Shown here piece after piece: positions 1-64,000 of a DNA stretch of 64,000 nucleotides. The notes below the pieces were generated by a model, which made no database searches, was not told the DNA's origin, and saw only the letters and a list, made by a program, of their open reading frames with translations. The position numbers and the translations under genes are program-made. This DNA comes from Escherichia coli (GTDB lineage Bacteria; Pseudomonadota; Gammaproteobacteria; Enterobacterales; Enterobacteriaceae), in assembly GCA_022969815.1 (NCBI GenBank), contig GCA_022969815.1_4535.1; one strand, given 5' to 3'. Within the stretch, counting starts at the first letter, position 1. The number at the start of each line of letters is the position of its first letter.

Positions 1-10
1 GCCAAAAGCT

Positions 11-973
11 GTGCCTACCCTGCCAACAATGTCTCGTAAAGAGATTGAAGAAGTAGGTGCAGAAGCAGGTTTAACTCTCCGTTCTCTGAACGCTGAAGTG
101 CTGAAGCACCAACGTAGCAATCAAGGTGACGAAATGAGTCAACGCCTTACCGCCTTGATTAAACAAGCCAAACAGCTTGATCCTGCCTCCATTAAGCAGA
201 GTAAAGGTGTAGGTAAACTCATCAAGAAACTGATGGGGATGAAAGAAGATCTCTTCGGCGAGTTTGATAACGTGAACAACCGTATCGAAGAACTCGTTAA
301 GAATCTTCAAATGGATATCCGTAAAGAAGAAGACTCTCTGGTGTACCTGGAGAAGCTGCACCAGGCGATCGGGCAGTACGCCGCAAGTCTGAATCGTGAT
401 ATGGAATTACTCACAGCAGCTTATGAGCAAGAACTGGCTACTTTTGAAGCCACACCAGAAGATGATGTAGAAGCCCGTCAGAGCGTCCGTGACACGCTTG
501 ATCTTCTGGAGATACGTATTGCTGACTTAAAGGCATTACGCTTGCTGTGCGTGCAAATGGGGCCGCGTGTACTGGGTATGCAGAAAGTATCTGCCAGCCT
601 CATGCGTTCTGCTCGTAATATTGTGAACAATGTGATTCCTGCTTACTCTGCCAACTTCTCAATGTATATTGAAAGTCTGCGCCAGAAGAAAGCAGCAGAA
701 ACACAGAACAACGTTCTGGACGAGTTCAACCTGGCAATCAAACTGGGTAGCGATCTTGCCACACAGAATCAGATCGAAGCAGCAGCACTGGCTAACCGCC
801 AAGTGTTGGATATTGAAACCCTGCGTCACGATCAGGAAAACTTGGTTAAGATGTTGGAAGAAACTAACCGCATCAATACGGAAGCCCGTGCTGCCCGTGT
901 TGATTACATCAATGAAGTTCAATCTCTCGAAGATGGGATGGTTGATGCTGTTAAGAAGGGGCTTGGTAAATGA
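11..973 (+). CDS. TelA-like (toxic anion resistance family) all-alpha protein, tentative; may be 5'-partial (frame is open to the window edge; candidate starts GTG 11 or ATG 29)
   Basis: 320-aa ORF with no upstream stop in frame; helical, charged composition; the name rests on the TerD and vWA genes immediately downstream, not on an alignment. Confidence 0.4.
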   Translation: MPTLPTMSRKEIEEVGAEAGLTLRSLNAEVLKHQRSNQGDEMSQRLTALIKQAKQLDPASIKQSKGVGKLIKKLMGMKEDLFGEFDNVNNRIEELVKNLQMDIRKEEDSLVYLEKLHQAIGQYAASLNRDMELLTAAYEQELATFEATPEDDVEARQSVRDTLDLLEIRIADLKALRLLCVQMGPRVLGMQKVSASLMRSARNIVNNVIPAYSANFSMYIESLRQKKAAETQNNVLDEFNLAIKLGSDLATQNQIEAAALANRQVLDIETLRHDQENLVKMLEETNRINTEARAARVDYINEVQSLEDGMVDAVKKGLGK

Positions 974-1164
974 GAATCCGTATCTATATAATTGATGATA
1001 GTTTTGGTGTACGTTATGATGACGAACGTCGATTCGCACCTATGAGCAGCGTACATCCCCCAAGCATTTTAGCAAGTTTACGGAAAGATTATTCTTATGA
1101 AACTTGTAATAGTTTCGGTTTTGAGATTCTTTCAGATATAGAATTTAATGAGGAAGAAGAATGA
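970..1164 (+). CDS. hypothetical protein
   Basis: ATGA start/stop overlap with upstream gene (translational coupling); acidic C-terminus. Confidence 0.5.
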   Translation: MRIRIYIIDDSFGVRYDDERRFAPMSSVHPPSILASLRKDYSYETCNSFGFEILSDIEFNEEEE

Positions 1165-1334
1165 AAATTTTACGAGTGAGCATCGAAACAGCTTGGTGTG
1201 GATGTAGTGAGGTTGTTGATATTGAGATTGAAGAGGATATGTCTCAAGAAGATATCGAAGATCTTGCAAAAGAAACATTCCAGGATTATTGTAACTACGG
1301 GTTCCATATTTTAGAGGAGGGAGAAGATGTTTAA
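1161..1334 (+). CDS. hypothetical small acidic protein (57 aa, below ORF-track cutoff)
   Basis: ATG at 1161 overlapping upstream stop; stop TAA 1332-1334 overlaps next start at 1327; fills an otherwise empty gap. Confidence 0.4.
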   Translation: MKILRVSIETAWCGCSEVVDIEIEEDMSQEDIEDLAKETFQDYCNYGFHILEEGEDV

Positions 1335-1530
1335 CTACGAGAACGACCCTAACATTATCCAGTTAACTCGACAAGAACTGATCACAATCATGGAAGATGC
1401 TTTTATCGATGGGTGGAAGACTCAAAACTATGATTGGAGTGGCCCAGAAGACTTTCTGCGTCTTCATAAAGAGTATGACGAGTCCAGTGAGACGACTATT
1501 GCCATTGACGATCTTAAGGCAGGTGTATAA
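1327..1530 (+). CDS. hypothetical protein
   Basis: GGAGG upstream of ATG; tightly packed operon. Confidence 0.55.
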   Translation: MFNYENDPNIIQLTRQELITIMEDAFIDGWKTQNYDWSGPEDFLRLHKEYDESSETTIAIDDLKAGV

Positions 1531-2099
1531 TGGGTTGCTTTAGTTTTCTGTGTAAGGAGTCGGGCAAAGCTGCCCTCTCCACCTCTTTCGATGGATCTCC
1601 TTGCTATCTCTTTCTACTGAAAGATGGAAAGGTTATCGAAGAGATGCACGGCAATTATGATAGTTATGGGCGTGTCTTCTCCAGTAAGCAGGATGCTCAC
1701 GGGAACAGAGAAAGCTTTAAATGGACTATACCTTGGAGCGACGTTTGTGATCTTATGTTCTCTGTAAACCGTGGAGACGGTATTGCTATGGTTTTAGCAG
1801 AACACTTTACAGGAGAAGCCCCCACAGAACGATCCGAGGATGATCCTAATCAAGGTTGGGGAGACGGAGAAGAAGAGGAAGAAGAGGATTATTTCTACAG
1901 CACCGAAAATAATATTTTCAAACGTGTTGACAACCCTTATCATAAAGTGCATAATGTCCTCACTGAAACAGAAGACGACAAAATGGAAATTGAAGAAGAT
2001 GATCCTCTTGTAACACTGCCTACAAGCGAGTTACAAAAAATCATCAAAGAAGCTTACGATTTGGGCTTCAAAACTGGTAAAGGAGGAGTTAATGTTTGA
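1530..2099 (+). CDS. hypothetical protein with poly-Glu acidic stretch
   Basis: ORF with overlapping start/stop coupling; EEEEEED run. Confidence 0.55.
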   Translation: MGCFSFLCKESGKAALSTSFDGSPCYLFLLKDGKVIEEMHGNYDSYGRVFSSKQDAHGNRESFKWTIPWSDVCDLMFSVNRGDGIAMVLAEHFTGEAPTERSEDDPNQGWGDGEEEEEEDYFYSTENNIFKRVDNPYHKVHNVLTETEDDKMEIEEDDPLVTLPTSELQKIIKEAYDLGFKTGKGGVNV

Positions 2100-2364
2100 T
2101 TTTAAAATAAAAGATTCAAAACCCCAAGACGTAGCGGTTCGCTTCGAAGAGTTGGGGATTGGTGAAACTTTCATGTATTATTCAGCATACGAAGAAAATG
2201 GTTTGGATACATTTGCAAACTTAGTATTTCTTAAAAGCGGCGGCGCGACTGCTGTTTGTTTGAATAGTTCATCAAGAGGGAGTGTTCATACCGTATCCCC
2301 AGATGTGCCGATGGTTGCAGTTCGTTTAGTAGTTACCGATATTACACTTACAGAGGAGAAATAA
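2092..2364 (+). CDS. small protein, paralogue A of duplicated cassette (pairs with 3386..3667)
   Basis: N-terminus MFDFKIKDSKP and internal YSAYEENGLD match MLNFAIKKDSKP and KSAYDEDGLDP in the 3386 ORF. Confidence 0.55.
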   Translation: MFDFKIKDSKPQDVAVRFEELGIGETFMYYSAYEENGLDTFANLVFLKSGGATAVCLNSSSRGSVHTVSPDVPMVAVRLVVTDITLTEEK

Positions 2365-2365
2365 T

Positions 2366-3166
2366 ATGTCCAATAAAATTAGCCTGAAGAAACGCCAAGA
2401 CACCCTGACCATTTCACTGAAGAAAAAGAAAATCGTGAACGAAGATCAAAAGATCGTTCTGCGTGTTGCAAGTGCACTGGATATCTCCGGTAGCATGTCC
2501 AGCCTGTATCGTAACGGTACTGTAAGTGAGTTTGTTGGTAAGTTGCTTCCGTTTGGTATGCTGTTCGATGATAACGCGCAGATCGATATGTGGGCTTTCA
2601 ACAATAGCTCTCGTGAAATCACTCCAGCAACTGCTGATGTGTATGATGATTACGTTGGTAAATGCATTAATGGTCGTGTAACAGTCCAGGGTGGCACAAG
2701 CTATGCACCTGTTATGCAGGATATTTACGATTCCTACTTCGGTAGCACCACTAAATATGAAACTGTAGAAACTCCTGTAACCAAAGAAGTTCCTAAGAAA
2801 GGTTTCTTCAACCGTTTACTGGGTAAAACTGAAACTGTAGAAGCTGTTGTAGAAAAAACTGTAGCCGTTGCTGTGCCTGGTGTAGACGTTACTCCGGCAG
2901 TTGTGTTCTTCCAGACAGATGGTGAGAACGATGATCCGAGCCGTGTACTCTCCGTACTGGAAAAGAACAAGGGTAAACCTATCTACTGGTTCATGGTGGG
3001 TGTTGGTAGTGCTCGTTTCTCTTTCCTGAAAGATTTGGCTGAAGCTTACGACAACGTAGCATTCATTGGTCTGAACGATCTTTCCTTGACAGACGAGCAG
3101 CTTTACGATAAACTCTTGTCTGAAGAGTTCGGTGAGTGGGTCGAAAAGGTTGGTGCTAAGAAATGA
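2366..3166 (+). CDS. vWA-domain protein with TerD-like N-terminal tag (TerY-like)
   Basis: N-terminus MSNKISLKK...ISLKK nearly identical to the TerD ORF at 3683; DxSxS MIDAS-like motif (DISGSMSS) typical of von Willebrand A domains. Confidence 0.6.
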   Translation: MSNKISLKKRQDTLTISLKKKKIVNEDQKIVLRVASALDISGSMSSLYRNGTVSEFVGKLLPFGMLFDDNAQIDMWAFNNSSREITPATADVYDDYVGKCINGRVTVQGGTSYAPVMQDIYDSYFGSTTKYETVETPVTKEVPKKGFFNRLLGKTETVEAVVEKTVAVAVPGVDVTPAVVFFQTDGENDDPSRVLSVLEKNKGKPIYWFMVGVGSARFSFLKDLAEAYDNVAFIGLNDLSLTDEQLYDKLLSEEFGEWVEKVGAKK

Positions 3167-3405
3167 TCGACACGCTGATCTCTCAAACGGTGTTACAAGT
3201 GATGCGCGAGAGAGAAGCTTTCATCATGAAGGGTCTTAAAGATTACTTTGGGACTCTTTCTTTGGAAGAACTCAAGCTACGCGTTGAAATCCATCAGTAT
3301 CCTTTTTATGAAGAATGGATTGACAAAGCAAATAAAGCTGTTATAATGCGTATCAACAAACCAGAAATCACGACAGGAGGACAAGATGTTAAATTTCGCC
3401 ATTAA
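3163..3405 (+). CDS. hypothetical protein
   Basis: ORF overlapping upstream stop. Confidence 0.5.
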   Translation: MIDTLISQTVLQVMREREAFIMKGLKDYFGTLSLEELKLRVEIHQYPFYEEWIDKANKAVIMRINKPEITTGGQDVKFRH

Positions 3406-3667
3406 GAAAGATAGCAAACCAGAGATTCAGACTTGTCGCATTGCAAATCTTACACATCGGGATTTGTTTGTTCTGAAAAGCGCCTACGATGAAGACGGTC
3501 TTGACCCAGAAGCAGTCATCGTTTATATGGTATTGCGGCGAGACGAAGACACCAAGCACCCATATAATGCGGTAGAAATGAATTACAATGCAATGTTGTG
3601 TTCAATACACCATACGGCAGAGTTGGTGCAGGTAGAGTTAACAGTTAACGAAATTAAACTTAAATAA
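3386..3667 (+). CDS. small protein, paralogue B of duplicated cassette
   Basis: Shares N-terminal and internal motifs with 2092..2364; sits immediately upstream of the TerD gene in the same arrangement. Confidence 0.55.
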   Translation: MLNFAIKKDSKPEIQTCRIANLTHRDLFVLKSAYDEDGLDPEAVIVYMVLRRDEDTKHPYNAVEMNYNAMLCSIHHTAELVQVELTVNEIKLK

Positions 3668-3682
3668 TAGAGGAGACATATA

Positions 3683-4285
3683 ATGAGCGATAAAATTTCC
3701 CTGAAAAAAGGTTCCACCGACAAGATTTCCCTGAAGAAAGTTGCTCCGGCACTGAAAGAACTGCGTCTGGAGTTCTCCTGGAAATCAAACTCTAAACTGG
3801 ATCTGGATGTAAGCGCACTGGTATGCCGACACAACGCTTCTGGCAACCCTGAAATGCTGTCTGCACGTCATCTGGTTTGTTATGCTAACAAGTTTGATCC
3901 AGAACGTTCTGTATTCGCGGGTGATGATGTTCGTGACGGTACTGGTCAAATGGAACAGATCGATGTAACCTTGGCTAAGATCTCCGATAAAGCCGAAGAG
4001 ATTGCTTTTGTCCTGACTATTGATGATGAAACGGGTCAGAAACGTCTGGGTCACGCTACTGAAGGTATGCTGAAGATTTTCGATTCCGAACGTAACGTAG
4101 AGATCCTGGACTTCGACTTCCTGGCTCCTGAAGTAGCTGGTAACACGATCTGCCACGTAGCTTCCTTGGTTCGTGAAGACGGCGAATGGAAACTGAAAGC
4201 TTACGGTGTTGGTAAAGCAGGTATGGATATCTGTGATGTGGTTATGGCCTTCGGTGGTCAGAAAGAATGGTATGATTGCCCGTAA
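3683..4285 (+). CDS. TerD-family protein (tellurium-resistance / Ca-binding TerD domain)
   Basis: ISLKK repeats at N-terminus, GDDVRDGTGQ Ca-binding-like motif, GEWKLKAYGVG near C-terminus; matches my recollection of bacterial TerD; RBS AGGAGA upstream. Confidence 0.65.
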   Translation: MSDKISLKKGSTDKISLKKVAPALKELRLEFSWKSNSKLDLDVSALVCRHNASGNPEMLSARHLVCYANKFDPERSVFAGDDVRDGTGQMEQIDVTLAKISDKAEEIAFVLTIDDETGQKRLGHATEGMLKIFDSERNVEILDFDFLAPEVAGNTICHVASLVREDGEWKLKAYGVGKAGMDICDVVMAFGGQKEWYDCP

Positions 4286-4382
4286 GATTTAACTGAAATG
4301 TTGTTGGGGGAGAAATCCCCCATTGCAAAAACGCCTCTCATGTGTTATACTGGTAGTTCATTCACCCAAAAGGAGGCAAAAT

Positions 4383-4904
4383 TTGCTGATAAAAAACTTT
4401 GTAACAGTTGCGTTACTATCCTTAACTGCTTTTACATTTACACCTGTCACGGCAACCGCCGAAGCTGCAAACGTAAAGACTGCTAAAGTAGTTCACAAAT
4501 GTGCAAAGCAAGATACTAAAGAAAATCTCTTAGCTTGTGCAATTTACGCTGAAAGTCGTAATCAGGGTAAACGTGGAATGTATGCTGTAGGTAACGTAGT
4601 ATTGAACAGGAAAGGTGATGATTACTTCCCTGACAATATTAAAGATATTCTCTTCCAACGGGGACAATTCTCTTACAGGAAGAAGTTTAACGTTACTGAA
4701 GCAGAGCGATGGAAAGAAGCTAAAGCTATCGCAAAACGACTTATATACCTGGATACAAACTTCCCTACACTTAGAGAAGCCCAGGACATGACAAAAGGTG
4801 CGACATTTTTTAAGAAAGTAAAAACCCGTGCACACTGGACAAAAGATATGGTCTTAGTGTATCGTTATAAAGAACATCAGTTCTACTCACCGACAAGGAG
4901 CTAA
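4383..4904 (+). CDS. SleB-like cell wall hydrolase with N-terminal signal peptide (endolysin candidate); likely TTG start at 4383
   Basis: AAGGAGG at 4371-4377 followed by TTG 4383; hydrophobic signal VTVALLSLTAFTFTPVTATAEA; CAIYAESRNQ...GMYAVGNVVLNR resembles the SleB/Hydrolase_2 family. The ORF track shows a longer 4323 start. Confidence 0.55.
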   Translation: MLIKNFVTVALLSLTAFTFTPVTATAEAANVKTAKVVHKCAKQDTKENLLACAIYAESRNQGKRGMYAVGNVVLNRKGDDYFPDNIKDILFQRGQFSYRKKFNVTEAERWKEAKAIAKRLIYLDTNFPTLREAQDMTKGATFFKKVKTRAHWTKDMVLVYRYKEHQFYSPTRS

Positions 4905-4905
4905 T

Positions 4906-5190
4906 ATGCGAGAAGATAATACTGTTGTTGTTGCGAGCTATCTCGTTATCGGTTTAACCGAAGAAGATGTGTACTACATTCGTAAAGGTTTGGAAGCTTA
5001 CGCTACCCTCTTCATGGAAGACGAAAGCGATGTTGATAAATATTCCGTGGAGTTGATCAACGACAGTATTTATCCTTGCATAGCTCTTAAAGTAGATGCT
5101 GTTCTGTGGGAGCGTTTTGCAAGAAGTCACGATGCTATTGAATCTTCAATGGTTATGACACAAAACAACATTTTGGGGGTGATTCACTAA
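4906..5190 (+). CDS. hypothetical protein
   Basis: ORF with AGGAG upstream. Confidence 0.5.
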   Translation: MREDNTVVVASYLVIGLTEEDVYYIRKGLEAYATLFMEDESDVDKYSVELINDSIYPCIALKVDAVLWERFARSHDAIESSMVMTQNNILGVIH

Positions 5191-5420
5191 TGGCAGATAT
5201 CATTGAGGTAAACTTCCGTACTCGGAAGAAAGTAGAGAAATATACAATATTGAAAAGTGTTTGCGTTGTTTGTTTCAATAGTGTAATCTACGATTCAAGA
5301 AAGGGCGAAGACGGTAATGAGCCGTATATCGAACTGTCAAAGGGCAACGGTAGTTGCATTTGTAAAGCTTGTGCTGTTCAGATTAAGGGGGTTGTTGATG
5401 AAAACGAATGGGATAAATAA
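5190..5420 (+). CDS. hypothetical zinc-ribbon protein
   Basis: CxxC...CxxC pairs (CVVC, CICKAC). Confidence 0.45.
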   Translation: MADIIEVNFRTRKKVEKYTILKSVCVVCFNSVIYDSRKGEDGNEPYIELSKGNGSCICKACAVQIKGVVDENEWDK

Positions 5421-5592
5421 TACAGGGGAACTTTCTCTTGAGAACGTAACAAACGACAAACTGATTAAAATGCGAGATGTAGCTTTGGATCATCTCCAAG
5501 ACTCCTTCAAGGAATATATGGAAGCACGGGATCGTGTGCTTGAGATTCGTCAAGCAATGGTTAAACGCGGAATGGTAGTGGATTCTAAGTAA
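5398..5592 (+). CDS. hypothetical protein (start chosen at internal ATG preceded by GGGGG)
   Basis: Track ORF 5317..5592 overlaps the previous gene heavily; ATG 5398 reduces the overlap to 23 nt. Confidence 0.35.
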   Translation: MKTNGINNTGELSLENVTNDKLIKMRDVALDHLQDSFKEYMEARDRVLEIRQAMVKRGMVVDSK

Positions 5593-5601
5593 GGGGTTAG
5601 T

Positions 5602-6165
5602 ATGATTTATTATATTACCCCGTATCTGACTGGAGATATCGGCAAAGCAATTAACGATGCTATTGCCGTTCTTCATGAAGATAGTTGGGTGTGTTTACGT
5701 GATACAGATACCATGTTCTTACTGCCAGACCAACCTTCCATGTTGGAAGATTTGGTAGCAACCAACCCACCGTTCGATGTAATCGGTGCATCCTGTAACC
5801 GTTTAGGCAGTAGTTATCAACTCCTCGGCGGAAAGATTGATGATGATCCTGACATTCTGAACCATATTTCTCATGCCAAAGTTGCTCGTGATTACTATGG
5901 TGATGAAATTGAGGAAGTCCCACAAGGCACTCCCTTGGCAGGTTTCTTCCTATTGTTCAGGAAATCATTATGGAAGGAGATCCCTTTTGAAGAACGTAGC
6001 ATCCAGTTCGATATAATCTTCTCAAACACTTTACATGAACGAGGGAAAAGGTTAGGATTGATGCGTGGGATGTATCTCTTCCACATTTACCGTTTAGGTC
6101 AAAAAGATCCTCAACGGGCAATATCACACCTCATGCATTGTCATGATCACCGGAAAACTATTTAG
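5602..6165 (+). CDS. hypothetical protein (possibly glycosylation-associated)
   Basis: ORF directly upstream of the glycosyltransferase block. Confidence 0.5.
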   Translation: MIYYITPYLTGDIGKAINDAIAVLHEDSWVCLRDTDTMFLLPDQPSMLEDLVATNPPFDVIGASCNRLGSSYQLLGGKIDDDPDILNHISHAKVARDYYGDEIEEVPQGTPLAGFFLLFRKSLWKEIPFEERSIQFDIIFSNTLHERGKRLGLMRGMYLFHIYRLGQKDPQRAISHLMHCHDHRKTI

Positions 6166-6173
6166 GGGGAAAG

Positions 6174-6857
6174 ATGGAAAATGTTAAAATTGGGGTTGGC
6201 GTTATCACTGTAGGCGTTCGTCCACTTAAAGATTACATGGTTGCACCTGGTGTAGACTTCAAAGTGTTTCACGATCCCGATCGTAAAGGTGTAGCTTATG
6301 CTCGCAACCAATTGATGAAACAGTTCTACGATGAAGGTTTTGACTACTGGTTTATTTTCGACGATGATTGCTATCCAGTTAAACGTGGTTGGGAAGAATA
6401 CTTCGTTAACCAGGCTGTCGAGAATGGTTGGGACTTCTTCGGTATGCCAGAATACTTCAAAGATACTGTGATCGGTTGTTCTGGAGAAGTAGTCTTCTGG
6501 GAATTGGCTATGTGTCAGTTTGCAATGTATTCTCGTGCAATTGTTGAGACGATGGGTTATTTCCGCCCGTATACGCACGGATATGGTTTTGAAGATGCGG
6601 AATGGACTAACCGTCTGAAAGCTTCAGGTTTGAATAAAGGACTCCAGGGCGTACCTTGCCCGATGCGCATTATGGCGTACATTCACCCCGACGATGTTTT
6701 CGGAGACAACCCTTTACCTTTTGCGAATCTGACGAAAGAAGAGAAAGAAGCAGCAATCGGGATCAACTGGGAAGAATACAAACTATCTTTGGAGGATATC
6801 AATAATGGCAAAACATACATCTCTTTTGAAGAGGCTGAAGGATATGGCGTTAAATAA
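6174..6857 (+). CDS. putative GT-A-like glycosyltransferase
   Basis: DDD (DxD-like) motif in FIFDDDCYP; GGAAAG RBS-like upstream. Confidence 0.4.
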   Translation: MENVKIGVGVITVGVRPLKDYMVAPGVDFKVFHDPDRKGVAYARNQLMKQFYDEGFDYWFIFDDDCYPVKRGWEEYFVNQAVENGWDFFGMPEYFKDTVIGCSGEVVFWELAMCQFAMYSRAIVETMGYFRPYTHGYGFEDAEWTNRLKASGLNKGLQGVPCPMRIMAYIHPDDVFGDNPLPFANLTKEEKEAAIGINWEEYKLSLEDINNGKTYISFEEAEGYGVK

Positions 6858-7791
6858 GAAACCAACCCTACTGTGCGATAACAAATTCAACAGTGGTTGT
6901 GATTATCATCGCATTGTTATGCCATTTTCTCACATAGAGATCAAGCCACGTACTGATGTACTGGTCTTTAACCGCATCTTCTCGAAAGGTTCTGATGAAG
7001 TAGCCAAACTTAAGCGTCAAGGTGTTAAGATTGTTGTAGATTTGGATGATTTCTATCAGTTGAATCCAGAGCACTACCTTGCGCATCTGTACGCGCCAAA
7101 CACCCGCACCATTGTGGAAATGGTTAAATTGGCAGATGCGGTCATCGTGACAACAGAATACCTGGCATATAAAATTCGTCACTTAAACTCTAATGTTGTT
7201 GTGATCCGAAATGCTCTACCGTTCGATGATGACCAGTTCACTCTCTCGAATGATCGTACTTCGGGTACGCCTATTATCTGGGCTGGAGGTGCAAGTCATG
7301 AGCCTGATTTACGTTTGCTTTCAAATACTTTTGATGATAGTCTGTTGTCTATCGCAGGGTATGAAGCGAGCAGCACAGTGACAGGGCAAGAGTGGGTTAA
7401 GATTCGCCGTAGTTTGCCTAATGCGCAGTATAAACCTGCTGTACATTCTTTGGATGAGTATATGTCGGCATACGATGGTCACGCTATGGCGGTAGCCCCG
7501 TTAGTAGATAATGACTTCAACCATTGCAAGAGCAACCTGAAAGTATTAGAAGCTGGTGCTAAAGGCATTCCAATCGTTTGTTCTAAGGTATTACCTTACT
7601 ACAACCCGATCGATGCCCGTGCAGTAACCTTCGCAGATAGCAAGGCAGAGTGGCACTATGAAGTTGTAAAACTACTTCGTAATCCAAACTACCGTGAAGA
7701 TCGTGGACTGTTCTTGGCTGAACATGTTCGTACTCATTACAACTTGAAGGATGCAAACGAATTGCGTCGTCAAGTGATCGAAAGTCTATAG
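6805..7791 (+). CDS. putative GT-B fold glycosyltransferase, tandem paralogue 1
   Basis: C-terminal LEAGAKGIPIVCS resembles the GT-B EX7E region; strong similarity to the next ORF (CDYHRIVMP, PFDDDQFTL, YDGH..APL.DN.FN.CKSNLKVLEAGAKG); true start may be the internal ATG near 6844. Confidence 0.5.
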   Translation: MAKHTSLLKRLKDMALNKKPTLLCDNKFNSGCDYHRIVMPFSHIEIKPRTDVLVFNRIFSKGSDEVAKLKRQGVKIVVDLDDFYQLNPEHYLAHLYAPNTRTIVEMVKLADAVIVTTEYLAYKIRHLNSNVVVIRNALPFDDDQFTLSNDRTSGTPIIWAGGASHEPDLRLLSNTFDDSLLSIAGYEASSTVTGQEWVKIRRSLPNAQYKPAVHSLDEYMSAYDGHAMAVAPLVDNDFNHCKSNLKVLEAGAKGIPIVCSKVLPYYNPIDARAVTFADSKAEWHYEVVKLLRNPNYREDRGLFLAEHVRTHYNLKDANELRRQVIESL

Positions 7792-8742
7792 GTGTCTATG
7801 GGACAAATTATTCTTGACAATCGTGCTGGAAAAGAATATAGTGTCTGCGATTATCACCGAGTAATGCTGCCTTACACAAGGCAGTTCTCGGCTCAACCGT
7901 CACAGAACGTATATGTCTTTAACGGTGTCCCTACAAAAGGGAAACAAGGTTTCATAGCCCTTAAGAGCATGGGTTTTAAGATGGTAATGGATTTGGATGA
8001 CTCCTTAAACATTCCTCAAGGACACATGCTGGAAGACATTTTTGATGCAGGTATTCGAGAAGACTTGCAATGGTTTCTTGAACGTAGCGATCTTGTGACG
8101 ACAACAACACCTGCTCTCCAGGTGGAACTGTCCCAGTACAATCCTAACGTACATATTATTCCAAATGGCTTACCGTTTGATGAGGATCAGTTCACGTTAA
8201 CTCGTGATCGCTATTCCAAATCGCCGATAGTATGGGCTGGAAGTGAAACACATAAACAAGATTTAGCTCTACTGCCGAATTTTGGAAGGGATTTAACAAT
8301 CTGCGGATTCCGTAGAGATAGTGAAGTCTTAAGTAGTAAGCAATGGACTGACATACGTGAAAAAGTGGCTCCAAGCTGCAATTATGAGGCTGTTAGACCA
8401 TATGAGAGCTATATGGAATCTTATGATGGTCATCAAATAATGCTTGCGCCTTTGACCGATAACCTGTTTAATAACGCCAAAAGTAACCTTAAGATTCTGG
8501 AGGCTGGTGCCAAGGGTCTGCCTTTGGTCTGTTCTCCTCGTGAGAATTACTTCACAGAAGAGTTTAAGGATTTACTGTTCTTTGCAGAATCAAGAAGTGA
8601 ATGGGAAGATATTGTTAATTACCTGATCCAAGAACCTGATGTGGGGATCGAGAAGGGATTGGCTTTAGCTAAATATGTTCGTAAGCATTATCACATTGAT
8701 GTGCTGAATGAACGCCGTAGATTATTATTTGAGGAGCTATAA
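7792..8742 (+). CDS. putative GT-B fold glycosyltransferase, tandem paralogue 2 (start GTG 7792 or ATG 7798)
   Basis: Shares motifs with paralogue 1 (CDYHRVMLP, PFDEDQFTL, YDGH..APL.DN.FNNAKSNLKILEAGAKG). Confidence 0.5.
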   Translation: MSMGQIILDNRAGKEYSVCDYHRVMLPYTRQFSAQPSQNVYVFNGVPTKGKQGFIALKSMGFKMVMDLDDSLNIPQGHMLEDIFDAGIREDLQWFLERSDLVTTTTPALQVELSQYNPNVHIIPNGLPFDEDQFTLTRDRYSKSPIVWAGSETHKQDLALLPNFGRDLTICGFRRDSEVLSSKQWTDIREKVAPSCNYEAVRPYESYMESYDGHQIMLAPLTDNLFNNAKSNLKILEAGAKGLPLVCSPRENYFTEEFKDLLFFAESRSEWEDIVNYLIQEPDVGIEKGLALAKYVRKHYHIDVLNERRRLLFEEL

Positions 8743-9020
8743 TGCTGAATACTTTTGATTTTGAGTACACTACGAAAAGTGGTTTTAATGTTGTGGTGGA
8801 AGTTGATTATTACTACGAAGAACCTGATCCACACTCACGGGAAAGTGATTGGGATTACCACGGTGGGTTACTGATCGACGGTATCCGTTTCTATGCGGGT
8901 CTGGAACAGCTTGATGCGGAAGATATTAACGTGACCGTAACAGAAATCGCATACCAATTCAAAAAACATATGGAGGCATTAGAAGCCGCGTACATGATGG
9001 AAACTAACGAATCATTTTAA
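8742..9020 (+). CDS. hypothetical protein
   Basis: ATGA-coupled ORF. Confidence 0.5.
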   Translation: MLNTFDFEYTTKSGFNVVVEVDYYYEEPDPHSRESDWDYHGGLLIDGIRFYAGLEQLDAEDINVTVTEIAYQFKKHMEALEAAYMMETNESF

Positions 9021-9032
9021 CAGGAGAGGATT

Positions 9033-10814
9033 GTGACACACATTATAACGAAATATGGATTTGATGTTGATCTTAGCAGGGAAGGGCACACTGGCTGTCC
9101 ACGCTGCATGAAAAATGGCAAGGATCGCTCTCGTAATAACCTGATGGTTTATGGATTGGATTCTAACGGTGAGCATAAAGGAGCTAAATGCTTTGCGTGT
9201 GAGTACACAATCCCCAGCGTTGAATGGTTAAGAGAGAATGGTGAAGTTTTAGAAGAAGAGGAGGATATTGTGGGTTCGGAATTTAATAAAGAGATTCATC
9301 GTAAGATTGTAGAAGAAACAGGTACTAACCCACGAGGCTACCGTGGGATCAAGGAAGAATATTCTAAATTCTACGGTGTTCGTTACCAGTATAAACAAGA
9401 AGAATCTAATCTTGTTGTGGAACATACTTTGTATCCAACAACTATCGGTAAAGAACTGGTAGGTTTTAAGCGTCGTATCCATCCTAAAGACTTCTCCAAG
9501 CCCATTGGTCAAGTAGGTAAAGATGTAGATTTGTTTGGACAATTTCGTTTCCTTGAGCGTTCCCATACCGTAATCATTACTGGTGGTGAACATGATGCCT
9601 TGGCAGCATATCAAATGTTGGCAGAAGGTCTTGACAGGAAATATGAATTACCAGCAGTAGTTAGTGGCACAACTGGTGAAACCAGTATGTACAAACAGGT
9701 ACAGGCACAGTACCCTTTCTTTGAGAAGTTCAAGAAGATCATCGTCTGCATGGATAATGATAAAGCAGGTAAGGAAGCTTTTGAGAACATTGTAAAAGTG
9801 TTGCCTCGTAATAAAGTTTACCTGATGAAGATGGAACTGAAAGATGCTAATGAATACCTGTTGCAAGATAAAGCAAAAGACTTTGTGAAGGCTTATTGGG
9901 GTGCAAAACTCTATACCCCAGCAGGTGTTTATGCTTCAAACGAACTTTATGAAGCTGCAATGGATTGCTTGGATGCACAAGTGATCACTCTCCCTCCGTT
10001 CATGCGTACTGCTGCGAACATGTTGGGTGGTGGTCTGGTAGAAGAAGAGATCACAGTTATTCTGGCTAAAACGAGTATCGGTAAGACGTTGATGGTGAAT
10101 GAGATCACCAAACACATTATCGTAGCTCATCCAGAACATGTGTTGGGTATTCTGTCCCTGGAAGCAACGTATAAGAAATACTCACGTAACCTTCTTTCTT
10201 CGTTCCTGCATATTCCTTTGCATCGTAAGACTAAGGAAGAAAAGGCTGCGATCCTGGAAGAGAACAAGGAAGCTATTAATAACTTCTACGTTCGTGAAGA
10301 TGGTTCTCCTCGCTTCTTTGTCTGTGATGACCGTGGTGCAGACATTGATTCAATCAAGGAGAAGGTGCTGGAGATGATTATCTACTTTGGCATTACCATC
10401 TTGGTAATTGACCCATACTCGGATCTGTTGTCGGGGATGAGTGTTCAGGAACAAGAAGAATTGGCAACGTGGTTGAAGCGCATCATGAAAGAATATGGCA
10501 TTACGATCATCGTGATCTCTCACGTTAAGAAAGCTGCGAACAATGGTAATGAGCACTTAACCGAAGATGATGCAATGGGTAGTAGTTTCTTGGCAAAAGG
10601 TGCAGGTATTACACTGGCACTGGAACGAGATAAAGCCGCAGAAGACCCTGTTGAGCGCAACACAACTCATTGTTATATCTTGAAAAACCGTGAGTTCTCA
10701 GAAACTGGTCCTGCTGGACAATTCTATTACGATATTAAAACTGCCACACTGCACGACAAAGCACAGTATTTTGCTAATCCTGATAATGCAGGTGGTGCAG
10801 AAGGCGCATATTGA
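9033..10814 (+). CDS. DNA primase-helicase (zinc-ribbon primase N-terminus fused to a DnaB-like helicase)
   Basis: CPRCMKNG...CFAC zinc ribbon, central primase-like region, C-terminal helicase-like region; RBS AGGAGAGGA before GTG start; gene ends at a terminator hairpin. Confidence 0.75.
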   Translation: MTHIITKYGFDVDLSREGHTGCPRCMKNGKDRSRNNLMVYGLDSNGEHKGAKCFACEYTIPSVEWLRENGEVLEEEEDIVGSEFNKEIHRKIVEETGTNPRGYRGIKEEYSKFYGVRYQYKQEESNLVVEHTLYPTTIGKELVGFKRRIHPKDFSKPIGQVGKDVDLFGQFRFLERSHTVIITGGEHDALAAYQMLAEGLDRKYELPAVVSGTTGETSMYKQVQAQYPFFEKFKKIIVCMDNDKAGKEAFENIVKVLPRNKVYLMKMELKDANEYLLQDKAKDFVKAYWGAKLYTPAGVYASNELYEAAMDCLDAQVITLPPFMRTAANMLGGGLVEEEITVILAKTSIGKTLMVNEITKHIIVAHPEHVLGILSLEATYKKYSRNLLSSFLHIPLHRKTKEEKAAILEENKEAINNFYVREDGSPRFFVCDDRGADIDSIKEKVLEMIIYFGITILVIDPYSDLLSGMSVQEQEELATWLKRIMKEYGITIIVISHVKKAANNGNEHLTEDDAMGSSFLAKGAGITLALERDKAAEDPVERNTTHCYILKNREFSETGPAGQFYYDIKTATLHDKAQYFANPDNAGGAEGAY

Positions 10815-10815
10815 T

Positions 10816-10848
10816 TCAGAAGGGGCGCAAGCCCCTCTTGACTTTTGA
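10816..10848 (+). terminator. rho-independent terminator-like hairpin
   Basis: GAAGGGGC-GCAA-GCCCCTCTT stem-loop followed by a T-rich stretch. Confidence 0.5.
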
Positions 10849-10897
10849 TTGAGGAATGTGATACCCTTCAGGTTGAGTTACATAATATGGAGGACTA

Positions 10898-13495
10898 ATG
10901 AGTAAGTTTACATGGGATATTGAAGCAACCGCATTACTGAACAATGACACAATTGATTACCTGGCAAGCCCTTATCGATTGAAAGACACTTTTGGTATGC
11001 ATTGTATTTGTCTGGAAAACCACGAAACAGGAGAGATCATTGCTTTTCACGATGGTCCTAAGTACATTTTCGATGGTCGTCCTTATGAAGAGTCTGACGG
11101 TAAGTACACTTATGTACTGAAGGAGTATGTGGCACAAGAATACACACACTTTCCTCTGGCAGATTTTCCAGATTTTGTCAACCATACAGGCAAGTTCGCA
11201 GATAAGCCTGAATACCTCGTAGAAATGGCTGTAGCCCATAACGGCATCAACTATGACCACTTGGCAGTTAAGCTTTACTACGGGCTGAATTACAGCGTTA
11301 AATACAACACTTGGGGTGATTCAAAAGTTAAGATTATTGATACCTTAATCCTTAGTAAAGTATTGAACCCTGATCGCAAGGTTGATGGTAAACCTGGACA
11401 CAACTTGAATGCCCTTTCTAAAAAAGCTGGCGGGGATGTTAAGATCGATTTCCGTAAAGAGATTCCAGAAGGAGAGCGATTCAAGACGTTCGCCGCAGAT
11501 ATGTTGTACTACTGTATCTACGACAACAAGGCAACTACAGCAGTATATTATTACCTCATGGAAGAATGGGGTGATTATAAGAAGTGGCAAGAGCCGTTCG
11601 ACTTGGAGCAACGTATTGCGGATATCATCACCCGTCAAGAACACCGTGGCTTTAAGTTCAACATGCAACAAGCTGAACAGAACCTGGAATTCTTGGACAA
11701 AGAAATGGAACGTCTACGTTTGTTGGTAGAGCCTATTCTTCCACCTAAACCAGCGACTAAAGGTTATCTGAAAGATTTTATTCCACCGAAACTTCAAATC
11801 AAGAAGAACGGTGAGCCAACAAATCATATCATCAGGTTTGCGGAGAAACATGGCGGTAGCCTTGAAGAACGTGAAGGTGATTGGTGGCTGCTTGTTTTAG
11901 ATAAAGAGTTTAAGTTACCGATCTCAAGTGAAGAACCTATTTGTGAACCTACCATTCCGTCTACACTGAATGATACGACACACATTAAAAACTGGCTTGT
12001 AGGTTTGGGTTGGGTTCCGTCTGAATATAAAGACAAAGACTTGACGCTTAAATCTGGTTCGAAGATCAAGAAAGATCCTGACGACTTAGAGAAAGGTATT
12101 CTGTCTTATGTCAAACAAACTCTGGAAAGCAACTTCTGTAATGATCGTTGCGAACACTTACAAGCTGATGCTGAAACATTAGAGCTTAGAATCCGTGAAC
12201 GTCTGGCTAAAGGGAAAGGTCGTGGTCTTAAAGTGCTGACCAACCCATGCTTCACGAAGGGGCAGGAGAAAGAGATTTGTCCTAATCTTGAAGCACTGGG
12301 CGAGAAGTTCCCGTATGCCACGCAGATTGTGCAGTACCTGACGTACAAACATCGTCGAAACTCTATTTTGGGCGGTGGTGCAGATTGGGAAGACGATGAG
12401 GAAGATCAAGAATACGATAAAGGCTTCTTAGCAGCAGTTCGTGCCGATGGTCGTATATCGACTCCAGCGGCTACGTGTGACGCTGCAACATCTCGTATGA
12501 AGCATCGCTCTGTTGCGAACGTTCCTCGCGTTACATCGTTGTTTGGGTACGAAATGCGTAACTTGTTTGGGGTAGAAACACCGCGTTACTTCCAGATCGG
12601 TTATGACTTTGACTCCTTGGAAGCAAAGATTGAGTCGCATTATTGTTGGCGCTACGAACCGGAGCCTCATGAATATTGTAACGCTCTCTTGTTGGAGAAG
12701 CCTAACGATGTTCATACCATGATGGCAAGACGTATCACAGAAACTATTGGACGTAAGTTTGAACGTAGTCCAGCTAAATCTGTTAAGTACGGGATTACAT
12801 ATGGAGCACAGGCAGACAAGGTTGCTAAGACAATTGGTAGTGATAAGTACACAGGACAACTGGTGTTTGATGCATTCTGGGAAGCGGCTTTCCCGTTAGC
12901 ACAACTGAAAGAGAAGTTGAATGCTTTCTGGGTTAACACTGGCAAGCAGTATGTTCTCGGTATCGATGGACGTAAAGTCCCAACACGATCTGCACATGCA
13001 ATCTTAAACTCACTGTTCCAAAGTGGCGGGGTTATCTGTGCTAAACGTGCAATGGTGATTTATGACGATATGATCGAAGAGGAAGGTTTAGCTGTTGACT
13101 TCTTCGTTGACGACTGGAAGAATAAAGACTTCGTTCAGCAAATGATCGCTTACCACGATGAAGCGCAGCTTGAAGTATCTCGTAACTTGGTGGAATTTAA
13201 ATGGTTCTCCAAAGAATCTTTAGGTTGGGTTAAAGTGGATGACGAGAAAGAGCAGAAGAAAATAGATGCGGAATGTCTTGCAAAAGCTAACGAATGGAAG
13301 CATAATAAAGAGAAAGAGACAGGGCAGATTTGGGCTAACGTTCACGAATCACCTAAAGGTGGTTGGTTTACCGCTTACAGTCGTGCCGGAGAACTTGCTT
13401 CTCTTGCTGTTATCAAAGCTGGGGAATATTACAAACTAAATGTTCAGCTTACTGCTGGATACGATGTTGGTAGTTCCTGGGCGAGCTGTCACTGA
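10898..13495 (+). CDS. DNA polymerase, family A (Pol I-like) with 3'-5' exonuclease domain
   Basis: 865 aa; N-terminal WDIEAT exonuclease motif (DxE); RBS GGAGGA 8 nt upstream. Confidence 0.8.
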   Translation: MSKFTWDIEATALLNNDTIDYLASPYRLKDTFGMHCICLENHETGEIIAFHDGPKYIFDGRPYEESDGKYTYVLKEYVAQEYTHFPLADFPDFVNHTGKFADKPEYLVEMAVAHNGINYDHLAVKLYYGLNYSVKYNTWGDSKVKIIDTLILSKVLNPDRKVDGKPGHNLNALSKKAGGDVKIDFRKEIPEGERFKTFAADMLYYCIYDNKATTAVYYYLMEEWGDYKKWQEPFDLEQRIADIITRQEHRGFKFNMQQAEQNLEFLDKEMERLRLLVEPILPPKPATKGYLKDFIPPKLQIKKNGEPTNHIIRFAEKHGGSLEEREGDWWLLVLDKEFKLPISSEEPICEPTIPSTLNDTTHIKNWLVGLGWVPSEYKDKDLTLKSGSKIKKDPDDLEKGILSYVKQTLESNFCNDRCEHLQADAETLELRIRERLAKGKGRGLKVLTNPCFTKGQEKEICPNLEALGEKFPYATQIVQYLTYKHRRNSILGGGADWEDDEEDQEYDKGFLAAVRADGRISTPAATCDAATSRMKHRSVANVPRVTSLFGYEMRNLFGVETPRYFQIGYDFDSLEAKIESHYCWRYEPEPHEYCNALLLEKPNDVHTMMARRITETIGRKFERSPAKSVKYGITYGAQADKVAKTIGSDKYTGQLVFDAFWEAAFPLAQLKEKLNAFWVNTGKQYVLGIDGRKVPTRSAHAILNSLFQSGGVICAKRAMVIYDDMIEEEGLAVDFFVDDWKNKDFVQQMIAYHDEAQLEVSRNLVEFKWFSKESLGWVKVDDEKEQKKIDAECLAKANEWKHNKEKETGQIWANVHESPKGGWFTAYSRAGELASLAVIKAGEYYKLNVQLTAGYDVGSSWASCH

Positions 13496-13499
13496 TGGT

Positions 13500-13520
13500 A
13501 CGGGGCTTCGGCCCCTTTAT
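13500..13520 (+). terminator. terminator-like hairpin
   Basis: GGGGC-TTCG-GCCCC followed by TTTAT. Confidence 0.45.
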
Positions 13521-13530
13521 AGGAGGATAT

Positions 13531-13725
13531 ATGAGTTACGATTTAGATTACTTTGGTATGCCTTACCTACCCGATGAGTTCGCAGATGAGGCGGAGGATC
13601 GTGAGTGGGATGATGGGGATATCCGTTGTTGGTCTTGTGGTAAAGACATGTCTTATGAACAACACATGCACAACGATGGCTTCTGTCCACACTGTCAGAA
13701 TGAAATCGATTTAGAGGAGGACTAA
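13531..13725 (+). CDS. hypothetical zinc-ribbon protein
   Basis: AGGAGG then ATG 13531 downstream of the hairpin; CWSCG...CPHC motif; the track's longer 13495 start would overlap the hairpin. Confidence 0.45.
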   Translation: MSYDLDYFGMPYLPDEFADEAEDREWDDGDIRCWSCGKDMSYEQHMHNDGFCPHCQNEIDLEED

Positions 13726-13727
13726 TA

Positions 13728-13895
13728 ATGACTTCCGGTATTATGATCTGTTATAAGATCGTTCGTATTGTTGGGGATGAAGTTACTACTCGCCACTTTA
13801 TGATTGAAAATCACGCTGACGAAGTGTATAATGATTGGCTGGAACAAGGCGGATACGACTTCGTATCTAAAGAAACTTTCCACTTGGAAGTATAA
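13728..13895 (+). CDS. hypothetical small protein (55 aa)
   Basis: GAGGAGG RBS 13714-13720, ATG 13728, TAA 13893-13895. Confidence 0.4.
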   Translation: MTSGIMICYKIVRIVGDEVTTRHFMIENHADEVYNDWLEQGGYDFVSKETFHLEV

Positions 13896-13904
13896 GGAGA
13901 AGAA

Positions 13905-14123
13905 ATGCGTAAATTAGTGAGTTTTAATGTTTCAATTCTTGTTGATGAACAACATGAAGATGTTATTAAAGGTCTTGCAAATAAGCTTGCAGGTGGAATG
14001 ACGGAAGCTGAAGTGTGGGAAGAATGTGCTCGACTTTATGAGGAAGGTGTTATTGAGGTCTTGGGGGATGAGATTAATATGGACGATGTTGTAAAAGTAA
14101 CTGTGGAGCGTATCAATGACTAA
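13905..14123 (+). CDS. hypothetical protein
   Basis: AAGGAGA RBS, ORF. Confidence 0.5.
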   Translation: MRKLVSFNVSILVDEQHEDVIKGLANKLAGGMTEAEVWEECARLYEEGVIEVLGDEINMDDVVKVTVERIND

Positions 14124-14712
14124 ATCAAGCCAGATTACCCTTGCCTGTGAGATCCTTACTGTTCTTAAGATTGCTGATCCTCGTTCAATCCTGGCAGGTG
14201 GCGCAGTCCGTGACTGGCGAATGTTAAATGCTGCTGGGCGAGATCTTGACTTCTACACCTCTCTTCCTGCATATAACGGGGAAGCAGAGATTAAAGAATT
14301 TATCACCACATCTTTACGTGGGACAAATATTAAGCTTTTAGGTAACAAAGATTTACCTGAAAACTATTCGTCAATGGTTGGTTTGAAACATGTGTTTGAA
14401 TTTGAACGTGATGGTCAATTATGTAACCTCATGATCATGGAAAGGGGCTACCTACCACAAGTAGCACATAACTTTGATACATCTGTTTGCCAAGCTTCTT
14501 TCGACGGAGACACCTACTGGTATAGTGATAACTTTGAAGTTACACTCGCTACTGGTATTTGTTTCTTGCACAAAGATGCAAAGGAGGATGCCAAACATGT
14601 TCGTAAACTTGCTGATCGCTTCCCAACTATGCGTTTTGTTCGTGAAGTACATGTTCGTCCCGACCCGCAAGCGGATAATTTTGAAGATTTTCAGGACGAC
14701 ATTCCTTGGTAA
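14116..14712 (+). CDS. nucleotidyltransferase, Pol-beta superfamily, CCA-adding/poly(A) polymerase head-like, with SSB-like acidic tail
   Basis: AGGAVRDW...GRDLDF matches the GGxVRD...DxD signature of tRNA nucleotidyltransferase heads; C-terminus ends DFQDDIPW. Confidence 0.5.
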   Translation: MTKSSQITLACEILTVLKIADPRSILAGGAVRDWRMLNAAGRDLDFYTSLPAYNGEAEIKEFITTSLRGTNIKLLGNKDLPENYSSMVGLKHVFEFERDGQLCNLMIMERGYLPQVAHNFDTSVCQASFDGDTYWYSDNFEVTLATGICFLHKDAKEDAKHVRKLADRFPTMRFVREVHVRPDPQADNFEDFQDDIPW

Positions 14713-14757
14713 ATAAAGCTTGACTTTCACTAATCTTTTATGATAGGATGACAATCA

Positions 14758-15153
14758 ATGACTGAACGTTCAAAAATAAGTGTTGAAACTGAATACAGCG
14801 AATACCTGAACAGTTTGATACTTGTTGAAAAAGATGTAATAGGTCTGGATAACTCGTTCTTCTTTCAAATCCTGATAGGTAAGGGTGGACACCGAAAGTT
14901 ATTCTCTCGTGTGGAAGACTCTGACCTATCCGAAACTGAAATAACGGTTAAAGAATTTATTAGCTTGCAGGATAACATCCGAAAAGTTATTGACACAGCC
15001 GGAAACGCTGTTACAATAAAACTCGATATGCATTCTGTGCAATTTGTTCATTTTCCGAATGGAGAAATTGGAGTTGGAATAGGTAAAGGTAAGTACCTTT
15101 TAGAAAAAGAAAACGCAGAGCTTCTTCGTGAGTTCTGTGCAAAAACAATGTGA
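14758..15153 (+). CDS. hypothetical protein
   Basis: ORF. Confidence 0.5.
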   Translation: MTERSKISVETEYSEYLNSLILVEKDVIGLDNSFFFQILIGKGGHRKLFSRVEDSDLSETEITVKEFISLQDNIRKVIDTAGNAVTIKLDMHSVQFVHFPNGEIGVGIGKGKYLLEKENAELLREFCAKTM

Positions 15154-15170
15154 ATATAGAGGAGATAATA

Positions 15171-16079
15171 ATGTCCGTAATTAATACTGAAACTGATCGT
15201 AAAGGCAAAACTGTAACTTATGCAACTGGTGTTGTAGACTACGTTAAACTGGATAAATTTGCAGAGCCTAAAACCTTCCAATGGGATGGTAAGTCGATTG
15301 TTTCTACTCACCGTGCTTCACTCGTTCTGAAAGAAAAGGGTGCCAAGCAGGATGCAAAAGGGACGTGGATTAGCCTGGGTGATATTGAACTGAAAGAAGG
15401 TTACGAAAATCTTCAGGTTAAAGATGGTGATACTTGGATCACTATCGAAAAAGGTGTTGAAGTTAGTATTGATATCGACAAAGTTGATACCAAAGGTGAC
15501 AAAACTTACTACAATACTAAGAAATCTCGTATCACTGTTCTTTCTACTGAAGGCGTTCAAAAGAAAGAAAATAAATCAGGTGGCACTGGCGTTTCAGGTA
15601 ACACTGGAAACAAACAATCCTTCAAAAAACGTGATACCGTAGGTCTTGAGACTGGTCACGCAGTTAACGGAGCTTTGGAACTGATTCGTAATGGTGTGAA
15701 AGGTGAAGCGTTTGATATTGCAGGTGTGGTTCAGTCTGCTACTGTGACTCTGAAAGCTGAAGTGGCTAAAGAGCGTGGCGTAGATATCAGTGATTATGAT
15801 CTGGGGGCTTCTGTTGGTCACGCTGTTCTGAATGCCTGTAAAGATCATTCCGGTAAGTCTGTTTCAGTAGAAGATTTGATTGAAACTGCTCGTGAAGTTC
15901 TGGCACTTTCTGACAAGGTAGCTAATGCCATTCGTGGTGCAGCAGAACAACCTAAGAAAGAAGAAGCCAAGAAAGAGCCTAAGAAGGAAGAACCTAAGCA
16001 GGAGCCTAAGCAAGAACCTGCTCCTCAACAAAATCAAGAAGAACCTCCAATGGACTTCGACGATGATATTCCTTTTTGA
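15171..16079 (+). CDS. ssb: single-stranded DNA-binding protein (SSB-like) with canonical acidic C-terminal tail
   Basis: C-terminus ...PPMDFDDDIPF matches the bacterial SSB tail; GAGGAG RBS then ATG 15171; low-complexity linker before the tail. Confidence 0.6.
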   Translation: MSVINTETDRKGKTVTYATGVVDYVKLDKFAEPKTFQWDGKSIVSTHRASLVLKEKGAKQDAKGTWISLGDIELKEGYENLQVKDGDTWITIEKGVEVSIDIDKVDTKGDKTYYNTKKSRITVLSTEGVQKKENKSGGTGVSGNTGNKQSFKKRDTVGLETGHAVNGALELIRNGVKGEAFDIAGVVQSATVTLKAEVAKERGVDISDYDLGASVGHAVLNACKDHSGKSVSVEDLIETAREVLALSDKVANAIRGAAEQPKKEEAKKEPKKEEPKQEPKQEPAPQQNQEEPPMDFDDDIPF

Positions 16080-16108
16080 TCTTATTGATTTATAAAGAGT
16101 TTTTATAA

Positions 16109-16142
16109 AAGAAAAGGGAACCTTTGCGGGTTCCCTTTTTTA
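16109..16142. terminator. bidirectional rho-independent terminator between convergent genes
   Basis: AAAAGGGAACC-TTTGCG-GGTTCCCTTTTTTATT, with A-run and T-run flanking a perfect stem. Confidence 0.7.
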
Positions 16143-18818
16143 TTAGTCGTAATATTTCAAACCTGTAATGAACTTCGATCCCCAATCCGCACTTGCGGCG
16201 GTGAACGTCAACATCCAAGTAGTAGCTGTACCAGTGAAGACCTCTCGTTGCACAGTCCCATCCGTGTGGTAAATGTCCACCCCAGTGTGTCCGTTCTTAG
16301 GAATAGTGAAGGTAGCAGCACTGGAACTGTCTCGTGCATAAGAACAAACAAATGGTGTCCCCGCCCAAACTGGATTTGTCATATCACCCATCTCAAGCTG
16401 TGGAACCCAAGCAATAAGACCTGCCGTACCATCTCCTGCGAAAGTGTCTGATCCACTTGCATTCAAAGCTATAATCTCATAGGTTATAGATGCTTGTTTG
16501 GCAACTGTCACTTTGTGTAGAATTACACGATACCAACCATTCCCCATATCGATTATGTTTGCATCTGCACCTGTAAATGTTCCAGCTACAAGATCATAAG
16601 TCCCTTCGTTAATCTCGTCTCCTGAAGTCAATTTGAGTTTCACTTTAGTGATCCCGTCTGGCTTCAAGAATACAGATGCCGCCCATTGTTTACCTGCTGT
16701 GATATCCGAAGCCGTGTTCACTGCTGATAAAATATGTTGTCCTGAAGTTGTAGAAGGTGTTAACTTGTAAGTGTTAGCGGTAGTTCCAACCGGAGAGTTG
16801 ATTGTTGATGCTGCTACTGTCAAGTTAGTCTTCAGCCACGGGGAGGCGGTTGTCAAGTTATTGTTGATAAAGATATGTGTACGACTGTTTGCTACAACAC
16901 GTCTACCCTGTGGAGTTGTACCAACATATTCTAAAGGTGCTACGGGAGCAGAACTCTCTGTAGGTACAAGGATATCTCCAGAAGTCCTCGCATAACGGTT
17001 ACTCCTGTTTACGCTTACACCTGCCGGAATAGTTTCTTGCGTCAAATCATAGTCCATCACAATCACCACAGCATTTACCGCTAAATAAGAACTATCTTCC
17101 GCAGTTACCACGCCTTGATAGGTTGCTCTACAACCGATACGACAATCCCCATCAGTAACCGCTGTAATAACGCCTGTAACGGGGTCAACTGTTGCTACCG
17201 TAGGGTCGTTAGAGAAATACTCAACAACCATGCCAGGGAGGTTCTCCGCCCCTGCTGGAGTTATTTCTGCCACCAATGTCTGCGTTGTTCCTTCATCCAT
17301 AGCTGAAAGGCTCGGAGTATACACCCCCAGTACAGAAGCATATCCCCCAGAACTGTCGGATAAGGTTGTTCCTGCTGCGTTTAATGCTGTCATCCCTGCA
17401 TCAAAACCACCTTCAGCAACAAACGTCATCAAACCAGAGGAAGATATCGTCATATAAGCTGGGGCAGATGTTGTGTAAGCTTCGTTGAAGATCTTACCTC
17501 CTGAAGGACTTACTGAATAGGTTAACTGTTTGCTCCCACCAACAATACAAATACCTAAAGAATCTGTAGTTAAACTGGTAGCCAAATCTGATCCTAAGAT
17601 CGAATCTTGTGAAATAGGTGCGAACTTGTTAGAATTCAACGTCCCATTAAACAGAGGGTTGGTCTTACCGTCAACAGTAACACCAGAGTAAAACAGATTA
17701 CCATCGTAGACAAAGAAAGTAGCATGGTAGCCTAACTGGTTAGTCACATCCAGATTCTGACTGTGGACACTTGTTAGTTTGCTCATGTCCCAATTCGGAA
17801 CACCTTCGGGTTTAAGAGGCTTCTCAACAACCAAAGGATCTGCTGCCAGAGATGCGTAACCAACACCTAAGTTTCCTGTGTAGTTTTTACCTACAGCCCA
17901 CAAACTGTTATTAATACTTAAGAAGAAAGCGTGGCGACTCATTGGGAAACTCCATGCAGAGAAACCGCCGGAGAAGTTGCTTACTTTCGTATAAGTTGTC
18001 GCAGTGTTAGAACGTGCATACAAATAATTCGTTGTTCCAGTACCGCCAGAGGTATCTCCAATTACCAATGTCTGGGAAACCGTGTTAACGTAATCTTTCA
18101 CAAAAACTGTTTCGGTAGAAGATATAGTCGCAGTAACGAAAGCTGTTGTTGTACTGTTGTTACCTGCCATACCTTTGCTTGCACCGCAAACACGTAATGC
18201 ACCGACATTGTTAAGGTAAGAACACTGGTTGTATCCTGCATCAAATGCTAAAGCAACAGAAGTTATTTGACGTGGATTTGGGATTTGGTTAGTATTACTT
18301 GCACCAAGGCTTCCTACTGTGTTTTGTCCCGAACCATAAAGGACTCCATTGTTCATGAGCCACAAGGTGTTATTATAACCCCCTTTGACCTCTTTCAGGT
18401 TGGCTAAGGTTATGATTGAGGTAATAGATGATGGGAAGCTGGTCCACGTAGTCATGCAAACATCAGCGCCGCCAGCGGCTGTAGATCCAACAAGACCTGC
18501 TAACAATCCTGCATACTGCCAACCACCACTTTGAAGCTTGATAACGAAGCAACGATCTGCTGGAAATATATCTGCTGCTGTTGTTGATGCTAAATGGAAG
18601 GTAGAGTATTTTGCTGTACGTGTGCCGTCAGCAATCTCTCCGAACACATTATCCCCTTGAGTGAATAAACGCCCATCGTTCAAGAGGAGAGCTAAACTGC
18701 TTTTAGAATTGCCAGAAGCATCTGGGTAATCTAAAGTTATTACTTTCTTGATTATTCCTGCTGGAAGTGGAACTACACCTGTGCTGGTCATAATCATCAT
18801 TACTGGAATTGGAAACAT
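16143..18818 (-). CDS. tail fibre / receptor-binding protein with Ig-like (Big_2-like) segment
   Basis: 891 aa, Thr/Ser/Gly-rich beta composition; segment TVDPVTGVITAVTDGDCRIGCRATYQGVVTAEDSSYLAVNAV resembles bacterial Ig-like domains. Confidence 0.55.
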   Translation of the reverse strand: MFPIPVMMIMTSTGVVPLPAGIIKKVITLDYPDASGNSKSSLALLLNDGRLFTQGDNVFGEIADGTRTAKYSTFHLASTTAADIFPADRCFVIKLQSGGWQYAGLLAGLVGSTAAGGADVCMTTWTSFPSSITSIITLANLKEVKGGYNNTLWLMNNGVLYGSGQNTVGSLGASNTNQIPNPRQITSVALAFDAGYNQCSYLNNVGALRVCGASKGMAGNNSTTTAFVTATISSTETVFVKDYVNTVSQTLVIGDTSGGTGTTNYLYARSNTATTYTKVSNFSGGFSAWSFPMSRHAFFLSINNSLWAVGKNYTGNLGVGYASLAADPLVVEKPLKPEGVPNWDMSKLTSVHSQNLDVTNQLGYHATFFVYDGNLFYSGVTVDGKTNPLFNGTLNSNKFAPISQDSILGSDLATSLTTDSLGICIVGGSKQLTYSVSPSGGKIFNEAYTTSAPAYMTISSSGLMTFVAEGGFDAGMTALNAAGTTLSDSSGGYASVLGVYTPSLSAMDEGTTQTLVAEITPAGAENLPGMVVEYFSNDPTVATVDPVTGVITAVTDGDCRIGCRATYQGVVTAEDSSYLAVNAVVIVMDYDLTQETIPAGVSVNRSNRYARTSGDILVPTESSAPVAPLEYVGTTPQGRRVVANSRTHIFINNNLTTASPWLKTNLTVAASTINSPVGTTANTYKLTPSTTSGQHILSAVNTASDITAGKQWAASVFLKPDGITKVKLKLTSGDEINEGTYDLVAGTFTGADANIIDMGNGWYRVILHKVTVAKQASITYEIIALNASGSDTFAGDGTAGLIAWVPQLEMGDMTNPVWAGTPFVCSYARDSSSAATFTIPKNGHTGVDIYHTDGTVQREVFTGTATTWMLTFTAASADWGSKFITGLKYYD

Positions 18819-18835
18819 TTTTATCCTCCATAAAA

Positions 18836-18859
18836 GAAAAGCCCCTTGCGGGGCTTCTA
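18836..18859 (-). terminator. terminator hairpin (minus strand)
   Basis: minus-strand AGCCCCGCAAGGGGCT followed by TTTTCTTTT. Confidence 0.55.
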
Positions 18860-20905
18860 TTATCGTGTTACAACAACCATGTCCACGATATTACCCACAC
18901 CTGGATACGTCAACTGTAGAATTGTCACAGCACTTGCTGCTGTTGCTACATCCGTATCGTTCAGTGCTCCGTAAGACGCATCCAGCGTCACGGTGTGTCC
19001 CGTTGTATCTTGCAGAAGGTAAATCATTGCAGAGAAAGCTTTCGGTTTTGTAGCCCCTGTAACTCCAGGCCATGCTCCGATCGTCAATGCGTCTGTAACG
19101 TTGACCACGTACATATTGGTGGCTCCAGAAGGAGTCCAAGAAGTACCTGAACTTGCTACCGTAGTAGTTTCCAGTTCCAGATAACCCGCTGTTACCTTCG
19201 TAGGCGTGATTGCTTCTGTAGGATCTCCCGCAGAGATTTCAATCCAATCACCATCAGAACGCCCGTAGGTTAAACCATCTTCAGGAGCTTCAGGAATGCT
19301 TGGAAGTGTACCAACTTGCGTCCAAACAGTAGCAGCGGTTTTCTTAAAGACAGCCCCTGTTGCAGTGTTGAAAGCGTAGTCGTTAATAACACCTTCGGCA
19401 TTGGTTGGGTTGGTTGCAGCTACAAACCATTGCGCTCCATCCTTACCATCTGTTCCATCAGTCCCTGGTGTACCGTTAGTTCCGTCTGTTCCGTTAGTAC
19501 CTGCTGGACCTGGATCACCCTTATCTCCCTTGTCACCTTTGTCCCCTTTTATACTACCCATGTCAACAAAAGAGGCGGTGTTCGTATCTTTGTCATAAGT
19601 GTAGATATAGAGGTTGCTGGTGTCTTCTGTCAGATAAGCATCGCCGTAGCTGTTGTACGTTGGCAGCGCAGAACCGTTTGGTACATGACCTTTGGCAGTG
19701 ATAGATGTTCCACCAAGGCTTCCTACGTTCATCCAGTCTGTAGCGCCTTCTACCCAAACATACAAGTTGTTGTTGATAATATATGCATCACCAACTTCCC
19801 CTGTTGCTGGGAGTTCAGATTCATTAGAGAGAACGTCTAAGATTTCCAAGCCAGAACCTGTTGCACCAACTGGACCTTGTGGGCCTACTTCACCCTGATC
19901 GCCTTGTTGACCCTGAATCCCTTGGTCGCCTTTCTCCCCTTTGATCGCTGCGATAAAATCTACTTCTGTCCCTGTGTTACCGATATCTAACCAAGATTGG
20001 TAAGCTGACTTCCCTTCGTCACCGTCTGTCCCATCAAGACCATCAACACCTGCTTCACCTTGCGGACCTTGTGGGCCTACAATGTTACCCATGTTAACCC
20101 AGTCTTCACCATTAGAGACATAAAGATATCCGCCAATAGAGTAAGCTTGGCTTACGTTATTTGGGTTAGCTGCTGGTAGGTTAGCAGTAGAGTCAAGATC
20201 CCCACGGTAATCAAAACCGTTCGCATTAAGACCTGCCGCCCCTTGTGGACCTTGAGGACCAACATCTCCTCGATCTCCTTTCAGGGATTCCAGGTAGTCG
20301 TAAATTGTACCAGTATTACCTATTGACAACCATACTTGGTACGCTGACTTCCCTTCTGGACCCAGAGAAGAAATCATTTTCCAAGTTGCGCCGTCCCAAG
20401 CGTAAATTGCGTCCCCGACAATCCAACCATCTCCTAAAGCATTACCTGTTGTAGGTAATTGGTTGATGTTGTTCAAAGATCCTTTGATATTTAATTGTGC
20501 GCCAGTGTCACCTTTAAGAGACGCTAACCACTGTTGTTCTGTGCCTACGAAACCATTATCCAGAGCAATCTGGTAGGCTGATTTCCCAGCTTCAGGGATT
20601 TGAGAAGAGATGTTATTGATCTCTTGCTGCATTATTGCAAAACGGGCATTAATTACTGCGATATCATCAGCAGTGCCTACGCTCTCCCATCCAGTGGAGT
20701 TAATGCCGCCTGTGCTTGCCGGAGTAGAGTTCTCAGGAACAACTTTCGGAAAAGCACCTTTCCATTTATAATAGTTACCGTCATCATCTAAAAGCAGAAC
20801 TTCACGGGCATTACGTAAAGTAAATCCCGCTGCAAAGCTTCGACGTTTACGGTACGTAGCTTCGACCATATCTGCAATCGAGCTATTCGGTCTTGTTAAA
20901 AGCAT
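18860..20905 (-). CDS. tail fibre protein with collagen-like Gly-X-Y repeats
   Basis: Several G-X-Y runs (GPQGPQGEAGVDGLDGTDGDEG, GDQGIQGQQGDQGEVGPQGPVGATG, GDKGDKGDKGDPGPAGTNGTDGTNGTPGTDGTDGKDG) interspersed with repeated GKSAYQxWL..GNTGT...LKG modules. Confidence 0.65.
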   Translation of the reverse strand: MLLTRPNSSIADMVEATYRKRRSFAAGFTLRNAREVLLLDDDGNYYKWKGAFPKVVPENSTPASTGGINSTGWESVGTADDIAVINARFAIMQQEINNISSQIPEAGKSAYQIALDNGFVGTEQQWLASLKGDTGAQLNIKGSLNNINQLPTTGNALGDGWIVGDAIYAWDGATWKMISSLGPEGKSAYQVWLSIGNTGTIYDYLESLKGDRGDVGPQGPQGAAGLNANGFDYRGDLDSTANLPAANPNNVSQAYSIGGYLYVSNGEDWVNMGNIVGPQGPQGEAGVDGLDGTDGDEGKSAYQSWLDIGNTGTEVDFIAAIKGEKGDQGIQGQQGDQGEVGPQGPVGATGSGLEILDVLSNESELPATGEVGDAYIINNNLYVWVEGATDWMNVGSLGGTSITAKGHVPNGSALPTYNSYGDAYLTEDTSNLYIYTYDKDTNTASFVDMGSIKGDKGDKGDKGDPGPAGTNGTDGTNGTPGTDGTDGKDGAQWFVAATNPTNAEGVINDYAFNTATGAVFKKTAATVWTQVGTLPSIPEAPEDGLTYGRSDGDWIEISAGDPTEAITPTKVTAGYLELETTTVASSGTSWTPSGATNMYVVNVTDALTIGAWPGVTGATKPKAFSAMIYLLQDTTGHTVTLDASYGALNDTDVATAASAVTILQLTYPGVGNIVDMVVVTR

Positions 20906-20944
20906 TTATTTACTCCTGATTAATCATTCGTTTATCGTTGGGAG

Positions 20945-20970
20945 TTAAAAGGGGGACAAGCCCCCTTTCA
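20945..20970 (-). terminator. terminator hairpin (minus strand)
   Basis: minus-strand AAGGGGGCTTGTCCCCCTTTT. Confidence 0.55.
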
Positions 20971-20971
20971 C

Positions 20972-23900
20972 TTATGTCGTCGGAGTATCAATCACCGGAG
21001 TAGGACGAATTACCGCAGTGTTACCAACCGCAACGTTGCTTGCGCTATTAGGAATAGTTGTGATACGTACTCCTGCTGCTGTCGCTGTTTGGATAGGATC
21101 TGCAATATCCACCTTCACTGGGTTGGTCCAAGTATCGTTATCCTGATAAGGGGCACGAGTGATTACTGTGTCCAAATCAGATCCGCCTGGACCCGCACCT
21201 GGGATACGGATACGTGTACCTGCTGACAGTGGGTAATGATATAACCAAGAAGCATTTGTCGCTGTACCGTTAGGTGTCAGGTTCTGCACAATCGATTTAT
21301 CACCAACATTTGTCGCTCGGATACCGAAGGCTGGAATGTCTGGGATGTACGCACCACTTGTAGTTACAAGGAAGAACGTGTTATCTGCTTTAACGATAAT
21401 ATCTCCTTTATCGAACTCTTTCCCTGTTGGGAAGTGCATCCCGTCAATGTTACGACCTGGGATTGCTTCGATGTAGTAAGATTTACCAGTAGAGCCTACC
21501 AGAGCACCAATACCACCTGCGATGTTCGTATACATATTCGCTTCAACGTTACAGTTGATACGATGTATATCCGAGTAACGGCAACGGCTCCATTGAGGAC
21601 GACCAGTTACCATTGTGTTTCCATTTGGATAGCAGTTTACGTTCACCATCTCCAGTACGGACTTCTCTCTACGGAAGAAACCATCGTAGAAAGTACCTGG
21701 ACCAGATTCAGGCTGACCCACACACTCGAAAGAGTTACAAGTGATGTTAGCCATTGACAACCAAGAAGCGATACCAAACAATTGCAGAGCGTTACAACGG
21801 ATGTTATCGAAGCTAACGCGGTTCTCAAAGCCTGGACCCGCTGATACACCTGCGAAGACACGTCCTGTAGCTGTATGTACGTTACGTACCGAGTAATTGA
21901 AGCAAGGGTTTGATGGGCGACCCTGTGCAGGAACAACAGGTTTACCATCCTCGCCTAAAACTGCGTTCGTACCCCATTCCAGATAGATCATACGGATTGC
22001 ACTTGGCAACGTACTGTCGTCTGTAATAGGCTCACCATAAACACCATCGATCGTGAAATCTTTACAGCCGTACATTACAACAGCGCCTGTTGCAAGCCCT
22101 GTACCAACAGAAACTGTCTGGTCAGGATCACCGTGGATGTTCTGGATAGAAATGTTACGACCAACTTCTACGTGAACAATCTGGCGGCAACGTTTCGCAA
22201 ATACGTTACGGATTGTAATATTCTTACAATACTGCGTATCTGGAATGTCATAACCGTATGGGCCTTTACCTGCTACACCGATACCGATACCCCAGTTGGA
22301 AAGAGGAATTGGTGCGTTCGTTCCGTCGATGTGAGACAAGTAGATGTTCTCAATAACACAACCTTCATCGTAGTGCTTGTTGATTACGTTCAGTTCGATT
22401 GCATCGCCCTGCATATCCATAAACGTCAAGTTACGGAAGACACCGCGACTAACTGGTTCACCAGTACCTTGTTGAAGGATACCGTAAAGTCCGTTTTTAA
22501 ACGTACAGTTGTCAATCTCAAAAGTACCTGGAATTGGGTTGCCCTGGAATACCAAGCTACCAACCTGTCCTGGACGAGGTGCACCATCCCACAAGCAGTC
22601 ATAGATACGCACATCGCCACCCCAGTACATTACACGGGAGTTGCGGAAAGTTGTACCTTCCACTTTACAGTTTTGTAGACGGTAGTCACGTTGTCCACGG
22701 AAGACACCACCAAGGAGGGTGATCCCAGTAATATCAAAAGAACTTGTAGTGAAGGTCATATCACAACCATAAGCATTCAGGATCTTGCTCTTGGTTGCTG
22801 CTGTTGCCACGAGAGCCGCTTGGAAAGCTGCTTCTGGAGTAGCGTACACTGCACTGTTTGCAAACTCGGACAGGTAAACAACATCAAACAGATCATCAAA
22901 CTTACCACCATGTGGAGTTAACAGACCTTCTGTGTTTGTCAGTACCCAAGCATTTGGACCTACGCCACCAGAGGAGGCAAGGGTGTCACTCGCAGAGAGA
23001 GTTTTTGGCAAAGTGCCAGCCCAACGGTAACGACCTGCACCCATACCAATAGTCTGGTGTTTAAGGGTCAGGGTAATTTCATTACCGAAACTGGTAGGCA
23101 GATGTACATATTGCTGACGTTCAACTGCTAATGCTGCCAAGTCAACAGTACCAGAAGAGTGGGTAAGAACACCAGTATCTGATAAGCTAACAAATGTCCC
23201 AGTTAAACCAGGTGGCAGGGTGTAAGCTATTTGGTTAGTGGCATCATACAGGGCTTTCAGACCTACTAAAGCTTGTCCTGATTTTGCGTAAGCCACTTCA
23301 TAATTCAGGAAACCATATTTACGAGCAATTGTCTGAAGAGGAACAGCGTTCATATCTTCGGTCAATGTTTCAGTAGTTGTTTCCAGGTTAGAAATTCGGT
23401 TTTCGAGGTTAGGATCGTTTTCTGCGCTTGCTACAATCTTGCCGATGTAAGCAAACAACTGATTAGGTAATCCAGTTGCAGGATCATGTCCAAGTGGTTC
23501 GGACAAGATGATCTGACTGTTCTCAATACGGAATGCATCACCCACGATCTGGATAACGCCGTTGATAGTCACAATAGCACTATCGAACACATAAGGAGGA
23601 CTGATTACTTTTTCATAACCTGTTGCAGAGGTATACAGCCAAGGAATAACTTCACTTGGCAGTTGTTCAGTCTGCATTCCCCACAGCACCCAGTTATTGT
23701 CCCCGACTGGAGTCCCTTGCATTGGGATAGGGTTCACCAGTGTTGCTGCTGGAGCGTAGTAGTATCCACTCAAGATTCCGTTCTGATAGAAACGGAGTTG
23801 GTTGAATACTGTTTCATTGGTCCCTTGCGCCCAGGCAATAGGACTTTTGAAGTAAAAGTTATCAACCAAAGCCTTACGTAAAGTCGGAATCAATCCTGAT

Positions 23901-24022
23901 TCCGTATCAATACTTTCTGTTGCGCTTCCGTTGATGATATCATGTATCTGGTTAGAAGAAAAGATTACCAGATCTACGCCCTGTTCCAAGGACGTAGCGG
24001 GATATGTTGGGAATAGTGTCAT
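20972..24022 (-). CDS. tailspike-like protein, probable right-handed beta-helix (depolymerase candidate)
   Basis: 1016 aa; long Asn/Gly/Val-rich repetitive central region typical of pectate-lyase-like beta-helices. Confidence 0.5.
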   Translation of the reverse strand: MTLFPTYPATSLEQGVDLVIFSSNQIHDIINGSATESIDTESGLIPTLRKALVDNFYFKSPIAWAQGTNETVFNQLRFYQNGILSGYYYAPAATLVNPIPMQGTPVGDNNWVLWGMQTEQLPSEVIPWLYTSATGYEKVISPPYVFDSAIVTINGVIQIVGDAFRIENSQIILSEPLGHDPATGLPNQLFAYIGKIVASAENDPNLENRISNLETTTETLTEDMNAVPLQTIARKYGFLNYEVAYAKSGQALVGLKALYDATNQIAYTLPPGLTGTFVSLSDTGVLTHSSGTVDLAALAVERQQYVHLPTSFGNEITLTLKHQTIGMGAGRYRWAGTLPKTLSASDTLASSGGVGPNAWVLTNTEGLLTPHGGKFDDLFDVVYLSEFANSAVYATPEAAFQAALVATAATKSKILNAYGCDMTFTTSSFDITGITLLGGVFRGQRDYRLQNCKVEGTTFRNSRVMYWGGDVRIYDCLWDGAPRPGQVGSLVFQGNPIPGTFEIDNCTFKNGLYGILQQGTGEPVSRGVFRNLTFMDMQGDAIELNVINKHYDEGCVIENIYLSHIDGTNAPIPLSNWGIGIGVAGKGPYGYDIPDTQYCKNITIRNVFAKRCRQIVHVEVGRNISIQNIHGDPDQTVSVGTGLATGAVVMYGCKDFTIDGVYGEPITDDSTLPSAIRMIYLEWGTNAVLGEDGKPVVPAQGRPSNPCFNYSVRNVHTATGRVFAGVSAGPGFENRVSFDNIRCNALQLFGIASWLSMANITCNSFECVGQPESGPGTFYDGFFRREKSVLEMVNVNCYPNGNTMVTGRPQWSRCRYSDIHRINCNVEANMYTNIAGGIGALVGSTGKSYYIEAIPGRNIDGMHFPTGKEFDKGDIIVKADNTFFLVTTSGAYIPDIPAFGIRATNVGDKSIVQNLTPNGTATNASWLYHYPLSAGTRIRIPGAGPGGSDLDTVITRAPYQDNDTWTNPVKVDIADPIQTATAAGVRITTIPNSASNVAVGNTAVIRPTPVIDTPTT

Positions 24023-24028
24023 TTATAA

Positions 24029-24364
24029 TTAACCCTTACTCTGTGTACGTTTAGTAATATCCTCTAACATCATCTGGATCGTTGCATTCTTGAGGTCCAT
24101 GATTTTTTCAATCTTCTGCTCAAGAGTCGTATTGTTCGCCAGTAATGTAGAGTTAATCTGATTCAGCATTTGAGTAAGTTCAGCTTTCGTTGCGTAAGTG
24201 GATTCGACGAAAACAAGTTTCTTTTCCAACTCACGGGCCTTGTCTTCGACCTTCTCCAAATCAACACCAAACTTATCTATTTTTTGTTTAAACAGAAACC
24301 AGATTAAACCGATTAGAGGGATGATTGCATCCTTAGCAAGACCCCAGACTTCTTGAAATTCCAT
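24029..24364 (-). CDS. hypothetical membrane-anchored coiled-coil protein
   Basis: N-terminal hydrophobic segment IIPLIGLIWFLF then coiled-coil-like sequence. Confidence 0.45.
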   Translation of the reverse strand: MEFQEVWGLAKDAIIPLIGLIWFLFKQKIDKFGVDLEKVEDKARELEKKLVFVESTYATKAELTQMLNQINSTLLANNTTLEQKIEKIMDLKNATIQMMLEDITKRTQSKG

Positions 24365-24375
24365 ATTTGCATCCC

Positions 24376-24921
24376 TTATTTTGTTGGTAGGGTAGGCCAG
24401 TTAACCTCGTAAGGATATCCCTCTTGAAGAGGCACACGGTTCAATTCCACAACATAAACTTGGAGTTGCTTCAGTTCCGCAAGTTCTTCGGGTGTCGCTA
24501 TCTCAAGATCTTTTGCATATTGCAAAGGCGTGATAAGGGCAACGGCTGCTTCTTGCTTATTCTTTATTTCAGCAGAAACCTTGACAATCATTTGTTCACG
24601 ACTGTACTCTTTATCTTTCAGTGTAAGAGTTTCTAAGTCTAAAACCTTGTCACGGATATCTTCGAAACTTGTAATCTCAAAATCAACTTGTGCAAGAGAC
24701 ATGTTTTCGGGACACAACAGAGTAGGATCTGTGTTCCAAAAAACTATACGGTTCTGATCGTCAAACACAACTTTCATTTTGTCGTTTTTTAACAGACCAT
24801 CGCGTAATTCATACCAATCAAAACCCTGGTCGCAAAGTAGGAACAAAATGTTCTCTACTTCTACGAGTTCTCTTAGGGCGGGATCTTCTGGGATATACTT
24901 CTTAAAATTAGTGTAGAGCAT
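24376..24921 (-). CDS. hypothetical protein (possible tail fibre assembly factor)
   Basis: ORF between fibre genes. Confidence 0.4.
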   Translation of the reverse strand: MLYTNFKKYIPEDPALRELVEVENILFLLCDQGFDWYELRDGLLKNDKMKVVFDDQNRIVFWNTDPTLLCPENMSLAQVDFEITSFEDIRDKVLDLETLTLKDKEYSREQMIVKVSAEIKNKQEAAVALITPLQYAKDLEIATPEELAELKQLQVYVVELNRVPLQEGYPYEVNWPTLPTK

Positions 24922-25983
24922 TTAGCCTCCAATATCGTACCAGTTTCCGTTCACGTTTCGCTGGAGACGTTTGAAGTAAACACCACCAATGTTATCCGCA
25001 GAACTACGGCCTGTTTCCTGGACAATAATACCAGAAAGAACATAGCCGGAAGAACAAACATATGTCCAAGACACTTCGTTACCTGGTGGGTAATATACGC
25101 CTTGGCTGGTATAACGTATGTCACGAACAAAAGTACCATTCGCATAGTTATAGTTGTTACTGATCTGGTTTTGCAAGTTATTGTTCACGTTGTCAATACG
25201 TGAGTTCAAGTTGTTGTTAACGTTGTTCAGGTTGTTTTGAACAGAGTTAATATTCGTTTGCAAGGTGTTCTGTAAAGAGCTTAAACGTGAGTTCAAGTAA
25301 TCTAAACGAACCAGAGCATTACCGTTCCCAGTATCTTGTCCACTATTAGATCGTGGATTATCAATCAGGACATAACCACCATCATACAAACGTACTGCAC
25401 AGGATACGTTACCATTGGTAGGGTTCCTGCGATACATGTAAAGGTGTCCTCCGTTATTGTATTCGGAAGAGATTTCACCGTTGGTTTGACCTGCGAAGTT
25501 TTTAAAGAATATAGTAGCAGGATCTGAAGTAGATGTACCATTTACATAAATATCTCCACCATAGATAGCACCGCCGCCGTCACGTTTAACTAACACGTTA
25601 GGGGTTACTGTAGTGCTTGTTGCATCTGTGATGTTTGAAGATAAGTGGTTGTGGCTGTTATCTACAACTTGGATAGAAAGCGTTACTGCTGCATTTCCGT
25701 TCCAGGTTACTTCACCTGTTGCATCCCCTGCCATTGTTATTTTAGTACCAACCAGAGGAAGATATGTATTTGGTAATGTTGGAAGAAACTCGTCAACCAG
25801 ATAACGAATCCATAGCCCGTTATTGTTGAGTACCCAGTTCATTTCTTCACAAGTCATGATCTGACCATAATCCATACCCACGGTACGAATAATTTCTTTA
25901 GGTCGAATCTTGTTTAAGTTTTGTGTTCCTGGGAGGGTAACTGTTTCTACAGCCCAATCAGGATAGTATATTGGCTTCGCCAT
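24922..25983 (-). CDS. tail fibre protein (short) with Asn-rich coiled-coil repeats
   Basis: NNLNNVNNNLNSRIDNVNNNLQNQ heptad-like repeats. Confidence 0.5.
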   Translation of the reverse strand: MAKPIYYPDWAVETVTLPGTQNLNKIRPKEIIRTVGMDYGQIMTCEEMNWVLNNNGLWIRYLVDEFLPTLPNTYLPLVGTKITMAGDATGEVTWNGNAAVTLSIQVVDNSHNHLSSNITDATSTTVTPNVLVKRDGGGAIYGGDIYVNGTSTSDPATIFFKNFAGQTNGEISSEYNNGGHLYMYRRNPTNGNVSCAVRLYDGGYVLIDNPRSNSGQDTGNGNALVRLDYLNSRLSSLQNTLQTNINSVQNNLNNVNNNLNSRIDNVNNNLQNQISNNYNYANGTFVRDIRYTSQGVYYPPGNEVSWTYVCSSGYVLSGIIVQETGRSSADNIGGVYFKRLQRNVNGNWYDIGG

Positions 25984-25992
25984 TGGAACTCC

Positions 25993-26622
25993 TTAATCGA
26001 TTTGTTTCAGAAGCATACACATGCGTCCAGTTTCATCTCCTGTAGATTCCAAGTACAAGGAACCCAAACCACCAATACCATGAGGATCTTTGGTAGCGTA
26101 ATAAGAGGTGAATCCAAAAGCTGATCCGGCTTTAGCTCCCAGTCGATAGTTGCTTATAATTGGGAACACACTTAAAAGTTGCTCAAGAGCTTGATCAGAC
26201 TGAAGACACAAGTTATAAAAGAACACATCAAAGGATTTATTCAATCCCACATATGTGTTAATTGTATCTCGTTTTGTACCTGTGAAACGGGCGAAGATAT
26301 CAATAATGTCCCCACGAGTCCCCGAAGAGGCAACACGATAAGCCCTGATTTTTAAAATTGTGCGGTACTCTTCATCATCAGAACCATTTCGTTCAATACC
26401 CATCTCTTCACCAAGGAGATCAAGATAATCTCCCGTGGCTGTAGATATTAAACGGTGTTTAGCAAGATAGATCATTGCCTGATCTATCTTTTGCTTTTCA
26501 CTTGATACGATGTAGAGGAGCTTGACAATGTTAGGGGAAGATTTAAAATCTTCAATCAACAGATCTTTAACGTCTTCATTGATATTCTCCCAAGTCGTTA
26601 CATGGTCAACACTCACTGCCAT
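25993..26622 (-). CDS. baseplate-associated protein
   Basis: Position immediately downstream of the baseplate J-like gene. Confidence 0.4.
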   Translation of the reverse strand: MAVSVDHVTTWENINEDVKDLLIEDFKSSPNIVKLLYIVSSEKQKIDQAMIYLAKHRLISTATGDYLDLLGEEMGIERNGSDDEEYRTILKIRAYRVASSGTRGDIIDIFARFTGTKRDTINTYVGLNKSFDVFFYNLCLQSDQALEQLLSVFPIISNYRLGAKAGSAFGFTSYYATKDPHGIGGLGSLYLESTGDETGRMCMLLKQID

Positions 26623-26624
26623 TT

Positions 26625-28112
26625 TTAGACTCCATACTCGTAGGAAATGTTATCAAGGTCGAAAGACGGGACAATATTGTAGGCAGGAATAATGTTCCCT
26701 TCTGTATATTTACTGTCGTCTTCATTATTAAGTTTAACATAAACACGGAGAGAAGTCAAGCGCCCAAAGGCAAGTGCTGCATAAATAACACCTTTAATCT
26801 GGTCGTTTGTCACAGAAGAACCCAATTCGAAATAGGCTTGCAGGTTATCCAATGCTTTAACAATGTTTTCTTTCTCTGTTCCACTTAACGTTGTACCGTT
26901 GATTGTCTGGTATACAAGTTTCAAAGAGTACGTTGCAGTAGCACCAGGAGAGAAGCGGATAATCTCTTGTCCACCGTCTTCCGTCATGACAGTAATGTTA
27001 GTTGTGCCATACGTCAAGGTATTGATTGGTTTAGTGTCGTAAATCACTTTAGCAACTTCTTCGGCACTCCCACCATACACGATTGTCTGGAAACTCATTG
27101 CAGGTGCATGTTCCTGATCGTGGATTGTCGGGTTGTCGTAAATCTTAACCTTAGTTACGCCATCAGTTTGCAACAAGGCTTTAACGATAGCTGCGCGTGT
27201 ACCTGCGTTTGCTTCATCAAGGTTATCGTTGAAACGTGAGCGGAACTCTGCGTCTGTCTCTACATCTCGTCCTGAAGAGAAAGCATAGAAGTTACCAGAA
27301 TCAAGGTAGCCTGTGAAGGTTGAAGAGATTCCAGAAATGGATTCCACACCTACCGGATTGTACCCTGCTTCCGCCCCTACCACTGGAATTTCACTCCACT
27401 TCATCCCAACAGGGACAGAAGCGTAGAATTTTATTGGTGTTACCAAACCAACAGGTTCTGCATCTCCCGCTGCTGCGAAGCCAACGTAAACGTTACTTGC
27501 GTCTGCGTGGATTAAACCTTGATCCGTAGTGGAGAGGTTGTCTCGAATAAAGTTTGCAAGATCTGTAATGAATGTCGAAGAAGCTGGAGAGAGTACTCGA
27601 CTGTTCAGACCACCATCATTTGCACTTTGTGCGTAGAAAGTTATGTTAGCCATACCTGTAGCTGTTGCATTCGCACGCGAGATTTGATATGCTGCGATCT
27701 TAGCATTCAACATAGTAGGTGCACTGACATAATAGTTCATGTCGTTGTCTGCATTAAAATACGTATCTGTACCAAGTTCAAAAGTCCAAGGGGCTTTGTT
27801 GTTGCTTTTCACATAAGCAAAACCTGAACCAGGTGCAGCGGCTGAACGGTAGAAACCACGTTTGGAGAAGATCTCATCAAGGTAGATACCTTCGGCACCA
27901 TCCAGTGTCTGGGTATTATAAACCCCTTGCATCCCTTCCCATAATGTGTAGTCGGTATAAGCAATAATACGGAACAACTGCCCGAAAACAGTATCCTCCG
28001 AAGTCGCTGCATCAGCACCAAAGGTGTTCTTAAGTGCAGTCATGTAGTTGTTAAGTACATCGTCGAATGTCGGGATTACAAATCCCGCATCGGTTAAACC
28101 ATATTCATCCAT
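26625..28112 (-). CDS. baseplate J-like protein (gp47/gpJ family), tentative
   Basis: Size, N-terminal composition and position in the baseplate block. Confidence 0.5.
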   Translation of the reverse strand: MDEYGLTDAGFVIPTFDDVLNNYMTALKNTFGADAATSEDTVFGQLFRIIAYTDYTLWEGMQGVYNTQTLDGAEGIYLDEIFSKRGFYRSAAAPGSGFAYVKSNNKAPWTFELGTDTYFNADNDMNYYVSAPTMLNAKIAAYQISRANATATGMANITFYAQSANDGGLNSRVLSPASSTFITDLANFIRDNLSTTDQGLIHADASNVYVGFAAAGDAEPVGLVTPIKFYASVPVGMKWSEIPVVGAEAGYNPVGVESISGISSTFTGYLDSGNFYAFSSGRDVETDAEFRSRFNDNLDEANAGTRAAIVKALLQTDGVTKVKIYDNPTIHDQEHAPAMSFQTIVYGGSAEEVAKVIYDTKPINTLTYGTTNITVMTEDGGQEIIRFSPGATATYSLKLVYQTINGTTLSGTEKENIVKALDNLQAYFELGSSVTNDQIKGVIYAALAFGRLTSLRVYVKLNNEDDSKYTEGNIIPAYNIVPSFDLDNISYEYGV

Positions 28113-28369
28113 TACTCATCCTCTTTGTTGTGTTCAGGGTTAGAAGACCTACCCCAACGCAGGTCTATTAGATTTTTCATTAATCGTGAGGGAGTGATCA
28201 TAAAAACAAAAGCCCAGCCCATCCATTCAGGAATTTCTTTTTCTATTCCTAAAAAGATGAACATGCCTGTCATTGTCATCATACCTACGGCGTTCCATAC
28301 TTTAGTGGAACTTACCCCGTTCCCAGGGTAAGTGCAGAACATGCCACGTAAAAATTTTTTAATGCTCAT
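28112..28369 (-). CDS. small membrane protein
   Basis: Hydrophobic segments (GMMTMTGMFIFLGI, MGWAFVFMI). Confidence 0.4.
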   Translation of the reverse strand: MSIKKFLRGMFCTYPGNGVSSTKVWNAVGMMTMTGMFIFLGIEKEIPEWMGWAFVFMITPSRLMKNLIDLRWGRSSNPEHNKEDE

Positions 28370-28370
28370 A

Positions 28371-31202
28371 TTATGGCCTCAAGTCAATACCGATGTTTGG
28401 TAAGCTGGATTGTGCATTGCTTCGACGATACAAAGCGTACAGACCAAAGCCACGGAGGATTTCTCCAGAGTGGAAACCAAACGCCGGAGCGTTATCATTT
28501 GCAGCATCAGGGTTAGAACTCCAAGAACCGTTCATTACATGGTTGGGACCAGCAACAACATAATTCTCTTGCAGGAGGTCAAAGCAACGATCCGCTACGA
28601 TGGAAATATTAGGGATCTGGTTTTCCAGATTAGCCAACCCGATATAACAGCAACCCGCCAGGAACAATGCAGACATGTGGGATGTAAAGTCCCATGTAGG
28701 AGCCGAGACTGTGCCATCAGGCATGAAGATTGTAGGAGTACGCCCTTCGTTGTTGTCTTGGAACCACTTCAGATAGTTCACCCAGTTCTTAGTCACTGTC
28801 ATGAGTTTGGCTGGAATAGGTTCACCACGAGCTTGCAGTTCATGCAAACAACGAGCACCACAATAAAATGCACGAGCTTCATATCCATCCCAAGCTTTTT
28901 CATTCCAGTGTTTCATTGTAAACTGGTTCTTTTCCCCGTACTTCAATGCATCCCAACGATCCCATACAAAGGCTTGAGCCATTGGTCCAGGCATAACAGG
29001 ATCAAATGTTTCATAGAACCACATTTGAGAGTCATAAAGGAAGTTGATACTTTCTGTTAATCGTGTATACTCAATATTCTCACCAGCAAAGCAATACAAT
29101 ACTGGGTACTGGTATCCAGGGTAGGGCAGTCCACGCCAACCATCAAAGAGCGCCGTATTAGGATCGCTAATGTTGGAGAATGGAATAATACCTGGTGTGT
29201 AATGGAGGCTATTCAGTTTGTAGTCAACAATTACGCAGTCGCCAAGTTTCGCGCTGTATGGATTTTGTGCTTGCAAAGAGATGCGGAAATACATTGTGTA
29301 ATCATCACCATTTGCAGAAGAATACCGAGTAGGTACTTCATTCACACAATACCAATCAAACTGTGCGTTAACACCATTAACAGGATCAGTGTCCAATCCG
29401 ATGTTGATTTGGTCGAGAGCACTAATGTCGATAGTCGCAGGTTTAGGATCTGTTTCTGGGTGATTCGGTTGCCAAGAGCTTAACTGGAAACTTGCCGCAG
29501 TTATTGTCTTAGTTACCCAAGTCCCACCAGTTTTCTCCAACATAGCCCACCATCTCCATCCGTCTTTATCCGTCAATGTGATATTGAAATCATCATTGTA
29601 AGTACGGTAAGATAAAGATTGGAGTGGTGCTACTTCTTCATCCAGTAACCAGAAACCAATAGAGATTCCACCGTCAGTATCCATAACCGCAGTGCAAATC
29701 TGATCGCTAATGTTTGAAGGTAAAATATTCGTTGTATACTGGAAGTTTACCACAGTATTGTCACCCCAGTCAATAACATTTCGCGGATCAGCAACAATAT
29801 ACTGTCCACCACCTGGAGGTGTTGAACGAATGAAGCTGGATAGCGGAATATCCATCGACTGGATAGAGGTTGTCGCTGTTGGGATACCACAACGATAATC
29901 TACCAGGTCATCATTCGTTTTTGTCTTACTCAAAGACAATTCTGGACGGAAGATAACAGGGACACCCGCATCATCCACACCTGCAAACTCTACACGCAAT
30001 TTGGAATTATTATCCACACGGAACCAAATAGCTTGTTGCTCCATTGTCGTCTGTGCAGCCACTTTCTGACGAATGGTAATGTACCCTTGAGCATCACGAC
30101 CAAAATCAGCCGTAGATCCTGATGGATAGTAATAGTCATAACTAATACCATCTGTGAACGGAATACTTGCCAATGTGGATTTACGGAAGAACTTGTCGAA
30201 ACGGTCAATATCAGAGTAATCAATACAAACCATCAAAGAAGACTTCCATGCCAGACGATACTTTTCTTCTCCGGTGATCTTGTACATCATGTAACAAGCA
30301 TCGCACCACCAAGTTTCAGCATCGGAAGCATTATCTGCAAACGAAATATCAATCGGAACGTTTACTGGGCGGTTATGCCACATTTCGTTACGTCCGATCA
30401 GATAACCACCTTTGTCTACAGGATTACATGTTGCATAGTTGAACTTGTAGTTGCCAGTGACTGTCTTGTTTTTCAGTTGAACCGTACCGTACTCGGAAAG
30501 AGAGTGTCCAGTAGAAAGAATGTTTCCGTCCCAGTCTACTTTACGTCCCAGACGATCGATAATCCAATCTACATCCCACTGACTACCCTTAACGTCCCAA
30601 TCTGTTGATCCGTCTGCCTTGGTGCCATATACTGTAGCGTTTACAGAGTTCCATCCCAGATTACCGTCGAAAGCAAACCAAGCTTTATCCAAGTATTCTC
30701 CCCAATGTGGAGCACCTTTAGGAATCACTGTGCGTCCGTTGGTCCAAGTCATCACGCTTCCTTTAAAGCCGCCGTGAGTTGGATACCCATCGTCTGTCAG
30801 AGGATAGTGAGCCAAACGAGGCTCCTTTCCGTTGATGATCCAGTTAGGACGATATTTTGCCGGAGGATTAGGGATTGGCTGACCACCAAAGAAGTGGTCA
30901 ATGTAAGCTTGCCAGTAAGTTTTAGCCAAGTCAAGATACTTAACATCGCCAGTACCCAAATAAGCATAAGCACACCCCAGAACTAAAACAGATTGACCTT
31001 CTGTGGTCGCATCTCCGTTGGGCTGTCCTTCCTGTCCAGTCCAGTTGATGAAGTGTCGGTTGTTTGCAAGAACATGCTCTGGGTTGATAAGGTAATGCTG
31101 TACCGTTGGGTCGATTGTCAAACCTGTGCTTCTTTCCATGAACTGGACATGACCATCAATCAGTTGGAAAGCATTATCAATATTGTGCTTAATTTGAGAC
31201 AT
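28371..31202 (-). CDS. large baseplate/tail-associated protein, possible C-terminal glycosidase-like domain
   Basis: 943 aa; Trp/Tyr/Asp-rich, consistent with a carbohydrate-active fold; position in baseplate block. Confidence 0.45.
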   Translation of the reverse strand: MSQIKHNIDNAFQLIDGHVQFMERSTGLTIDPTVQHYLINPEHVLANNRHFINWTGQEGQPNGDATTEGQSVLVLGCAYAYLGTGDVKYLDLAKTYWQAYIDHFFGGQPIPNPPAKYRPNWIINGKEPRLAHYPLTDDGYPTHGGFKGSVMTWTNGRTVIPKGAPHWGEYLDKAWFAFDGNLGWNSVNATVYGTKADGSTDWDVKGSQWDVDWIIDRLGRKVDWDGNILSTGHSLSEYGTVQLKNKTVTGNYKFNYATCNPVDKGGYLIGRNEMWHNRPVNVPIDISFADNASDAETWWCDACYMMYKITGEEKYRLAWKSSLMVCIDYSDIDRFDKFFRKSTLASIPFTDGISYDYYYPSGSTADFGRDAQGYITIRQKVAAQTTMEQQAIWFRVDNNSKLRVEFAGVDDAGVPVIFRPELSLSKTKTNDDLVDYRCGIPTATTSIQSMDIPLSSFIRSTPPGGGQYIVADPRNVIDWGDNTVVNFQYTTNILPSNISDQICTAVMDTDGGISIGFWLLDEEVAPLQSLSYRTYNDDFNITLTDKDGWRWWAMLEKTGGTWVTKTITAASFQLSSWQPNHPETDPKPATIDISALDQINIGLDTDPVNGVNAQFDWYCVNEVPTRYSSANGDDYTMYFRISLQAQNPYSAKLGDCVIVDYKLNSLHYTPGIIPFSNISDPNTALFDGWRGLPYPGYQYPVLYCFAGENIEYTRLTESINFLYDSQMWFYETFDPVMPGPMAQAFVWDRWDALKYGEKNQFTMKHWNEKAWDGYEARAFYCGARCLHELQARGEPIPAKLMTVTKNWVNYLKWFQDNNEGRTPTIFMPDGTVSAPTWDFTSHMSALFLAGCCYIGLANLENQIPNISIVADRCFDLLQENYVVAGPNHVMNGSWSSNPDAANDNAPAFGFHSGEILRGFGLYALYRRSNAQSSLPNIGIDLRP

Positions 31203-31675
31203 TAGATCACTCCCGCCATTACCATACTTCCAATCCAGGAAGCACCGTTGTCTAAACTGATAAATTCAAAAGTATCGATCGCACCTTGACGATAACTCAA
31301 AACAGGTGCACGCCCAAAACTCCACTTAACCGATGCTGGCCATACCACTTTATTCGCCCCACTACCCTGACGCAAAGCCAAACTAAAGTTTAAAACTGTC
31401 GCTGTGGTAACAGGAATGTTTGTAAAGCTGATCGTACAAGAAGCGGAAGAGAGAGTCGCATAAAAATACTCTGCCGAACCCACATCTAAAGCCAATGTAC
31501 TGGTGGCAGTGCCACGGGTACTTAAACGATTACGAGTAACCCCAGCACCATTCAAAAGAACGCGCAGGGACGTTTTCTTAGTTATCCCTGCCTGATCCGT
31601 TACAAAGAAATCTGTATCTGAGACAGACGTGGTTTGAACCAAATCTGTAACTTTGATAGTTGTTAAATCTGCCAT
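31202..31675 (-). CDS. hypothetical baseplate/tail protein
   Basis: ORF in baseplate block. Confidence 0.45.
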   Translation of the reverse strand: MADLTTIKVTDLVQTTSVSDTDFFVTDQAGITKKTSLRVLLNGAGVTRNRLSTRGTATSTLALDVGSAEYFYATLSSASCTISFTNIPVTTATVLNFSLALRQGSGANKVVWPASVKWSFGRAPVLSYRQGAIDTFEFISLDNGASWIGSMVMAGVI

Positions 31676-31676
31676 T

Positions 31677-32297
31677 TTATACTCCTGTCATAGCCGTAAG
31701 GCCGAAGTTATTACTTGTTGAAAGAACTGAACCAGAATCGCTAACCATCATGCGTTCAACAGCAGTTTCCGTCGCCCATTCATTCCACCAAGTAGAATAT
31801 GTATTTTCAGGCAGACCAACAAAGTTAATGAAGCGGTACAGACGGTTAGAAGATTCAACAATGGTATATGCTTCACAAGTGATTGCTGCATTGTCATCGC
31901 CAGCTTCTGGGTAAATAAATTCTTCAGAAGGTTGGGTGTTGAAACTTGTTGTTACTGTGTCTGCGCCTACTGTGACAACAACATCCATATTATAATAGCG
32001 TTGGTCACGATCGTAATAAGATTTGTAAGAATTGATTGTGTCTATATAAATGTTCTTGGCAATCTCTGCCAGGAAGATTCGGTCCACAATATCTTTCTTT
32101 CGTGCTACACCGATAATCTCTTGCAGGTAAGGAACACCGAACGAGGTGTTAAGGAACCATTCTCCACGATATGTTTTGAGGGTGATCCCTAATGTCTGCG
32201 CTGCAATCTCGGTACGAGTGGTTGTCAAAACAAGATCCCCATCATCCATGATGAGGTCGTTGTCTGATCCCAATTTTAAATCATATGGGATACCCAT
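31677..32297 (-). CDS. baseplate wedge-like protein, tentative
   Basis: Position and size. Confidence 0.4.
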   Translation of the reverse strand: MGIPYDLKLGSDNDLIMDDGDLVLTTTRTEIAAQTLGITLKTYRGEWFLNTSFGVPYLQEIIGVARKKDIVDRIFLAEIAKNIYIDTINSYKSYYDRDQRYYNMDVVVTVGADTVTTSFNTQPSEEFIYPEAGDDNAAITCEAYTIVESSNRLYRFINFVGLPENTYSTWWNEWATETAVERMMVSDSGSVLSTSNNFGLTAMTGV

Positions 32298-32299
32298 TA

Positions 32300-33034
32300 T
32301 TATGCTCCTGAAGGTTTCAAGGATTCCGCACTTGAGCTTCCGCTCTGAATGTTGCGAACCGTATGGGTGTGGGTATGGAAGCCAATACCATTACCGTCTG
32401 TCATCAATCCATTCTGATCAATCTGTAGTCCGTTAATGTTTGCAGACGTGCCTTTGAAAGTCATGACACCACCTGTCAAATCCAGGGTGCCGGAACCGTC
32501 TGTCATTGTTATTCCAGAAGGAGTAATATCAATCTTCATTCCTTGGCTATTCCATATAGATATAGTGCCAGAAGGATCGAAAGATGCATACGTGTTTTTG
32601 TTATTTGAAATAACTACCTTCTCGGAATCTACTGCTTCTGTTGAATCGGTGCCTGTGGAAATCTTAGGAATAAAGCAAATCGGATATAAACCGCAAGGCT
32701 GCATCAATGTAGTCGTTGTGGCTGCTTCTCCAGAAGTTTGCATTGCATTCGAAGGATCTCGTTCAGAGAAAATAACAACACCAATATCACCGGATTTAAT
32801 AGGGAAGGAGATACGCCCTGTACCTCCTCCGTTAACCATAAAAGGAACATCGTGGAAGGTTGGATAGTCGATAGAATCTTCTTCTGATCGCGTATTCTTC
32901 ACAATGGATTCCAATGTCAGTGTTTTTGCACCGTAGTTAACACCTGTAACTCGCACTGGTAATGAGGTATGCACCTCTGCCAGTTGTTCTGTCATCATGC
33001 CACGCATTGCTGTGACAAAGTTCAAAGCATCCAT
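32300..33034 (-). CDS. baseplate spike (gpV-like) protein, tentative
   Basis: Position; Gly-rich beta composition. Confidence 0.4.
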   Translation of the reverse strand: MDALNFVTAMRGMMTEQLAEVHTSLPVRVTGVNYGAKTLTLESIVKNTRSEEDSIDYPTFHDVPFMVNGGGTGRISFPIKSGDIGVVIFSERDPSNAMQTSGEAATTTTLMQPCGLYPICFIPKISTGTDSTEAVDSEKVVISNNKNTYASFDPSGTISIWNSQGMKIDITPSGITMTDGSGTLDLTGGVMTFKGTSANINGLQIDQNGLMTDGNGIGFHTHTHTVRNIQSGSSSAESLKPSGA

Positions 33035-34047
33035 TATTTACCTTCCTTCGTCATAATTGCAGATACAGATACACACTCAACTTCTGTCACCCACTCGCTA
33101 CCTTCCTTGTCCCCGTGATGCGATACAGATACCACTTTAAATGGACCATCATAATCGCGGCTCTTGAGCCAAATGGTTTTTTCAGGTAAGATTGCACCAT
33201 TCATCTGGCATTTGAACTTCACACCGTCTGTAGGTTTCTTGGCTTTCTTAGAAGCTTTAGTCACCTTCTTGGCAGGTTTGATATCGTTGTGGAATGGTTC
33301 TGGGCTTCCTATCAACCCTGTTTCAGGACTGATGTAGGCGCTTCTTGCGTTGGACATTTGAGAACGAGGTGTAACATAAACAGACCCATCTTGAATGGAC
33401 ACGTTATGATCAATACTCTTACAAATGTGTTCCAGGTAGTGTGAAGTATTTCCACACATCGCTGTCGCAGAAGAAAGGGTCTGATCATTATCAATATGAA
33501 TGTTACCTTCTGTTGTCCCAAGATCCTTAACAAGATCTGCAACAACACGTTTTACTTTCGTTCCTTTAGGGTAGCTACGACTGGTACGGGCTTCAGAGAT
33601 GTTGATACCCCCGTCCAGACAATGGAGAACAGTTTTACGATCGACGCTATCAAACGTATCACTTACCCACTGAATTGTACCCTTGAAAATCATAACCAAT
33701 TCTTGCCCTTCGTATCCAACTGCTAAAGCTACTGCCAGGTTGTTACGAATGCCTCGGTTGATGTAGTTTACTGTGTCATCCGACAGGTTGTAAATAGTAA
33801 TCTCCGCCTGGTTAGGATCTTTGTTATTATCTTTCTTGATATTGAAAGTAATTTGATGATGTTCAAGTAGATACAAATTAGAAGAAGATTTTGTAGTGCT
33901 TCCCAATTTAGTATCCAAATCTACTGTTGATTTAAAGGATGAGTTGCTTGTCCTTTTCTGCACGGTATTCGTTGCCGTACCAATCAACAGTTTATATGCC
34001 CTGTTCAGATTGGGAACAGGGGCTTTTGTATATTCTCTTTCTGCCAT
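33034..34047 (-). CDS. baseplate hub / tail protein, tentative
   Basis: ORF in tail block with ATGA-type coupling to the downstream gene. Confidence 0.4.
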   Translation of the reverse strand: MAEREYTKAPVPNLNRAYKLLIGTATNTVQKRTSNSSFKSTVDLDTKLGSTTKSSSNLYLLEHHQITFNIKKDNNKDPNQAEITIYNLSDDTVNYINRGIRNNLAVALAVGYEGQELVMIFKGTIQWVSDTFDSVDRKTVLHCLDGGINISEARTSRSYPKGTKVKRVVADLVKDLGTTEGNIHIDNDQTLSSATAMCGNTSHYLEHICKSIDHNVSIQDGSVYVTPRSQMSNARSAYISPETGLIGSPEPFHNDIKPAKKVTKASKKAKKPTDGVKFKCQMNGAILPEKTIWLKSRDYDGPFKVVSVSHHGDKEGSEWVTEVECVSVSAIMTKEGK

Positions 34048-34065
34048 ACAATCTCCCCTTAACTA

Positions 34066-34479
34066 TTAAGCTTGGTTCGATAGATTATCTATGTAAACCA
34101 AAACAAAACGTTTTTCAATTCCTGTTGTTGTGTAACCAGGACGACCATTAATCTTCACCGTGTCAATCATATAAAGCTGTCCGTCTGGAACGCCTTCAAG
34201 ATATTTGTACGGTTTCAACAGATCGAGTCCGTTGGTTATCTTAAACGTTACACTTGGTTCATCTCCTGACAAACCTATAAGACACTGCCAGGCTTCATCA
34301 CGAGTATTCCAGCGTAAACGTATGTCATAATCCACACCATCCAATGTTACGGTGTAGGTTTGGTCTGGATACTCTTCAGTTTTTAAATACCAGGCGAAGT
34401 AATCAGAACGGTCTTCCAAGAAGACAGCCTTGTATCCAGAGTTTGTTGTGCTTCGTGTTGCTTTAGAGTAAGTTGCCAC
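34066..34479 (-). CDS. hypothetical tail protein
   Basis: ORF. Confidence 0.45.
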   Translation of the reverse strand: MATYSKATRSTTNSGYKAVFLEDRSDYFAWYLKTEEYPDQTYTVTLDGVDYDIRLRWNTRDEAWQCLIGLSGDEPSVTFKITNGLDLLKPYKYLEGVPDGQLYMIDTVKINGRPGYTTTGIEKRFVLVYIDNLSNQA

Positions 34480-34481
34480 GA

Positions 34482-35216
34482 TTAACCTCCGTTATTCGAC
34501 GGTGTGTTGGTATCCCTTGCAGCATCCCTGTTGATCGGGTTGTCAACTTTAGCTCCGCCAGTTGGCGCTTTGCTCTTAACTTCACCACCAGTAGATTTGT
34601 TCGGAGCGGTCTTCACAGCTATCGCGTTAGTTGTTGCAGTGCTCACCAGACGAATCTGTTCCAGTTCCAGATTAAATTGCATAGCAAACTCTGAACGATA
34701 TTCGTAAGTGTAACCTTTCAGGATCACGTTCTCGAAAGTACGGTGTTCTGTCAATAGAACTATCGGTTGACGAGCATCAAAAATCTGATCCAAATACTCA
34801 ATTGCTTGAGAGATACGTGTTCCATTAACACCTGCACTGTAAAGCTGATCACGCATCAAACGTACAGGCGTTTCTGTAATAACACCTGTCAATTTAAAAG
34901 TGTTGTTGTTTATTTTGACGTTATCACTCACTGTACTACCTGATTCAACAGGGAAGCTTGTGATATCGGCTGAACGAGTTACTCCAACTTCCGGTGCGGA
35001 GTCGAAAGTAATCGCCATAAAGTTTTGTATGTATTGATCACTTGAGCTATTGTAAACACTGGCTAAGATACAAAAACCGTTATCACCTTTCACCGTGGAG
35101 GCGGAGTTATTCGTATTTTGTGTTGAGTTCACCTCTTGCTCGGATTTGTAGACGGCTCTTACCGACTGTTGTGGAGTCATTGCTGCCATGATAACCTCAT
35201 AGTAATGGTAATGCAA
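34482..35216 (-). CDS. hypothetical tail protein
   Basis: ORF. Confidence 0.45.
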   Translation of the reverse strand: MHYHYYEVIMAAMTPQQSVRAVYKSEQEVNSTQNTNNSASTVKGDNGFCILASVYNSSSDQYIQNFMAITFDSAPEVGVTRSADITSFPVESGSTVSDNVKINNNTFKLTGVITETPVRLMRDQLYSAGVNGTRISQAIEYLDQIFDARQPIVLLTEHRTFENVILKGYTYEYRSEFAMQFNLELEQIRLVSTATTNAIAVKTAPNKSTGGEVKSKAPTGGAKVDNPINRDAARDTNTPSNNGG

Positions 35217-35291
35217 AGAGGAAGATGCAAGATCTTCCCATATTGATTATAATACCACAAATGTCGCCGTTATGTCAATGTAAAAATAATC

Positions 35292-35321
35292 CTTGACTAC
35301 CGTGATCCGCCTTGCTACACT
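35292..35321 (+). promoter_or_regulatory. sigma70-like promoter for the plus-strand cassette gene
   Basis: TTGACT (35293-35298), 17-nt spacer, TACACT (35316-35321), upstream of RBS AAGGAGG and ATG 35347. Confidence 0.4.
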
Positions 35322-35346
35322 GTATTTATTAACTAAGGAGGAAATT

Positions 35347-36360
35347 ATGGGCGTGATTAAAGGTTGGGACATTCAGAAGAAAGAATGTGAAGAAGTGGCA
35401 AGACCAGGTATTACTGTTCTTGGATTTGTTGAACCGTGGAATGGTGCACATACTAAACTGATGCTGAAATGTGAGAAGCATGGAGAATGGAATACAACCT
35501 CCATCAACAACTTCAAAAAGAATGGTTCTGGTTGTAATGGTTGTCGAGCAGATATATGTGGTGCGAGAGCAGAAGGGAATAGTTTTGCAAGTAAAAATGC
35601 TATCTCAGATGAGCAACACATTAAGGATTTCTTGGCTACCGGATTGTTTGCAGAGGGGACGACTTTCGTAAACACAGGGGTGAAAACAAAAGCTAAGAAC
35701 GATTGTTTCTGGAAAGTAACTTGTCCTGTTTGTGCGGTAGACGAATACTCCAAAGCAGGATTAGGAGATGGATCTTTTGAAGCCAGAACTTCGCATATGA
35801 AACGGGGTCAAATCCCTTGTCGTTGCTCTCCTCGGCATATCTACTCTAAAGATCAGTGGATGTTTAGATTTCAGTTAATGTGTGAAGAAAAAGGTTATAC
35901 TTTTGTCAAGGCCATTTATGAAGGGGAAGCATACTCTCACGGAGATGTTGAATACACCTGTCCAGAACACGGCTCGCAACGCATGACTGTGAAGAACCTC
36001 ATGTCAGGTAAAGGTTGTCCAGAGTGTGCCAATAAAACGCAACAGTTCTGTTATATTAATGAAGTGTACGATGAAGATAATAATCTCTGTGCTCTTAAAT
36101 TTGGAATTGCCAATGATGCTGAACGTAGGATCAAAGGTCAGAATTCGAAGAATGCTTTCATAATGAAACAGAAAGTTGTCTACTTCTTTGATGATATCAA
36201 GTCGTGCCGAGCAGCGGAGAGGGAGTGTTTGAAGCTGTTGGAGTGCGGTGTTGTGAATAAATTTCAGTTGAAGGATGGACACACAGAAACAACACACCTT
36301 TCAAACTACACCAAGATTGTCGATATCTTTGAAGAATTTGGAGGGATGTTACAGAAATGA
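35347..36360 (+). CDS. zinc-ribbon repeat protein, possible free-standing homing endonuclease-like gene
   Basis: Opposite strand to the surrounding tail genes; own promoter-like and terminator elements; repeated HG.W...G.GC..C modules; weak GIY-YIG-like spacing (YINEVY ... LKFGIA ... RRIKGQN) near the C-terminus; about 0.8 kb from the intron. Confidence 0.4.
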   Translation: MGVIKGWDIQKKECEEVARPGITVLGFVEPWNGAHTKLMLKCEKHGEWNTTSINNFKKNGSGCNGCRADICGARAEGNSFASKNAISDEQHIKDFLATGLFAEGTTFVNTGVKTKAKNDCFWKVTCPVCAVDEYSKAGLGDGSFEARTSHMKRGQIPCRCSPRHIYSKDQWMFRFQLMCEEKGYTFVKAIYEGEAYSHGDVEYTCPEHGSQRMTVKNLMSGKGCPECANKTQQFCYINEVYDEDNNLCALKFGIANDAERRIKGQNSKNAFIMKQKVVYFFDDIKSCRAAERECLKLLECGVVNKFQLKDGHTETTHLSNYTKIVDIFEEFGGMLQK

Positions 36361-36386
36361 AAAAAGGGGCCGAAGCCCCTTTCTTT
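36361..36386. terminator. bidirectional terminator
   Basis: AAAAAGGGGC-CGAAG-CCCCTTTCTTTT. Confidence 0.65.
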
Positions 36387-37156
36387 TAGTTGCTGTTTGA
36401 CTGTCCACTTAACGTCTGCAAAGTCAGGCTCTGCATGAACGATTCAGAAGAAGCTTTAGCATTGAAATCAATGTAATCGGAAAGACGAGAAACATCACTT
36501 TGTAATGTCAAGGCAACTTCCGGTGTCAACGTAATGTTGAAGGTCGGGTTTGTCTGGTACTGCATAGCTTTAGATTGGAAATTCTGTGCGTCTTGACGAA
36601 TAGATTCTCCGGTAAACGTATAATTGTTTGCCGCAGATCCTGATCCATCTTTCTCAAAATATCCCACAACCTTATCCCAAATAGAAACACCTTCATCATT
36701 TTTGGAAGTGAGTCCATCTGAAACCGCCGCAAAAGGGTTAAAGGTTCTGTTCGCCATATCCCACACACTGGCATCTTTTCCTGTAGCTGCATAAATGAAA
36801 CCGAAGTTCTCGCGCATGAAGCTATCCAACCCTGTAAAGATGTTCAGGAACATGGTTGCAGTTTTGGCTGTGTTGACAGTTAACTTACCCATCTCTTCAC
36901 CCAAATCTTTCGCTACCTTATCCAACATTTTTACGTTGTCCAACCAGGACTCGTCTTTAGGTATTGCGTTCATAAATCCTTCCAGGAAATAGTTCTGCAT
37001 ACCTTGCCCGACCAAGCCTACCGTGGCAGTCAAGCGTGTGTACTCTTTAGAAGCTTCCATTTGCTCATTGGTCAACGCAGCACCAGTACGTTGAAGCATA
37101 CGGAGGGTTTCTTGGAAGCCTTCTCCGTTCTTGCTAAACATACGTTGGTAATGCAT
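36386..37156 (-). CDS. tail tape measure protein, C-terminal segment (3' exon; the ORF continues upstream of this ATG in frame to 37189)
   Basis: In-frame open reading continues 33 nt upstream of ATG 37156 into the intron 3' end; position after tube and chaperone genes. Confidence 0.5.
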   Translation of the reverse strand: MHYQRMFSKNGEGFQETLRMLQRTGAALTNEQMEASKEYTRLTATVGLVGQGMQNYFLEGFMNAIPKDESWLDNVKMLDKVAKDLGEEMGKLTVNTAKTATMFLNIFTGLDSFMRENFGFIYAATGKDASVWDMANRTFNPFAAVSDGLTSKNDEGVSIWDKVVGYFEKDGSGSAANNYTFTGESIRQDAQNFQSKAMQYQTNPTFNITLTPEVALTLQSDVSRLSDYIDFNAKASSESFMQSLTLQTLSGQSNSN

Positions 37157-37523
37157 GAGGTCGTCACCAAGGTTCTCAAGGCTTTGATTTTAAAGGAGTT
37201 TTTGTTAGTAACTCCCCCAGTTCTAACTTCGAACTGCTGCAACTTTCATTGCAGGAAAGACTATATCTTCATCTACGTGAGATGCTTCGCACTTCGCCCC
37301 ACTTGGGGCTACTCTACTCGCTTCCGTATCACTACGTGCTTTCGATAGTCGTTGAACTTTACTCTCGGTGAGAGTCTTAGCTGCTGATTACCCATTGTAC
37401 CATCTTGACAATTTTCAAGCATTCACGCCTGGCGTTGCCGCCTACGTTGTAGCTTGTCAAGCTTTAGGGAGTTCCAGCAATTCACGAAGTTTTCATTACC
37501 TTATCGCTAAGGTACGGCCCCTG
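37157..37523 (-). ncRNA. group I self-splicing intron (compact, no ORF) interrupting the tape measure gene; boundaries approximate
   Basis: On the minus strand the four conserved core elements occur in order: P AATTGCTGGAA (plus 37472-37482), Q AATCAGCAG (37381-37389), R GTTCAACGACTAT (37345-37357), S AAGATATAGTC (37259-37269), with P/Q and R/S pairings; region has no ORF. Confidence 0.75.
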
Positions 37524-38690
37524 TTAAGAAAGGCGACCAATCTGTGCCGAGTTCATGCCACGACGCTCACCTTCATTCACAGTTGCCTGTATGAAAGCTA
37601 ATGGATCGTTCTGCATGTGTTTAATTTGTGAAGGGTTCCAACCGAACATGTTCATGATATCGTTGATACCGTTATCACCCCCACGCCATTTTCCTTTTTT
37701 CTCATCCCATTCAGCAGCCATCATCGAGTTACCCAAACGTTCACGAACGTCTTTAAGGTTATCGATTGACTTAATAATGTTTGCCGAGTCAACACCGTTC
37801 TGTTCACCCCAAGCAGTCATTGTCATAATGGCGTTAGCGTTTGCCTGAACGTTCTCTGCACCACGACCTATGAACTTGATACGATCGTTAGCAGTTTGTA
37901 ACGTATTACCTACAACAGAACCACCTGCAAACAGTCCTGCACCAATCATGGATGAAACCATCATGCGAGGATTAAGGCCCAAAGCGCCATCTCTCATTTG
38001 CGAGTATTGACGATCTTTATCTCGGCGTTGCTGTGCCAGTTCACGTTTATGGTTACGCTCAATATCACGTAGCTCTTTATCACGCATACGCTGACGTTGT
38101 TTGGCTTCTGCTTCCAATTCACGACGAACTCGACGACGACCACGTACTTCATCTTCGATATCTTTTACTTTCTCTCGGTGAGATCGACGAAGATTATCAA
38201 GCTGGTGGGCCAGTGTCTGGTTCATACGTTGAAGAGTGATATCTCCACGTTTGTACGATTCTACAGAAGCATCCATGATTTGTTTGGCTTGGCGTTGCGC
38301 ATCTAAGGAAGCTTTGGTATACTGCATACCACGCTTTTCAAAGTTCTCCATACGGAGATTGCCTAAATCATTACGACGAGCCTGTAGCTCGGCAGCGCGT
38401 TCTTCTGGAGTTTTCTTTCCTGGTTTAGCTGGACGACCAGGACCGGAGGTAGTTCCACCACCTTTTGGAGTAGGAGGGGGAGCAGGGCGAGCAGGGAAAG
38501 TCTGCGCTTTACGCATTTCTCTTTCGATCTCTTTCATCTGCTGCCTAAACTTACTCATGTTTAAGGTGGGCTGTATTCTTTCAGCGAACTTTTTAACACT
38601 CTCTACAGAATCTTTGGCTTCTTTGAGACTGTTCTTGTCCACCTTAAATGTGACTACGTTACTGATTTTAGCCGCGTTTATATCTAACAA
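37524..38690 (-). CDS. tail tape measure protein, N-terminal segment (5' exon; the annotated TAA stop is probably inside the intron)
   Basis: 388-aa charged coiled-coil protein rich in R/K/E/Q; located after tail tube and chaperone genes; too short alone for a tape measure. Confidence 0.55.
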   Translation of the reverse strand: MLDINAAKISNVVTFKVDKNSLKEAKDSVESVKKFAERIQPTLNMSKFRQQMKEIEREMRKAQTFPARPAPPPTPKGGGTTSGPGRPAKPGKKTPEERAAELQARRNDLGNLRMENFEKRGMQYTKASLDAQRQAKQIMDASVESYKRGDITLQRMNQTLAHQLDNLRRSHREKVKDIEDEVRGRRRVRRELEAEAKQRQRMRDKELRDIERNHKRELAQQRRDKDRQYSQMRDGALGLNPRMMVSSMIGAGLFAGGSVVGNTLQTANDRIKFIGRGAENVQANANAIMTMTAWGEQNGVDSANIIKSIDNLKDVRERLGNSMMAAEWDEKKGKWRGGDNGINDIMNMFGWNPSQIKHMQNDPLAFIQATVNEGERRGMNSAQIGRLS

Positions 38691-38705
38691 AGTATTTTCC
38701 TCATG

Positions 38706-38954
38706 TTAGTGGATCATTTTCTTAAACATGTCTTGCATTTGAGTAGCGTTCTCTTGTTGCTTTCTCTTTATTGAAGTGTCTTTGGTGTACAGAGCTTCAA
38801 TATATTCCTCATAAGTGAGGTACTCGTACATCCCCAATAGATAATCCACCCCGTATTGATCCAGGGTGGAGCGTGTTTCCGAGGTATTCTTCACGACCTT
38901 GCAGAGAATGATCTCATACCACTTCAACGTAAGGGTCTTCTCTGCTGTTTCCAT
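38706..38954 (-). CDS. tail assembly chaperone-like protein
   Basis: Position between tube and tape measure. Confidence 0.4.
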   Translation of the reverse strand: METAEKTLTLKWYEIILCKVVKNTSETRSTLDQYGVDYLLGMYEYLTYEEYIEALYTKDTSIKRKQQENATQMQDMFKKMIH

Positions 38955-38974
38955 CGCATGACGAATGGCTGGGC

Positions 38975-39457
38975 TTAGTTCGTTGCCAGATCCTGAACTG
39001 CTTGGAACTGGGTCAACAGTTTTCCGAAACCTCGTTTGAAAAAAGGGCCGTAGTTCACCTCAAGAACTTTTGCTGTCAAGTCGAGGACAAGTTCTGGGTG
39101 AGCAAAGAAGAGTTCGTCGAAGTTATCAGATACGTTGTGACCTGCTTCGGTATATACTTCATCTAAGATCTTACGGAGGAACACAGTAAGGTTCTTCTCT
39201 TCAAGACCAGAGAACAATTGAATAAGTGCCATTGCAATACGAGATTCCAGATCTTCTTCAGCCGACATAAGGGCAGTATTGTACATGGTCATAGGTACAG
39301 CTAAAACGCTACCGAGTTCTGGGATACGCTCGAAGACCTTTGAAGGACTCCATTTCAGAATACGGAAGGTTACAAAACGGGTTTCATCTAAGTAGATTTT
39401 TACGATTTCTTCTGGACGTGCATATTGTTTGATAGTATCATCTTGTTGTTCGGACAT
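38975..39457 (-). CDS. tail assembly chaperone-like protein
   Basis: Position between tube and tape measure. Confidence 0.45.
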   Translation of the reverse strand: MSEQQDDTIKQYARPEEIVKIYLDETRFVTFRILKWSPSKVFERIPELGSVLAVPMTMYNTALMSAEEDLESRIAMALIQLFSGLEEKNLTVFLRKILDEVYTEAGHNVSDNFDELFFAHPELVLDLTAKVLEVNYGPFFKRGFGKLLTQFQAVQDLATN

Positions 39458-39480
39458 AGTTTCCTCTCTTTTTAGTTAAA

Positions 39481-39505
39481 TAAAAAGGGCATTTCTGCCC
39501 TTTCG
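39481..39505 (-). terminator. terminator hairpin after the tube gene (minus strand)
   Basis: minus-strand AAGGGCAGAAATGCCCTTTTTATTT. Confidence 0.55.
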
Positions 39506-39508
39506 TTA

Positions 39509-39988
39509 TTATTGAATGGTCAGTGCGGAGATAGAGTTAAGAACACTCATACCTACACCAACTTCATTACGTAACAGGCTTGCATCTTTCAGACCGATAA
39601 CCCATTGGTTCTCTGTAATCATTTCGCCCATAGTGTCTTCAGGTTGAGATTGAATCCAACCAATGGTGCTAATGTAGTAACCACGAGGATCTTCCAGGTA
39701 AACACTGAATGCTACTTGACGAGTAGAATACATTGTTTGAGCATAAGTTGCCAAAACTTCGTTTGCCGGAGATGTACGTTGCAGAGAAATAGTCATGGTG
39801 CCGAGACGGTTGCGGCTAAGAGCCAGAGAAACATCGCCATCAGTACCAGCATATGGGTTAATAATATCGTTGGCTTTTGCAATTACAATTTTAGTGTCGG
39901 TTGCAAAACCCCACGGCTCCCATCCACCCAGGGACAGAACGATTTGGGAAGGATCATAGGCCATTACGCCAGTAAGCATTTTATCCAA
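39509..39988 (-). CDS. tail tube protein
   Basis: 159 aa, immediately downstream of the sheath gene. Confidence 0.55.
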   Translation of the reverse strand: MDKMLTGVMAYDPSQIVLSLGGWEPWGFATDTKIVIAKANDIINPYAGTDGDVSLALSRNRLGTMTISLQRTSPANEVLATYAQTMYSTRQVAFSVYLEDPRGYYISTIGWIQSQPEDTMGEMITENQWVIGLKDASLLRNEVGVGMSVLNSISALTIQ

Positions 39989-40034
39989 TTTGGATCTCCT
40001 TTAGGGATAAGGCGAGGTTGCCCCCGCCAAATTA

Positions 40035-41408
40035 TTAGTTTGCAGTACGGTTGGTCAGGACGTGAACCTGAACCTTAACGTAATGGAAGAATCCTGCGTA
40101 AACGTATTCAATCTTCATGCCGTCAACCAGACGCTGATTAATCTGCGAATCAGTCATGTCAGCACGAGAAGGAAGGTAAACGATAGGCTTCAGGTCAACA
40201 CGCAGTCCAGTTTCTTCTGAAACAACCACTTCGTTAGAAATAGAGCCATTCAGAATACCAACTTGGATCGGGTTAGCCAGAACCGCTTGTTTAATCAGAG
40301 CCAGACCATTGGAAGTAGCACGAACACCACCACCCAACATTGACTGCTGTTTGAACAGAGTGAACAGAGATTCTTCGGTACGAGCTTTGAACCACAGAGC
40401 GTGAACTACGTAGTCAGCAAAGAAACCGTTAACCATCAGACCATCGCGGTAGAACAGAGTTGCGTGTTCTTTACGGTAGATGTTACCATTCTGTTGAACA
40501 ATGTTATTTTCCGCAGTCTGACCGAGTTTCTCGATTTCAACTCCAACCAGAGTTTTACCATGCAGAGTCGTAGTACCAGGCTGTGCAGAGCAGATAGAAC
40601 CAACAACAGCAGCTTCTGGGAATACAGAGTCTGCGTCGCTCATCCACAGAGCAAAACAGGTATTGACATAGCCAAGGTCATTTAAACGCTCAAGAACGTT
40701 GTCTTCGGCTTTAGTAGTGATACCAACGTCTGAACTGGAGAAGAAGTATACTTTGTCATTCTCTTCTACCCAAGCAGCTACGTCAAGAATATCTTCAACA
40801 GCATGGGAGTCAGACAGAACCCAGAACCAGCTACTATCAATATCGTGCAGAGCGGAGATATCTTCGGTAATACCGTTAGCGTAGACGGTTTCTTTAGCGA
40901 AGCCGCTTGCATCCAGAGAAGCGTATTTGCCTACAACTGGAGAAACAGTGATCACAGCGCCATCGTTAGCAACGGTAAACAGACCACCGTAAACTACGTC
41001 TGCATTGATCATTTCTGTCAGACCAACAACGATTTCTTGTGCTGTTGCAGTGTCGTCAGCAATGAATTTGAAATCTTTCTTGTTCTTGCCTTCTTTGATA
41101 GTGATAACATATGTTGCACTATCTTCAACTGCTGGGGTCAGGGTAAAGTTTGTTACTTCACGCTTACCAACAATCACTTGACTTGGTGCGAATAATCCGT
41201 TAAACAGTTTAACTGCCATGATATAGGCTGGATCATTAACACCGTAACCCGCTTCCAGAAGTGCGTCAGAAGAGGTGTAATATTCAATCGCGTTACCAGT
41301 GACAGTCTGACCAGTAAGGATCAGGGGAATGTCAAACTGGGTTTCACGGATTGATGTAGCTCCGTACAGTAAAGTTACGGTTGCTACCTTTTCACGAAAA
41401 GTTGCCAT
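40035..41408 (-). CDS. contractile tail sheath protein
   Basis: 457 aa; composition and size typical of sheath proteins; followed by the tube gene. Confidence 0.65.
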   Translation of the reverse strand: MATFREKVATVTLLYGATSIRETQFDIPLILTGQTVTGNAIEYYTSSDALLEAGYGVNDPAYIMAVKLFNGLFAPSQVIVGKREVTNFTLTPAVEDSATYVITIKEGKNKKDFKFIADDTATAQEIVVGLTEMINADVVYGGLFTVANDGAVITVSPVVGKYASLDASGFAKETVYANGITEDISALHDIDSSWFWVLSDSHAVEDILDVAAWVEENDKVYFFSSSDVGITTKAEDNVLERLNDLGYVNTCFALWMSDADSVFPEAAVVGSICSAQPGTTTLHGKTLVGVEIEKLGQTAENNIVQQNGNIYRKEHATLFYRDGLMVNGFFADYVVHALWFKARTEESLFTLFKQQSMLGGGVRATSNGLALIKQAVLANPIQVGILNGSISNEVVVSEETGLRVDLKPIVYLPSRADMTDSQINQRLVDGMKIEYVYAGFFHYVKVQVHVLTNRTAN

Positions 41409-41441
41409 TTATGCTCCTGTTAGAAACTTATTCCAATGAAT

Positions 41442-42080
41442 TTATTCGTTGGGGTTGTTAAATAATGATCCATCATCAGTTACTGGTGAGTATTCGCCAT
41501 TAACCTCATGAACTACGTAAATTCTATCCAGAGTTAAATCCAGAGGTGTGGGATCATTGTAGCTATCTCTGAATGATCGAATATGCATGTTGACAGCCTC
41601 TATAGGGGTTGTCATAATATCCTCAATACTCATACGAGTGTTGAAGGTCATAATCATACGCGCTCTAACTTCAGTCTTATCTCCATCCAGAACTGTGTTT
41701 GCCTGTGTGATATTTGTTGCTGACAGGAAACCCATCCCTTTGGAATAGAGATGCTTGTATTTTAATTCCTCTGCACCACGTAGAGCAGCCAGAACATAGC
41801 TCAACAGAGTAGTGGGTCTTCCACGGAAAGCCATGAGTTCAATCTCATAGGTATTGTCCATCTCGTAGGAAAACATATCCTGCTCTATTTTGCCTCGGTA
41901 AGACCACCCGCCAGAATCACTGGAGGTGATAATACGTAGTGCCAGGTATGGATTGGTTGGTTGGACGAACGGTTTGTCCATCACGTAAATTGGCAATCCA
42001 GTTAATTCTTGAAGGAAACTACCTATGTTAAGATAGATAGCATTCTCATACGCTTCGATTTGTTCGTAGATATTAGCCAA
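41442..42080 (-). CDS. neck / tail completion protein
   Basis: Position between head and tail blocks. Confidence 0.4.
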   Translation of the reverse strand: MANIYEQIEAYENAIYLNIGSFLQELTGLPIYVMDKPFVQPTNPYLALRIITSSDSGGWSYRGKIEQDMFSYEMDNTYEIELMAFRGRPTTLLSYVLAALRGAEELKYKHLYSKGMGFLSATNITQANTVLDGDKTEVRARMIMTFNTRMSIEDIMTTPIEAVNMHIRSFRDSYNDPTPLDLTLDRIYVVHEVNGEYSPVTDDGSLFNNPNE

Positions 42081-42522
42081 AGTTTCCTCCCTCTTGATCG
42101 TAATCCCACGTATTGTTTTGATCGTCTAATATGGCGACACAATGATGATGGGTTAGGAAAGTAGTTCGAGTCCAATCTTTAAGGGAGTACACAGAATACC
42201 ACTGACCATCAATCAAGATTTGGTCGGATAGTTGAGAGGTTCCTTGTTGGATGCCTCGCATTTCTGTTTTAGTCCAGAAACTATATTGCGCCTTTGATCT
42301 GTACCCTTCGGGCAGTGCTTTTAGAGTTTTTCCAGAGATTGGTTGCAGACTTGCAGCCGCTATCTCAAACTCTTCATATTCTACGGTACTACCCATATTG
42401 GCGATAACAGAACCTACAGCTTCTTTGTAGACACGTCTACGCCCTTGATATGAGGTAAGATCAAGGAGAGTGAATTGATCAAGTAACACCTGTATCTCCT
42501 TTTTAGTATACATCAAAAACAA
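42073..42522 (-). CDS. neck / tail terminator-like protein
   Basis: Position. Confidence 0.4.
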   Translation of the reverse strand: MFLMYTKKEIQVLLDQFTLLDLTSYQGRRRVYKEAVGSVIANMGSTVEYEEFEIAAASLQPISGKTLKALPEGYRSKAQYSFWTKTEMRGIQQGTSQLSDQILIDGQWYSVYSLKDWTRTTFLTHHHCVAILDDQNNTWDYDQEGGNFG

Positions 42523-42534
42523 AATTTATGCAAG

Positions 42535-43023
42535 TTATTTTTTAGACTTGCCTTTTGTGATCTTCGAGTCTATCTCGTTAATCATGTGCCCTGTGTCAAT
42601 CAAAGTATGCGTAGAGTAATTCCCTTTATCACGACGAATCTTAATTGTCACCGGAGAAAGTGCTCTATATCGTTGGGAAGCTATTGCTCTTGCTATTCCT
42701 TCACGAGAAGCTTTCGCTATCGGCTCAAAAACTCCGAGTCCTTTATTTCGCATAAGGTATTGAACAAAAACATTCGGTAATAGCTTGGCTATCTCTTTAC
42801 TGGAAATCACAGCACCGTCAGTCATAAACGGACGGGCTGGAATATTATTTGTTTCGTTACCATATTGCTGGATAGCAGCTATCGCTGGAATAGTGAGATC
42901 TGATTCAGGGTGTCTCTTGTTTTCAAGGAAACCAGCTTCAATTTCCACATTCTCTAATACCATCATCTTTTTAATGATTGTATCCCAGTCTGTGTCTGTA
43001 CCTGGTAAGATCTCACTTTTCAT
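42535..43023 (-). CDS. head-tail joining protein
   Basis: Position. Confidence 0.4.
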   Translation of the reverse strand: MKSEILPGTDTDWDTIIKKMMVLENVEIEAGFLENKRHPESDLTIPAIAAIQQYGNETNNIPARPFMTDGAVISSKEIAKLLPNVFVQYLMRNKGLGVFEPIAKASREGIARAIASQRYRALSPVTIKIRRDKGNYSTHTLIDTGHMINEIDSKITKGKSKK

Positions 43024-43571
43024 TATTTGTCCCTACGATAATATGATACAGGTCCGTAGTTTCGCAGATAGTTTACGTTACGTGTTTTACGATCTACACT
43101 GGCAACATTACCTAAACCATTCACAGAGTTAGGATCGCTGTTGACACGATCGATTTCACGAGCATCTACACCGCCAATCAGAACACGACTTGTTGCACCA
43201 CGTCCAGCGGTACACCCTGGAATAACCATTAAGCCGTTCAGGTAGTTGTTGTAGATATCTTCCCAAGGAGATTTGTATTCTACTTGACCGTTACTAAATT
43301 TAACTTCTACTTCCACTTCGCCCATCTTTTCACGGCGGGACATTGCACCACCACTTTGACTGTTGTTATTTAAAACATCAGTGTTCCACAGGTATTCAAG
43401 AACAGAAATTAAACTGTTCCATAGAACAGCACACTTATTAGAGTCGGCGTTACCAATAATATCGATCCATGTCTGGATAATCTGAATCAACACTGCGTCT
43501 GGCAAAGTTTCTTGAGACGGATTATAAACAAGGATTCGAACCATTGGTGCCAATTCAGTAGCAATCAGCAT
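43023..43571 (-). CDS. head completion / adaptor protein
   Basis: Position. Confidence 0.4.
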   Translation of the reverse strand: MLIATELAPMVRILVYNPSQETLPDAVLIQIIQTWIDIIGNADSNKCAVLWNSLISVLEYLWNTDVLNNNSQSGGAMSRREKMGEVEVEVKFSNGQVEYKSPWEDIYNNYLNGLMVIPGCTAGRGATSRVLIGGVDAREIDRVNSDPNSVNGLGNVASVDRKTRNVNYLRNYGPVSYYRRDK

Positions 43572-43580
43572 AACTTCTCC

Positions 43581-43925
43581 TTACTTTTTACGGAGTGATC
43601 GTTTCTTGGCTGGTGAATCTACTGCTTCAACTTTCAGAACTTCCTGTTCGACTTCGATCTCTTTGTAATCTTCGAAGCTGACAAGGAAATAGCCCATGTG
43701 CTCTTCGCTACTAAACGGATGAACCAACAGACCAGTTTCTTCACGCAGACGTTGTAAGAAATGAATAAAATTACCACCTAAAGCAACACGACCATCTTTC
43801 AGATAGAAAGACATTGGAGGCGCTTGAGTGAGAGTCTTCTCTGCATCCAGATTGCTCACGAGCTTAGAGAAGTCCTGAATCATTTCGTGGTAGCTGAAGT
43901 AACGTTTTAATTGTGGGTTTGACAT
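43581..43925 (-). CDS. head-tail connector protein
   Basis: Position. Confidence 0.4.
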   Translation of the reverse strand: MSNPQLKRYFSYHEMIQDFSKLVSNLDAEKTLTQAPPMSFYLKDGRVALGGNFIHFLQRLREETGLLVHPFSSEEHMGYFLVSFEDYKEIEVEQEVLKVEAVDSPAKKRSLRKK

Positions 43926-43958
43926 AACAATCTCCTCGGTATATAGTGTTCATATAAC

Positions 43959-43995
43959 AAAAAAGGCTCGCCCATCACGGACGAGCCTCTTTTAG
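43959..43995 (-). terminator. terminator hairpin after the major capsid gene (minus strand)
   Basis: minus-strand AGGCTCG-TCCGTGATGG-CGAGCCT followed by TTTTTTGTT. Confidence 0.6.
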
Positions 43996-44007
43996 AACAG
44001 AGTTCTA

Positions 44008-45006
44008 TTAAGCAGTGGTCAGACGAACAATCAGTTCTGGGCGAACGTTAACTGCCAGAAGAGAGAATTCAGACTGAAGACTTACAGTACGGTGCTCACT
44101 GATCATGAACGTGTACAGTTCACGAGCAACAGTGTTAGCCAGTTCTGGAGTATCCGCAGGAGCGTAGTGCGCCTGGAACATATCCGCGATACCCATAGGC
44201 AGAACATATGCTTCACCAGCAGGGATGTTACCGTGAATATCTTCGATGTAGGTTACGCCGTTCCATTCGAACACCTGAACGTCCATGTTACCGTTCAGAC
44301 GGTCACGCAGGAGGTTAGGAGTGCCCTGGAAGTACTGGTAAGCCTGACGAACGAACGGAGAGTTAACCAGAGAAGCGAAGAACTCACGAGAGCACAGAGC
44401 AACGATACGAGTAGCGGTAGAACCGTCTTGTTTTTCGTCGATGATGTATGCACGAGCTTCTTGCTCAACGGTAGCCGCTGGAGAAACAGTGGTAGAAGCG
44501 AAATCTACAGGAACTGATTTCTGGGTAGCGCCCCACTCGGTGTACCAGTTGTACGCAGAGTTAGCAGCGCCGCCGCCAGTGTATGCACGACCCATTACTG
44601 CTTCAGCAAAGATCTTCTCTTTGGTTTTTGCAGCATCGCGCAGAATCTGCGTCATATAACGGTTAACTACTTCTGCTTCAGTACGCAGAGAGTCGTTGAT
44701 ACCAGCCATAGCGAAGCTACGGAAAGACTGGATATCTTGAGCTTTGATGTTCTTATCCAGTGGGAAGAATGGGATACGGAACACTTTGACTTCTGGAGTA
44801 TCCATAGTCAGGAAGTTACGCTCACCACCACGTTCACGGGCAGGAATCAGACCATCTTGAGTTTTTTGTTTGCCGATTTCAACAACGGTAGTTGCATGGT
44901 ACTGTACATCAAACAGACCCAGGCTGGCAATCAGTGTATCAGGAGTATCCTGAAGTTCGATCATTGGGCTGAAATCAACAACCTGATCTAAAATTACTGC
45001 TGGCAT
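44008..45006 (-). CDS. major capsid protein, lambda gpE-like
   Basis: 332 aa; size and sequence character consistent with the lambda E capsid family; preceded by a decoration-protein-sized ORF and followed by a strong terminator. Confidence 0.6.
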   Translation of the reverse strand: MPAVILDQVVDFSPMIELQDTPDTLIASLGLFDVQYHATTVVEIGKQKTQDGLIPARERGGERNFLTMDTPEVKVFRIPFFPLDKNIKAQDIQSFRSFAMAGINDSLRTEAEVVNRYMTQILRDAAKTKEKIFAEAVMGRAYTGGGAANSAYNWYTEWGATQKSVPVDFASTTVSPAATVEQEARAYIIDEKQDGSTATRIVALCSREFFASLVNSPFVRQAYQYFQGTPNLLRDRLNGNMDVQVFEWNGVTYIEDIHGNIPAGEAYVLPMGIADMFQAHYAPADTPELANTVARELYTFMISEHRTVSLQSEFSLLAVNVRPELIVRLTTA

Positions 45007-45028
45007 TATATTAATCTCCTATCAAAAA

Positions 45029-45421
45029 TTAAGAAGTGAAAACGACTTTTTCAGTCAGTTTCAGATCACGAGTTTCCAGTGCTGCTACGCCAGCGTCGTC
45101 AATCAGATTACCGTTGCTATAGAATACAGCAAAGCGGTTCAGAGTCAGGTCGCGTACACCAACAACGGCGGTGAAAGTGTCACCAACTGCAACATCATCG
45201 ATACCGAACAGAGCATCAGTCCACAGCAGAACTTTAGCAGCATCAGCGGCAGCGGCAGCTTCGGTGTTGTCAGCTTTCAGTACGGAACCAATTTTCATGG
45301 TTGCGGTTTTAACCAGGTTTACTTCGCGTACACAGTGTCCGAGGTCAGAGCTAAAAACTCCACCCAGAACCAGGTGTCCGAATTCCTGGCGAGAGTTAGA
45401 TAAAGTAATTCCTTTAGCCAT
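45029..45421 (-). CDS. head decoration protein (gpD-like), tentative
   Basis: 130 aa, directly upstream of the capsid gene. Confidence 0.45.
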   Translation of the reverse strand: MAKGITLSNSRQEFGHLVLGGVFSSDLGHCVREVNLVKTATMKIGSVLKADNTEAAAAADAAKVLLWTDALFGIDDVAVGDTFTAVVGVRDLTLNRFAVFYSNGNLIDDAGVAALETRDLKLTEKVVFTS

Positions 45422-45440
45422 TTAATTTAATCTCCTAAGA

Positions 45441-46559
45441 TTATTGTTTCTGGGCTTTTTTGAGTTCGGCAGCTTTCTGACGAATCAGTTCAGATGCAGA
45501 TTTGGCAACAACTTCCACATTGGCAACATCAGCGCCTTGTTCTTTACCAAACTCTTTCTTAACTGCTTCAACTTCTGCACGGGCTTTTTCGAATGCGTTA
45601 ACAACAGTTTCAGCGATCTCTTTATTATCGATCAGGTATTTAACCAGTGCTTCAACTTTTTCTTCTTCTACGAAAGCGTAAGACTTAACAACAGTGGTGT
45701 ACTCTTCTTCGATACGAGCCAGTTCAGCTTTACGAAGTTCTTCTGCTGCGAGTTCTGCTTTAGCGATCTTTTCCTGTGCTGCCAGTTCTGCTTGTTCACG
45801 GGCTTCTGTCGCTGCTTTTTCTACAGCTTCAGCAATCTGTGCTTTCATCAGGTCTTGGAATTCGGCAGATTTCAGGAATTCTTCTTTGTTAATATTTTCC
45901 AAAGGTAATTCTCCTTTATTGATTCCAGTTGTGTTTGCAGATTTGTCACCTGCGGGGTTAGCCTCTGCATCCACAGAGTTCTTATTGGTTTGAGCATTAT
46001 GTGCTTTCACCAGATAATCTTTAACTTGATCGTGTTTCAGAGCACCTTTAATAAGATCGCCAAGAGCATCTTCGATCAGGTCTTCAAAGAAATCGACGGA
46101 AACCATAACGTCACCATCAACAACTTGATAATCGGTAGTACGTACAACAGGTTTAGCAACTTCTTCGAGTTCAACAACTAAACCGTTCAAAGTAAAGTTT
46201 ACGGCAAACATACCGTGATCAGAACAGAAGATTGCAACGTTAGCATCAAAGTCTACATCTGCCAGCCAAACCCAGTCCCAACATGTGGAGAACTTTTCGT
46301 TTACAGCGTTGGCGATGCGGTCCATTACTTGCTGAATGTAACCTTTACGTAATTCAGTAACGTCTTCACCCATTTTAGCCAGAGCTTCGATTTTCTCGAA
46401 GGTCACTTCAGGAGAGCCGTCAGATTTAAAAAGCAGTGGGGTATTGTAACCAGACGCTGCACCACCTTGAAAATCGAAAGTGTATGCGATATGTGCGCCC
46501 AGAGTTTCTTCCGTAGCTTTACCCGAAAAGTCTACGTTAGTAAGATATGTATTTGCCAC
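45441..46559 (-). CDS. scaffolding protein, possibly fused to a prohead protease
   Basis: C-terminal half is an A/E/K-rich coiled coil (AEAVEKAATEAREQAELAAQEKIAKAELAAEELRKAEL); position between portal and capsid. Confidence 0.5.
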   Translation of the reverse strand: MANTYLTNVDFSGKATEETLGAHIAYTFDFQGGAASGYNTPLLFKSDGSPEVTFEKIEALAKMGEDVTELRKGYIQQVMDRIANAVNEKFSTCWDWVWLADVDFDANVAIFCSDHGMFAVNFTLNGLVVELEEVAKPVVRTTDYQVVDGDVMVSVDFFEDLIEDALGDLIKGALKHDQVKDYLVKAHNAQTNKNSVDAEANPAGDKSANTTGINKGELPLENINKEEFLKSAEFQDLMKAQIAEAVEKAATEAREQAELAAQEKIAKAELAAEELRKAELARIEEEYTTVVKSYAFVEEEKVEALVKYLIDNKEIAETVVNAFEKARAEVEAVKKEFGKEQGADVANVEVVAKSASELIRQKAAELKKAQKQ

Positions 46560-46561
46560 AA

Positions 46562-47041
46562 TTAGTCCTTCTTGACTTTCACGCCCATCGCACCTATACT
46601 CAAACCTTTAAGAACGCCGTCCTTACGAGCTTGATATAGTTCAGGGTCGTTGAATTGGATTTTAACGAGGGGAGTTCCTTCCACAACGAGTTCGTCACCA
46701 ATGTAACAATCAACTTCGTTCACCCAAGCTTTAACTGGGGCAAATTTGTCTGTGTTCTTCATGTGACCAAGATTACCACTTACGTTAGTAATATTCTCAT
46801 TGAAGTTGTCTACCATCTTCCTGATTTCCATATCAGACATACGCTCACCGTGGAGGTCGTCTTTTTCAGGTGGACAATACAATACCTCAATAACCTGCAT
46901 TTGCTCTTCGTCAAACTTATTATGTTTGATTACTGTTTGAGGTTGTTGAGGGGGTGTAGAATCTTGTTGGGATGGGGTTGATTCTTTCATACCGCTGAAC
47001 GATTTGAAGAGTTCCCAGAGTGTATCTTTATTAAGTTCCAT
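46562..47041 (-). CDS. hypothetical head morphogenesis protein
   Basis: Position after the portal gene. Confidence 0.4.
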   Translation of the reverse strand: MELNKDTLWELFKSFSGMKESTPSQQDSTPPQQPQTVIKHNKFDEEQMQVIEVLYCPPEKDDLHGERMSDMEIRKMVDNFNENITNVSGNLGHMKNTDKFAPVKAWVNEVDCYIGDELVVEGTPLVKIQFNDPELYQARKDGVLKGLSIGAMGVKVKKD

Positions 47042-47132
47042 ATGAACCTCTTAAAAACAAATATCCCATAAATCTTAGTCTACAGGATATTCGTCATTTT
47101 GTCAATACCTAAAATCAAAAAAGTTTAATTTT

Positions 47133-48698
47133 TTAATTCGATAAGTTTGCTGCTGATGGATCAAGAGCCGAAACGCTGGTGGATGTACCTGTACCTGCGG
47201 TCGCCATACCGTCTCCAGAACGTGAAGTTTTATCTGGCATGAATGTCTCCATATATTCTACGAATTTATCCTTGTCAGAAACAATGTCGTCTGGTATACG
47301 ATAATCAAAGCCTAACTTCTCTAAGAACTCATTGATAATTTCCGCTGTAAGTGGAATAGCTCCTGCTGCAACAATCTGTTGGATCGCTTTAGCGTTTACT
47401 TCGATATCAGGATCACCCATTTCACCACTAACAAACTTCGGCATATCTTCATCAGAAAGGAAGATATTGTTTAAGCGAAGTGCTTGTGGAATGAGTTGAG
47501 AGTTAATAGCTTCAACAACAATATCTACATCGCGTTCAATGAAGTGTGAGAGCAGGGTCTGTTTATTATCGGACAATGCAAAACTGCCAGCGTCCCCGTC
47601 ACCCATTATCAATACACCCGCACCAAAACGGTTGTAAATATCCAGTTTACGTTGTTTGATCAGTTCTTGCGTATCAAACTGTTTACCAGCCCCTTCTACG
47701 CCCTGGAACACCAGATCGTACTGACGCATAACAGTTCCTTCATAAACGTCTGAAGGTAATACCATGTATGCTTGTTCACCAGAGTGCAGGTTGGCAATAT
47801 TTGCCTGGAGAACTCGTAAGGACTGTGCTTCATCTCCAGCAGGATCAAGAGATGCGCGGTTAAGAATATCGCTCGGTACTTTCAGAACAGGCATACCGCC
47901 CAAATCTTTAGAAACCCCGATAACTTCGAATTCTTGAATTAAAGATTTTTCACGCCAACTACGATAAACAGCCAACAGAGGTGACACACCCAAAGGATTG
48001 TTTTCTGTGATATTGCTACCCACAAAAATAACCTTGTTCATAGGGATTTGACGTACACCCAGTTGCAACTTACTGTTACCTGGAGCCAACATGGTATTAG
48101 TGATGTTCTGGTTTACCGAAATAACGGTGCGACCATCATCAGAATAGGTGAAAGGGTTTGCCATATCCAAAGTATCTTGCGGTCGGAAAGCAAGTTTAGT
48201 GAGGCGGTAATAGCCATAGTATGGACTCTTCGGATCTTCGTCAAGTTCAAACACCTTTTCAGCAAATGCAAAACCGAACTGTTTGTAAGTAAGAAGAGAT
48301 CTCACATACTGACGTAATGGTGCTTGCATGTTGCGTAACATATATTCAATAAACTTTGCAGCTTTTCTTGACTTGGCAGAGTTTACGTTGTATTTTATTT
48401 TAAAGTCGAAAAATGCTCTGTCTACGAAAATGTATGTTGCGTCAAGAGCGGTAGCAACATCTGGGTCTTCACCCATTTCCTTATAAGTACGGATGTTTTC
48501 AGGAAAGCGTGTTTCATACGGTTGCATGAAGTTAGTGAATGCTTTGATTGAGTTCAACCCAATCGTCCCGATTTCAGGAGAGAGAAGTAAACTCTTTTCT
48601 TTCTCTGCCTGTTTTGACGGAGAGAGAGCAGCTTTGTTCACTGCACTTTGTTTCCAGTAATCCGACTTCTTAGTGTACTGTCTTTTTTCTGTTGACAC
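47133..48698 (-). CDS. portal protein
   Basis: 521 aa, directly downstream of the large terminase. Confidence 0.65.
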   Translation of the reverse strand: MSTEKRQYTKKSDYWKQSAVNKAALSPSKQAEKEKSLLLSPEIGTIGLNSIKAFTNFMQPYETRFPENIRTYKEMGEDPDVATALDATYIFVDRAFFDFKIKYNVNSAKSRKAAKFIEYMLRNMQAPLRQYVRSLLTYKQFGFAFAEKVFELDEDPKSPYYGYYRLTKLAFRPQDTLDMANPFTYSDDGRTVISVNQNITNTMLAPGNSKLQLGVRQIPMNKVIFVGSNITENNPLGVSPLLAVYRSWREKSLIQEFEVIGVSKDLGGMPVLKVPSDILNRASLDPAGDEAQSLRVLQANIANLHSGEQAYMVLPSDVYEGTVMRQYDLVFQGVEGAGKQFDTQELIKQRKLDIYNRFGAGVLIMGDGDAGSFALSDNKQTLLSHFIERDVDIVVEAINSQLIPQALRLNNIFLSDEDMPKFVSGEMGDPDIEVNAKAIQQIVAAGAIPLTAEIINEFLEKLGFDYRIPDDIVSDKDKFVEYMETFMPDKTSRSGDGMATAGTGTSTSVSALDPSAANLSN

Positions 48699-48769
48699 TT
48701 TCTTCCTCCGGCACTGTGCTTAAAGATCAATAGGGCAAGGGTTAAATAAATTAACCCGCCCATAAAGTC

Positions 48770-48798
48770 ATTGTACACTTTAAAGTAACTTTTGTCAA
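48770..48798 (-). promoter_or_regulatory. sigma70-like promoter upstream of the portal gene (minus strand)
   Basis: minus-strand TTGACA (plus 48793-48798), 17-nt spacer, TACAAT (plus 48770-48775). Confidence 0.55.
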
Positions 48799-48801
48799 CA
48801 A

Positions 48802-50880
48802 TTATCTTCGACGAGGGGCACTTACCGTAGTGAAATGCCTTGAGTTCATGTTACTGTACCCAGTAGGTGCATTTGTTGTTGCAGGTATCGCTACAGCCTT
48901 GTGTGCCGTCTCTTTCGCCAGAGTGTTGAAGCAAGATGCTGCGGCATCTGGAAGGTCATCTTTAAGCATTGCTGTAGATCGTTCACCGTTAAAAGATTCC
49001 AATTCTTTATAAAAGTGATTCAAAGTTTCAATGTTAGGAAATGAATCTTCCACGATATAAACAAAGCCGTTCTGACAGGCACTACTGAATGGCATGAAAC
49101 GTTGGAGTTTCTTTTTGTTACCTGGCATTGCGTCCGGTTTAACAACGAAGCCTTCAACAATAAGTTTTTTAGCCGATTCCGTGTATTCGATGAGTCCAGC
49201 ACCAGACGGGTCTTTTGGAAGAACGATCTGAACATCTGGTCCATCAATCTTAGCTTGTTGGAGGATCAGGTTATCCCTGTCACCAGGTAAGCGTCGGAAT
49301 CTTCCGAAAACTTTACTCTTCTCGTCTATAGCATCGTAATCATAATCCCCGAAGATATAAATGTTCCCGTTTAGGTCTTTACCCATCTTAACAGATGCCG
49401 TATAGTCGGGATAACGATAACGTTCACTTGGAACGGATACAGCTTTATCCCATGCACGCATATACTTCATGTTGTTAGGAACATCTTTGTATTCTATCTT
49501 GTGAAGCCATTCACGTTGGAAGAATGATTCCTCTTGAATACGGGCAAACCAACAACCGTCCAGAAGCTGTGCTCGCTTGATCGCTGTCTGCGATTTAAGA
49601 GAAGCCAGGTATTTCGGGTTAAGGCGAATCAGTTCAGGGTTATCAAAGATCGTACCACCGATAAACACAAACGTTTGAGGCTCGATCGTAACAACCTCAC
49701 CAGTGTTTGGGTTCTCCATGAAACAGTTTTCAGGATACTTCTCTTTAAGTTCCTCTGCTGTGTCGGCAAATACAGGCTCATCATTTACAATAATGAAGTA
49801 GGTTTGTTTACCACACATATCTTCACGAGGATAACCACCTTCGTCAAGATAAGGTAACACCCAGTTCAGTACCCAGCTATCCGCATCGGGGTTACAGGTA
49901 CAGAGCATGAAAGATGTTTCTGACTCGGAACGCATACGACCGAGAAGATAAAGCATCTCATACTGGGTGAAATGGGTGAGTTCGTCAAAACCAACCATAC
50001 TGTACTGTGTACCCTGATGGTTAGTCTCGGCTGTAACGTTATCATTTTCCAGATGGTCAAACTTCAAAGTACCGCCGTTAGTGGCCTCGAAGATAATGTC
50101 CATCGTACTTTCTTTTACGTGCGGTTGTAAAGGCAGGTACAGACGTTTAGCTTCTGTAAACAAACCACCTGGCTTACGGTGTGCAGTGGTGTTCTTACGG
50201 AATAAGATACCACCGAACAAAGGATCTTTATAGGCAAACTTAAGAGCTTTTAGCAGTAGCAGACGAGACTTGCCGCTATTGCCAGTAACGAAGCAGTGAT
50301 TGCCCCGTCTAAGGACAATATAGCTACTTGGAGTTTCAAAGCAATATTTTTTATCATCGGATGTAATAACCTCGTGTATTTTTAAATAAGTGTTTTGTTT
50401 GCCTGGGATGTTAAACGGAACGCGCTTACCAAAAGGATCTTCAATGTATCCTTTCAGTGGTGCTCCTGCTTGTTGCAGAGCAATAAGATCTCCCACAGCA
50501 ATCTCAAAATGTTTTTTGGATTTCTTTTTCTTGTAAAAGACGAAACGATGTTCCATACTCAATTCTTGGAACACTCCTGCACCGTTAGTGATTCGGTACA
50601 AGTTATCATCTTTCATATCATATTCTACGAAGTAAGGCGTGACCAATTCTAAGCGTTTTCTCTTAGGATTATACTGATAGATATCTTCTCCGCTGTATTG
50701 GCTTATTTGTTTCCAGCCGTCGCGGGTAAGATACTCTGTTTCAGCAGATACACAACCTGCGGCACCACCATAAATCATAACTTCCGGCATTAGATCCATT
50801 GCCAGCGTCTGTTTACCTGGTTGAGCTTTTACTTCGATATCAGCGCCAGCTAAACTGCCAGCCGCTTTTTTCTTAGCCAC
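48802..50880 (-). CDS. terminase large subunit, containing an in-frame mini-intein in the Walker A motif
   Basis: 692-aa precursor; ...MIYGGAAG / C...159 aa.../ SGKSRLLLLKA, so excision would give GGAAGSGKS; C-terminal nuclease-like region. Confidence 0.7.
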   Translation of the reverse strand: MAKKKAAGSLAGADIEVKAQPGKQTLAMDLMPEVMIYGGAAGCVSAETEYLTRDGWKQISQYSGEDIYQYNPKRKRLELVTPYFVEYDMKDDNLYRITNGAGVFQELSMEHRFVFYKKKKSKKHFEIAVGDLIALQQAGAPLKGYIEDPFGKRVPFNIPGKQNTYLKIHEVITSDDKKYCFETPSSYIVLRRGNHCFVTGNSGKSRLLLLKALKFAYKDPLFGGILFRKNTTAHRKPGGLFTEAKRLYLPLQPHVKESTMDIIFEATNGGTLKFDHLENDNVTAETNHQGTQYSMVGFDELTHFTQYEMLYLLGRMRSESETSFMLCTCNPDADSWVLNWVLPYLDEGGYPREDMCGKQTYFIIVNDEPVFADTAEELKEKYPENCFMENPNTGEVVTIEPQTFVFIGGTIFDNPELIRLNPKYLASLKSQTAIKRAQLLDGCWFARIQEESFFQREWLHKIEYKDVPNNMKYMRAWDKAVSVPSERYRYPDYTASVKMGKDLNGNIYIFGDYDYDAIDEKSKVFGRFRRLPGDRDNLILQQAKIDGPDVQIVLPKDPSGAGLIEYTESAKKLIVEGFVVKPDAMPGNKKKLQRFMPFSSACQNGFVYIVEDSFPNIETLNHFYKELESFNGERSTAMLKDDLPDAAASCFNTLAKETAHKAVAIPATTNAPTGYSNMNSRHFTTVSAPRRR
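50278..50754 (-). other. mini-intein (Hint domain, no endonuclease domain) within the terminase; about 159 aa, boundaries inferred
   Basis: Starts with Cys (CVSAETEYLTRDGW), ends ...NHCFVTGN followed by Ser; excision restores a canonical P-loop. Confidence 0.5.
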
Positions 50881-50889
50881 TTCTCCTCC

Positions 50890-51231
50890 TTACTTACTGA
50901 TAATCCCTTTCTCTTGCAGAGCCTTAATGTAGTTTTGTAAACCGATCACTTTGTTTCGGTCTTGACTCCAGAGAACATTATTTGTGGTCCCGTTATCAAC
51001 TACTTCAGAACGAGAAACACCTTTAGCAATTTGTTGATCTGTGTACGGTACAGGTTCACTTACACCTTCCATTAAAGAAGAGTCTGGTCCTCTGACTTCC
51101 TGCACTGCTACAGCTTTACATTCGTCAATTAGAATCGGGGAGGCTTTTGTTGAGGATGTGCAACCCGTCATCATTAGGGCCGAAGCAAGACATAGACCCA
51201 GTAGTAGTTTTTGCATAATTTGTTTTCTCAT
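50890..51231 (-). CDS. outer-membrane lipoprotein, o-spanin candidate (Rz1-like)
   Basis: Signal peptide with lipobox-like LMMTGC; start lies inside the upstream gene in a different frame. Confidence 0.4.
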   Translation of the reverse strand: MRKQIMQKLLLGLCLASALMMTGCTSSTKASPILIDECKAVAVQEVRGPDSSLMEGVSEPVPYTDQQIAKGVSRSEVVDNGTTNNVLWSQDRNKVIGLQNYIKALQEKGIISK

Positions 51232-51532
51232 CGTTTACCTTCTTCTCCTTGTTTGCTAAATCTTTTTTCAATTTAGCATTCTTTTCGGAGAGGGAAGCTA
51301 TTTGGTTGTTAAGTGCCAGACGTTCATCATCGGCTTTCTTTTGAAGAACATCGAAGTCTTGTTTAGCTTTTGCTTGTTGTTGCTGATAGATAGTTACTTG
51401 ATGTTGTTCTCCTGCTGCGTAACCATTATCATACAGAGCCTTTCCGCCGAAGTACAAACCAGCTAAAAGTGCAACTAACAGAAGAATAACGTAAAACCAC
51501 TTACTCTTCAGAATCATTGTTATCAGTGTCAT
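51125..51532 (-). CDS. i-spanin candidate (Rz-like): N-terminal transmembrane segment plus coiled coil
   Basis: FYVILLLVALLAGLYFGG transmembrane segment then coiled coil; 107-nt overlap with the lipoprotein ORF. Confidence 0.45.
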   Translation of the reverse strand: MTLITMILKSKWFYVILLLVALLAGLYFGGKALYDNGYAAGEQHQVTIYQQQQAKAKQDFDVLQKKADDERLALNNQIASLSEKNAKLKKDLANKEKKVNDEKTNYAKTTTGSMSCFGPNDDGLHILNKSLPDSN

Positions 51533-51564
51533 CTTTAAATCTCACTTTAGGTAAGGATGGAGAG

Positions 51565-51738
51565 TTATTCACTACCTTCTTCACTTCCATCGGTTTGGCT
51601 TCCGCAAGAATCTCTTCCCACGTCTTCTCGATCATCATCTAATTCGTCCTCAAGATCCCATTGACGGGAGTAATCATTTTTCCTGTCACGATGGACAGAA
51701 GCTTTGTTAAAATCATTCTTAACTACAAAGTTGCGCAT
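51565..51738 (-). CDS. hypothetical small acidic protein (57 aa, below ORF-track cutoff)
   Basis: Strong RBS (minus-strand GAGGAGG) 7 nt before ATG at plus 51738; fills a gap. Confidence 0.4.
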   Translation of the reverse strand: MRNFVVKNDFNKASVHRDRKNDYSRQWDLEDELDDDREDVGRDSCGSQTDGSEEGSE

Positions 51739-51799
51739 ATTTTATCCTCCTCAATATTGATCTTATCACAAAACATATACACAATGCAAGCCCTAAAAA

Positions 51800-51836
51800 G
51801 AAAAAAGCCCCTAACCTTTCGGAAAGGGGTTGTTAA
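51800..51836 (-). terminator. terminator-like hairpin
   Basis: minus-strand CCCCTTTCCGAAAGGTTAGGGGCTTTTTTCTTTTT. Confidence 0.5.
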
Positions 51837-51879
51837 AATAACAAGGAGGAGAGGGCAAAGTGCCCCAAGAGAGGAGAGG

Positions 51880-52170
51880 TTAAATTACAATTTTCTTAGG
51901 CTGTTCTTCCACAACGGTAGGAGTTTCTTCCTCCATTGCTTCATAATGTTCTTCCAACCAGTCTTCTACTTGCTCTTTAATGGCTTTCGCTGCTTGGAAT
52001 CGGAGAGGTTTTGCTGCTTCGTTATCATACACAAGTTCAACGATGTATTTCATTGCTGCGAGATAGTTCTCGGCAAACAATTCCTTCACTGTTGCTTGTG
52101 CTGCATCCATAGCATAAATTTGTTGCATTTCTGCTGTAGGTCGTCCACGACCACGTTTGAGTTTAGGCAT
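51880..52170 (-). CDS. small DNA-binding protein with AT-hook-like N-terminus (small terminase candidate, speculative)
   Basis: N-terminal KRGRGRPT; 96 aa; upstream of the terminase region. Confidence 0.35.
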   Translation of the reverse strand: MPKLKRGRGRPTAEMQQIYAMDAAQATVKELFAENYLAAMKYIVELVYDNEAAKPLRFQAAKAIKEQVEDWLEEHYEAMEEETPTVVEEQPKKIVI

Positions 52171-52228
52171 ATACAGTCCTCCTACATTTTATCCTATCAT
52201 ATAAAAAGGATGGTGTCAAGGTTTATAA

Positions 52229-53065
52229 TTAAGACAGTACAGAAGTAGGGGCTTCTAACCAAGTAAGGGAGATAACCACCCTGTTTGCATTTCCAGATGT
52301 GTTTATCAGTTCCATCCTAAAAGATCCACCTGCTGGTATTATCCTGTAACCAGAAGATACTGAACTAACTCCTGTTGCCCTGTTGTTCGGATTTGCACCA
52401 GAGGCTGGGATAAATGCAGGTATGAAGTACACAGTACCCACCGTAGGGTTTCCAGTTAAGGATCGAAATTGCGCAGCGGAGTTTGTTCCATATTTTAAGT
52501 TAACGTTCCTGTTAGCGTAAGAAGTACCGACTACACCTCCCGTAGAACCTGTGATAATTTTAGCTTCAAAACCTGTATAGAAAGGAGCAAAACTCCAATC
52601 TATAAAAGCACATTCTTTATCTGTAGGAGCCATAAACTCAAACCACTGTGTCACTCCTGATGGTAAACTAACATCTACCGTAAGTTGAAAAAGTCTACCT
52701 TCTATACTTGCAGCTTCTACTTGTGTCAATGTTTGTGTGAGGACTCTTGGATCTGACAAACCTGCAATTTTACGCATCGCGGCTTTTATATCAGTGTTTT
52801 CTGCCCTACGTATCGAAATCTTACCTGGTGCTGTACCCTCTGCTATTACAGAAGCAACGCCCCAGTTAGGCTGGATGAAAAAATCTTCATTAGGTTGTAA
52901 TAAGATGCAGTTTTTAACTTCAGACAGTGTTTCATTGTTTAAAGCTAAACGTATACCGACAGAGGATACGTTCTCTATGACATGTGCATATTTAGGATCT
53001 ACTTGAACTATGTCGAAAATGTTAGTCCATGCATTCGTCCCTATACCAGGTGCAATTATTTTCAT
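52229..53065 (-). CDS. hypothetical protein (start moved to the internal ATG with RBS)
   Basis: Minus-strand GGAG 8 nt before ATG at plus 53065; the track's 53125 start would overlap the terminator hairpin at 53075-53106. Confidence 0.5.
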   Translation of the reverse strand: MKIIAPGIGTNAWTNIFDIVQVDPKYAHVIENVSSVGIRLALNNETLSEVKNCILLQPNEDFFIQPNWGVASVIAEGTAPGKISIRRAENTDIKAAMRKIAGLSDPRVLTQTLTQVEAASIEGRLFQLTVDVSLPSGVTQWFEFMAPTDKECAFIDWSFAPFYTGFEAKIITGSTGGVVGTSYANRNVNLKYGTNSAAQFRSLTGNPTVGTVYFIPAFIPASGANPNNRATGVSSVSSGYRIIPAGGSFRMELINTSGNANRVVISLTWLEAPTSVLS

Positions 53066-53074
53066 TGGTATCTC

Positions 53075-53106
53075 CAAAATAAAAAGCCTCCACGAGGGAG
53101 GCTTGG
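53075..53106 (-). terminator. terminator hairpin (minus strand)
   Basis: minus-strand AGCCTCCCTCGTGGAGGCT followed by TTTTATTTT. Confidence 0.55.
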
Positions 53107-53185
53107 AATATGTTAGGGCTAACATGTGTCCCTAATGCTATTTTAACATTTTGGTATAAAAATGTCTTTAGGATAATTCTTAGAA

Positions 53186-53455
53186 TTAAGGTCGGTTAAT
53201 TACCTTAACAGTTTGTCCTTTGTCGTTCATCAGATAGGCTGATTCAGTTTTGTGAACAAAGATAACACGTTCACCTGCGATAACAGAGGCTACCACGCCA
53301 TCTGGTCGATCATAACCTTCCCAATGATACTGAATAATTACGTCATCCTCTAAGCAGTAAAAGAATTCTTCTTCATTTACATTGAAAGGGACGGTATTGT
53401 AAATCTTTACTTCATCTTCTTTAGAAAATTTACGGATTGTTTTTAACGTATACAT
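53186..53455 (-). CDS. hypothetical protein (start moved so as not to overlap tRNA genes)
   Basis: Track ORF 53186..53683 runs through two tRNA genes; internal ATG at plus 53455 has an AGGA RBS. Confidence 0.45.
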   Translation of the reverse strand: MYTLKTIRKFSKEDEVKIYNTVPFNVNEEEFFYCLEDDVIIQYHWEGYDRPDGVVASVIAGERVIFVHKTESAYLMNDKGQTVKVINRP

Positions 53456-53575
53456 GATTTGTCCTATTAAGTATTTAGTGTTTAGTGGGTTGTGCGTTTT
53501 AGGAGTCGCACCCCTCCCTCTTAGAAGGAACCAGGCAAGGTCTTCAAAGATACCGCTGGCGCGATATTTGGAGGC

Positions 53576-53654
53576 GGGAATCGGATTCGAACCGATGATC
53601 TCCAGCATATGAAACTGGCGAGGACGACCAAACTCCTCTATCCCGCTATTAGGT
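53576..53654 (-). tRNA. tRNA-Met (anticodon CAU), CCA encoded; A1/C72 mismatch suggests initiator or Ile2 identity
   Basis: Hand-folded cloverleaf: D-stem GAGG/CCTC, anticodon stem CCAGT/GCTGG, loop TTCATAT, T-arm ATCGG-TTCGAAT-CCGAT. Confidence 0.7.
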
Positions 53655-53660
53655 GTCCCG

Positions 53661-53729
53661 TGCTGGATTCGAACCAGCATCACAATAGTTGTGGATCTCT
53701 TATCCTGTAAGTCTAACGGGAAACTGGTT
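53661..53729 (-). tRNA. tRNA-like element, non-canonical (possible pseudo-tRNA)
   Basis: Intact T-arm (GCTGG-TTCGAAT-CCAGC) and 6/7 acceptor pairing, but I could not fold a canonical D-arm or a 5-7-5 anticodon arm; no encoded CCA. Confidence 0.35.
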
Positions 53730-53731
53730 GT

Positions 53732-53805
53732 TTCGACAAGAATCGAACTTGTATCTCACGATTATCAGTCGTGGGTTCTACCATTGAACTACGAAACATT
53801 TAATT
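53732..53805 (-). tRNA. tRNA-Ile (anticodon GAU), CCA encoded
   Basis: Acceptor TGTTTCG/CGAAACA, D-arm GTTC-AATGGTA-GAAC, anticodon arm CACGA-CTGATAA-TCGTG, T-loop TTCGATT. Confidence 0.75.
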
Positions 53806-53821
53806 GGTAGGAATTGCAGGA

Positions 53822-54163
53822 TTACCAAGTAACATCATGCCCTGAATGGAAAGCGCAATGACAGTTCTTACAGAGTAAGACGCAATTCTCTATCTCTTTG
53901 TCTATTCTTGCAAGTGACCAGCCACGCATAGATCCGTAGTTCTTATCTTTTATTGCTGGGTCAAGATGGTGAATATCCAAAGATTCTTCATACTGATTAA
54001 ATCCGCAAGCGGCGCACTTACCTCCTAACTTATCACGAGCATATTTTTTCTTATGTTGTCCAAGTTCTGTCGTATACTTATTATGACAGGCTCCACAAAT
54101 AGATTTCTTATGTCCGTAGAATTTCGTAGGATCTTCTTCGCCACAATGACTGCATTTACACAT
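53822..54163 (-). CDS. HNH homing endonuclease inserted in the tRNA cluster
   Basis: Cys-rich with HHLDP ... N ... LLCKNCH (HNH-type motif); sits between tRNA genes. Confidence 0.65.
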   Translation of the reverse strand: MCKCSHCGEEDPTKFYGHKKSICGACHNKYTTELGQHKKKYARDKLGGKCAACGFNQYEESLDIHHLDPAIKDKNYGSMRGWSLARIDKEIENCVLLCKNCHCAFHSGHDVTW

Positions 54164-54184
54164 ACAAAAAATCTCTTTACAAAT

Positions 54185-54260
54185 TGGTCAGCCTAAGAAG
54201 ACTTGAACTTCTAACCTCACCGCCCCAAACGGCGCACTCTTCCAATTGAGCTATAGGCTG
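54185..54260 (-). tRNA. tRNA-Pro (anticodon UGG), CCA encoded
   Basis: Acceptor CAGCCTA/TAGGCTG, anticodon arm CGCCG-TTTGGGG-CGGTG, T-loop TTCAAGT. Confidence 0.75.
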
Positions 54261-54460
54261 TTAATAAAAAATCTCACGTCTTATACAAGCTAACCTTTTG
54301 CCTGATGCATGAAATTTAAATACATTCTAAAGGTACACCGTAAAAGATTGTCGGGGCGATACTTCAAAAACATACCGATCCGTAGATCGATAATCAGACA
54401 AACTTCGACGGCTCCTCGTTTTTAACTTCACACTTAAGGTAGTGACTCACCTTTGTTATA

Positions 54461-54536
54461 TGGCTGGTCTGTCTGGATTTGAACCAAACCTACGACAGTC
54501 AAAGTGTCGTGTGCTACCGGACTACAATACAAACCA
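54461..54536 (-). tRNA. tRNA-Gln (anticodon UUG), CCA encoded
   Basis: Acceptor TGGTTTG/CAGACCA, anticodon arm CGACA-CTTTGAC-TGTCG, T-loop TTCAAAT; D-stem looks to be 3 bp. Confidence 0.65.
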
Positions 54537-54626
54537 TTTAATGAAGGGCAACCAGAAGAGGTGTGAGAGAAGGAGAAAACCATGAGTAAAAGAGAAAGTT
54601 TTCTGGCAACCCTTTATTAAATAATT

Positions 54627-54700
54627 TGGAGCGTTCTACGAGTTTCGAACTCGTGCCGCCGACTTGGAAGGACGGAATGCTACCGCTACACCAAGAACGC
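54627..54700 (-). tRNA. tRNA-Gly (anticodon UCC), CCA encoded
   Basis: Acceptor GCGTTCT/AGAACGC, anticodon loop CTTCCAA, T-loop TTCGAAA; one U-U mismatch in the anticodon stem. Confidence 0.65.
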
Positions 54701-55268
54701 CCTACATCTTTACTATACTACATTTTACTATCAGTTGTCAATAGTTTTATTGGGCGGGACAGTGACGAGTATCCCATTGGGTGACTAACCCTACGTTCGG
54801 TTGTGATTAATCTCCTGGGTGTCGCTTGCAACACTGGAAAACTCTCACGTCGATGGGAGAATCCGCTTCTTCTTTACCCCATCCAACCCTACTCCGGTCA
54901 AGTTTCAGGTGACTCTTTTTGTGATCAACACAATACTAAGAACACTGTCTTTCGAGCAGACCTTGTGCACAGGATACGACGATCAATCACAGTGCTCTTA
55001 ATGTTGTGCCACAATAATAAGAACATTCAAACGATGACCACTTTTAGTGGAGAGATTTACAAAATGCTCTTAATGTTGTGTTGTGAATACTAACCTCGGA
55101 ACTCATTACCGCGCTTTGGCTCGACCTTATTACAGGTTAGTGAATGTCTTTCGTCCGATTACATTCAATAAATTTGCTTTCTTCACAACGATAAGAACAC
55201 TTAACAGAAGATAGGTCTGATTGCCTCGGATGATTTCTCAGTAGCCTAAATGTTCTTACCTGTTATGT

Positions 55269-55344
55269 TGGTGCTCCAAGTAGGACTCGAACCTACGACC
55301 TCATGCTTACAAGGCAAGTGCTCTACCAACTGAGCTATTGAAGC
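55269..55344 (-). tRNA. tRNA-Thr (anticodon UGU), CCA encoded
   Basis: D-arm GCTC-AGTTGGTA-GAGC, anticodon loop CTTGTAA, T-arm GTAGG-TTCGAGT-CCTAC. Confidence 0.7.
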
Positions 55345-55696
55345 GTATTGCGCCCCTTCAGCCATGCTTGATGTTGACCAGAACACAGTTAAACTGTGGG
55401 AGGAGGAACACCGCAGGGGGCTTCAGTTGGACGACTTACAGGGAGCGACCCTGTTTCTTTTCTGGGACTCGGCAGGATTCGATACCTGCAATTCCAGAAG
55501 CCTCTTGGCAACTGAGGGTTTACCTTAACCCTACAAGTCCATAATTCTTAAATACTTTGGAGCCTTACTGATAAACCGTTAGTTTGTAACATAGCGTATT
55601 TCCATTCTGGGGCACCGCCTGTGAATGTAATTCCAATACAAACTTTCTCAAGATCAAACCAATTATCAAATAACATTACAACCTCCAGTTTGAATT

Positions 55697-55780
55697 TGGT
55701 GTGAGATGATGGATTCGAACCACCGCGCCTTTCAGAAGGGATTTACAGTCCCCCGCAATCGACCACTCTGCCAATCTCAC
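55697..55780 (-). tRNA. tRNA-Tyr (anticodon GUA), long variable arm, CCA encoded
   Basis: Acceptor GTGAGAT/ATCTCAC, anticodon arm GGGGA-CTGTAAA-TCCCT, 12-nt variable arm, T-loop TTCGAAT. Confidence 0.7.
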
Positions 55781-55904
55781 AAAATTGTTTTTAAAGTAGC
55801 CAGTATTCGCGGTACTGACTATGCGGTATCGGAGATGGTGAGAGCCATCTGCCGAAAGTTTACTCTGTTAAAGTAAGAAACAACAAGCTACATTAAAAAC
55901 AACT

Positions 55905-55990
55905 TGGCGGTAGATGTAGGACTCGAACCTACACGCCGTTTCCGACTACAGTTTAGCAAACTGTTGTGGCTACCATTTCACCAATCTACC
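55905..55990 (-). tRNA. tRNA-Ser (anticodon GCU), long variable arm, CCA encoded
   Basis: Acceptor GGTAGAT/ATCTACC, anticodon arm ACAGT-TTGCTAA-ACTGT, 15-nt variable arm, T-loop TTCGAGT. Confidence 0.7.
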
Positions 55991-55996
55991 TAAATT

Positions 55997-56086
55997 TGGA
56001 GGAAGGTAATGGAGTCGAACCATCACCGTATCTCTACAATGGGCCAGGGTTCAAATCTGGTTGCGTACCACTACGCCCTACCTTCC
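55997..56086 (-). tRNA. tRNA-Ser (anticodon UGA), long variable arm, CCA encoded
   Basis: Acceptor GGAAGGT/ACCTTCC, anticodon loop TTTGAAC with A31-C39 mismatch, long variable arm, T-loop TTCGACT. Confidence 0.6.
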
Positions 56087-56321
56087 ATACATTTAATCTA
56101 ACATAAAACGATGTTGATTGTCAACACCTTTTAAAACATTTTATTATGAATGGTGACTCCACCAACCCCCGTTCTCCACGAACGGTACTCTTCGAGCAAT
56201 CTACCCTTGCAATCAAACGTTGTACACCGTTAGCTTACTCATGCATATTTGCCTCATTCTCTGCCAACCATGATCAGTGGTAGGGTTCAAATCACTTGAG
56301 CTAATTCATACTAAAATGTTC

Positions 56322-56396
56322 TGGTGTCTTTACAAGGAATCGAACCTTGACTAAGAGTTTAGAAGACTCCTGTGCTATCCATTACACCATAAAGAC
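56322..56396 (-). tRNA. tRNA-Arg (anticodon UCU), CCA encoded
   Basis: Acceptor GTCTTTA/TAAAGAC, anticodon arm GGAGT-CTTCTAA-ACTCT, T-loop TTCGATT. Confidence 0.75.
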
Positions 56397-56398
56397 GT

Positions 56399-56473
56399 TG
56401 GTGGCCCTGACTGGTTTCGATCCAGTTGCCTATCGGTTATGAGCCGACTGCTCTCCCATTGAGCTACAGGGCC
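56399..56473 (-). tRNA. tRNA-Met or Ile2 (anticodon CAU), CCA encoded; unusual A at T-loop position 54
   Basis: Acceptor GGCCCTG/CAGGGCC, D-arm GCTC-AATGGGA-GAGC, anticodon arm GTCGG-CTCATAA-CCGAT, T-loop ATCGAAA. Confidence 0.65.
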
Positions 56474-56684
56474 GTAAATGTGGTAACAGAGACGTTGAAA
56501 GTAGTAGGAAGTAGCTACCATTCCTCGGACGTAAGCCCAACATTCAGCGTAAATGTTCTTGAGCCGAAGCTTTTCCATATGTTCTTTGGTAGCTAACCTC
56601 CGAACAAGTAGCCTCTAACATCTCCCCGATGCAAATCCGTCTTAACAACAGTCAACGACCCTGTTACCACACTTGATAAAGCGT

Positions 56685-56713
56685 ATCTTAACAAAATAAG
56701 ACACGCTTGTCAA
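56685..56713 (-). promoter_or_regulatory. sigma70-like promoter reading into the tRNA cluster (minus strand)
   Basis: minus-strand TTGACA (plus 56708-56713), 17-nt spacer, TAAGAT (plus 56685-56690), AT-rich UP-like region upstream. Confidence 0.45.
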
Positions 56714-56730
56714 TACTTATTTCAAATATT

Positions 56731-56979
56731 TTAGGCGTAATCTTGAACCTCTTCAGAGTCACGTTTTTCAAGTAGTGCTATAACAAGTGCTTCAGCATTT
56801 TGCCAAGAGTTCTCCAGGTCCATTTGACGCATAAGAGCCAGGAAATCGATAACTTTAACGTCCTCGTTGATGACGATCCTAACACCGTCTTCACTCTCGG
56901 TAACATACTTCTCTGGGTTGAACATGAAGATTGCTCCACCTTCACCGTCAGTCAACACATGTTTTTCTACTAAAGACAT
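56731..56979 (-). CDS. hypothetical protein
   Basis: ORF with minus-strand AGGAGG-type RBS. Confidence 0.45.
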   Translation of the reverse strand: MSLVEKHVLTDGEGGAIFMFNPEKYVTESEDGVRIVINEDVKVIDFLALMRQMDLENSWQNAEALVIALLEKRDSEEVQDYA

Positions 56980-56990
56980 ATTGATTCCTC

Positions 56991-57251
56991 CTAATCGATT
57001 GTTTGTTCGTCCTCCATTACATTAGAAATGAGAACGTCTGTTATACCTTGATGCTGATAGACCCTTTCGGGGCTGTCGTCAAATGCCAAGCCTGTACATA
57101 TCGAACAGAGATCTGACTCTTGAATAATTCCATTTTTATCACGTCTGGAATGGTTAGTCAAGTGTCTGTTACAAGCCCGACAACGAAAATAAAAATTGTT
57201 TTGCATAAATCCTTCGAACCCCAAAATGGGGAGTAATCGGCATCTCCTCAC
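56991..57251 (-). CDS. hypothetical zinc-ribbon protein
   Basis: CRACN ... CSIC motif; true start may be an internal Met. Confidence 0.4.
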   Translation of the reverse strand: MRRCRLLPILGFEGFMQNNFYFRCRACNRHLTNHSRRDKNGIIQESDLCSICTGLAFDDSPERVYQHQGITDVLISNVMEDEQTID

Positions 57252-57280
57252 TTTTAGTGTAGCACGAAGGTTATGTTAAG

Positions 57281-57472
57281 TCAACTGGGAATAATCTTAT
57301 CGCGTTTTGTTTCGTAACCTGTCCACTCAAGATCTCCCCAACCCTCATCACCATCCATCAAGTTATCTTCATCATCGTAAGATGAAATGTTGTAAATTGA
57401 CTTCGGATTACAAGACATACAATCTTTGATTGGGATGTGGTGCCACTTGCACGGATTCTCGCTGGTACTCAT
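57281..57472 (-). CDS. hypothetical small protein
   Basis: ORF with minus-strand GAGGAG RBS. Confidence 0.4.
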   Translation of the reverse strand: MSTSENPCKWHHIPIKDCMSCNPKSIYNISSYDDEDNLMDGDEGWGDLEWTGYETKRDKIIPS

Positions 57473-57789
57473 GTTAATCTCCTCTGTTATCGTGTTCTTG
57501 GGATGAACTCTAACATATGTAAGATCTAAAAGTCAACTAATTCTTTTAACTACTAACTAATAATAATTATTTTCTTTTTTGTTAGTTAGTTTGTTGATCA
57601 GTATAGAGCAGATCTGTTACTATCTAACTGTCTTTAAGATCTTTAAAACCTAAGTCTTTTAGATCGAGCATATACTTAACCAATAAAAACAAGACCTTAA
57701 CTCGCTGCGCTCGTTAATAGGTTTTTAGGGTATCACATTTCGATAATCAAAGTCAAGACAATTTTCAAATTATTTTCATTGTGCAAAGC

Positions 57790-57817
57790 TTGTGTTCTTT
57801 GGTGTATGTGTTATAGT
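57790..57817 (+). promoter_or_regulatory. sigma70-like promoter with extended -10 for the rightward early genes
   Basis: TTGTGT (57790-57795), 16-nt spacer, TGnTATAGT extended -10 (57809-57817), then RBS GAGAGGAG and ATG 57848. Confidence 0.45.
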
Positions 57818-57847
57818 GAATAAACTTAAACAAGAGAGGAGATATAA

Positions 57848-58060
57848 ATGAGTATTGCTAAGACAGCCAAACAACGTATGAAAGAAGGTATCAACCTAAC
57901 ACCACGACCTAAGCCTGGAGGTCACTATGTAACACATGCAAAAACTTACTGGGTTGATCAGATAGTCGGTAGTCGTGAAGTGGACAGTCCAAAAGAGTTC
58001 GACCGCCTGTGTTATGGGTACAGCGATATGGAAGACTTCATAGATCGCATTGTGGATTGA
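57848..58060 (+). CDS. hypothetical early protein
   Basis: RBS GAGGAG, ORF. Confidence 0.5.
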   Translation: MSIAKTAKQRMKEGINLTPRPKPGGHYVTHAKTYWVDQIVGSREVDSPKEFDRLCYGYSDMEDFIDRIVD

Positions 58061-58132
58061 TTAAGGTGCGAGGTAAGGTGATTTATCATCTTCATTTAAA
58101 TAGTACGTTAGAGACGCATTTAGGAGGGTAGG

Positions 58133-58459
58133 ATGAGGTTTACAAGACAAGAGGTGGTTGTACTGGACGAGGTAATGACAATGATCGTCTTTTACTATGA
58201 AGATATCTTCTGTGCAGCGTATCATTTAAACGACATTCAAATTGAATGGCAGCAGATAGCATTCCTGTTGGACAAGAGTAATCATCTGGATGGATTTGAG
58301 TATTTGGAATGGGATGGTGCAAGACAAATCAAAATTGTTGGATTAAATCATGATCAGCTTGTTGACATTGATTGCAAGCTGTGTCATTATCAGTTCTCAA
58401 ACAAAGTTAAACTCGAAAGACAATTGGAGGTAGTTAAAGATGATAGCACTAATCAGTGA
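58133..58459 (+). CDS. hypothetical early protein
   Basis: RBS GGAGGG, ORF. Confidence 0.5.
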   Translation: MRFTRQEVVVLDEVMTMIVFYYEDIFCAAYHLNDIQIEWQQIAFLLDKSNHLDGFEYLEWDGARQIKIVGLNHDQLVDIDCKLCHYQFSNKVKLERQLEVVKDDSTNQ

Positions 58460-58552
58460 TCACCCATACCTGGCAACATTTGTTCTGATTTTTGCCCTTG
58501 CTGTAATTCACGATGTTCTGATAAGTTATTTTGACAACAAAGGAGGTAAGAA

Positions 58553-58747
58553 ATGAAAGATGTTATTCAAATGATTTTCCGTGTCACCCTTGATGATAAT
58601 CATGTTGTTAAAGGCACCCAGAACTACACAGAAGCGAAAGAACATTTCCTGGAATGGATTGAGACGTTGAAGACACAAAACGTGTCCTACAGTCGCGTTA
58701 CGCTCTCTGGCGACCATATGCCGATCATGGAGTATACAAAGAAATGA
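58553..58747 (+). CDS. hypothetical early protein
   Basis: RBS AGGAGG, ORF. Confidence 0.5.
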   Translation: MKDVIQMIFRVTLDDNHVVKGTQNYTEAKEHFLEWIETLKTQNVSYSRVTLSGDHMPIMEYTKK

Positions 58748-58983
58748 GTAAATATCCAATTACAGGTGTGACCTACTCGTGCGTAGGTAAAGGTGGTTTG
58801 TATTCGGTTGTGGAATTTCCAAAACCTGCTGGAGTATCTAAAGTCTTCGATCCAATCGTTATCTATGAAGACTTACGTACTGGACAACACTACTGGCGTT
58901 TCCAGGGTGATTTTTTAGATCGTATGGAGGTAGTTAATGGCGACAACACCGAAGAAGTCATCAAAAACAAAAACCGCTACTAA
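58744..58983 (+). CDS. hypothetical early protein
   Basis: ATGA-coupled ORF. Confidence 0.5.
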   Translation: MSKYPITGVTYSCVGKGGLYSVVEFPKPAGVSKVFDPIVIYEDLRTGQHYWRFQGDFLDRMEVVNGDNTEEVIKNKNRY

Positions 58984-59293
58984 GAAACCCAAGAAGAACG
59001 AAGTTCTGAAGGTTGCTAAATCAGTCCCTAAGAAAGATAAATTTGATACGGAGGCATTCGTCTTTGACACAGCTATCGAGAAAATTGAAGAAGCGTTGCA
59101 GCGTCTTGAGGAGCAGGAGGCAGACCCAATGGCTGAACCACTCACCCAAGATCAACTCTACTGGTGGGGAGTATGGACCTTGCAAATGCCAGACGCAAAA
59201 AGACGAGGAATGACTTCAGTTCCTACTTGTGCAAAAGAGGCTGCTGTGTTAGGCTTGTACGAGAAATCCAAGAAAGGGGGTAAAAAGAAATGA
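58937..59293 (+). CDS. hypothetical lysine-rich basic protein
   Basis: K-rich N- and C-termini; overlaps the previous ORF by 47 nt. Confidence 0.4.
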   Translation: MATTPKKSSKTKTATKKPKKNEVLKVAKSVPKKDKFDTEAFVFDTAIEKIEEALQRLEEQEADPMAEPLTQDQLYWWGVWTLQMPDAKRRGMTSVPTCAKEAAVLGLYEKSKKGGKKK

Positions 59294-59571
59294 CCAAGAC
59301 TTTCCTGAAGTGTGTAAAAGCAAAAGAGAACGAATGGTACTCTGGACTCTTTACTGTAGGCAAGAAGTACGAGATCCTCAACGGGACAGGTAAGAAGTTT
59401 TCTCTTGTTGTAAACGACGAAGGTGCGGAGCAAATGGTATTTGCTGAAAGCTCTGTCTACGGTATCTTTGAAGTAGTGCAAGAAGGTTCTCCATTAGTCC
59501 TGGAGTATCTCGGCACTAATCAACCATACACTGCCCTGGATGTTATCAACAACAAGAAGGATGCAAAATGA
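59290..59571 (+). CDS. hypothetical protein
   Basis: ATGA-coupled ORF. Confidence 0.5.
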   Translation: MTKTFLKCVKAKENEWYSGLFTVGKKYEILNGTGKKFSLVVNDEGAEQMVFAESSVYGIFEVVQEGSPLVLEYLGTNQPYTALDVINNKKDAK

Positions 59572-59750
59572 TTCTGCTTTATTCCGGTAAGGCAAAATAC
59601 ATGCAAGGTGTTAAGCGTGTAGAGGTTACTAAGACGGTTACAATTGGAAAGTCTTTCGTGGTATACTGCTTCCTTGTTAACGGAACAGAGTATGCTGTTG
59701 CAAAGACTTTGGTTGATAATGGTAAAACTTGGAAAGTGGAGGCACTATGA
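59568..59750 (+). CDS. hypothetical protein
   Basis: ATGA-coupled ORF. Confidence 0.45.
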   Translation: MILLYSGKAKYMQGVKRVEVTKTVTIGKSFVVYCFLVNGTEYAVAKTLVDNGKTWKVEAL

Positions 59751-59944
59751 TCAGTGTGGCTGGATGGGTTGTACTGGCAACCCTCAATGGGAATGTCACC
59801 GTGGAGACTAAAACAATCTTCAAAGCACCAGAAGATTGTTATAACTCTCTGGTGGCATGGCCTCGTGATGAGGATGATAAGGCAGAGTATCAGTGTTTTT
59901 ACATTGAAGCTCAACCTGTTGAATTTGAGGTTAAAGTGAAATGA
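59729..59944 (+). CDS. hypothetical protein
   Basis: ORF; alternative overlapping frame 59754..59939 not preferred. Confidence 0.4.
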   Translation: MESGGTMISVAGWVVLATLNGNVTVETKTIFKAPEDCYNSLVAWPRDEDDKAEYQCFYIEAQPVEFEVKVK

Positions 59945-60426
59945 AAATAAAAATTACTAAAGCAGAGGTAGATAATCCACAATTCTTTTCTTTGAATAAA
60001 AGCTACGATATTAAAAACGGAGACGAGTTTGATGTTGTAGATATTGTAACAGAGGCTGATGGTGTAGACATTGGATATATGATTGTTCCGCCTTGTGGTG
60101 GTAGTCCTATTATCGTATTGCGTGACGAAGCTGTAGAGGTATGTTCCGATGAACCTCCATATGACAGCCCATACATGACAGAGTGGGTTGTTGCTGTGGA
60201 TGTTGGAGGTATGGTTTCTGTACTGAAAGCTCCTAATCTCCACCCTGGCTTCACAGAGAACGGTAAGACAGCTTTGGATTACGGGTTGCCGGAAGATGTT
60301 GACAATACACCGCCAGGTATGTATCGTTGGATCTGCTCTTTCCACGAAGAGAAGGATTGGGAATCAGGTCTTGTGGATGATTGGCATTTCGAAGTGGAGA
60401 GTTCCTTTTTAATCATGCCAGCTTAG
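59941..60426 (+). CDS. hypothetical protein
   Basis: ATGA-coupled ORF. Confidence 0.5.
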   Translation: MKIKITKAEVDNPQFFSLNKSYDIKNGDEFDVVDIVTEADGVDIGYMIVPPCGGSPIIVLRDEAVEVCSDEPPYDSPYMTEWVVAVDVGGMVSVLKAPNLHPGFTENGKTALDYGLPEDVDNTPPGMYRWICSFHEEKDWESGLVDDWHFEVESSFLIMPA

Positions 60427-60436
60427 AGGAGGTTAT

Positions 60437-60793
60437 ATGGGTGCTATTATTTGGCTTGACGATTTACGTGATCCGAAAGATTACGGTTGTCCAGATGCAA
60501 TCTGGTTTAAAACATCACAGGAACTTCTTGCCTCTCGTTACATGAATGAGGTGCAGAAGGGTTATCGTTCTGTAGACGAGTGGCATTTTGACAATGATTT
60601 AGGAGAAGACTCTGATCAAGAGGGGTACGATGTTTTCTTGCGCTTGGAAGAACTTCTGTTTTTCGGTAAGCCTTGTTTTGGCAATCCTCTTATTTTTGTA
60701 CATACTTCTAACCCAGCAGCGGCAGAGAAGTTTATGCTTGCAGAGGAATCTATGTTGAGGTATGGTATTGAAATGATTCGTGTGAACTATTAA
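60437..60793 (+). CDS. hypothetical protein
   Basis: RBS GAGGAGG, ORF. Confidence 0.5.
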   Translation: MGAIIWLDDLRDPKDYGCPDAIWFKTSQELLASRYMNEVQKGYRSVDEWHFDNDLGEDSDQEGYDVFLRLEELLFFGKPCFGNPLIFVHTSNPAAAEKFMLAEESMLRYGIEMIRVNY

Positions 60794-60948
60794 GGAGGTG
60801 TTATGCTTTATGTTATTTGGGTAGATGAAGGGGATGGGTTTTATGTATACAAACACACTAACCACTGGCCCGATGTAGAAAAAGCACTTGCAACTTTTGA
60901 AGATTGCTTTTACGATATACATACAGACGAAGAGTAAGGAGAAACCTA

Positions 60949-61305
60949 ATGAGCAGTCTTGATCATAACATTTGTCACCAACCTCTCACCTGGATTGGTG
61001 AGGGTCATTATGCGCAACGTGTTATCGTCTGTGCTGCGAATAAGTATATTCTGAATAATGGTGAAGAGTTAATTATCCCTTGCGTTCGACATGCAAATCC
61101 TGTACTATATGCACAGTTAAGCGTGTTGAAAGAAGCAGGTGCGATCAGCAAAACTTTGTGCACGCCAGATAATCAAGGCTTTATCGATCAGTATTACAAT
61201 TGGTGGAGTCGTGAGGATGCTTACATCATCGCGGAAAATGCTGACCAGATTGACCATGAGCGTAATGGTCACGACCATGAACTATTTAGCGAGGGATTAT
61301 ACTAA
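60949..61305 (+). CDS. hypothetical protein (start at ATG 60949 after RBS TAAGGAG)
   Basis: Same frame as track ORF 60904..61305 but with a proper RBS. Confidence 0.45.
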   Translation: MSSLDHNICHQPLTWIGEGHYAQRVIVCAANKYILNNGEELIIPCVRHANPVLYAQLSVLKEAGAISKTLCTPDNQGFIDQYYNWWSREDAYIIAENADQIDHERNGHDHELFSEGLY

Positions 61306-61850
61306 TGTTTATTACAAGCGATTTGCATTTTATGCACAAACGTATTCGAGAGTTTGCTCCTGAATATCGTCCGTGGGAAGATATGGACCACATGACAGAA
61401 GCTCTGATTGAAGCATGGAACAAATGTGCTACTACTCCTGGTGTTAAGATGTGGCATTTGGGCGACTTCTGTTTCGGGACTGAAGAAGATACCCGTAAGA
61501 TTGCTTCCCGTCTCCAAGGAGATATCACTTATCTTGTTGGGAACCATGATTACAGCAAGCACCGAGAAGTGCTTGCAGAGTATGGCGAAGTGGTGTATTA
61601 TGACGAAGTGAAATACCAGAAGCTGTTCTTCGTCTTAAGTCATTACCCTATTGCCTCCTGGAACAAACAGGGTCGCGGTAGCATAATGCTCCACGGACAT
61701 TCTCACGGATCTTTCCCTGATGAAGCCTACGGTAAGATGCTTGACGTTGGTTGGGATGCACATGGCAAGATCCTGCACTTTGATGAAGTTATTGAAATGA
61801 TGGAAAAACGAGAAGTCATCACTGTAGACCATCATAAAATTATCCGATAG
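61305..61850 (+). CDS. calcineurin-like metallophosphoesterase
   Basis: Spacing of metal-binding motifs typical of the metallophosphatase fold: D..H near the N-terminus, GDF, GNHD, then GHSH. Confidence 0.55.
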   Translation: MFITSDLHFMHKRIREFAPEYRPWEDMDHMTEALIEAWNKCATTPGVKMWHLGDFCFGTEEDTRKIASRLQGDITYLVGNHDYSKHREVLAEYGEVVYYDEVKYQKLFFVLSHYPIASWNKQGRGSIMLHGHSHGSFPDEAYGKMLDVGWDAHGKILHFDEVIEMMEKREVITVDHHKIIR

Positions 61851-61858
61851 GAGGAACA

Positions 61859-62185
61859 ATGCAAATTTATACAGATGATCGTAAGTACGAAACGATTCTT
61901 GACGAAGATACTGGACGAATCACAATCTTGCGCCACGGGGAAGAGTGGCGAGATGAAACTGGGGATAATTATATCTTATCTCTGATTCATCTTGTTGAAC
62001 AGATGCGTGACGACTACACCGAACTTCATTACGAAAATGAATTGAATAAGGTGAAGTTTGAAAACGAGATTGAAGAGAAAAACTTTGAAATCCTACAGCT
62101 TAAAGAAGAAAATCTTCGTCTTGAAGAAGAGATTGATGCTCTCCAGGAAGAGATTTACGAACTCAACAACGAACTGAATGCTTAA
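61859..62185 (+). CDS. hypothetical coiled-coil protein
   Basis: C-terminal leucine-zipper-like heptads (LQLKEENLRLEEEIDALQEEIYELNNEL). Confidence 0.45.
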   Translation: MQIYTDDRKYETILDEDTGRITILRHGEEWRDETGDNYILSLIHLVEQMRDDYTELHYENELNKVKFENEIEEKNFEILQLKEENLRLEEEIDALQEEIYELNNELNA

Positions 62186-62194
62186 GGAGGAAAA

Positions 62195-62347
62195 ATGGCA
62201 ACAATCTATATTTTGTTTGCTCTTTGGAGTCATGGTAGTAATGATTATACACAAGAATTCGGATCGCAAGGGGCTTGTGAGATGGCTTTAGCAGAAGGCA
62301 TCCGTAAGAATGTATTTGATCGTGGATTCTGCACACCTAAAGGTTAA
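62195..62347 (+). CDS. hypothetical small protein (50 aa, below ORF-track cutoff)
   Basis: Strong RBS AAGGAGG then ATG 62195; TAA 62345-62347. Confidence 0.4.
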   Translation: MATIYILFALWSHGSNDYTQEFGSQGACEMALAEGIRKNVFDRGFCTPKG

Positions 62348-62356
62348 GGAGAAAAC

Positions 62357-62548
62357 ATGAAGAAAGATATCGTTGTTGTTGGTTGGCTGACTTGCCCTTG
62401 TGGTAGTAATGACATAACTGTAAACACAGAGGGTGATAAAAATTATTTATTCTACGGTGATAAAATCACTTGCAATACCTGTGGACGTGTTGGTATTATA
62501 GAAACCGATGATTGTTGTGCTTTTGAATCTTGGGATGAAGAGGAATGA
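62357..62548 (+). CDS. hypothetical zinc-ribbon protein
   Basis: CPCG ... CNTCG motifs; RBS AAGGAGA. Confidence 0.45.
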   Translation: MKKDIVVVGWLTCPCGSNDITVNTEGDKNYLFYGDKITCNTCGRVGIIETDDCCAFESWDEEE

Positions 62549-62772
62549 GTACTGCATTTTATGTACGTAACGAGGATGAAGATTTCCTTGCTTCTTTCGA
62601 CGACGATTGCGATCTTGAAGAAATGTATGAAGACATGTTGGATTATGCCAAAGGTCAACGCTTTACGAGTGTTGATCATATGTTGGCAACTTCAACCATA
62701 ATCTTGGATCAAGATTTAGATGAGATCTGCAATCGATTAAAAATTGCATTATTTACTTGGGACGAAACATAA
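62545..62772 (+). CDS. hypothetical acidic protein
   Basis: ATGA-coupled ORF. Confidence 0.45.
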   Translation: MSTAFYVRNEDEDFLASFDDDCDLEEMYEDMLDYAKGQRFTSVDHMLATSTIILDQDLDEICNRLKIALFTWDET

Positions 62773-62996
62773 TGGCAACAACATTCTATTTTGAAGGTAG
62801 TGAGAAAAAGACTTCCATTACCTTTCAAAGAAACACACCAGCAGAAGATTTCTTATGGATGATAATCGATCATCTGAGAAGCGAAGGTATTCACCATATA
62901 GACGAGTATTTCGCAGAGTCTACAGACTGGCAAAACGTTGTTATGGAAGATGTTATTTTCGAACTACACCATATTATTACGGAGGAAGGAATTTGA
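62757..62996 (+). CDS. hypothetical protein
   Basis: ORF. Confidence 0.45.
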   Translation: MGRNIMATTFYFEGSEKKTSITFQRNTPAEDFLWMIIDHLRSEGIHHIDEYFAESTDWQNVVMEDVIFELHHIITEEGI

Positions 62997-64000
62997 AACA
63001 GACGAATCAAACACTTTACGGTAAAGACTCAAATGGCAAACTGAAGCAATGGACTGTTTTCACAGACGGTGCAACAGTTACTGTAGCTCACGGTAAAGTT
63101 GGTGGAAAGATTACACAAAAATCATACGAAGCGGAAGCTAAAAATACTGGACGTGCAAATGCAACCACTCCAGAAGAACAAGCAGAAGCTGAAGCTTTTG
63201 CCAAGTGGACAAAACAACTGAAAAATGGTTATTATAAAACTATGGAAGAGGCGGAGAACCACGTCCCATCCACACCTATGAAATGCCAGGACTATAAAGA
63301 TTTTGCGCATAAGGTGGTCTTCCCTGGATATGCACAATACAAACTGAATGGCTTACGTTCAATGATCAACATGAAGGGCGAATGTTTGTCTAAAGCTGGA
63401 GAAGTTTACAAACTCCCTCCGCACTGGCAAGGTATTCCAAACTTCATCAGCGAAGTTGTTGGTCATCCTCTGGATGGGGAAGTGTTCGCTGGTCTTGGTG
63501 TTCTTAGTTTGCAACAGATTAATAGTGCATGGAAAAAGCACAATGAGAACACGCCGCTCCTGAACTATTATGTTTATGATGTTCCTGTGGCAGATATGCC
63601 ATTTGAGAAGCGTGTTGAAGTATTGGCGGCTCTTAAGGCTGTAGCTGAAGAGAGTGGTCTGGATGAACTGATCTGTGTAGTACATACAGAGTATATTGAA
63701 AATCAAGAACAGTTGGATGCATTTTATGCTAAAGCTTTGCTTGAAAAAGCTGAAGGTATTGTGTATCGTAATGCTCATGGTGTCTATGAGTTTGATAAAC
63801 GTTCCTATGACGTGATCAAACGAAAACCGCGCCAGACTTTGGAAGTTAAAGTTATTTCTATGCGTTCTGATAAAAATAACGATGGGGTGTTGACAGGTGA
63901 GATGGAGAATGGTAAACTTGTTGAGTTCTTGATGCGAAAAGATGCTCACGAAACTATCAACTACCGTAAAGCAGAAAATGCCGAAACTTTGATTGATCAG
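62993..64000 (+). CDS. ATP-dependent DNA ligase, 3'-partial (runs off the window end); TTG start
   Basis: RBS GGAGGAAGG then TTG 62993; nucleotidyltransferase motifs in order: I KLNGLR, III HPLDGEVFA, IV EGIVYRN, V DVIKRKP; no stop before position 64000. Confidence 0.6.
   Translation, partial: MKQTNQTLYGKDSNGKLKQWTVFTDGATVTVAHGKVGGKITQKSYEAEAKNTGRANATTPEEQAEAEAFAKWTKQLKNGYYKTMEEAENHVPSTPMKCQDYKDFAHKVVFPGYAQYKLNGLRSMINMKGECLSKAGEVYKLPPHWQGIPNFISEVVGHPLDGEVFAGLGVLSLQQINSAWKKHNENTPLLNYYVYDVPVADMPFEKRVEVLAALKAVAEESGLDELICVVHTEYIENQEQLDAFYAKALLEKAEGIVYRNAHGVYEFDKRSYDVIKRKPRQTLEVKVISMRSDKNNDGVLTGEMENGKLVEFLMRKDAHETINYRKAENAETLIDQ

What the first reader, a model, noticed from the sequence alone, without database searches (positions are those of the whole stretch)
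36386..38690. Group I intron splitting the tail tape measure gene
The apparent tape measure gene is broken into a 388-aa ORF and a 256-aa ORF separated by a 367-nt ORF-free gap. On the minus strand the gap contains all four conserved group I core elements in the right order and with the right pairings: P AATTGCTGGAA, Q AATCAGCAG (pairs with P), R GTTCAACGACTAT, S AAGATATAGTC (pairs with R). The downstream reading frame stays open 33 nt upstream of its ATG, so splicing would yield a single protein of roughly 650 aa, a plausible tape measure length. Introns in tail structural genes are uncommon and tie tail assembly to splicing.
Basis: seen in the sequence. Interest (0 to 1): 0.75.

Follow-up and report, generated by a model that had tools for sequence, protein, structure and literature searches.

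The report
Self-splicing intron in phage tape-measure gene
The tail tape measure gene of this phAPEC8-like E. coli phage is interrupted by a genuine 349-base group I self-splicing intron, a well-known kind of mobile element already documented in tape measure genes of other phages, so it is a solid but fairly ordinary finding that mainly corrects a mis-annotated split gene.

Summary
The observation and the interpretation both hold. Rfam's group I intron model matches window 37237-37540 (-) end to end at 84.6 bits (cut-off 50, E 4e-20).

Closely related phages (phiWec188/190, phiWec179, PsgM04F) carry one uninterrupted 1956-nt, 651-aa gene. Aligning them shows a clean 349-nt insertion. Three diverged copies of the intron in other assemblies fix the boundaries:
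- The 5' exon ends at U37531, the only conserved U.G pair in P1.
- The intron runs 37530-37182 and always ends in G.
- Exon 2 starts at 37181.
- Splicing restores ...AQIGRL|LENLGDD..., identical to the intron-less proteins.

The fold has P1-P9.2 with P7.1/P7.2 (subgroup IA-like). It has compensatory changes in P2, P9 and P9.1, and a UAA stop in the P1 loop. The insertion site is the most conserved block of the protein family.

The intron has no ORF. A sporadic free-standing CapR/T5orf172-type endonuclease gene lies just downstream in every intron-bearing locus that reaches that far. This is a "collaborative homing"-like arrangement, but it is untested.

Tape measure introns are already documented in B. 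cereus-group prophages, Lactobacillus phage JCL1032 and Vibrio phage ICP1 (splicing shown by RT-PCR). This is therefore a new member of a known kind. It is absent from all 134 homologous GenBank phage records and unannotated in its source record. Splicing itself was not tested.

The parts
37531..38690 (-). Tape measure gene exon 1 (codons 1-386 plus the first two bases of Leu387)
   Evidence: phrog_16051 positions 1-398. Collinear with phiWec188 up to this base. Ends ...GGUCGCCU in all intron-bearing alleles.
37182..37530 (-). Group I intron, 349 nt, no ORF, subgroup IA-like
   Evidence: RF00028 84.6 bits, full model. Exactly absent from phiWec188, phiWec179 and PsgM04F. Boundaries fixed by three variants.
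36386..37181 (-). Tape measure gene exon 2 (third base of Leu387 to the stop codon). The 256-aa ORF starting at ATG 37156 is only its in-frame tail.
   Evidence: phrog_16051 positions 407-658. Exon1+exon2 = 1956 nt, 651 aa, with a single terminal stop.
37517..37534 (-). P1: 5' exon GCCU plus intron UU paired with the internal guide AGGGGC. U37531.G is the 5' splice-site wobble pair.
   Evidence: In L008 and L010 this is the only U.G pair in P1.
37524..37526 (-). UAA stop in the exon-1 frame, in the P1 loop, 1 codon after the splice site
   Evidence: It stops ribosomes before the ribozyme core, as described for bacterial and phage introns in PMC2504315.
37498..37513 (-). P2 hairpin (ACCUUA GCGA UAAGGU)
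   Evidence: Two compensatory pairs in L010 (C-G to U-A, U-A to C-G).
37484..37489 (-). P3 5' strand CUUCGU (pairs with 37285-37290 GCGAAG)
   Evidence: all 6 pairs invariant.
37382..37479 (-).
37355..37381 (-). P6/P6a hairpin (GCU..ACUCUC ACC GAGAGU..AGU)
   Evidence: L010 changes the closing C-G to A-U once the alignment is read by eye.
37345..37350 (-).
   Evidence: 6 of 6 pairs in all variants.
37296..37336 (-). P7.1 (CGUA GUGA UACG) and P7.2 (GCCCC AAGU GGGGC) hairpins between P7 and P3'
   Evidence: Seen as an insertion relative to the Rfam consensus.
37285..37290 (-). P3 3' strand GCGAAG
37259..37284 (-). P8 hairpin (37270-37284), J8/7, and the P7 3' strand (37259-37264)
37194..37254 (-). 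P9 (GAAA tetraloop), P9.1 and P9.2 hairpins
   Evidence: Compensatory C-G to U-A in P9 and U-A to C-G in P9.1 of L010.
37182..37182 (-). Terminal G of the intron (omega G), 3' splice site
   Evidence: The intron ends AAAG, AAGAG or AAAGG in the three variants, always G. The following base is the wobble base of Leu387.
35347..36360 (+). Free-standing homing-endonuclease-like gene (337 aa from the conserved ATG), convergent with the tape measure gene and 25 nt from its stop. Possible helper for intron mobility; not part of the intron.
   Evidence: Pfam CapR 97.5 bits, treble-clef Zn fingers, T5orf172 17.4 bits (below cut-off 20), phrog_681 endonuclease. A ~1.05-kb cassette absent from phiWec188. 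Present in every intron-bearing locus that reaches this position.

Best explanation
A 349-nt ORF-less group I intron (window 37530-37182, minus strand) interrupts the tail tape measure gene of a Phapecoctavirus-like coliphage, inside codon Leu387.

Inferred mechanism:
1. In the late transcript the RNA folds into the canonical P1-P9.2 ribozyme, with P7.1/P7.2 (subgroup IA-like).
2. An exogenous guanosine attacks after U37531, the U.G pair in P1.
3. The freed 5' exon then attacks after the terminal G37182.
4. The exons are ligated to give one 1956-nt ORF encoding the 651-aa tape measure protein, identical across the junction to intron-less relatives.

A UAA in the P1 loop stops ribosomes on unspliced RNA. 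The 388-aa and 256-aa ORFs are therefore annotation artefacts of one gene.

The element behaves as a mobile insertion. It is sporadic among near-identical phages, sits in the most conserved block of the protein, and is flanked by exon changes that fit its own guide sequence.

Shown here: sequence, structure, boundaries and distribution. Inferred: catalysis, timing and mobility.
For: - Rfam RF00028 scores 84.6 bits (cut-off 50), E 4.4e-20, with model positions 1-253 matched.
- Intron-less alleles have a single 651-aa ORF, and the insertion is exactly 349 nt.
- Seven independent assemblies carry the intron at the same site (window, L006-L010, L014). The variants are about 95% and 83% identical to the window copy.
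- On the canonical structure 98.7% of the 297 pair cells are paired, against 34-43% when partners are slid. Four pairs show compensatory double changes.
- The U.G at the 5' splice site and the terminal G are conserved in all variants. The predicted spliced peptide ...AQIGRLLENLGDD... equals that of the intron-less proteins.
- All intron-bearing alleles have the synonymous CGC-CU that pairs with the guide sequence. Intron-less alleles have CGU-CU, CGU-UU or CGC-UU.
- The insertion site lies in the most conserved block of a family that is only 33% identical overall.
- The folding energy z-score is -3.1.
- Precedent: ICP1 tape measure introns, whose ribozyme cores are about 70% identical to this one, were shown to splice by RT-PCR (PMC10448857).
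Against: - No RNA or protein data exist for this phage, so splicing is inferred.
- With only three distinct variants the covariation statistics are weak: 52 of 500 shuffles reach the observed number of compensatory pairs. All 12 P3 and P7 pairs never vary, so they are uninformative.
- No convincing P10 pairing between the guide sequence and exon 2 could be drawn by eye.
- The subgroup IA assignment rests on recalled criteria, not on a test against reference introns.
Confidence: 0.9

Rival explanations
1. The ribozyme is a decayed remnant that no longer splices. The tape measure function would then be supplied by two separate polypeptides (388 aa and about 256 aa), a genes-in-pieces arrangement, or the phage is defective.
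For: An in-frame ATG (37156) follows the intron, and gene callers produce two ORFs. Genes-in-pieces created by mobile elements are known for a phage ribonucleotide reductase (cited in PMC10448857).
Against: The model match is full length, with every core helix intact. Helices are maintained by compensatory changes across 17% divergence. The splice-site U.G and terminal G are conserved. The ATG at 37156 is just the conserved Met396 of ...GDDLMHY... in uninterrupted homologues, so residues 388-395 of the most conserved block would be lost. The same arrangement recurs in seven assemblies, including a 151-kb contig.
Confidence: 0.05
2. The insertion is an assembly or chimerism artefact of the source record rather than a real feature of the phage genome.
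For: The source record is labelled Escherichia coli although the contig is a phage genome. No deposited phage genome carries the intron.
Against: The same intron at the same nucleotide position is present in six other independent public assemblies from different sequencing runs and one metagenome. These include diverged variants in a tape measure gene only 73% identical at the protein level.
Confidence: 0.01
3. On mobility rather than identity: the intron is not autonomous and is not helped by the neighbouring endonuclease. It spreads or persists only by ordinary homologous recombination and vertical descent, and the adjacency to the endonuclease gene is coincidental, because both favour conserved structural genes.
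For: The endonuclease occurs without the intron in phiWec179/181/186. SNP clusters like the one around the intron also occur elsewhere in the region. In L010 the intron, endonuclease and host gene are all diverged to a similar degree (83% nt, 64% aa, 73% aa), which is compatible with long co-residence.
Against: All five intron-bearing loci that extend far enough carry the endonuclease (three independent lineages), while it is otherwise rare at this position. Relative to phiWec188, the intron and the cassette lie within one SNP-bearing tract (38331-36345) flanked by SNP-free stretches. L008 carries a ~25-nt foreign-type exon tract abutting the intron.
Confidence: 0.55

Closest known systems
Group I introns in the tape measure gene of Vibrio phage ICP1 (Barth, Nguyen & Seed 2023, PMC10448857)
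   Same: A Gram-negative myophage with a tape measure gene interrupted by group I intron(s). The ribozyme core is about 70% identical over ~180 nt to this intron, and RF00028 hits in the same locus. Splicing was demonstrated by RNA-seq and RT-PCR. The same paper describes an ORF-less terL intron beside a T5orf172 endonuclease.
   Different: ICP1 has three introns, one or two of which carry HNH endonuclease ORFs. Its tape measure protein shows no detectable similarity to this family by tblastn or by a family HMM, so the insertion sites are not homologous. The window has a single ORF-less intron.
TMP-IVS1/2/3 group I introns of Bacillus cereus-group prophages, and the Lactobacillus phage JCL1032 tape measure intron (Tourasse & Kolsto 2008, PMC2504315)
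   Same: Group I introns inserted in frame in conserved parts of tape measure genes. They have stop codons within the first few codons of the intron and a sporadic distribution among related (pro)phages.
   Different: Those hosts are Gram-positive, the phages are siphovirus-type prophages, their tape measure proteins exceed 1200 aa and are unrelated, and there are several insertion sites per gene.
Phage T4 td, nrdB and nrdD (sunY) introns (subgroup IA2; from general knowledge)
   Same: A coliphage myovirus with the same overall architecture: P7.1/P7.2 between P7 and P3', and P9.1/P9.2 after P9. The insertion is in a highly conserved coding segment with an early in-frame stop.
   Different: The T4 introns sit in nucleotide-metabolism genes and carry, or once carried, endonuclease ORFs in peripheral loops. 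No direct sequence comparison with them was made here.
Collaborative or trans homing: S-PM2 psbA intron with F-CphI, T7-like phage introns, and T4 mobE with the nrdB intron (Zeng et al. 2009 and Bonocora & Shub 2009, as cited in PMC10448857; PMC2790892)
   Same: An ORF-less (or ORF-defective) group I intron in a conserved gene, with a free-standing homing endonuclease gene immediately next to that gene.
   Different: In those systems cleavage at or near the intron insertion site was shown experimentally. Here nothing is known about the endonuclease's target, and the endonuclease also occurs without the intron (phiWec179).
Intron of Escherichia phage W70 (Vequintavirinae) next to the 'DNA primase/helicase' CDS, and the intron on IMG/VR contig 3300020048_003360
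   Same: These are the closest ribozyme relatives found: 72-73% identity, RF00028 at 70.4 and 91.7 bits, and a very similar P7-P7.1-P7.2 region.
   Different: They sit in different host genes (a replication gene, and a 461-aa ORF of a 208-kb contig), so they are not the same insertion.

Membership tests
Group I catalytic intron (Rfam RF00028) | Covariance-model score at or above the curated gathering threshold over the whole model | tested here: met
   84.6 bits against 50, E 4.4e-20, model 1-253 of 253, not truncated. The variant introns score similarly through their near-identity.
Group I catalytic intron (Rfam RF00028) | Conserved core helices P3-P8, including the P4 (P/Q) and P7 (R/S) pairings and the P3/P7 pseudoknot | tested here: met
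   All helices can be drawn. 99 pairs are 98.7% paired in three variants, against 34-43% for slid controls. P3, P4 and P7 never vary, so they carry no covariation evidence.
Group I catalytic intron (Rfam RF00028) | 5' splice site after a U that forms a U.G wobble with the internal guide sequence in P1 | tested here: met
   U37531.G is conserved in all variants and is the only U.G in P1 of L008 and L010.
Group I catalytic intron (Rfam RF00028) | Intron ends in G (omega G) | tested here: met
   G37182. The three variants end AAAG, AAGAG and AAAGG.
Group I catalytic intron (Rfam RF00028) | Removal restores an uninterrupted, conserved reading frame; intron-less alleles exist | tested here: met
   phiWec188/190, phiWec179 and PsgM04F have a 651-aa ORF. 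The in silico spliced product is 651 aa and identical across the junction.
Group I catalytic intron (Rfam RF00028) | Guanosine-dependent self-splicing by two transesterifications | not testable with these tools
   Needs in vitro transcription and splicing with GTP, or RT-PCR from infected cells.
Group I catalytic intron (Rfam RF00028) | P10 pairing between the guide sequence and the start of the 3' exon | tested here: inconclusive
   Inspection by eye gives only 2-3 possible pairs, with a one-base offset, and they differ between variants (sequences).
Subgroup IA group I introns (Michel & Westhof classification, recalled) | Extra hairpins P7.1 and P7.2 between P7 and the 3' strand of P3 | tested here: met
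   CGUA-GUGA-UACG (37336-37325) and GCCCC-AAGU-GGGGC (37309-37296) lie between P7 and P3'. The criterion is recalled from memory, and no reference IA introns were aligned.
Mobile (homing) group I intron with its own endonuclease | Endonuclease ORF inside the intron | tested here: not met
   The intron is 349 nt and has no sense-strand ORF of 40 aa or more contained within it.
Collaborative homing pair (ORF-less intron plus adjacent free-standing endonuclease) | ORF-less intron with a free-standing endonuclease gene adjacent to the interrupted gene | tested here: met
   The endonuclease-like gene 35347-36360 (+) ends 25 nt from the tape measure stop codon. The arrangement is the same in L006, L008, L009 and L010.
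Collaborative homing pair (ORF-less intron plus adjacent free-standing endonuclease) | The endonuclease cleaves intron-less alleles at or near the intron insertion site, and the intron-bearing allele is resistant | not testable with these tools
   Needs a cleavage assay. phiWec179 carries the endonuclease without the intron, and its site differs from that of phiWec188 only at +15 and +18.
Collaborative homing pair (ORF-less intron plus adjacent free-standing endonuclease) | Intron and endonuclease are co-inherited | tested here: inconclusive
   All 5 informative intron-bearing loci have the endonuclease (3 lineages). Among intron-less close relatives, 1 lineage has it and 2 do not. The numbers are too small to decide.
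T5orf172-type homing endonucleases with CapR-like zinc-finger DNA-binding repeats (PMC10448857) | CapR, DUF723 or DUF4397-type zinc-finger DNA-binding domain(s) | tested here: met
   Pfam CapR 97.5 bits (cut-off 24.2) in 3 stretches, and DUF4379 24.5 bits, right at its 24.5 cut-off. DUF723 scores 19.4, below its 20.9 cut-off.
T5orf172-type homing endonucleases with CapR-like zinc-finger DNA-binding repeats (PMC10448857) | T5orf172 (GIY-YIG-clan) nuclease domain | tested here: inconclusive
   PF10544 scores 17.4 bits, below its cut-off of 20 (E 0.0064). 4 of 5 orthologues hit at E<=0.01, best 8.7e-4. phrog_681 'endonuclease' scores 189 bits. No NCBIfam hit.

The most novel reading that the evidence does not exclude
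The ORF-less intron and the adjacent CapR/T5orf172-type endonuclease gene may form a two-part mobile unit in a coliphage tail gene. In this reading the endonuclease cuts intron-less tape measure alleles at or near the Leu387 insertion site during co-infection, and repair copies in the intron, the ~0.8-kb exon 2 and the endonuclease cassette together. This would be an example of collaborative homing, a proposed route to composite mobile introns, in an easily cultured E. coli phage group for which natural intron-less/endonuclease-less (phiWec188), endonuclease-only (phiWec179) and both-element genomes all exist.
Probability: 0.3. Interest if true: 0.5.

Novelty: new member of a known kind. Interest (0 to 1): 0.3.

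Why it matters
There are three practical consequences and one scientific one.

- **Annotation.** The source record (WP_247177439 and WP_247177438, labelled E. coli) and many metagenome assemblies call two "hypothetical proteins" where there is one 651-aa tape measure protein. The exact splice coordinates allow that to be corrected.
- **Comparative genomics.** This adds an intron to the Stephanstirmvirinae. I found no paper describing one there, and no deposited genome carries it.
- **Phage engineering.** Anyone engineering or classifying these therapy-candidate phages should know the tail gene is split.
- **A possible test system.** Natural variants exist with neither element, with the endonuclease only, and with both, all at 95-98% identity. 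That would make a convenient system for testing whether free-standing endonucleases mobilise ORF-less introns.

The phenomenon itself (a group I intron in a phage tape measure gene) is already established.

Tried and rejected
- **Closer copies in deposited phages.** Megablast of the gene and blastn of the intron against 50,697 phage records found no copy covering 80% or more of the intron. tblastn showed all 134 homologous tape measure genes uninterrupted.
- **E. coli complete genomes.** Only three 104-nt partial matches.
- **IMG/VR.** A 22-mer found one related intron in another gene (L004) and one chance match (L005). A 25-mer conserved in all variants found nothing.
- **GTDB genome contigs.** Nothing.
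- **JGI metagenomes.** One more copy, L014, too short to reach the endonuclease position.
- **Orthology with ICP1.** I tested whether the ICP1 tape measure introns sit at a homologous site. They do not: the ICP1 protein is not detectably related by tblastn or by a 14-sequence HMM.
- **A second intron.** A second exact copy of the S motif at 18119 (+) suggested another intron. It lies antisense inside an 891-aa ORF, with no group I signal at E<=1, so I treat it as chance.
- **Structure strings.** My first attempt to build the structure string by text matching mis-placed several helices. I replaced it with explicit columns.
- **RNAalifold.** It cannot draw the P3/P7 pseudoknot and proposed spurious local pairs there. 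I removed these before counting.
- **Custom covariance model.** Not built, because a ~370-column model would exceed the calibration limit.
Full report
**Context.** The window is part of a phAPEC8-like myophage genome (Stephanstirmvirinae, Phapecoctavirus). The nearest GenBank relatives are Escherichia phages phiWec188 and phiWec190, at 97.7% identity over the gene. The tail module runs on the minus strand:
- sheath, 40035-41408
- tube-like protein, 39509-39988
- tail assembly chaperone, 38975-39457
- an 82-aa ORF, 38706-38954
- the two ORFs in question

The exact 388-aa product is in NCBI as WP_247177439/MCJ8478694. It is a "hypothetical protein" of an "Escherichia coli" assembly, on a 151,297-bp contig that is evidently the phage genome. 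The second piece is annotated separately as a 237-aa hypothetical protein.

**The observation.**
- The ORFs are 37524-38690 (388 aa) and 36386-37156 (256 aa), separated by 367 nt.
- The four motifs each occur once in the gap, on the minus strand and in the order P-Q-R-S.
- The downstream frame is open for 33 nt before its ATG.
- Both ORFs hit the same tape-measure profile. In phrog_16051, positions 1-398 match the first ORF and 407-658 the second, out of 660.

**Is it a group I intron?** Rfam's covariance model RF00028 matches 37237-37540 (-) over its full length at 84.6 bits (gathering score 50, E 4.4e-20). It is the only such hit in the 64-kb window. The MFE fold is more stable than shuffled sequence (z = -3.1, 0 of 100 shuffles as stable) and recovers most helices.

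**Exact boundaries.** Three intron-less relatives (phiWec188, phiWec179, PsgM04F) carry a single 1956-nt, 651-aa ORF. Multiple alignment shows one clean 349-nt gap in them. The alignment alone leaves a 1-nt ambiguity. Other intron-bearing copies resolve it:
- L006 and L007 are 99.6-100% identical to the window copy.
- L008 and L009 are about 95% identical.
- L010 is about 83% identical, in a tape measure protein only 73% identical.

In all of them the 5' exon ends ...GGUCGCCU. The intron ends in G (AAAG, AAGAG or AAAGG). The next base (C or A) is the wobble base of a Leu codon. In L008 and L010 the U of CGCCU is the only U.G pair in P1. The resulting coordinates are:
- exon 1 ends at 37531
- the intron is 37530-37182
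- the terminal G is 37182
- exon 2 starts at 37181

Joining the exons gives 1956 nt and 651 aa with one terminal stop. It reads ...AQIGRL|LENLGDDLMHY..., identical to the intron-less proteins in every allele.

**Anatomy (minus strand).**

| Element | Window coordinates | Sequence or note |
|---|---|---|
| P1 | 37534-37517 | exon GCCU plus intron UU against the guide AGGGGC |
| UAA stop | 37526-37524 | in the P1 loop, one codon past the splice site |
| P2 | 37513-37498 | hairpin |
| P3 | 37489-37484 with 37290-37285 | CUUCGU / GCGAAG |
| P4 | 37479-37474 with 37387-37382 | UGCUGG / UCAGCA |
| P5 and P5a-c arm | within 37382-37479 | extended arm |
| P6/P6a | 37381-37355 | hairpin |
| P7 | 37350-37345 with 37264-37259 | GACUAU / AUAGUC, pseudoknotted with P3 |
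| P7.1 | 37336-37325 | GUGA loop |
| P7.2 | 37309-37296 | hairpin |
| P8 | 37284-37270 | hairpin |
| P9 | 37254-37237 | GAAA loop |
| P9.1 | 37236-37218 | hairpin |
| P9.2 | 37216-37194 | hairpin |

P7.1 and P7.2 between P7 and P3', together with P9.1 and P9.2, match the architecture I recall for subgroup IA (IA2) phage introns such as T4 td. That assignment is from memory and was not tested against reference sequences. I could not draw a convincing P10.

**Evidence for selection on the fold.** I counted 99 pairs of the canonical structure on the three distinct variants.
- 98.7% of the 297 cells are standard pairs, against 34-43% when the 3' partners are slid by 1-3 columns.
- Four pairs show changes on both sides that keep pairing: two in P2, one in P9, one in P9.1.
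- Six further pairs change on one side only and stay paired.
- By eye, the closing pair of P6a also switches from C-G to A-U in L010.

With three sequences the shuffle control is weak: 52 of 500 shuffles reach four compensatory pairs. The Rfam score therefore remains the main statistical argument. P3, P4 and P7 never vary, which says nothing either way.

**Behaviour as a mobile element.**
1. *Sporadic distribution.* The intron is absent from all 134 GenBank phage records that encode a homologue of this protein, every listed record matching in a single piece across residue 388. Yet it is present in seven independent assemblies. The 90%-identity protein cluster mixes intact 651-aa proteins with 388+251/256-aa and 399+285-aa split forms.
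2. *Conserved target.* The insertion site is in the most conserved segment of the family (ATVNEG.RRGM..AQIG.L.E.LGDDLMHY). This block is nearly invariant in homologues only 33% identical overall.
3. *Matching exon ends.* All intron-bearing alleles share the synonymous 5'-exon ending CGC-CU, which forms Watson-Crick pairs with the guide sequence. The four intron-less lineages have CGU-CU, CGU-UU or CGC-UU.
4. *Co-conversion-like tract.* In L008 the first ~25 nt of exon 2 are of the PsgM04F/P0016 type, although the rest of its exon 2 is of the window type.

**The neighbour.** Relative to phiWec188 the window has two clean insertions: the intron, and a ~1.05-kb cassette (35290-36341) that replaces 15 nt.
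- The cassette encodes a 337-aa protein (35347-36360, +). It has three CapR-type zinc-finger stretches (97.5 bits), a treble-clef zinc finger, and a C-terminal region that matches T5orf172 just under Pfam's cut-off (17.4 against 20). Four of five orthologues hit T5orf172 at E<=0.01. phrog_681 "endonuclease" scores 189 bits.
- Orthologues are 64-99% identical and sit at the same place in L006, L008, L009 and L010, that is, in every intron-bearing locus that extends that far. They also occur in the intron-less phiWec179/181/186. Other relatives have only ~45%-identical paralogues elsewhere in their genomes.
- This is the arrangement called collaborative homing for the S-PM2 psbA intron with F-CphI and for T7-like phages. 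It has also been noted for the ICP1 terL intron with a T5orf172 gene (PMC10448857). T4 mobE promoting trans-homing of the nrdB intron is similar (PMC2790892).
- Against phiWec188, SNPs are absent over 39388-38332 and 35289-34984, but occur throughout 38331-36345. That tract brackets the intron and abuts the cassette. It is compatible with one conversion tract, but similar SNP clusters occur elsewhere, so it is only suggestive.

Whether the endonuclease targets the intron insertion site cannot be decided here.

**Comparison with what is known.** Group I introns in tape measure genes are established:
- three insertion sites in B. cereus-group prophages, and one in Lactobacillus phage JCL1032 (PMC2504315);
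- three introns in the ICP1 tape measure gene, with splicing shown by RNA-seq and RT-PCR. The authors call the tape measure gene "another frequently interrupted gene" (PMC10448857);
- tail and capsid gene introns in Cluster J mycobacteriophages, which are also spliced (PMC3706429).

The window intron's ribozyme core is about 70% identical to an ICP1 tape-measure intron. The ICP1 protein is not detectably related to this family, so these are analogous insertions, not orthologous ones. The closest ribozyme relatives are an intron of coliphage W70 (Vequintavirinae) near its primase/helicase gene, and one on a 208-kb IMG/VR contig in another gene. A full-text search found no paper describing an intron in Phapecoctavirus.

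**Verdict.** The finding is real and correctly interpreted. It is a canonical group I intron, new for this phage group and missed by annotation, but of a well-known kind in a gene already known to host such introns. Splicing, its efficiency, and any role of the neighbouring endonuclease remain to be shown experimentally.

Noticed in passing
window 35290-36341 (ORF 35347-36360, +): A ~1.05-kb cassette encoding a CapR zinc-finger and probable T5orf172 endonuclease. It is inserted between the tape measure gene and the Dit-like gene and replaces 15 nt of phiWec188. At this position it occurs only in phiWec179/181/186 among GenBank phages. The ORF listing extends the ORF to a TTG at 35293, but all orthologues start at the ATG at 35347.
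   Followed up: partly
window 53572-56473 (-): A cluster of ten tRNA genes on the minus strand (Rfam RF00005, 45-74 bits).
   Followed up: no
window 18119-18129 (+): A second exact copy of the 11-nt S motif AAGATATAGTC (0.04 expected by chance). It lies antisense inside an 891-aa ORF (16143-18818, -), and no group I signal appears at E<=1, so it is judged a chance match.
   Followed up: yes
window 38706-38954 (-): An 82-aa ORF (phrog_16039, unknown function) sits between the tail assembly chaperone and the tape measure gene, where many phages have the frameshift-extended chaperone segment. It is conserved in relatives, but the gene caller skipped it in L010.
   Followed up: no
source record of the window (WP_247177439 / MCJ8478694; 151,297-bp contig): The phage genome is deposited as a contig of an 'Escherichia coli' assembly. 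The tape measure gene is annotated there as two hypothetical proteins (388 aa and 237 aa).
   Followed up: partly
L002 (OR584014.1, 'Pseudomonas phage PsgM04F'); rows H58, H111, H112 ('Campylobacter phage' B15, A150, C3): Records labelled as Pseudomonas or Campylobacter phages. PsgM04F is about 96% identical (nucleotide) to this E. coli phage over most of the tail module. The Campylobacter-labelled records encode tape measure proteins 41-59% identical to this one, the same as the E. coli Phapecoctavirus and Justusliebigvirus records listed beside them. The host labels look doubtful, or the host range is unusually wide.
   Followed up: no
L013 1358-1623 (Escherichia phage W70, OP778610.1): A related group I intron (RF00028 70.4 bits) lies between a 'hypothetical protein' CDS and the 'DNA primase/helicase' CDS, with an HNH endonuclease gene further downstream. 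It is probably another unannotated split gene in a Vequintavirinae phage.
   Followed up: partly
L004 317-620 (IMGVR_UViG_3300020048_003360, 208-kb contig): A group I intron (91.7 bits), 73% identical to the window intron, directly follows a 461-aa ORF in a jumbo-phage-sized contig. The host gene was not identified.
   Followed up: no
L008 3860-3885 versus window 37181-37157: In L008 and L009 the first ~25 nt of exon 2 (AUUAGAAAAUCUGGGCGAUGACCUU) are of the PsgM04F/P0016/L010 type, while the rest of exon 2 is window-like. This looks like a short co-conversion tract abutting the intron.
   Followed up: partly
window 36416-36917 (-): The C-terminal third of the tape measure protein comes in two very different allelic forms: window/phiWec188/L008 type versus phiWec179/PsgM04F/P0016 type. 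Nucleotide identity between them is only ~44-64% here, inside otherwise 90-98% identical genes, which marks a recombination module boundary within the gene.
   Followed up: no

What the first reader, a model, noticed from the sequence alone, without database searches (positions are those of the whole stretch)
50278..50754. Mini-intein inserted in the Walker A P-loop of the large terminase
The terminase ORF reads MIYGGAAG, then a 159-aa insert beginning with Cys and ending in Asn, then SGKSRLLLL. Removing the insert recreates a canonical P-loop, GGAAGSGKS. The insert has a block A-like N-terminus (CVSAETEYLTRDGW) and an ...NHCFVTGN end but lacks the usual penultimate His, so it may be a non-canonical or partly degenerate intein. 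Packaging would depend on protein splicing.
Basis: partly seen in the sequence, partly recalled or inferred. Interest (0 to 1): 0.7.

Follow-up and report, generated by a model that had tools for sequence, protein, structure and literature searches.

The report
Unannotated mini-intein in coliphage terminase
The DNA-packaging motor gene of this E. coli phage is interrupted inside its ATP-binding loop by a 159-residue self-splicing protein element (an intein); this is a well-known kind of element, but here it has gone unannotated and it has an unusual catalytic signature.

Summary
ORF 48802..50880 (-) is a Terminase_6-type large terminase. Residues 43-201 (window 50278..50754, -) are a 159-aa in-frame insert, Cys1...Gly-Asn159 followed by Ser. 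Removing it gives GGAAG|SGKS.

The intein reading is supported:
- An alignment-based AlphaFold model (pLDDT 94) is a HINT fold. All 50 best PDB matches are inteins, BIL domains or hedgehog domains.
- A 16-member family profile hits the AceL NrdHF intein (PDB 6ZGQ) at E=1.6e-11.
- An intein-free homologue, Vibrio phage K406, reads YGGSAG|SGKS without a break.
- dN/dS of the insert (about 0.04-0.05) equals that of the exteins.

"Partly degenerate" is not supported. The penultimate Gly is a family trait: 159 of 159 related elements end in [TS]GN. In the proven-active AceL NrdHF intein, changing that Gly to His kills splicing.

The insert has both Cys1 (class 1 hallmark) and the block-F Cys plus block-G Thr of class 3 inteins. 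Which cysteine starts the reaction is therefore open.

About 134 Stephanstirmvirinae-like phage records carry it (phi92-like and phAPEC8-like phages). No source examined names it. It is a new member of a known kind, of moderate interest.

The parts
48802..50880 (-). Large terminase (TerL) precursor gene. 692 aa, 78.7 kDa, GTG start.
   Evidence: ORF list. Pfam Terminase_6N 63.1 bits against a cut-off of 22. 98.9% nt identity to Escherichia phage phiWec188/190 TerL. The protein is identical to BDU13189.1 / WP_247177452.1.
50755..50880 (-). N-extein, 42 aa, ending ...MIYGGAAG (first half of Walker A).
   Evidence: The junction aligns with the intein-free K406 TerL.
50278..50754 (-). Mini-intein, 159 aa, 18.6 kDa, HINT fold, no homing endonuclease domain.
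   Evidence: AlphaFold2 with a 16-sequence alignment gives pLDDT 94.3 and pTM 0.87. The Foldseek PDB top 50 are all HINT domains, best 6ZGQ at TM 0.71-0.74. The family profile hits 6ZGQ at E=1.6e-11. dN/dS is 0.036-0.054.
50752..50754 (-). Cys1 (block A:1), candidate initiating nucleophile by the class 1 route.
   Evidence: Invariant in alignment A1 and in 157/159 family elements.
50545..50559 (-). Block B core, S66-M-E-H69-R70 (B:7 Ser, B:10 His, B:11 Arg). F71 follows at B:12.
   Evidence: Aligned to S65/H68/R69/M70 of AceL NrdHF. The roles of those residues were shown by mutagenesis in PMC7891396. H69 is invariant and S66 near-invariant.
50341..50343 (-). Cys138 (block F:4 / C2:4), candidate branch-point nucleophile by the class 3 route.
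   Evidence: Invariant in A1 and present in 158/159 elements. It aligns with the mutated C124A of 6ZGQ; C124 is essential in AceL NrdHF.
50278..50286 (-). Block G end, T157-G158-N159. Asn159 cyclises; penultimate Gly replaces the usual His.
   Evidence: The ending is TGN in 131 and SGN in 28 of 159 elements. It matches T144-G145-N146 of AceL NrdHF.
48802..50277 (-). C-extein, 491 aa plus stop, beginning S(+1)GKSRLLLL (second half of Walker A). Ser+1 is the acyl acceptor.
   Evidence: The +1 residue is S, C or T in 159/159 family elements.

Best explanation
The insert is a functional cis-splicing mini-intein, fixed in the Walker A loop of the large terminase of phi92-like and phAPEC8-like coliphages (Stephanstirmvirinae).

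Proposed course of events:
- TerL is translated as a 78.7-kDa precursor whose ATP-binding loop is split between GGAAG and SGKS.
- The 159-aa HINT domain folds and brings the two junctions together.
- A thioester forms at the Gly42-Cys43 bond, by N-S acyl shift of Cys1 (class 1 route) or by attack of the block-F Cys138 (class 3 route).
- The N-extein is passed to the hydroxyl of Ser+1.
- Asn159 cyclises and releases the 18.6-kDa intein. Arg70 (B:11) probably stands in for the missing penultimate His.
- An O-N shift gives mature 60.2-kDa TerL with an intact GGAAGSGKS loop. Only this form should bind ATP and package DNA.

Shown here: the anatomy, the HINT fold, homology to a proven intein, intein-free alleles and purifying selection. 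Inferred: that splicing occurs, and each chemical step.

The element has no endonuclease domain, so it is no longer mobile by itself and is inherited vertically with the gene. My split on the initiating nucleophile is about 55% Cys1, 35% Cys138 and 10% both or other.
For: - Exact in-frame insert that splits GxxxxGKS.
- Host protein is TerL (Pfam Terminase_6N).
- The AlphaFold2 model has pLDDT 94.3. All 50 best PDB fold matches are inteins, BIL or hedgehog HINT domains.
- A profile of 16 mini members hits the AceL NrdHF intein at E=1.6e-11. S66/H69/R70 and C138 align to its functionally tested S65/H68/R69 and C124. Its C-terminal T144-G145-N146|S, as given in the paper, matches T157-G158-N159|S.
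- An HMMER search of 1.84 billion representatives gives 649 relatives.
- In the best 150 proteins, the 159 elements almost always start with Cys, always end in [TS]GN and are always followed by S, C or T. They sit in unrelated hosts (helicases, clamp loader, RtcB, primase, terminases), 110 of them in P-loops. They come as minis of about 140-190 aa or as 300-350-aa forms with a LAGLIDADG-like middle. This spread of hosts and sizes is typical of a mobile intein family.
- The intein-free homologue K406 has a contiguous loop. Related inteins occupy the same site in PWH3a-P1 and Av-05.
- dN/dS of the intein is 0.036-0.054 against 0.039-0.066 for the exteins.
- About 134 phage records carry the insert, against about 133 close TerL homologues, so it appears to be fixed.
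Against: - No experiment. Splicing is inferred.
- Pfam and NCBIfam models do not recognise the insert itself, and a single-sequence PDB search found nothing. Recognition depends on the family profile and the alignment-based model.
- Synonymous sites are saturated (dS about 1.7-2.8, and not computable for some pairs), so the dN/dS values are rough.
- The penultimate His and the usual block-F Asp are absent. That would look defective were it not for the AceL NrdHF precedent.
Confidence: 0.9

Rival explanations
1. It is a class-3-type intein in spite of its Cys1. Cys138 in block F attacks the N-terminal junction and forms a branched thioester, which is passed to Ser+1. Cys1 is then dispensable for chemistry, or serves another role such as a redox disulfide with Cys138.
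For: - The closest solved and sequence relative is the class 3 AceL NrdHF intein.
- C138 aligns with its essential C124, T157 with T144 and G158 with G145, and both have a non-Trp residue at B:12.
- The block-F Cys is present in 158/159 family elements.
- A few WCT inteins with Ser1 or Cys1 were already known (PMC2807308).
- Class 3 inteins favour P-loops of helicases and terminases.
Against: - Cys1 is kept in 157/159 elements. That is hard to explain if it were unnecessary, because class 3 inteins normally have a non-nucleophile there. Hoffmann et al. define class 3 as having no Cys at position 1.
- Trp at B:12 is absent.
- The canonical class 3 structures (Msm and Mch DnaB1) are not among the profile hits and rank only 17th or lower by fold.
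Confidence: 0.35
2. It is a permanently retained, non-splicing HINT-like domain insertion, or a cleaving-only BIL-like domain. TerL works with the insert in place or as two fragments.
For: - No experimental proof of splicing.
- No homing endonuclease, and the element is apparently fixed across the subfamily, as would be expected for a domesticated domain.
- The insert lacks the penultimate His and the block-F Asp.
Against: - The insertion lies inside GxxxxGK[ST], between the Gly and the Ser that precede GKS, so an unspliced loop could hardly bind phosphate.
- All residues needed for splicing (C1, S66, H69, R70, C138, T157, N159, S+1) are kept, with dN/dS about 0.04.
- A +1 nucleophile is present in 159/159 elements, unlike BIL domains (PMC7664689).
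- A relative with the same residue set splices to completion within minutes.
Confidence: 0.05
3. It is a conditional intein. Splicing, and therefore DNA packaging, is gated by redox state or metal through the two invariant cysteines (and Cys153), tuning the timing of terminase activation.
For: - Two invariant cysteines are predicted to sit at the active site.
- There is a precedent: the class 3 DnaB1 intein in a P-loop is reversibly inhibited by oxidants and zinc (abstracts of PMC6195587 and PMC7360933).
- Long-term retention without an endonuclease.
Against: - Nothing here tests regulation.
- Retention is equally explained by the difficulty of deleting an intein precisely from an essential motif.
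Confidence: 0.15

Closest known systems
AceL NrdHF split intein (PDB 6ZGQ; Hoffmann et al. 2020, PMC7891396)
   Same: It is the best sequence-profile hit (E=1.6e-11) and the best fold match (TM 0.71-0.74). It has the same unusual active-site set: Ser-x-x-His-Arg in block B, Cys at F:4 followed by x-x-x-Pro, no block-F His, and a C-terminal Thr-Gly-Asn followed by Ser. It is of phage-like origin, and it is a small HINT domain without an internal endonuclease.
   Different: AceL NrdHF is naturally split, sits in a ribonucleotide reductase gene, and starts with Ala1, so it must use the block-F Cys (class 3). The element here is contiguous, sits in TerL, and starts with Cys1. Sequence identity is only about 18%.
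Mycobacteriophage TerL inteins (Kelley et al. 2016, PMC5050341) and actinophage TerL inteins (bioRxiv 10.1101/2025.01.02.630785)
   Same: They are inteins in the ATPase domain of phage large terminases, including the Walker A loop. Mini and endonuclease-bearing forms both occur. A penultimate His is often absent in phage inteins; one with penultimate Gly splices, and G-to-H slows it. There are 293 TerL inteins in PhagesDB.
   Different: Those P-loop sites are in Terminase_1 proteins, at or next to GK|T. In mycobacteriophage Terminase_6-like proteins the site is the C-motif. Here the host protein is Terminase_6 of a Gram-negative myovirus, and the site is G|SGKS, three residues upstream. The intein family is also different.
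Canonical class 3 (WCT) inteins, e.g. MP-Be DnaB and Msm/Mch DnaB1
   Same: Cys at F:4 and Thr at G:5. They prefer P-loops of helicases and terminases, and a phage association has been proposed.
   Different: Canonical members have Trp at B:12, a penultimate His and no N-terminal nucleophile. The element here has Phe at B:12, a penultimate Gly and Cys1. There is no profile hit to them and only weak fold ranking.
Related inteins at the same TerL site: Vibrio phage PWH3a-P1 (146 aa) and Escherichia phage Av-05 (241 aa)
   Same: Identical junction YGG(A/S)AG|C...TGN|SGKS and the same family motifs.
   Different: Only 27% identity to the PWH3a-P1 intein, while the exteins are 54% identical. This points to old divergence or separate invasions. 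Av-05 carries a larger middle region.

Membership tests
Intein (HINT-domain protein-splicing element) | In-frame insertion in a conserved host motif, with homologues that lack it and have the motif contiguous | tested here: met
   GGAAG|...|SGKS. K406 TerL reads YGGSAGSGKS without a break. Felixounavirus and other homologues match in one piece.
Intein (HINT-domain protein-splicing element) | HINT fold | tested here: met
   The AlphaFold2 model has pLDDT 94.3. The Foldseek PDB top 50 are all inteins, BIL or hedgehog domains.
Intein (HINT-domain protein-splicing element) | Block A nucleophile (Cys/Ser1), block B [TS]xxH, C-terminal Asn, and Cys/Ser/Thr at +1 | tested here: met
   C1, S66-x-x-H69, N159 and S+1 are present, and they are conserved across 159 family elements.
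Intein (HINT-domain protein-splicing element) | Penultimate His (G:6); usual but not obligatory | tested here: not met
   The residue is Gly158. Gly is invariant in the family and is required in AceL NrdHF, where G145H is inactive. Phage inteins with penultimate Gly splice.
Intein (HINT-domain protein-splicing element) | Protein splicing actually occurs (excision plus extein ligation) | not testable with these tools
   Needs expression and SDS-PAGE or mass spectrometry. Indirect support comes from dN/dS of about 0.04.
Intein (HINT-domain protein-splicing element) | Homing endonuclease domain (present in full-length inteins, absent in mini-inteins) | tested here: not met
   The 159 aa are covered end to end by the HINT model. 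Relatives of 300-350 aa have a LAGLIDADG-like middle, but the Pfam hits are weak and below cut-off. The element is therefore a mini-intein.
Class 1 inteins | N-terminal Cys/Ser/Thr that forms the linear (thio)ester | tested here: inconclusive
   Cys1 is present and is kept in 157/159 elements. Whether it is used cannot be tested here. The usual Asp at F:4 is replaced by Cys.
Class 3 inteins | Cys at block F:4 (C2:4) | tested here: met
   C138 aligns with C124(A) of 6ZGQ and is present in 158/159 elements.
Class 3 inteins | Thr at block G:5 | tested here: met
   T157. The position is Thr in 131 and Ser in 28 of 159 elements.
Class 3 inteins | Trp at block B:12 | tested here: not met
   F71. AceL NrdHF has Met here and is still class 3.
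Class 3 inteins | No Cys/Ser nucleophile at position 1 (the definition used by Hoffmann et al.) | tested here: not met
   Cys1 is present. It should therefore not be filed as class 3 on sequence alone.
Class 3 inteins | Block-F branched thioester intermediate | not testable with these tools
   Needs C1A/C138A/S+1A mutants and thiol-induced cleavage assays.
Bacterial intein-like (BIL) domains | HINT domain without a +1 nucleophile, giving mainly cleavage | tested here: not met
   Ser+1 is present. The +1 residue is S, C or T in 159/159 relatives. The BIL definition is from PMC7664689.
Terminase_6-type large terminase (host protein) | Pfam Terminase_6N above the gathering score, and a Walker A motif | tested here: met
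   63.1 bits against a cut-off of 22. Walker A is intact only after the insert is removed.

The most novel reading that the evidence does not exclude
The intein belongs to a large and, as far as I could find, undescribed family: C[VL]DxDTE...SxxH[RKN]...YCFxVPS...[TS]GN. In this family the class 1 nucleophile (Cys1) and the class 3 nucleophile (block-F Cys) are both nearly invariant. The family may splice through a two-cysteine relay, or be able to use either route. [quoted passage not shown] It would also bear on the proposal that class 3 inteins arose by convergence from a protease (PMC7664689). In the phage, the cysteine pair could act as a redox gate on terminase maturation.
Probability: 0.2. 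Interest if true: 0.65.

Novelty: new member of a known kind. Interest (0 to 1): 0.4.

Why it matters
Phi92-like and phAPEC8-like phages are widely isolated and are being proposed for therapy against pathogenic E. coli and Klebsiella. Their packaging ATPase appears to need a protein-splicing step that no database entry examined here mentions, and one recent paper states that no inteins have been reported in coliphages.

In practice, TerL annotation, recombinant TerL expression and TerL-based phylogenies of these phages should take the 159-aa insert into account.

For intein biochemistry, the element is a compact, cis-splicing, 37 °C-host relative of an unusually clean and fast splicing intein. 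It carries both candidate initiating cysteines, so a handful of point mutants would decide between a class 1 and a class 3 route. It might also be useful as a ligation tool with Gly(-1)/Ser(+1) junctions.

Tried and rejected
- Pfam and NCBIfam scans of the insert alone gave no family. Only 2 of 16 relatives touch TIGR01445 intein_Nterm, weakly.
- A single-sequence PDB search gave only chance hits.
- Single-sequence AlphaFold gave pLDDT 38.6 and was unusable.
- The word-indexed protein search with the insert returned only 5 close fragments.
- A six-frame search of the whole window with the family profile found no second copy.
- Group I intron or other non-coding insert: rejected. The insert is in frame, has no stops and has dN/dS of about 0.04.
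- Decaying intein remnant: rejected for the same reason, and because all catalytic positions are kept.
- I tried to read Tori & Perler 2011 (class 3 inteins with Ser1/Cys1) and the phi92 genome paper. Neither is held. What I say about the former rests on citations in other papers and on memory.
- I could not get model coordinates, so I could not measure Cys1-Cys138-junction distances.

Full report
**1. Observation**

The minus-strand ORF 48802..50880 (692 aa; GTG start after GGAGGAG) reads ...MPEVMIYGGAAG, then CVSAETEYLTRDGW...RRGNHCFVTGN, then SGKSRLLLL.
- Codon by codon, Cys1 is at 50752-50754, Asn159 at 50278-50280 and Ser+1 at 50275-50277.
- Removing the 159 residues gives GGAAGSGKS, a GxxxxGK[ST] Walker A loop.
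- The ORF is a large terminase: Pfam Terminase_6N, 63.1 bits against a cut-off of 22.
- It lies between a Mu-type portal gene (47133..48698) and spanin-like genes.
- The window is a phAPEC8-like E. coli myovirus, 98.9% identical over this gene to phages phiWec188/190.

**2. What it is**

Tools that look at the insert alone do not recognise it.
- Pfam and NCBIfam give no hit.
- A single-sequence PDB search gives only noise.
- Single-sequence AlphaFold is unusable, with pLDDT 38.6.

An exhaustive HMMER search of 1.84 billion representatives found 649 relatives with E ≤ 0.001. I delimited the element in the best 150 proteins, which gave 159 elements:
- 157 begin with Cys, typically C[VL]DxDTE[YF].
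- All end in TGN (131) or SGN (28).
- All are followed by Ser (73), Cys (49) or Thr (37).
- 158 have a Cys in a Y-C-F-x-V-P-S motif about 21 residues before the end.

The host proteins are unrelated to each other: ResIII/DEAD helicases, RecD-like AAA_30, clamp-loader AAA, primase and terminases (Pfam), and RtcB (annotated phage records).
- 110 elements sit at G|[SCT]xK[ST] in P-loops.
- 11 sit at a DIG|CG junction, which I take to be RtcB, matching the RtcB-annotated phage hits.
- 131 are 300-350 aa, with a middle region carrying LAGLIDADG-like motifs. The Pfam LAGLIDADG_3 hits are weak and below cut-off.
- About 16 are minis of 140-190 aa, like this one.

One splicing-type domain in many unrelated host proteins, with and without an endonuclease, is the expected pattern for a mobile intein family.

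A 16-member alignment of the minis (A1) has invariant C1, T6, E7, W14, P40, L65, H69, C138, G158 and N159.
- Its profile hits the AceL NrdHF intein (PDB 6ZGQ) at E=1.6e-11. Weaker hits are other inteins: TFIIB at 0.077 and DnaX at 0.78.
- With the same alignment, AlphaFold2 gives a confident model, pLDDT 94.3 and pTM 0.87.
- All 50 best PDB matches of that model are inteins, BIL domains or hedgehog HINT domains. 6ZGQ is first, with TM 0.71-0.74.

**3. Natural controls**

- Vibrio phage K406 TerL (52% identical to the spliced protein here) reads KVDVMIYGGSAG-SGKSRLLL without a break.
- Its relative PWH3a-P1 (exteins 72.5% identical to K406) carries a 146-aa family member at exactly that junction.
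- Escherichia phage Av-05 (Vequintavirinae) carries a 241-aa member there.
- Felixounaviruses and many other homologues also match across the junction in one piece.

Within Stephanstirmvirinae the insert looks fixed. About 133 records have a TerL at least 80% identical, and 134 records have the insert at at least 60% identity.

Against ESCO5, EmilieFrey and Tr1, dN/dS of the insert is 0.036-0.054, and that of the exteins is 0.039-0.066.
- dS is saturated, so the values are rough.
- They still exclude a decaying remnant.
- All catalytic positions are identical in the six sequences aligned.

**4. Mechanism**

Hoffmann et al. (PMC7891396) showed that AceL NrdHF splices to completion in minutes. 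They also assigned roles to its residues:
- S65 and H68 strain the N-terminal scissile bond.
- R69 partly replaces the missing penultimate His.
- C124 (F:4) is the essential branch nucleophile.
- T144 holds H68.
- G145 cannot be changed to His.
- N146 cyclises, and S+1 accepts the N-extein.

The insert here has S66, H69, R70, C138, P142, T157, G158, N159 and S+1 in register with these (and the motif positions given in the paper).

The lack of a penultimate His is therefore a working family trait, not degeneration. Kelley et al. likewise found penultimate Gly in splicing-competent phage inteins, where Gly-to-His slowed splicing.

The one clear difference from AceL NrdHF is position 1: Cys here and in 157/159 relatives, Ala in AceL NrdHF.
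- Class 3 is defined by a block-F Cys together with no N-terminal nucleophile.
- This element meets the first criterion and the G:5 Thr, but not the second and not the B:12 Trp.
- I therefore do not file it as class 3.
- I rate initiation by Cys1 as somewhat more likely (55%) than by Cys138 (35%).
- Near-invariance of both cysteines suggests that both matter.

All chemical steps are inferred.

**5. Comparison with what is known**

- Inteins in phage large terminases, including the P-loop, are common (Novikova 2016; Kelley 2016). PhagesDB holds 293 TerL inteins.
- The kind is therefore known.
- The differences are as follows.
  - The host protein is a Terminase_6 of an enterobacterial myovirus.
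  - The site is G|SGKS rather than GK|T.
  - The intein family is the AceL NrdHF-like [TS]GN group.
  - The element carries the class 1 Cys1 together with two of the three class 3 marker residues.

**6. Has it been reported?**

- None of the names attached to this protein or its relatives mentions an intein. The window protein is identical to BDU13189.1 / WP_247177452.1. The phi92 gp119 sequence is identical to the BASEL phage JohannJBalmer TerL.
- GenBank features say "terminase large subunit" or "hypothetical protein".
- The BASEL table lists 0 inteins for phage EmilieFrey, although its TerL has the insert.
- Full-text searches found nothing on it. Subscription papers, including the phi92 genome paper, were not available.

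**7. Verdict**

It is a new, unannotated member of a known kind. Interest is moderate, and would be higher if the two-cysteine signature turns out to mark a distinct or intermediate splicing route.

Noticed in passing
window 53822..54163 (-): A 113-aa ORF with HNH endonuclease domains (Pfam HNH E=3.6e-5, HNH_2 E=4.3e-5) sits between tRNA-Ile (53725-53798) and tRNA-Pro (54185-54260). In phage ESCO5 these two tRNA genes are only 6 nt apart (L006 135/142). This looks like a free-standing homing endonuclease inserted into the tRNA array.
   Followed up: partly
window 53569..56473 (-): An array of 11 tRNA genes (Met, Ile, Pro, Gln, Gly, Thr, Tyr, Ser x2, Arg, Met) lies upstream of the lysis and packaging genes. 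The listed ORF 53186..53683 overlaps tRNA-Met and is probably spurious.
   Followed up: no
L007 (Klebsiella phage FKP3, PP895363.1) 2738..4143: The TerL gene of this relative keeps the intein. Further downstream it is annotated as two CDS, separated by about 1.4 kb that contains an HNH endonuclease gene. This could be an intron or a homing-endonuclease insertion that splits TerL a second time.
   Followed up: no
L003 (Escherichia phage Av-05, NC_025830.1) 2911..4041: The Av-05 TerL CDS has a 241-aa intein of the same family at the same P-loop site. The CDS is annotated as only 376 aa and ends abruptly (…GRTVCSL*), so the gene is truncated, frameshifted or interrupted in the record.
   Followed up: no
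Phage records matching window 48802..50880: Near-identical TerL genes (81-98% nt) are deposited as Pseudomonas, Campylobacter, Acinetobacter and Serratia phages (e.g. PsgM04F at 98.5%, A150, ABPW7, KKP_3264). For phages of this coliphage subfamily these host labels look doubtful.
   Followed up: no
window 50890..51231 (-) and 51125..51532 (-): Two overlapping ORFs lie directly upstream of TerL. One has a lipoprotein signal (…LMMTGC) and the other an N-terminal transmembrane segment. They match the o-spanin/i-spanin pair annotated at this position in the relatives.
   Followed up: partly
Family of the insert (proteins P0010, P0013, P0016, P0023, P0031, P0041, P0077, P0099, P0107, P0140): Several metagenomic proteins carry two members of this intein family in one host protein. 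In P0041 the two are directly adjacent (…ITGN|CYSEDTEI…). Two elements start with Lys instead of Cys (P0041, P0107); this may be a delimitation error or a variant without an N-terminal nucleophile.
   Followed up: no

What the first reader, a model, noticed from the sequence alone, without database searches (positions are those of the whole stretch)
53576..56473. tRNA cluster: 11 canonical tRNAs plus one degenerate tRNA-like element, with an HNH endonuclease embedded
All tRNAs are on the minus strand and all canonical ones encode their CCA. Anticodons read: Met/Ile2 CAU (two copies), Ile GAU, Pro UGG, Gln UUG, Gly UCC, Thr UGU, Tyr GUA, Ser GCU, Ser UGA, Arg UCU. One CAU tRNA has an A1/C72 mismatch and the other has A at T-loop position 54, so they are likely functionally distinct (initiator, elongator or lysidine-modified Ile2). 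Element 53661..53729 has a good T-arm and acceptor stem but no canonical D or anticodon arm and no CCA; it may be a pseudo-tRNA or a small structured RNA. An HNH endonuclease gene sits between tRNAs.
Basis: seen in the sequence. Interest (0 to 1): 0.45.

Follow-up and report, generated by a model that had tools for sequence, protein, structure and literature searches.

The report
Phage tRNA array with tRNA-like RNAs
This is the ordinary, already annotated tRNA gene array of a phAPEC8-like E. coli phage, but it also holds a mobile HNH nuclease cassette and two unannotated tRNA-shaped RNAs that cannot decode, one of which belongs to a conserved family found in five phage lineages.

Summary
The window comes from a Phapecoctavirus (98% to phiWec188/190), whose relatives carry the same annotated array, so the cluster itself is known.

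- **CAU tRNAs:** 56399-56473 is a tRNA-Ile2 (lysidine) type. 53569-53647 has initiator-like acceptor and D-stem marks but a non-initiator anticodon stem.
- **HNH gene (53822-54163):** it is a sporadic mobile insertion. It travels with its own tRNA-Pro allele and leaves a 19-nt 3' remnant of the displaced tRNA-Pro.
- **Degenerate element (TLE1):** it is real, but its correct coordinates are 53651-53722. It is a cloverleaf with a 3-nt loop in place of an anticodon loop.
  - It belongs to a discrete family in five phage lineages, with compensatory changes in three stems.
  - It is more conserved between two myophage subfamilies than their same-anticodon tRNAs.
  - This argues for a selected, non-decoding tRNA-like RNA. 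Its role is inferred, not shown.
- **Second element (TLE2, 55463-55540):**
- **Spacers:** the long spacers fold into conserved stem-closed domains.

The parts
56685..56713 (-). sigma-70-like promoter P1 (TTGACA-17-TAAGAT, TG extended) ahead of the array
   Evidence: 10 of 12 matches; consensus match only
56474..56680 (-). structured leader closed by a ~22-bp stem just upstream of the first tRNA
   Evidence: -73.3 kcal/mol, z -5.4; inverted repeat I1
56399..56473 (-). tRNA(CAU) of the tRNA-Ile2 (lysidine) type, with T loop AUCGAAA (A54)
   Evidence: 66.2 bits. 80% identical to E. coli prophage genes annotated tRNA-Ile with anticodon CAT next to Arg tRNAs. Has C4:G69 and C5:G68, the EcTilS identity pairs (PMC12514573)
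56322..56396 (-). tRNA-Arg(UCU)
   Evidence: 66.3 bits; invariant in 8 relatives
56130..56321 (-). structured Arg-Ser spacer closed by a 17-bp stem
   Evidence: inverted repeat I3; fold z -2.4
56095..56124 (-). sigma-70-like promoter P2 (TTGACA-18-TAGATT)
   Evidence: both hexamers invariant in relatives while the spacer varies
55997..56086 (-). tRNA-Ser(UGA), long variable arm, U73
   Evidence: below the Rfam tRNA threshold; relatives carry a different allele in this slot
55905..55990 (-). tRNA-Ser(GCU)
   Evidence: 56.3 bits
55781..55904 (-). structured Ser-Tyr spacer: 17-bp closing stem around three hairpins
   Evidence: z -5.4; consensus fold kept in 6 phages with 4 compensatory pairs
55697..55780 (-). 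tRNA-Tyr(GUA)
   Evidence: 56.3 bits
55548..55676 (-). 42-aa ORF with a GGAGG ribosome-binding site inside the array
   Evidence: annotated as hypothetical protein in phiWec188, phiWec179 and PsgM04F; no Pfam or PHROG match
55463..55540 (-). TLE2: second tRNA-like cloverleaf. 7-bp acceptor stem, D arm, long arm with a 2x2 internal loop and a 4-nt loop, 8-nt T loop UAUCGAAU, no CCA
   Evidence: found with model R1; fold -32.4 kcal/mol, z -3.8; 92-99% conserved in 88 Phapecoctavirus records and unannotated in all but one of the 40 listed; sits as a tRNA-sized unit between Asn and Thr in phAPEC8
55269..55344 (-). tRNA-Thr(UGU)
   Evidence: 73.7 bits
54712..54741 (-). sigma-70-like promoter P3 (TTGACA-18-TATAGT)
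   Evidence: 11 of 12 matches
54627..54700 (-). tRNA-Gly(UCC)
   Evidence: 55.8 bits
54537..54626 (-). Gly-Gln spacer: ~19-bp closing stem with a CU-rich loop
   Evidence: z -4.0; 99.6% identical across 8 relatives
54461..54536 (-). tRNA-Gln(UUG)
   Evidence: 45.3 bits
54185..54260 (-). tRNA-Pro(UGG), the allele linked to the HNH gene
   Evidence: 83% identical to the tRNA-Pro of the other HNH-bearing phage DIJ07P2, but 63-68% to the alleles of HNH-less relatives
53822..54163 (-). free-standing HNH endonuclease gene (113 aa)
   Evidence: Pfam HNH; PHROG HNH; absent from 7 relatives where Pro and Ile lie 6 nt apart; an 81% identical homolog occupies the same slot in DIJ07P2
53805..53823 (-). 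3' remnant (AATCCTGCAATTCCTACCA) of a displaced phAPEC8-type tRNA-Pro; its first two bases overlap the HNH stop codon
   Evidence: 24 of 28 positions match the 3' end of phAPEC8 tRNA-Pro plus the Pro-Ile spacer
53725..53798 (-). tRNA-Ile(GAU)
   Evidence: 72.2 bits
53651..53722 (-). TLE1: non-decoding tRNA-like RNA. Acceptor stem with a U1/C72 mismatch, D arm, 5-bp hairpin with the 3-nt loop CUA, 2-nt 'variable' region AU, canonical T arm, tail ACCU
53569..53647 (-). tRNA(CAU) with initiator-like acceptor and D stems (A1/C72 mismatch, G2:C71, C3:G70, A11:U24) but no three G:C pairs in the anticodon stem, and U73
   Evidence: (50 bits); labelled 'tRNA-Pseudo-CAT' in the phAPEC8 record; related tRNA-Met genes in 296 phage records
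53186..53455 (-). 89-aa conserved hypothetical protein downstream of the array (phrog_8729)
53084..53104 (-). intrinsic-terminator-like hairpin plus T run that would end the transcription unit

Best explanation
SHOWN. This is the conserved tRNA gene array of a Phapecoctavirus (phAPEC8-like E. coli myophage). It holds eleven decoding tRNAs, six with U34 anticodons: Pro UGG, Gln UUG, Gly UCC, Thr UGU, Ser UGA and Arg UCU. There is also an Ile2-type CAU tRNA for AUA. These match A-ending codons that the phage uses heavily. A tRNA-Pro plus HNH cassette is inserted at the Pro-Ile junction and left a 19-nt stump of the previous tRNA-Pro. Two further units, TLE1 (53651-53722) and TLE2 (55463-55540), fold as cloverleaves but carry 3-nt and 4-nt loops where the anticodon loop should be, so they cannot decode. 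INFERRED. The array is transcribed from three sigma-70-type promoters as polycistronic precursors. RNase P and 3' exonucleases then cut these into tRNA-sized pieces. The long stem-closed spacers are removed by a double-strand-specific cut of the RNase III type. The HNH enzyme is a homing endonuclease that cuts HNH-less tRNA-Pro alleles in co-infecting relatives and spreads together with its own resistant tRNA-Pro allele. TLE1 is matured like a tRNA, by RNase P at U53722 and by trimming and CCA repair at the ACCU tail. It is kept by selection as a non-decoding tRNA-shaped RNA that works through its invariant upper half: the inner acceptor pairs C4:G69, C5:G68 and G6:C67, the D arm and the T arm. 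My preferred mechanism is a mimic that occupies a host or phage protein that recognises tRNA bodies. I put about 0.3 on that step. The composite claim, 'ordinary array plus mobile HNH cassette plus selected non-decoding tRNA-like RNA', gets the confidence given below.
For: Array and anticodons. Identity of the phage and the same annotated array in relatives. Codon use in 48 window ORFs: CCA 0.36, CAA 0.57, GGA 0.22, ACA 0.36, ATA 0.12, AGA 0.08. From my memory of E. coli usage tables, these are higher than in E. coli. Ile2 assignment. HNH: family matches; present in 2 of 10 compared genomes at the same slot; tRNA-Pro stump; HNH-linked tRNA-Pro allele 0.83 identical between the two HNH carriers against 0.63-0.70 to all others. 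TLE1 homologs share one odd architecture in Phapecoctavirus, Vequintavirinae, phiEB49, SonariX-type and KP8-type phages. On a structure-blind MAFFT alignment of 13 distinct sequences, 89% of cells pair. Nine pairs show compensatory change, against 4.5 +/- 1.4 in shuffles (0 of 500 reach it) and 0-2 in slid controls. Family members score 76-90 bits with model R1, while ordinary tRNAs score 55 bits or less and the best of 91 other viral loci scores 49. TLE1 is 0.77-0.81 identical between the two myophage subfamilies, against 0.58-0.71 for their same-anticodon tRNAs. Within the genus, TLE1 (0.972) and TLE2 (0.965) are as conserved as the conserved tRNAs and more than most spacers at 0.83-0.91. 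In three lineages TLE1 is the last unit of the array and encodes CCA, so there it is not merely a spacer. Spacer folds.
Against: No expression, processing or binding data exist for TLE1 or TLE2, and I found no paper describing them. The 13 TLE1 sequences come from only five lineages, so the covariation counts are few independent events. tRNA alleles in this array are often replaced (Pro, Thr, Tyr and Ser(UGA) are 0.63-0.83 identical within the genus). The 'more conserved than tRNAs' comparison may therefore compare non-orthologs, or reflect recent transfer of TLE1. No protein gene co-occurs with TLE1 in all five lineages, so no partner is indicated. TLE2 has almost no variation and no outside relatives, so its fold rests on thermodynamics alone. 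The total promoter count does not exceed the shuffles (8 against 7.9). RNase III cleavage and HNH target specificity are untested.
Confidence: 0.6

Rival explanations
1. TLE1 and TLE2 are decaying pseudo-tRNAs with no function. Their conservation reflects short divergence times and hitch-hiking with flanking tRNAs.
For: Both fail standard tRNA detection. Phapecoctavirus genomes are close, 92-100% identical in these elements. The Phapecoctavirus TLE1 tail has drifted from CCA to CCU or CAU. Other sub-threshold tRNA-like pieces occur in related arrays, and a plain tRNA-Pro stump lies beside the HNH gene, so tRNA debris does accumulate here.
Against: The same derived architecture persists in five lineages: shifted hairpin, 2-nt AU linker and invariant D and T arms. 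Compensatory changes keep the acceptor, hairpin and T stems paired. A neutral relic would not preserve hairpin pairing while its loop varies from 3 to 9 nt. TLE1 is more similar between subfamilies than the working tRNAs are.
Confidence: 0.2
2. TLE1 and TLE2 act only in cis as processing punctuation. Their tRNA shape gives RNase P a cleavage site that frees the 3' end of the upstream tRNA and the 5' end of the downstream one, and the excised piece is discarded.
For: TLE1 lies 2 nt after the CCA of tRNA-Ile and 3 nt before the next tRNA. In phAPEC8, TLE2 lies 7 and 5 nt from its neighbours. The conserved parts, acceptor stem plus T arm, are what RNase P needs (established knowledge of RNase P substrates). 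The loop is free to vary.
Against: Deleting the unit would serve processing equally well: Ile2 and Arg, and the two Ser tRNAs, abut with 2-6 nt. In phiEB49, SonariX-type and KP8-type phages TLE1 is the last unit, with nothing downstream to release, and it encodes CCA. The invariant D arm and the compensated hairpin are not needed for RNase P cleavage.
Confidence: 0.17
3. TLE1 is a working but unconventional decoding tRNA.
For: The phiEB49 homolog has a 7-nt loop and is called tRNA-Val(AAC) by ARAGORN and GenBank. The KP8 homolog is annotated tRNA-Leu. In SonariX-type copies the loop core CUUAAGA is conserved.
Against: The window's loop is 3 nt (CUA) and those of its relatives are 4-5 nt, which cannot present an anticodon. 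The loop sequence is not conserved between lineages. The hairpin is out of register with a canonical anticodon stem in every member, including phiEB49.
Confidence: 0.03

Closest known systems
Annotated tRNA arrays of Phapecoctavirus phages (phAPEC8, phiWec188/190, Schickermooser)
   Same: Same order, strand and anticodons. 98% identity to phiWec188/190 over 87% of the region.
   Different: The window carries the tRNA-Pro plus HNH cassette, which most relatives lack. Like phiWec188, it has Ser(UGA) and lacks the 86-nt 'tRNA-Asn' of phAPEC8. TLE1 is unannotated in all listed Phapecoctavirus records apart from a few spurious CDS calls, and TLE2 in all but one.
Phage T4 tRNA region: eight tRNAs, the small stable RNAs C and D of unknown function, and the SegB homing endonuclease gene
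   Same: A phage tRNA array that also encodes non-tRNA stable RNAs and a free-standing homing endonuclease. T4 RNAC and RNAD are still of unknown function (PMC9697503). SegB in the T4 tRNA region is from my own knowledge of the literature.
   Different: No sequence comparison with T4 RNAs C and D was made. SegB is a GIY-YIG enzyme, whereas this one is HNH. TLE1 and TLE2 are tRNA-sized cloverleaves rather than 120-140-nt RNAs.
Lambdoid or Stx prophage tRNA cluster ileZ-argN-argO of E. coli
   Same: An Ile2-type CAU tRNA directly followed by tRNA-Arg(UCU). The CAU tRNAs are 80% identical.
   Different: The prophage cluster has two Arg tRNAs (UCG and UCU) and a normal T loop. The phage copy has A54/A60 in the T loop.
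tRNA-like non-coding RNAs: the tRNA-like domain of tmRNA, the tRNA-like module of bacterial Y RNA (YrlA), and mascRNA
   Same: An acceptor and T-arm 'upper half' is kept without a decoding anticodon loop, and tRNA enzymes process them.
   Different: No Rfam match to YrlA or tmRNA in the window region, and only a 20.3-bit sub-threshold mascRNA match (E 1.1) that overlaps tRNA-Arg rather than TLE1 or TLE2; ARAGORN finds no tmRNA. TLE1 is a free-standing 72-78-nt cloverleaf with a short hairpin shifted 3 nt towards the 3' side.
Phage tRNAs that evade tRNA-targeting defences (anticodon-loop variants; the T5 tRNA that neutralises PARIS)
   Same: Phage-encoded tRNA-shaped RNAs whose proposed value lies in conflict with host tRNA nucleases rather than in codon supply (PMC10264068, PMC11464382; titles and abstracts).
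   Different: Those are decoding tRNAs with altered loops. TLE1 and TLE2 have no usable anticodon loop, and no link to any defence system has been tested.

Membership tests
Canonical tRNA (Rfam RF00005) - the 11 genes | Cloverleaf recognised by tRNA finders, with a 7-nt anticodon loop | tested here: met
   ARAGORN calls all 11. Rfam scores 10 of them at 45-74 bits against a gathering score of 29. Ser(UGA) is called by ARAGORN only.
Canonical tRNA (Rfam RF00005) - TLE1 53651-53722 | Score at or above the Rfam gathering threshold, or an ARAGORN call | tested here: not met
   21.3 bits against 29, E=0.5. No ARAGORN call.
Canonical tRNA - TLE1 | 7-nt anticodon loop on a 5-bp stem in canonical register, and a variable region of at least 4 nt | tested here: not met
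   3-nt loop CUA. The hairpin is preceded by 4 nt and followed by 2 nt (AU).
Canonical tRNA - TLE1 | 7-bp acceptor stem and a 5-bp T stem with a UUCGAAU loop | tested here: met
   Sequence and covariation. The 1:72 pair is U/C in the window.
Canonical tRNA - TLE2 55463-55540 | Detection by ARAGORN or the Rfam tRNA model, with a 7-nt anticodon loop and a 7-nt T loop | tested here: not met
   Not listed by either tool. It has a 4-nt loop and an 8-nt T loop.
tRNA-Ile2 (lysidine-dependent) - 56399-56473 | CAU anticodon plus the acceptor pairs C4:G69 and C5:G68 recognised by E. coli TilS | tested here: met
   Acceptor GGCCCUG/CAGGGCC. Identity elements as stated in PMC12514573.
tRNA-Ile2 - 56399-56473 | Closest cellular relatives are genes classified as tRNA-Ile with anticodon CAT | tested here: met
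   All 8 listed E. coli matches (36 records matched) are annotated tRNA-Ile, and the copy checked has anticodon CAT.
tRNA-Ile2 - 56399-56473 | C34 converted to lysidine, and charging with isoleucine | not testable with these tools
   Needs RNA mass spectrometry or charging assays.
Bacterial initiator tRNA - 53569-53647 | No Watson-Crick pair at 1:72, with G2:C71 and C3:G70 | tested here: met
   A1/C72, G2:C71 and C3:G70, aligned with E. coli metZ.
Bacterial initiator tRNA - 53569-53647 | A11:U24 in the D stem | tested here: met
   D stem GAGG/CCUC. That this pair marks initiators is from my own knowledge.
Bacterial initiator tRNA - 53569-53647 | Three consecutive G:C pairs, 29-31 with 39-41, in the anticodon stem | tested here: not met
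   The stem is CCAGU/GCUGG, giving A29:U41, G30:C40 and U31/G39, whereas metZ has GGG/CCC. I therefore do not file it as an initiator.
HNH homing endonuclease | HNH nuclease domain | tested here: met
   PF01844 at 24.3 bits (cut-off 21.4) and PF13391 at 23.7 bits (cut-off 21). phrog_2255 at E 1.6e-23.
HNH homing endonuclease | Free-standing gene present sporadically at one locus among close relatives, with flanking co-conversion marks | tested here: met
   Present in the window and DIJ07P2 and absent in 8 relatives at the same Pro-Ile junction. There is a tRNA-Pro stump and a linked tRNA-Pro allele.
HNH homing endonuclease | Cleaves the HNH-less allele and is preferentially inherited in mixed infection | not testable with these tools
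   Needs enzyme assays and phage crosses.
Y RNA-like (YrlA) and tmRNA | Match to the Rfam or ARAGORN models | tested here: not met
   No match to these families in 53000-57000 at E up to 10. ARAGORN finds no tmRNA.
T4 stable RNAs C and D | Sequence or structure similarity to rnaC or rnaD | not tested
   No T4 sequence was fetched. The resemblance is one of genomic context only.

The most novel reading that the evidence does not exclude
TLE1 defines a new family of phage-encoded tRNA mimics. It is a tRNA body with its decoding loop removed, spread horizontally among at least five lineages of enterobacterial phages. It would work by occupying a protein that reads the tRNA upper half. That protein could be a tRNA-targeting defence nuclease or transferase, or a host tRNA enzyme such as TilS, whose acceptor-stem identity pairs C4:G69 and C5:G68 are invariant in all 13 family members.
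Probability: 0.2. Interest if true: 0.75.

Novelty: new variant of a known kind. Interest (0 to 1): 0.4.

Why it matters
The array itself adds nothing new. Phage tRNA clusters with embedded homing endonucleases are well known, and this one is annotated in close relatives. The HNH and tRNA-Pro cassette with its leftover stump is a clean natural example of how homing endonucleases drive tRNA allele turnover in phages.

The point worth following is TLE1. It is a tRNA-shaped RNA that has lost the ability to decode. Even so, it keeps its stems by compensatory change in five phage lineages and is not in Rfam. If it is expressed, it offers a direct handle on an old question: why phages carry tRNA-like genes that codon supply cannot explain.

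Tried and rejected
- **Extra T-arm motif:** an exact GGTTCGAATCC at 43532-43542(-) looked like another tRNA-like element, but it lies inside the ORF 43023-43571 and has no cloverleaf. I treat it as chance.
- **Pattern scans:** scans of IMG/VR with loose D-arm and T-arm patterns returned about 200 loci. All but five were ordinary tRNAs or chance hits. One metagenome scan added only three copies, and one GTDB genome scan added none. The family is therefore narrow and I found none in cellular genomes.
- **Partner protein:** I looked for a protein gene shared next to TLE1 in all five lineages and found none. Only SonariX-type and KP8-type phages share DUF7740 and gp49/66-family genes.
- **TLE2 relatives:** model R2 built from TLE2 found no relative outside Phapecoctavirus, and blastn found none either.
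- **Known RNA families:** the Rfam scan at E up to 10 gave no known family for TLE1, TLE2 or the spacers beyond the weak tRNA match.
- **Literature:** searches for a described phage tRNA-like RNA without an anticodon loop found nothing specific.
- **Initiator assignment:** I considered filing the 53647 CAU tRNA as an initiator. I rejected this because the three G:C anticodon-stem pairs are missing.
- **Aminoacylation by an acceptor-reading synthetase:** this looks unlikely to be conserved, because pairs 1:72, 2:71 and 3:70 and position 73 all vary between lineages.

Full report
**1. Check of the observation**

- ARAGORN on the whole window returns 11 tRNA genes, all on the minus strand between 53569 and 56473.
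- Rfam's tRNA model confirms ten of them at 45-74 bits, against a gathering score of 29.
- The 90-nt Ser(UGA) gene appears only as a sub-threshold tRNA-Sec match of 32.4 bits, which is not unusual for a long-arm tRNA.
- Reading the minus strand shows that every gene ends in an encoded CCA.
- The 53647 CAU tRNA has A1 opposite C72. The 56473 CAU tRNA has the T loop AUCGAAA, that is, A54.
- The ORF 53822-54163(-) matches Pfam HNH and HNH_2 above their cut-offs and PHROG HNH families.
Rfam's tRNA model aligns 53654-53722 at 21.3 bits (E 0.5, below threshold). My family model gives 53651-53722.

**2. What the region is**

- The 3.7-kb region is 98% identical to Escherichia phages phiWec188 and phiWec190. 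It is 85-91% identical in pieces to phAPEC8 and many other Phapecoctavirus genomes (Stephanstirmvirinae).
- Their GenBank records annotate the same array in the same order. The tRNA cluster as such is therefore known.
- Three of the best sigma-70-type promoter matches in the region lie on the minus strand directly upstream of tRNA blocks: 56713-56685, 56124-56095 and 54741-54712.
- For the middle promoter, the two hexamers are invariant in relatives while the spacer between them varies.
- A terminator-like hairpin follows the 89-aa ORF downstream of the array, at 53104-53084.
- In 48 long ORFs of the window, the A-ending codons read by the U34 tRNAs are common: CCA 0.36, CAA 0.57, GGA 0.22, ACA 0.36. 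This fits the usual codon-supply explanation. The comparison with E. coli usage is from my memory of published tables.

**3. The two CAU tRNAs**

*The 56399-56473 gene is an Ile2 type.*
- Its only matches in 5,426 complete E. coli genomes are in 36 genomes. All eight listed matches are genes annotated tRNA-Ile, at about 80% identity.
- The copy I examined has anticodon CAT and sits in a prophage-type cluster next to tRNA-Arg(UCG) and tRNA-Arg(UCU).
- The acceptor stem and the anticodon stem-loop are nearly identical to that gene.
- It carries C4:G69 and C5:G68, the dominant identity pairs for E. coli TilS (PMC12514573).
- It is followed 2 nt later by tRNA-Arg(UCU), as in the prophage cluster.
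- I therefore read it as a lysidine-dependent tRNA-Ile2 for AUA.

*The 53569-53647 gene is initiator-like but not an initiator.*
- It has no E. coli relative.
- Aligned with E. coli metZ, it shares the unpaired 1:72 position, G2:C71 to G6:C67, the GAG D stem with A11:U24, and the UCGG T stem.
- It lacks the three G:C pairs of the initiator anticodon stem and has U73.
- The phAPEC8 record labels it 'tRNA-Pseudo-CAT'.
- Related tRNA-Met genes occur in 296 phage records from many genera.
- It is initiator-like at the top and not at the bottom, so I do not file it as an initiator.

**4. The HNH cassette**

- In phiWec188, phAPEC8 and five other relatives, tRNA-Pro and tRNA-Ile are 6 nt apart. The window has 386 nt there.
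- The two bases AA that end the HNH stop codon TAA are followed by TCCTGCAATTCCTACCA and then ATTAAA. Read from that AA onward, this is the 3' end of a phAPEC8-type tRNA-Pro plus the normal Pro-Ile spacer. It matches phAPEC8 at 24 of 28 positions, against 13 of 28 for the window's own tRNA-Pro.
- Phapecoctavirus DIJ07P2 has an 81% identical 113-aa HNH gene in the same slot.
- The tRNA-Pro genes of the two HNH carriers are 0.83 identical to each other. They are only 0.63-0.70 identical to the three alleles found in HNH-less phages.
- So the HNH gene and a particular tRNA-Pro allele travel together. They have overwritten a resident tRNA-Pro from within its T loop.
- This is the pattern expected of a homing endonuclease with a linked cleavage-resistant target. 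The target specificity itself is inferred.

**5. TLE1 (53651-53722)**

*Structure.*
- It lies 2 nt after the CCA of tRNA-Ile and 3 nt before the next tRNA.
- It folds into a cloverleaf: acceptor stem UUCCCGU/ACGGGAC with a U1/C72 mismatch, then UA, then a D arm.
- The D arm can be read as G-A-C-U/A-G-A-G or as the invariant CUUA/UAAG, with GG in the loop.
- Four unpaired bases follow, then a 5-bp hairpin CACAA-CUA-UUGUG, two bases (AU), a canonical T arm GCUGG-UUCGAAU-CCAGC, and the tail ACCU.

*Distribution.*
- The Ile-Met spacer that holds it is conserved at 94-100% identity in most of the 87 phage records matched, nearly all of them Phapecoctavirus. It is not annotated in the listed Phapecoctavirus records, apart from a few spurious CDS calls.
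- Homologs exist elsewhere:
  - in Vequintavirinae (A7_1, W70, UPEC06, LTH01, A73), directly after tRNA-Tyr;
  - in the Drexlerviridae phage phiEB49, where it is annotated tRNA-Val(AAC);
  - in the jumbo phage SonariX and three IMG/VR contigs;
  - in the Schitoviridae phage KP8, where it is annotated tRNA-Leu.
- A metagenome scan added three copies and a GTDB genome scan added none.

*Shared architecture.*
- All members share the same departures from a tRNA. The hairpin sits 3 nt too far to the 3' side, with 4 nt before it and 2 nt, 'AU', after it.
- The loop is 3, 4, 5, 7, 8 or 9 nt, depending on the lineage.
- The Rfam tRNA model scores the family at 33, 25 and 21 bits, or not at all. Real tRNAs in the same loci score 55-66 bits.

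**6. Is TLE1 under selection?**

- I used a MAFFT alignment of the 13 distinct sequences, made without structural information. On it, 89% of cells pair in the proposed structure.
- Nine of the 21 pairs show changes on both sides that keep pairing: four in the acceptor stem, three in the hairpin and two in the T stem.
- The shuffled controls give 4.5 +/- 1.4 such pairs, and 0 of 500 reach nine. The slid controls give 0-2.
- The D arm, the T arm and the inner acceptor pairs C4:G69, C5:G68 and G6:C67 never vary.
- A covariance model built from this alignment scores members at 76-90 bits. Ordinary tRNAs score 55 bits or less, and nothing in 91 further viral loci exceeds 49 bits. The family is therefore discrete.
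- Between Phapecoctavirus and Vequintavirinae, TLE1 is 0.77-0.81 identical. Their tRNAs with the same anticodon are 0.58-0.71 identical.
- Within the genus, TLE1 is as conserved as the conserved tRNAs (0.972). Most spacers are 0.83-0.91.
- In phiEB49, SonariX-type and KP8-type phages the element is the last unit of the array and encodes CCA. There it cannot be merely a spacer for a downstream tRNA.
- Together these results disfavour a neutral pseudogene and a purely cis-acting role, though neither is excluded.
- Caveats: there are only five lineages. tRNA alleles in these arrays are often replaced, so the comparison may involve non-orthologs. Horizontal transfer of TLE1 could also inflate its similarity.

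**7. Likely mechanism of TLE1**

- Shown: the RNA would fold as a tRNA-like cloverleaf. It cannot present an anticodon in the window. It is constrained in its upper half and in the mere existence of the hairpin.
- Inferred: RNase P cuts at its 5' end. The 3' tail is trimmed and completed to CCA. The product acts through the acceptor, T and D 'elbow' half.
- I favour a mimic that occupies a tRNA-body-binding protein, at about 0.3.
- Pairs 1:72, 2:71 and 3:70 and position 73 vary, which argues against conserved charging by an acceptor-reading synthetase.
- The invariant C4:G69 and C5:G68 pairs are the TilS identity pairs. This is a lead, not a test.
- No neighbouring protein is shared by all five lineages, and I found no paper describing the element.

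**8.

- The TLE1 model picked up a weak hit (18.2 bits) that recurs at the same place in every relative.
- It folds as a cloverleaf of 78 nt:
  - a 7-bp acceptor stem GGACUUG/CGAGUCC;
  - a D arm with GG;
  - a long arm CAG-UU-GCC-AAGA-GGC-UU-CUG;
  - a 5-nt variable region;
  - a T arm with the 8-nt loop UAUCGAAU;
  - no CCA.
- The fold has -32.4 kcal/mol and z -3.8.
- In phAPEC8 it is packed between tRNA-Asn and tRNA-Thr like any other tRNA unit.
- It is 92-99% identical in 88 Phapecoctavirus records and is unannotated in all but one of the 40 listed. It has no relative outside the genus by blastn or by a dedicated covariance model.
- With so little variation, its structure cannot be tested by covariation.

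**9. The spacers**

Four long non-coding stretches are closed by long stems that bring the flanking tRNAs together:

| Stretch | Coordinates | Evidence |
|---|---|---|
| Leader | 56474-56680 | z -5.4 |
| Arg-Ser spacer | 56130-56321 | z -2.4 |
| Ser-Tyr spacer | 55781-55904 | z -5.4; fold kept in six phages with four compensatory pairs |
| Gly-Gln spacer | 54537-54626 | z -4.0; 99.6% identical in eight relatives |

I read these as processing domains, cut by a double-strand-specific nuclease of the RNase III type. This is inference only. They could equally be small RNAs in their own right.

**10. Verdict**

- The finding is correct and its interpretation is sound.
- The array is ordinary and already annotated in relatives. 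The HNH gene is a typical mobile endonuclease, caught here with clear marks of its insertion.
- The part that goes beyond the known is the pair of non-decoding tRNA-like units. The more notable is TLE1, a discrete, covarying family shared by five phage lineages and absent from Rfam.
- I rate the whole as a new variant of a known kind, of moderate interest.

Noticed in passing
window 37237-37540 (-): Group I catalytic intron: Rfam RF00028 at 84.6 bits (gathering score 50), full-length match.
   Followed up: no
window 52229-53125 (-): A 298-aa ORF lies in a stretch about 830 bp longer than in phiWec188, between the conserved 96-aa ORF and the tRNA array. The only match is a weak one to phrog_5335, of unknown function.
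   Followed up: partly
window 55548-55676 (-): A 42-aa ORF with a strong GGAGG ribosome-binding site sits inside the tRNA array, in the slot where phAPEC8 has its 86-nt 'tRNA-Asn'. No family match.
   Followed up: partly
window 55345-55462 (-): A 118-nt insertion between TLE2 and tRNA-Thr is present only in the window, phiWec188 and PsgM04F (coverage 0.28). It folds at -38.4 kcal/mol, z -2.2. tRNA-Thr next to it is also a divergent allele (0.69 identity to relatives).
   Followed up: partly
window 54701-55268 (-): The 568-nt Thr-Gly spacer has no credible ORF. It contains repeated motifs (GTTCTTAT..TTGTG and ACATTAAGAGCA; families D4, D5, D7 and I4), and its length varies among relatives from 316 to 568 nt.
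   Followed up: no
L002 2717-2802 (phAPEC8), also L012, L013, L014: An 86-nt 'tRNA-Asn(GUU)' with a long variable arm. That is a type II body normally seen only in Leu, Ser and Tyr tRNAs of bacteria, so its identity is doubtful.
   Followed up: no
L002 about 3110-3200 (-); same slot in L011 and L012: In phAPEC8-type relatives the slot of the window's tRNA-Ser(UGA) holds a different long-arm allele with anticodon loop CUUGAAA. ARAGORN does not call it.
   Followed up: partly
L012 about 2123-2209 (-) (Schickermooser): A tRNA-Tyr-like sequence (loop CUGUAAA, ending in CCA) that neither ARAGORN nor the GenBank record calls.
   Followed up: no
L004 1942-2020 (+) (phage A7_1) and L009 1655-1757 (+) (phage KP8): Further marginal tRNA-related matches inside other phage arrays. 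One is a 33.9-bit Rfam tRNA hit that ARAGORN does not call. The other is a 33.2-bit sub-threshold 'permuted tmRNA' hit.
   Followed up: no
L008 1719-1964 and 2316-2684; L009 912-1157: SonariX-type and KP8-type phages share DUF7740 and N4 gp49/Sf6 gp66-family proteins next to their tRNA arrays. This suggests a shared mobile module carrying the array and TLE1.
   Followed up: partly
window 43532-43542 (-): An exact T-arm 11-mer GGTTCGAATCC lies inside the coding ORF 43023-43571. I judge it coincidental.
   Followed up: yes
P0001: The HNH protein is on record with 100% identity on a single 151,297-bp contig labelled 'Escherichia coli'. The source genome of this window is therefore probably deposited as a bacterial, not a phage, record.
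   Followed up: no
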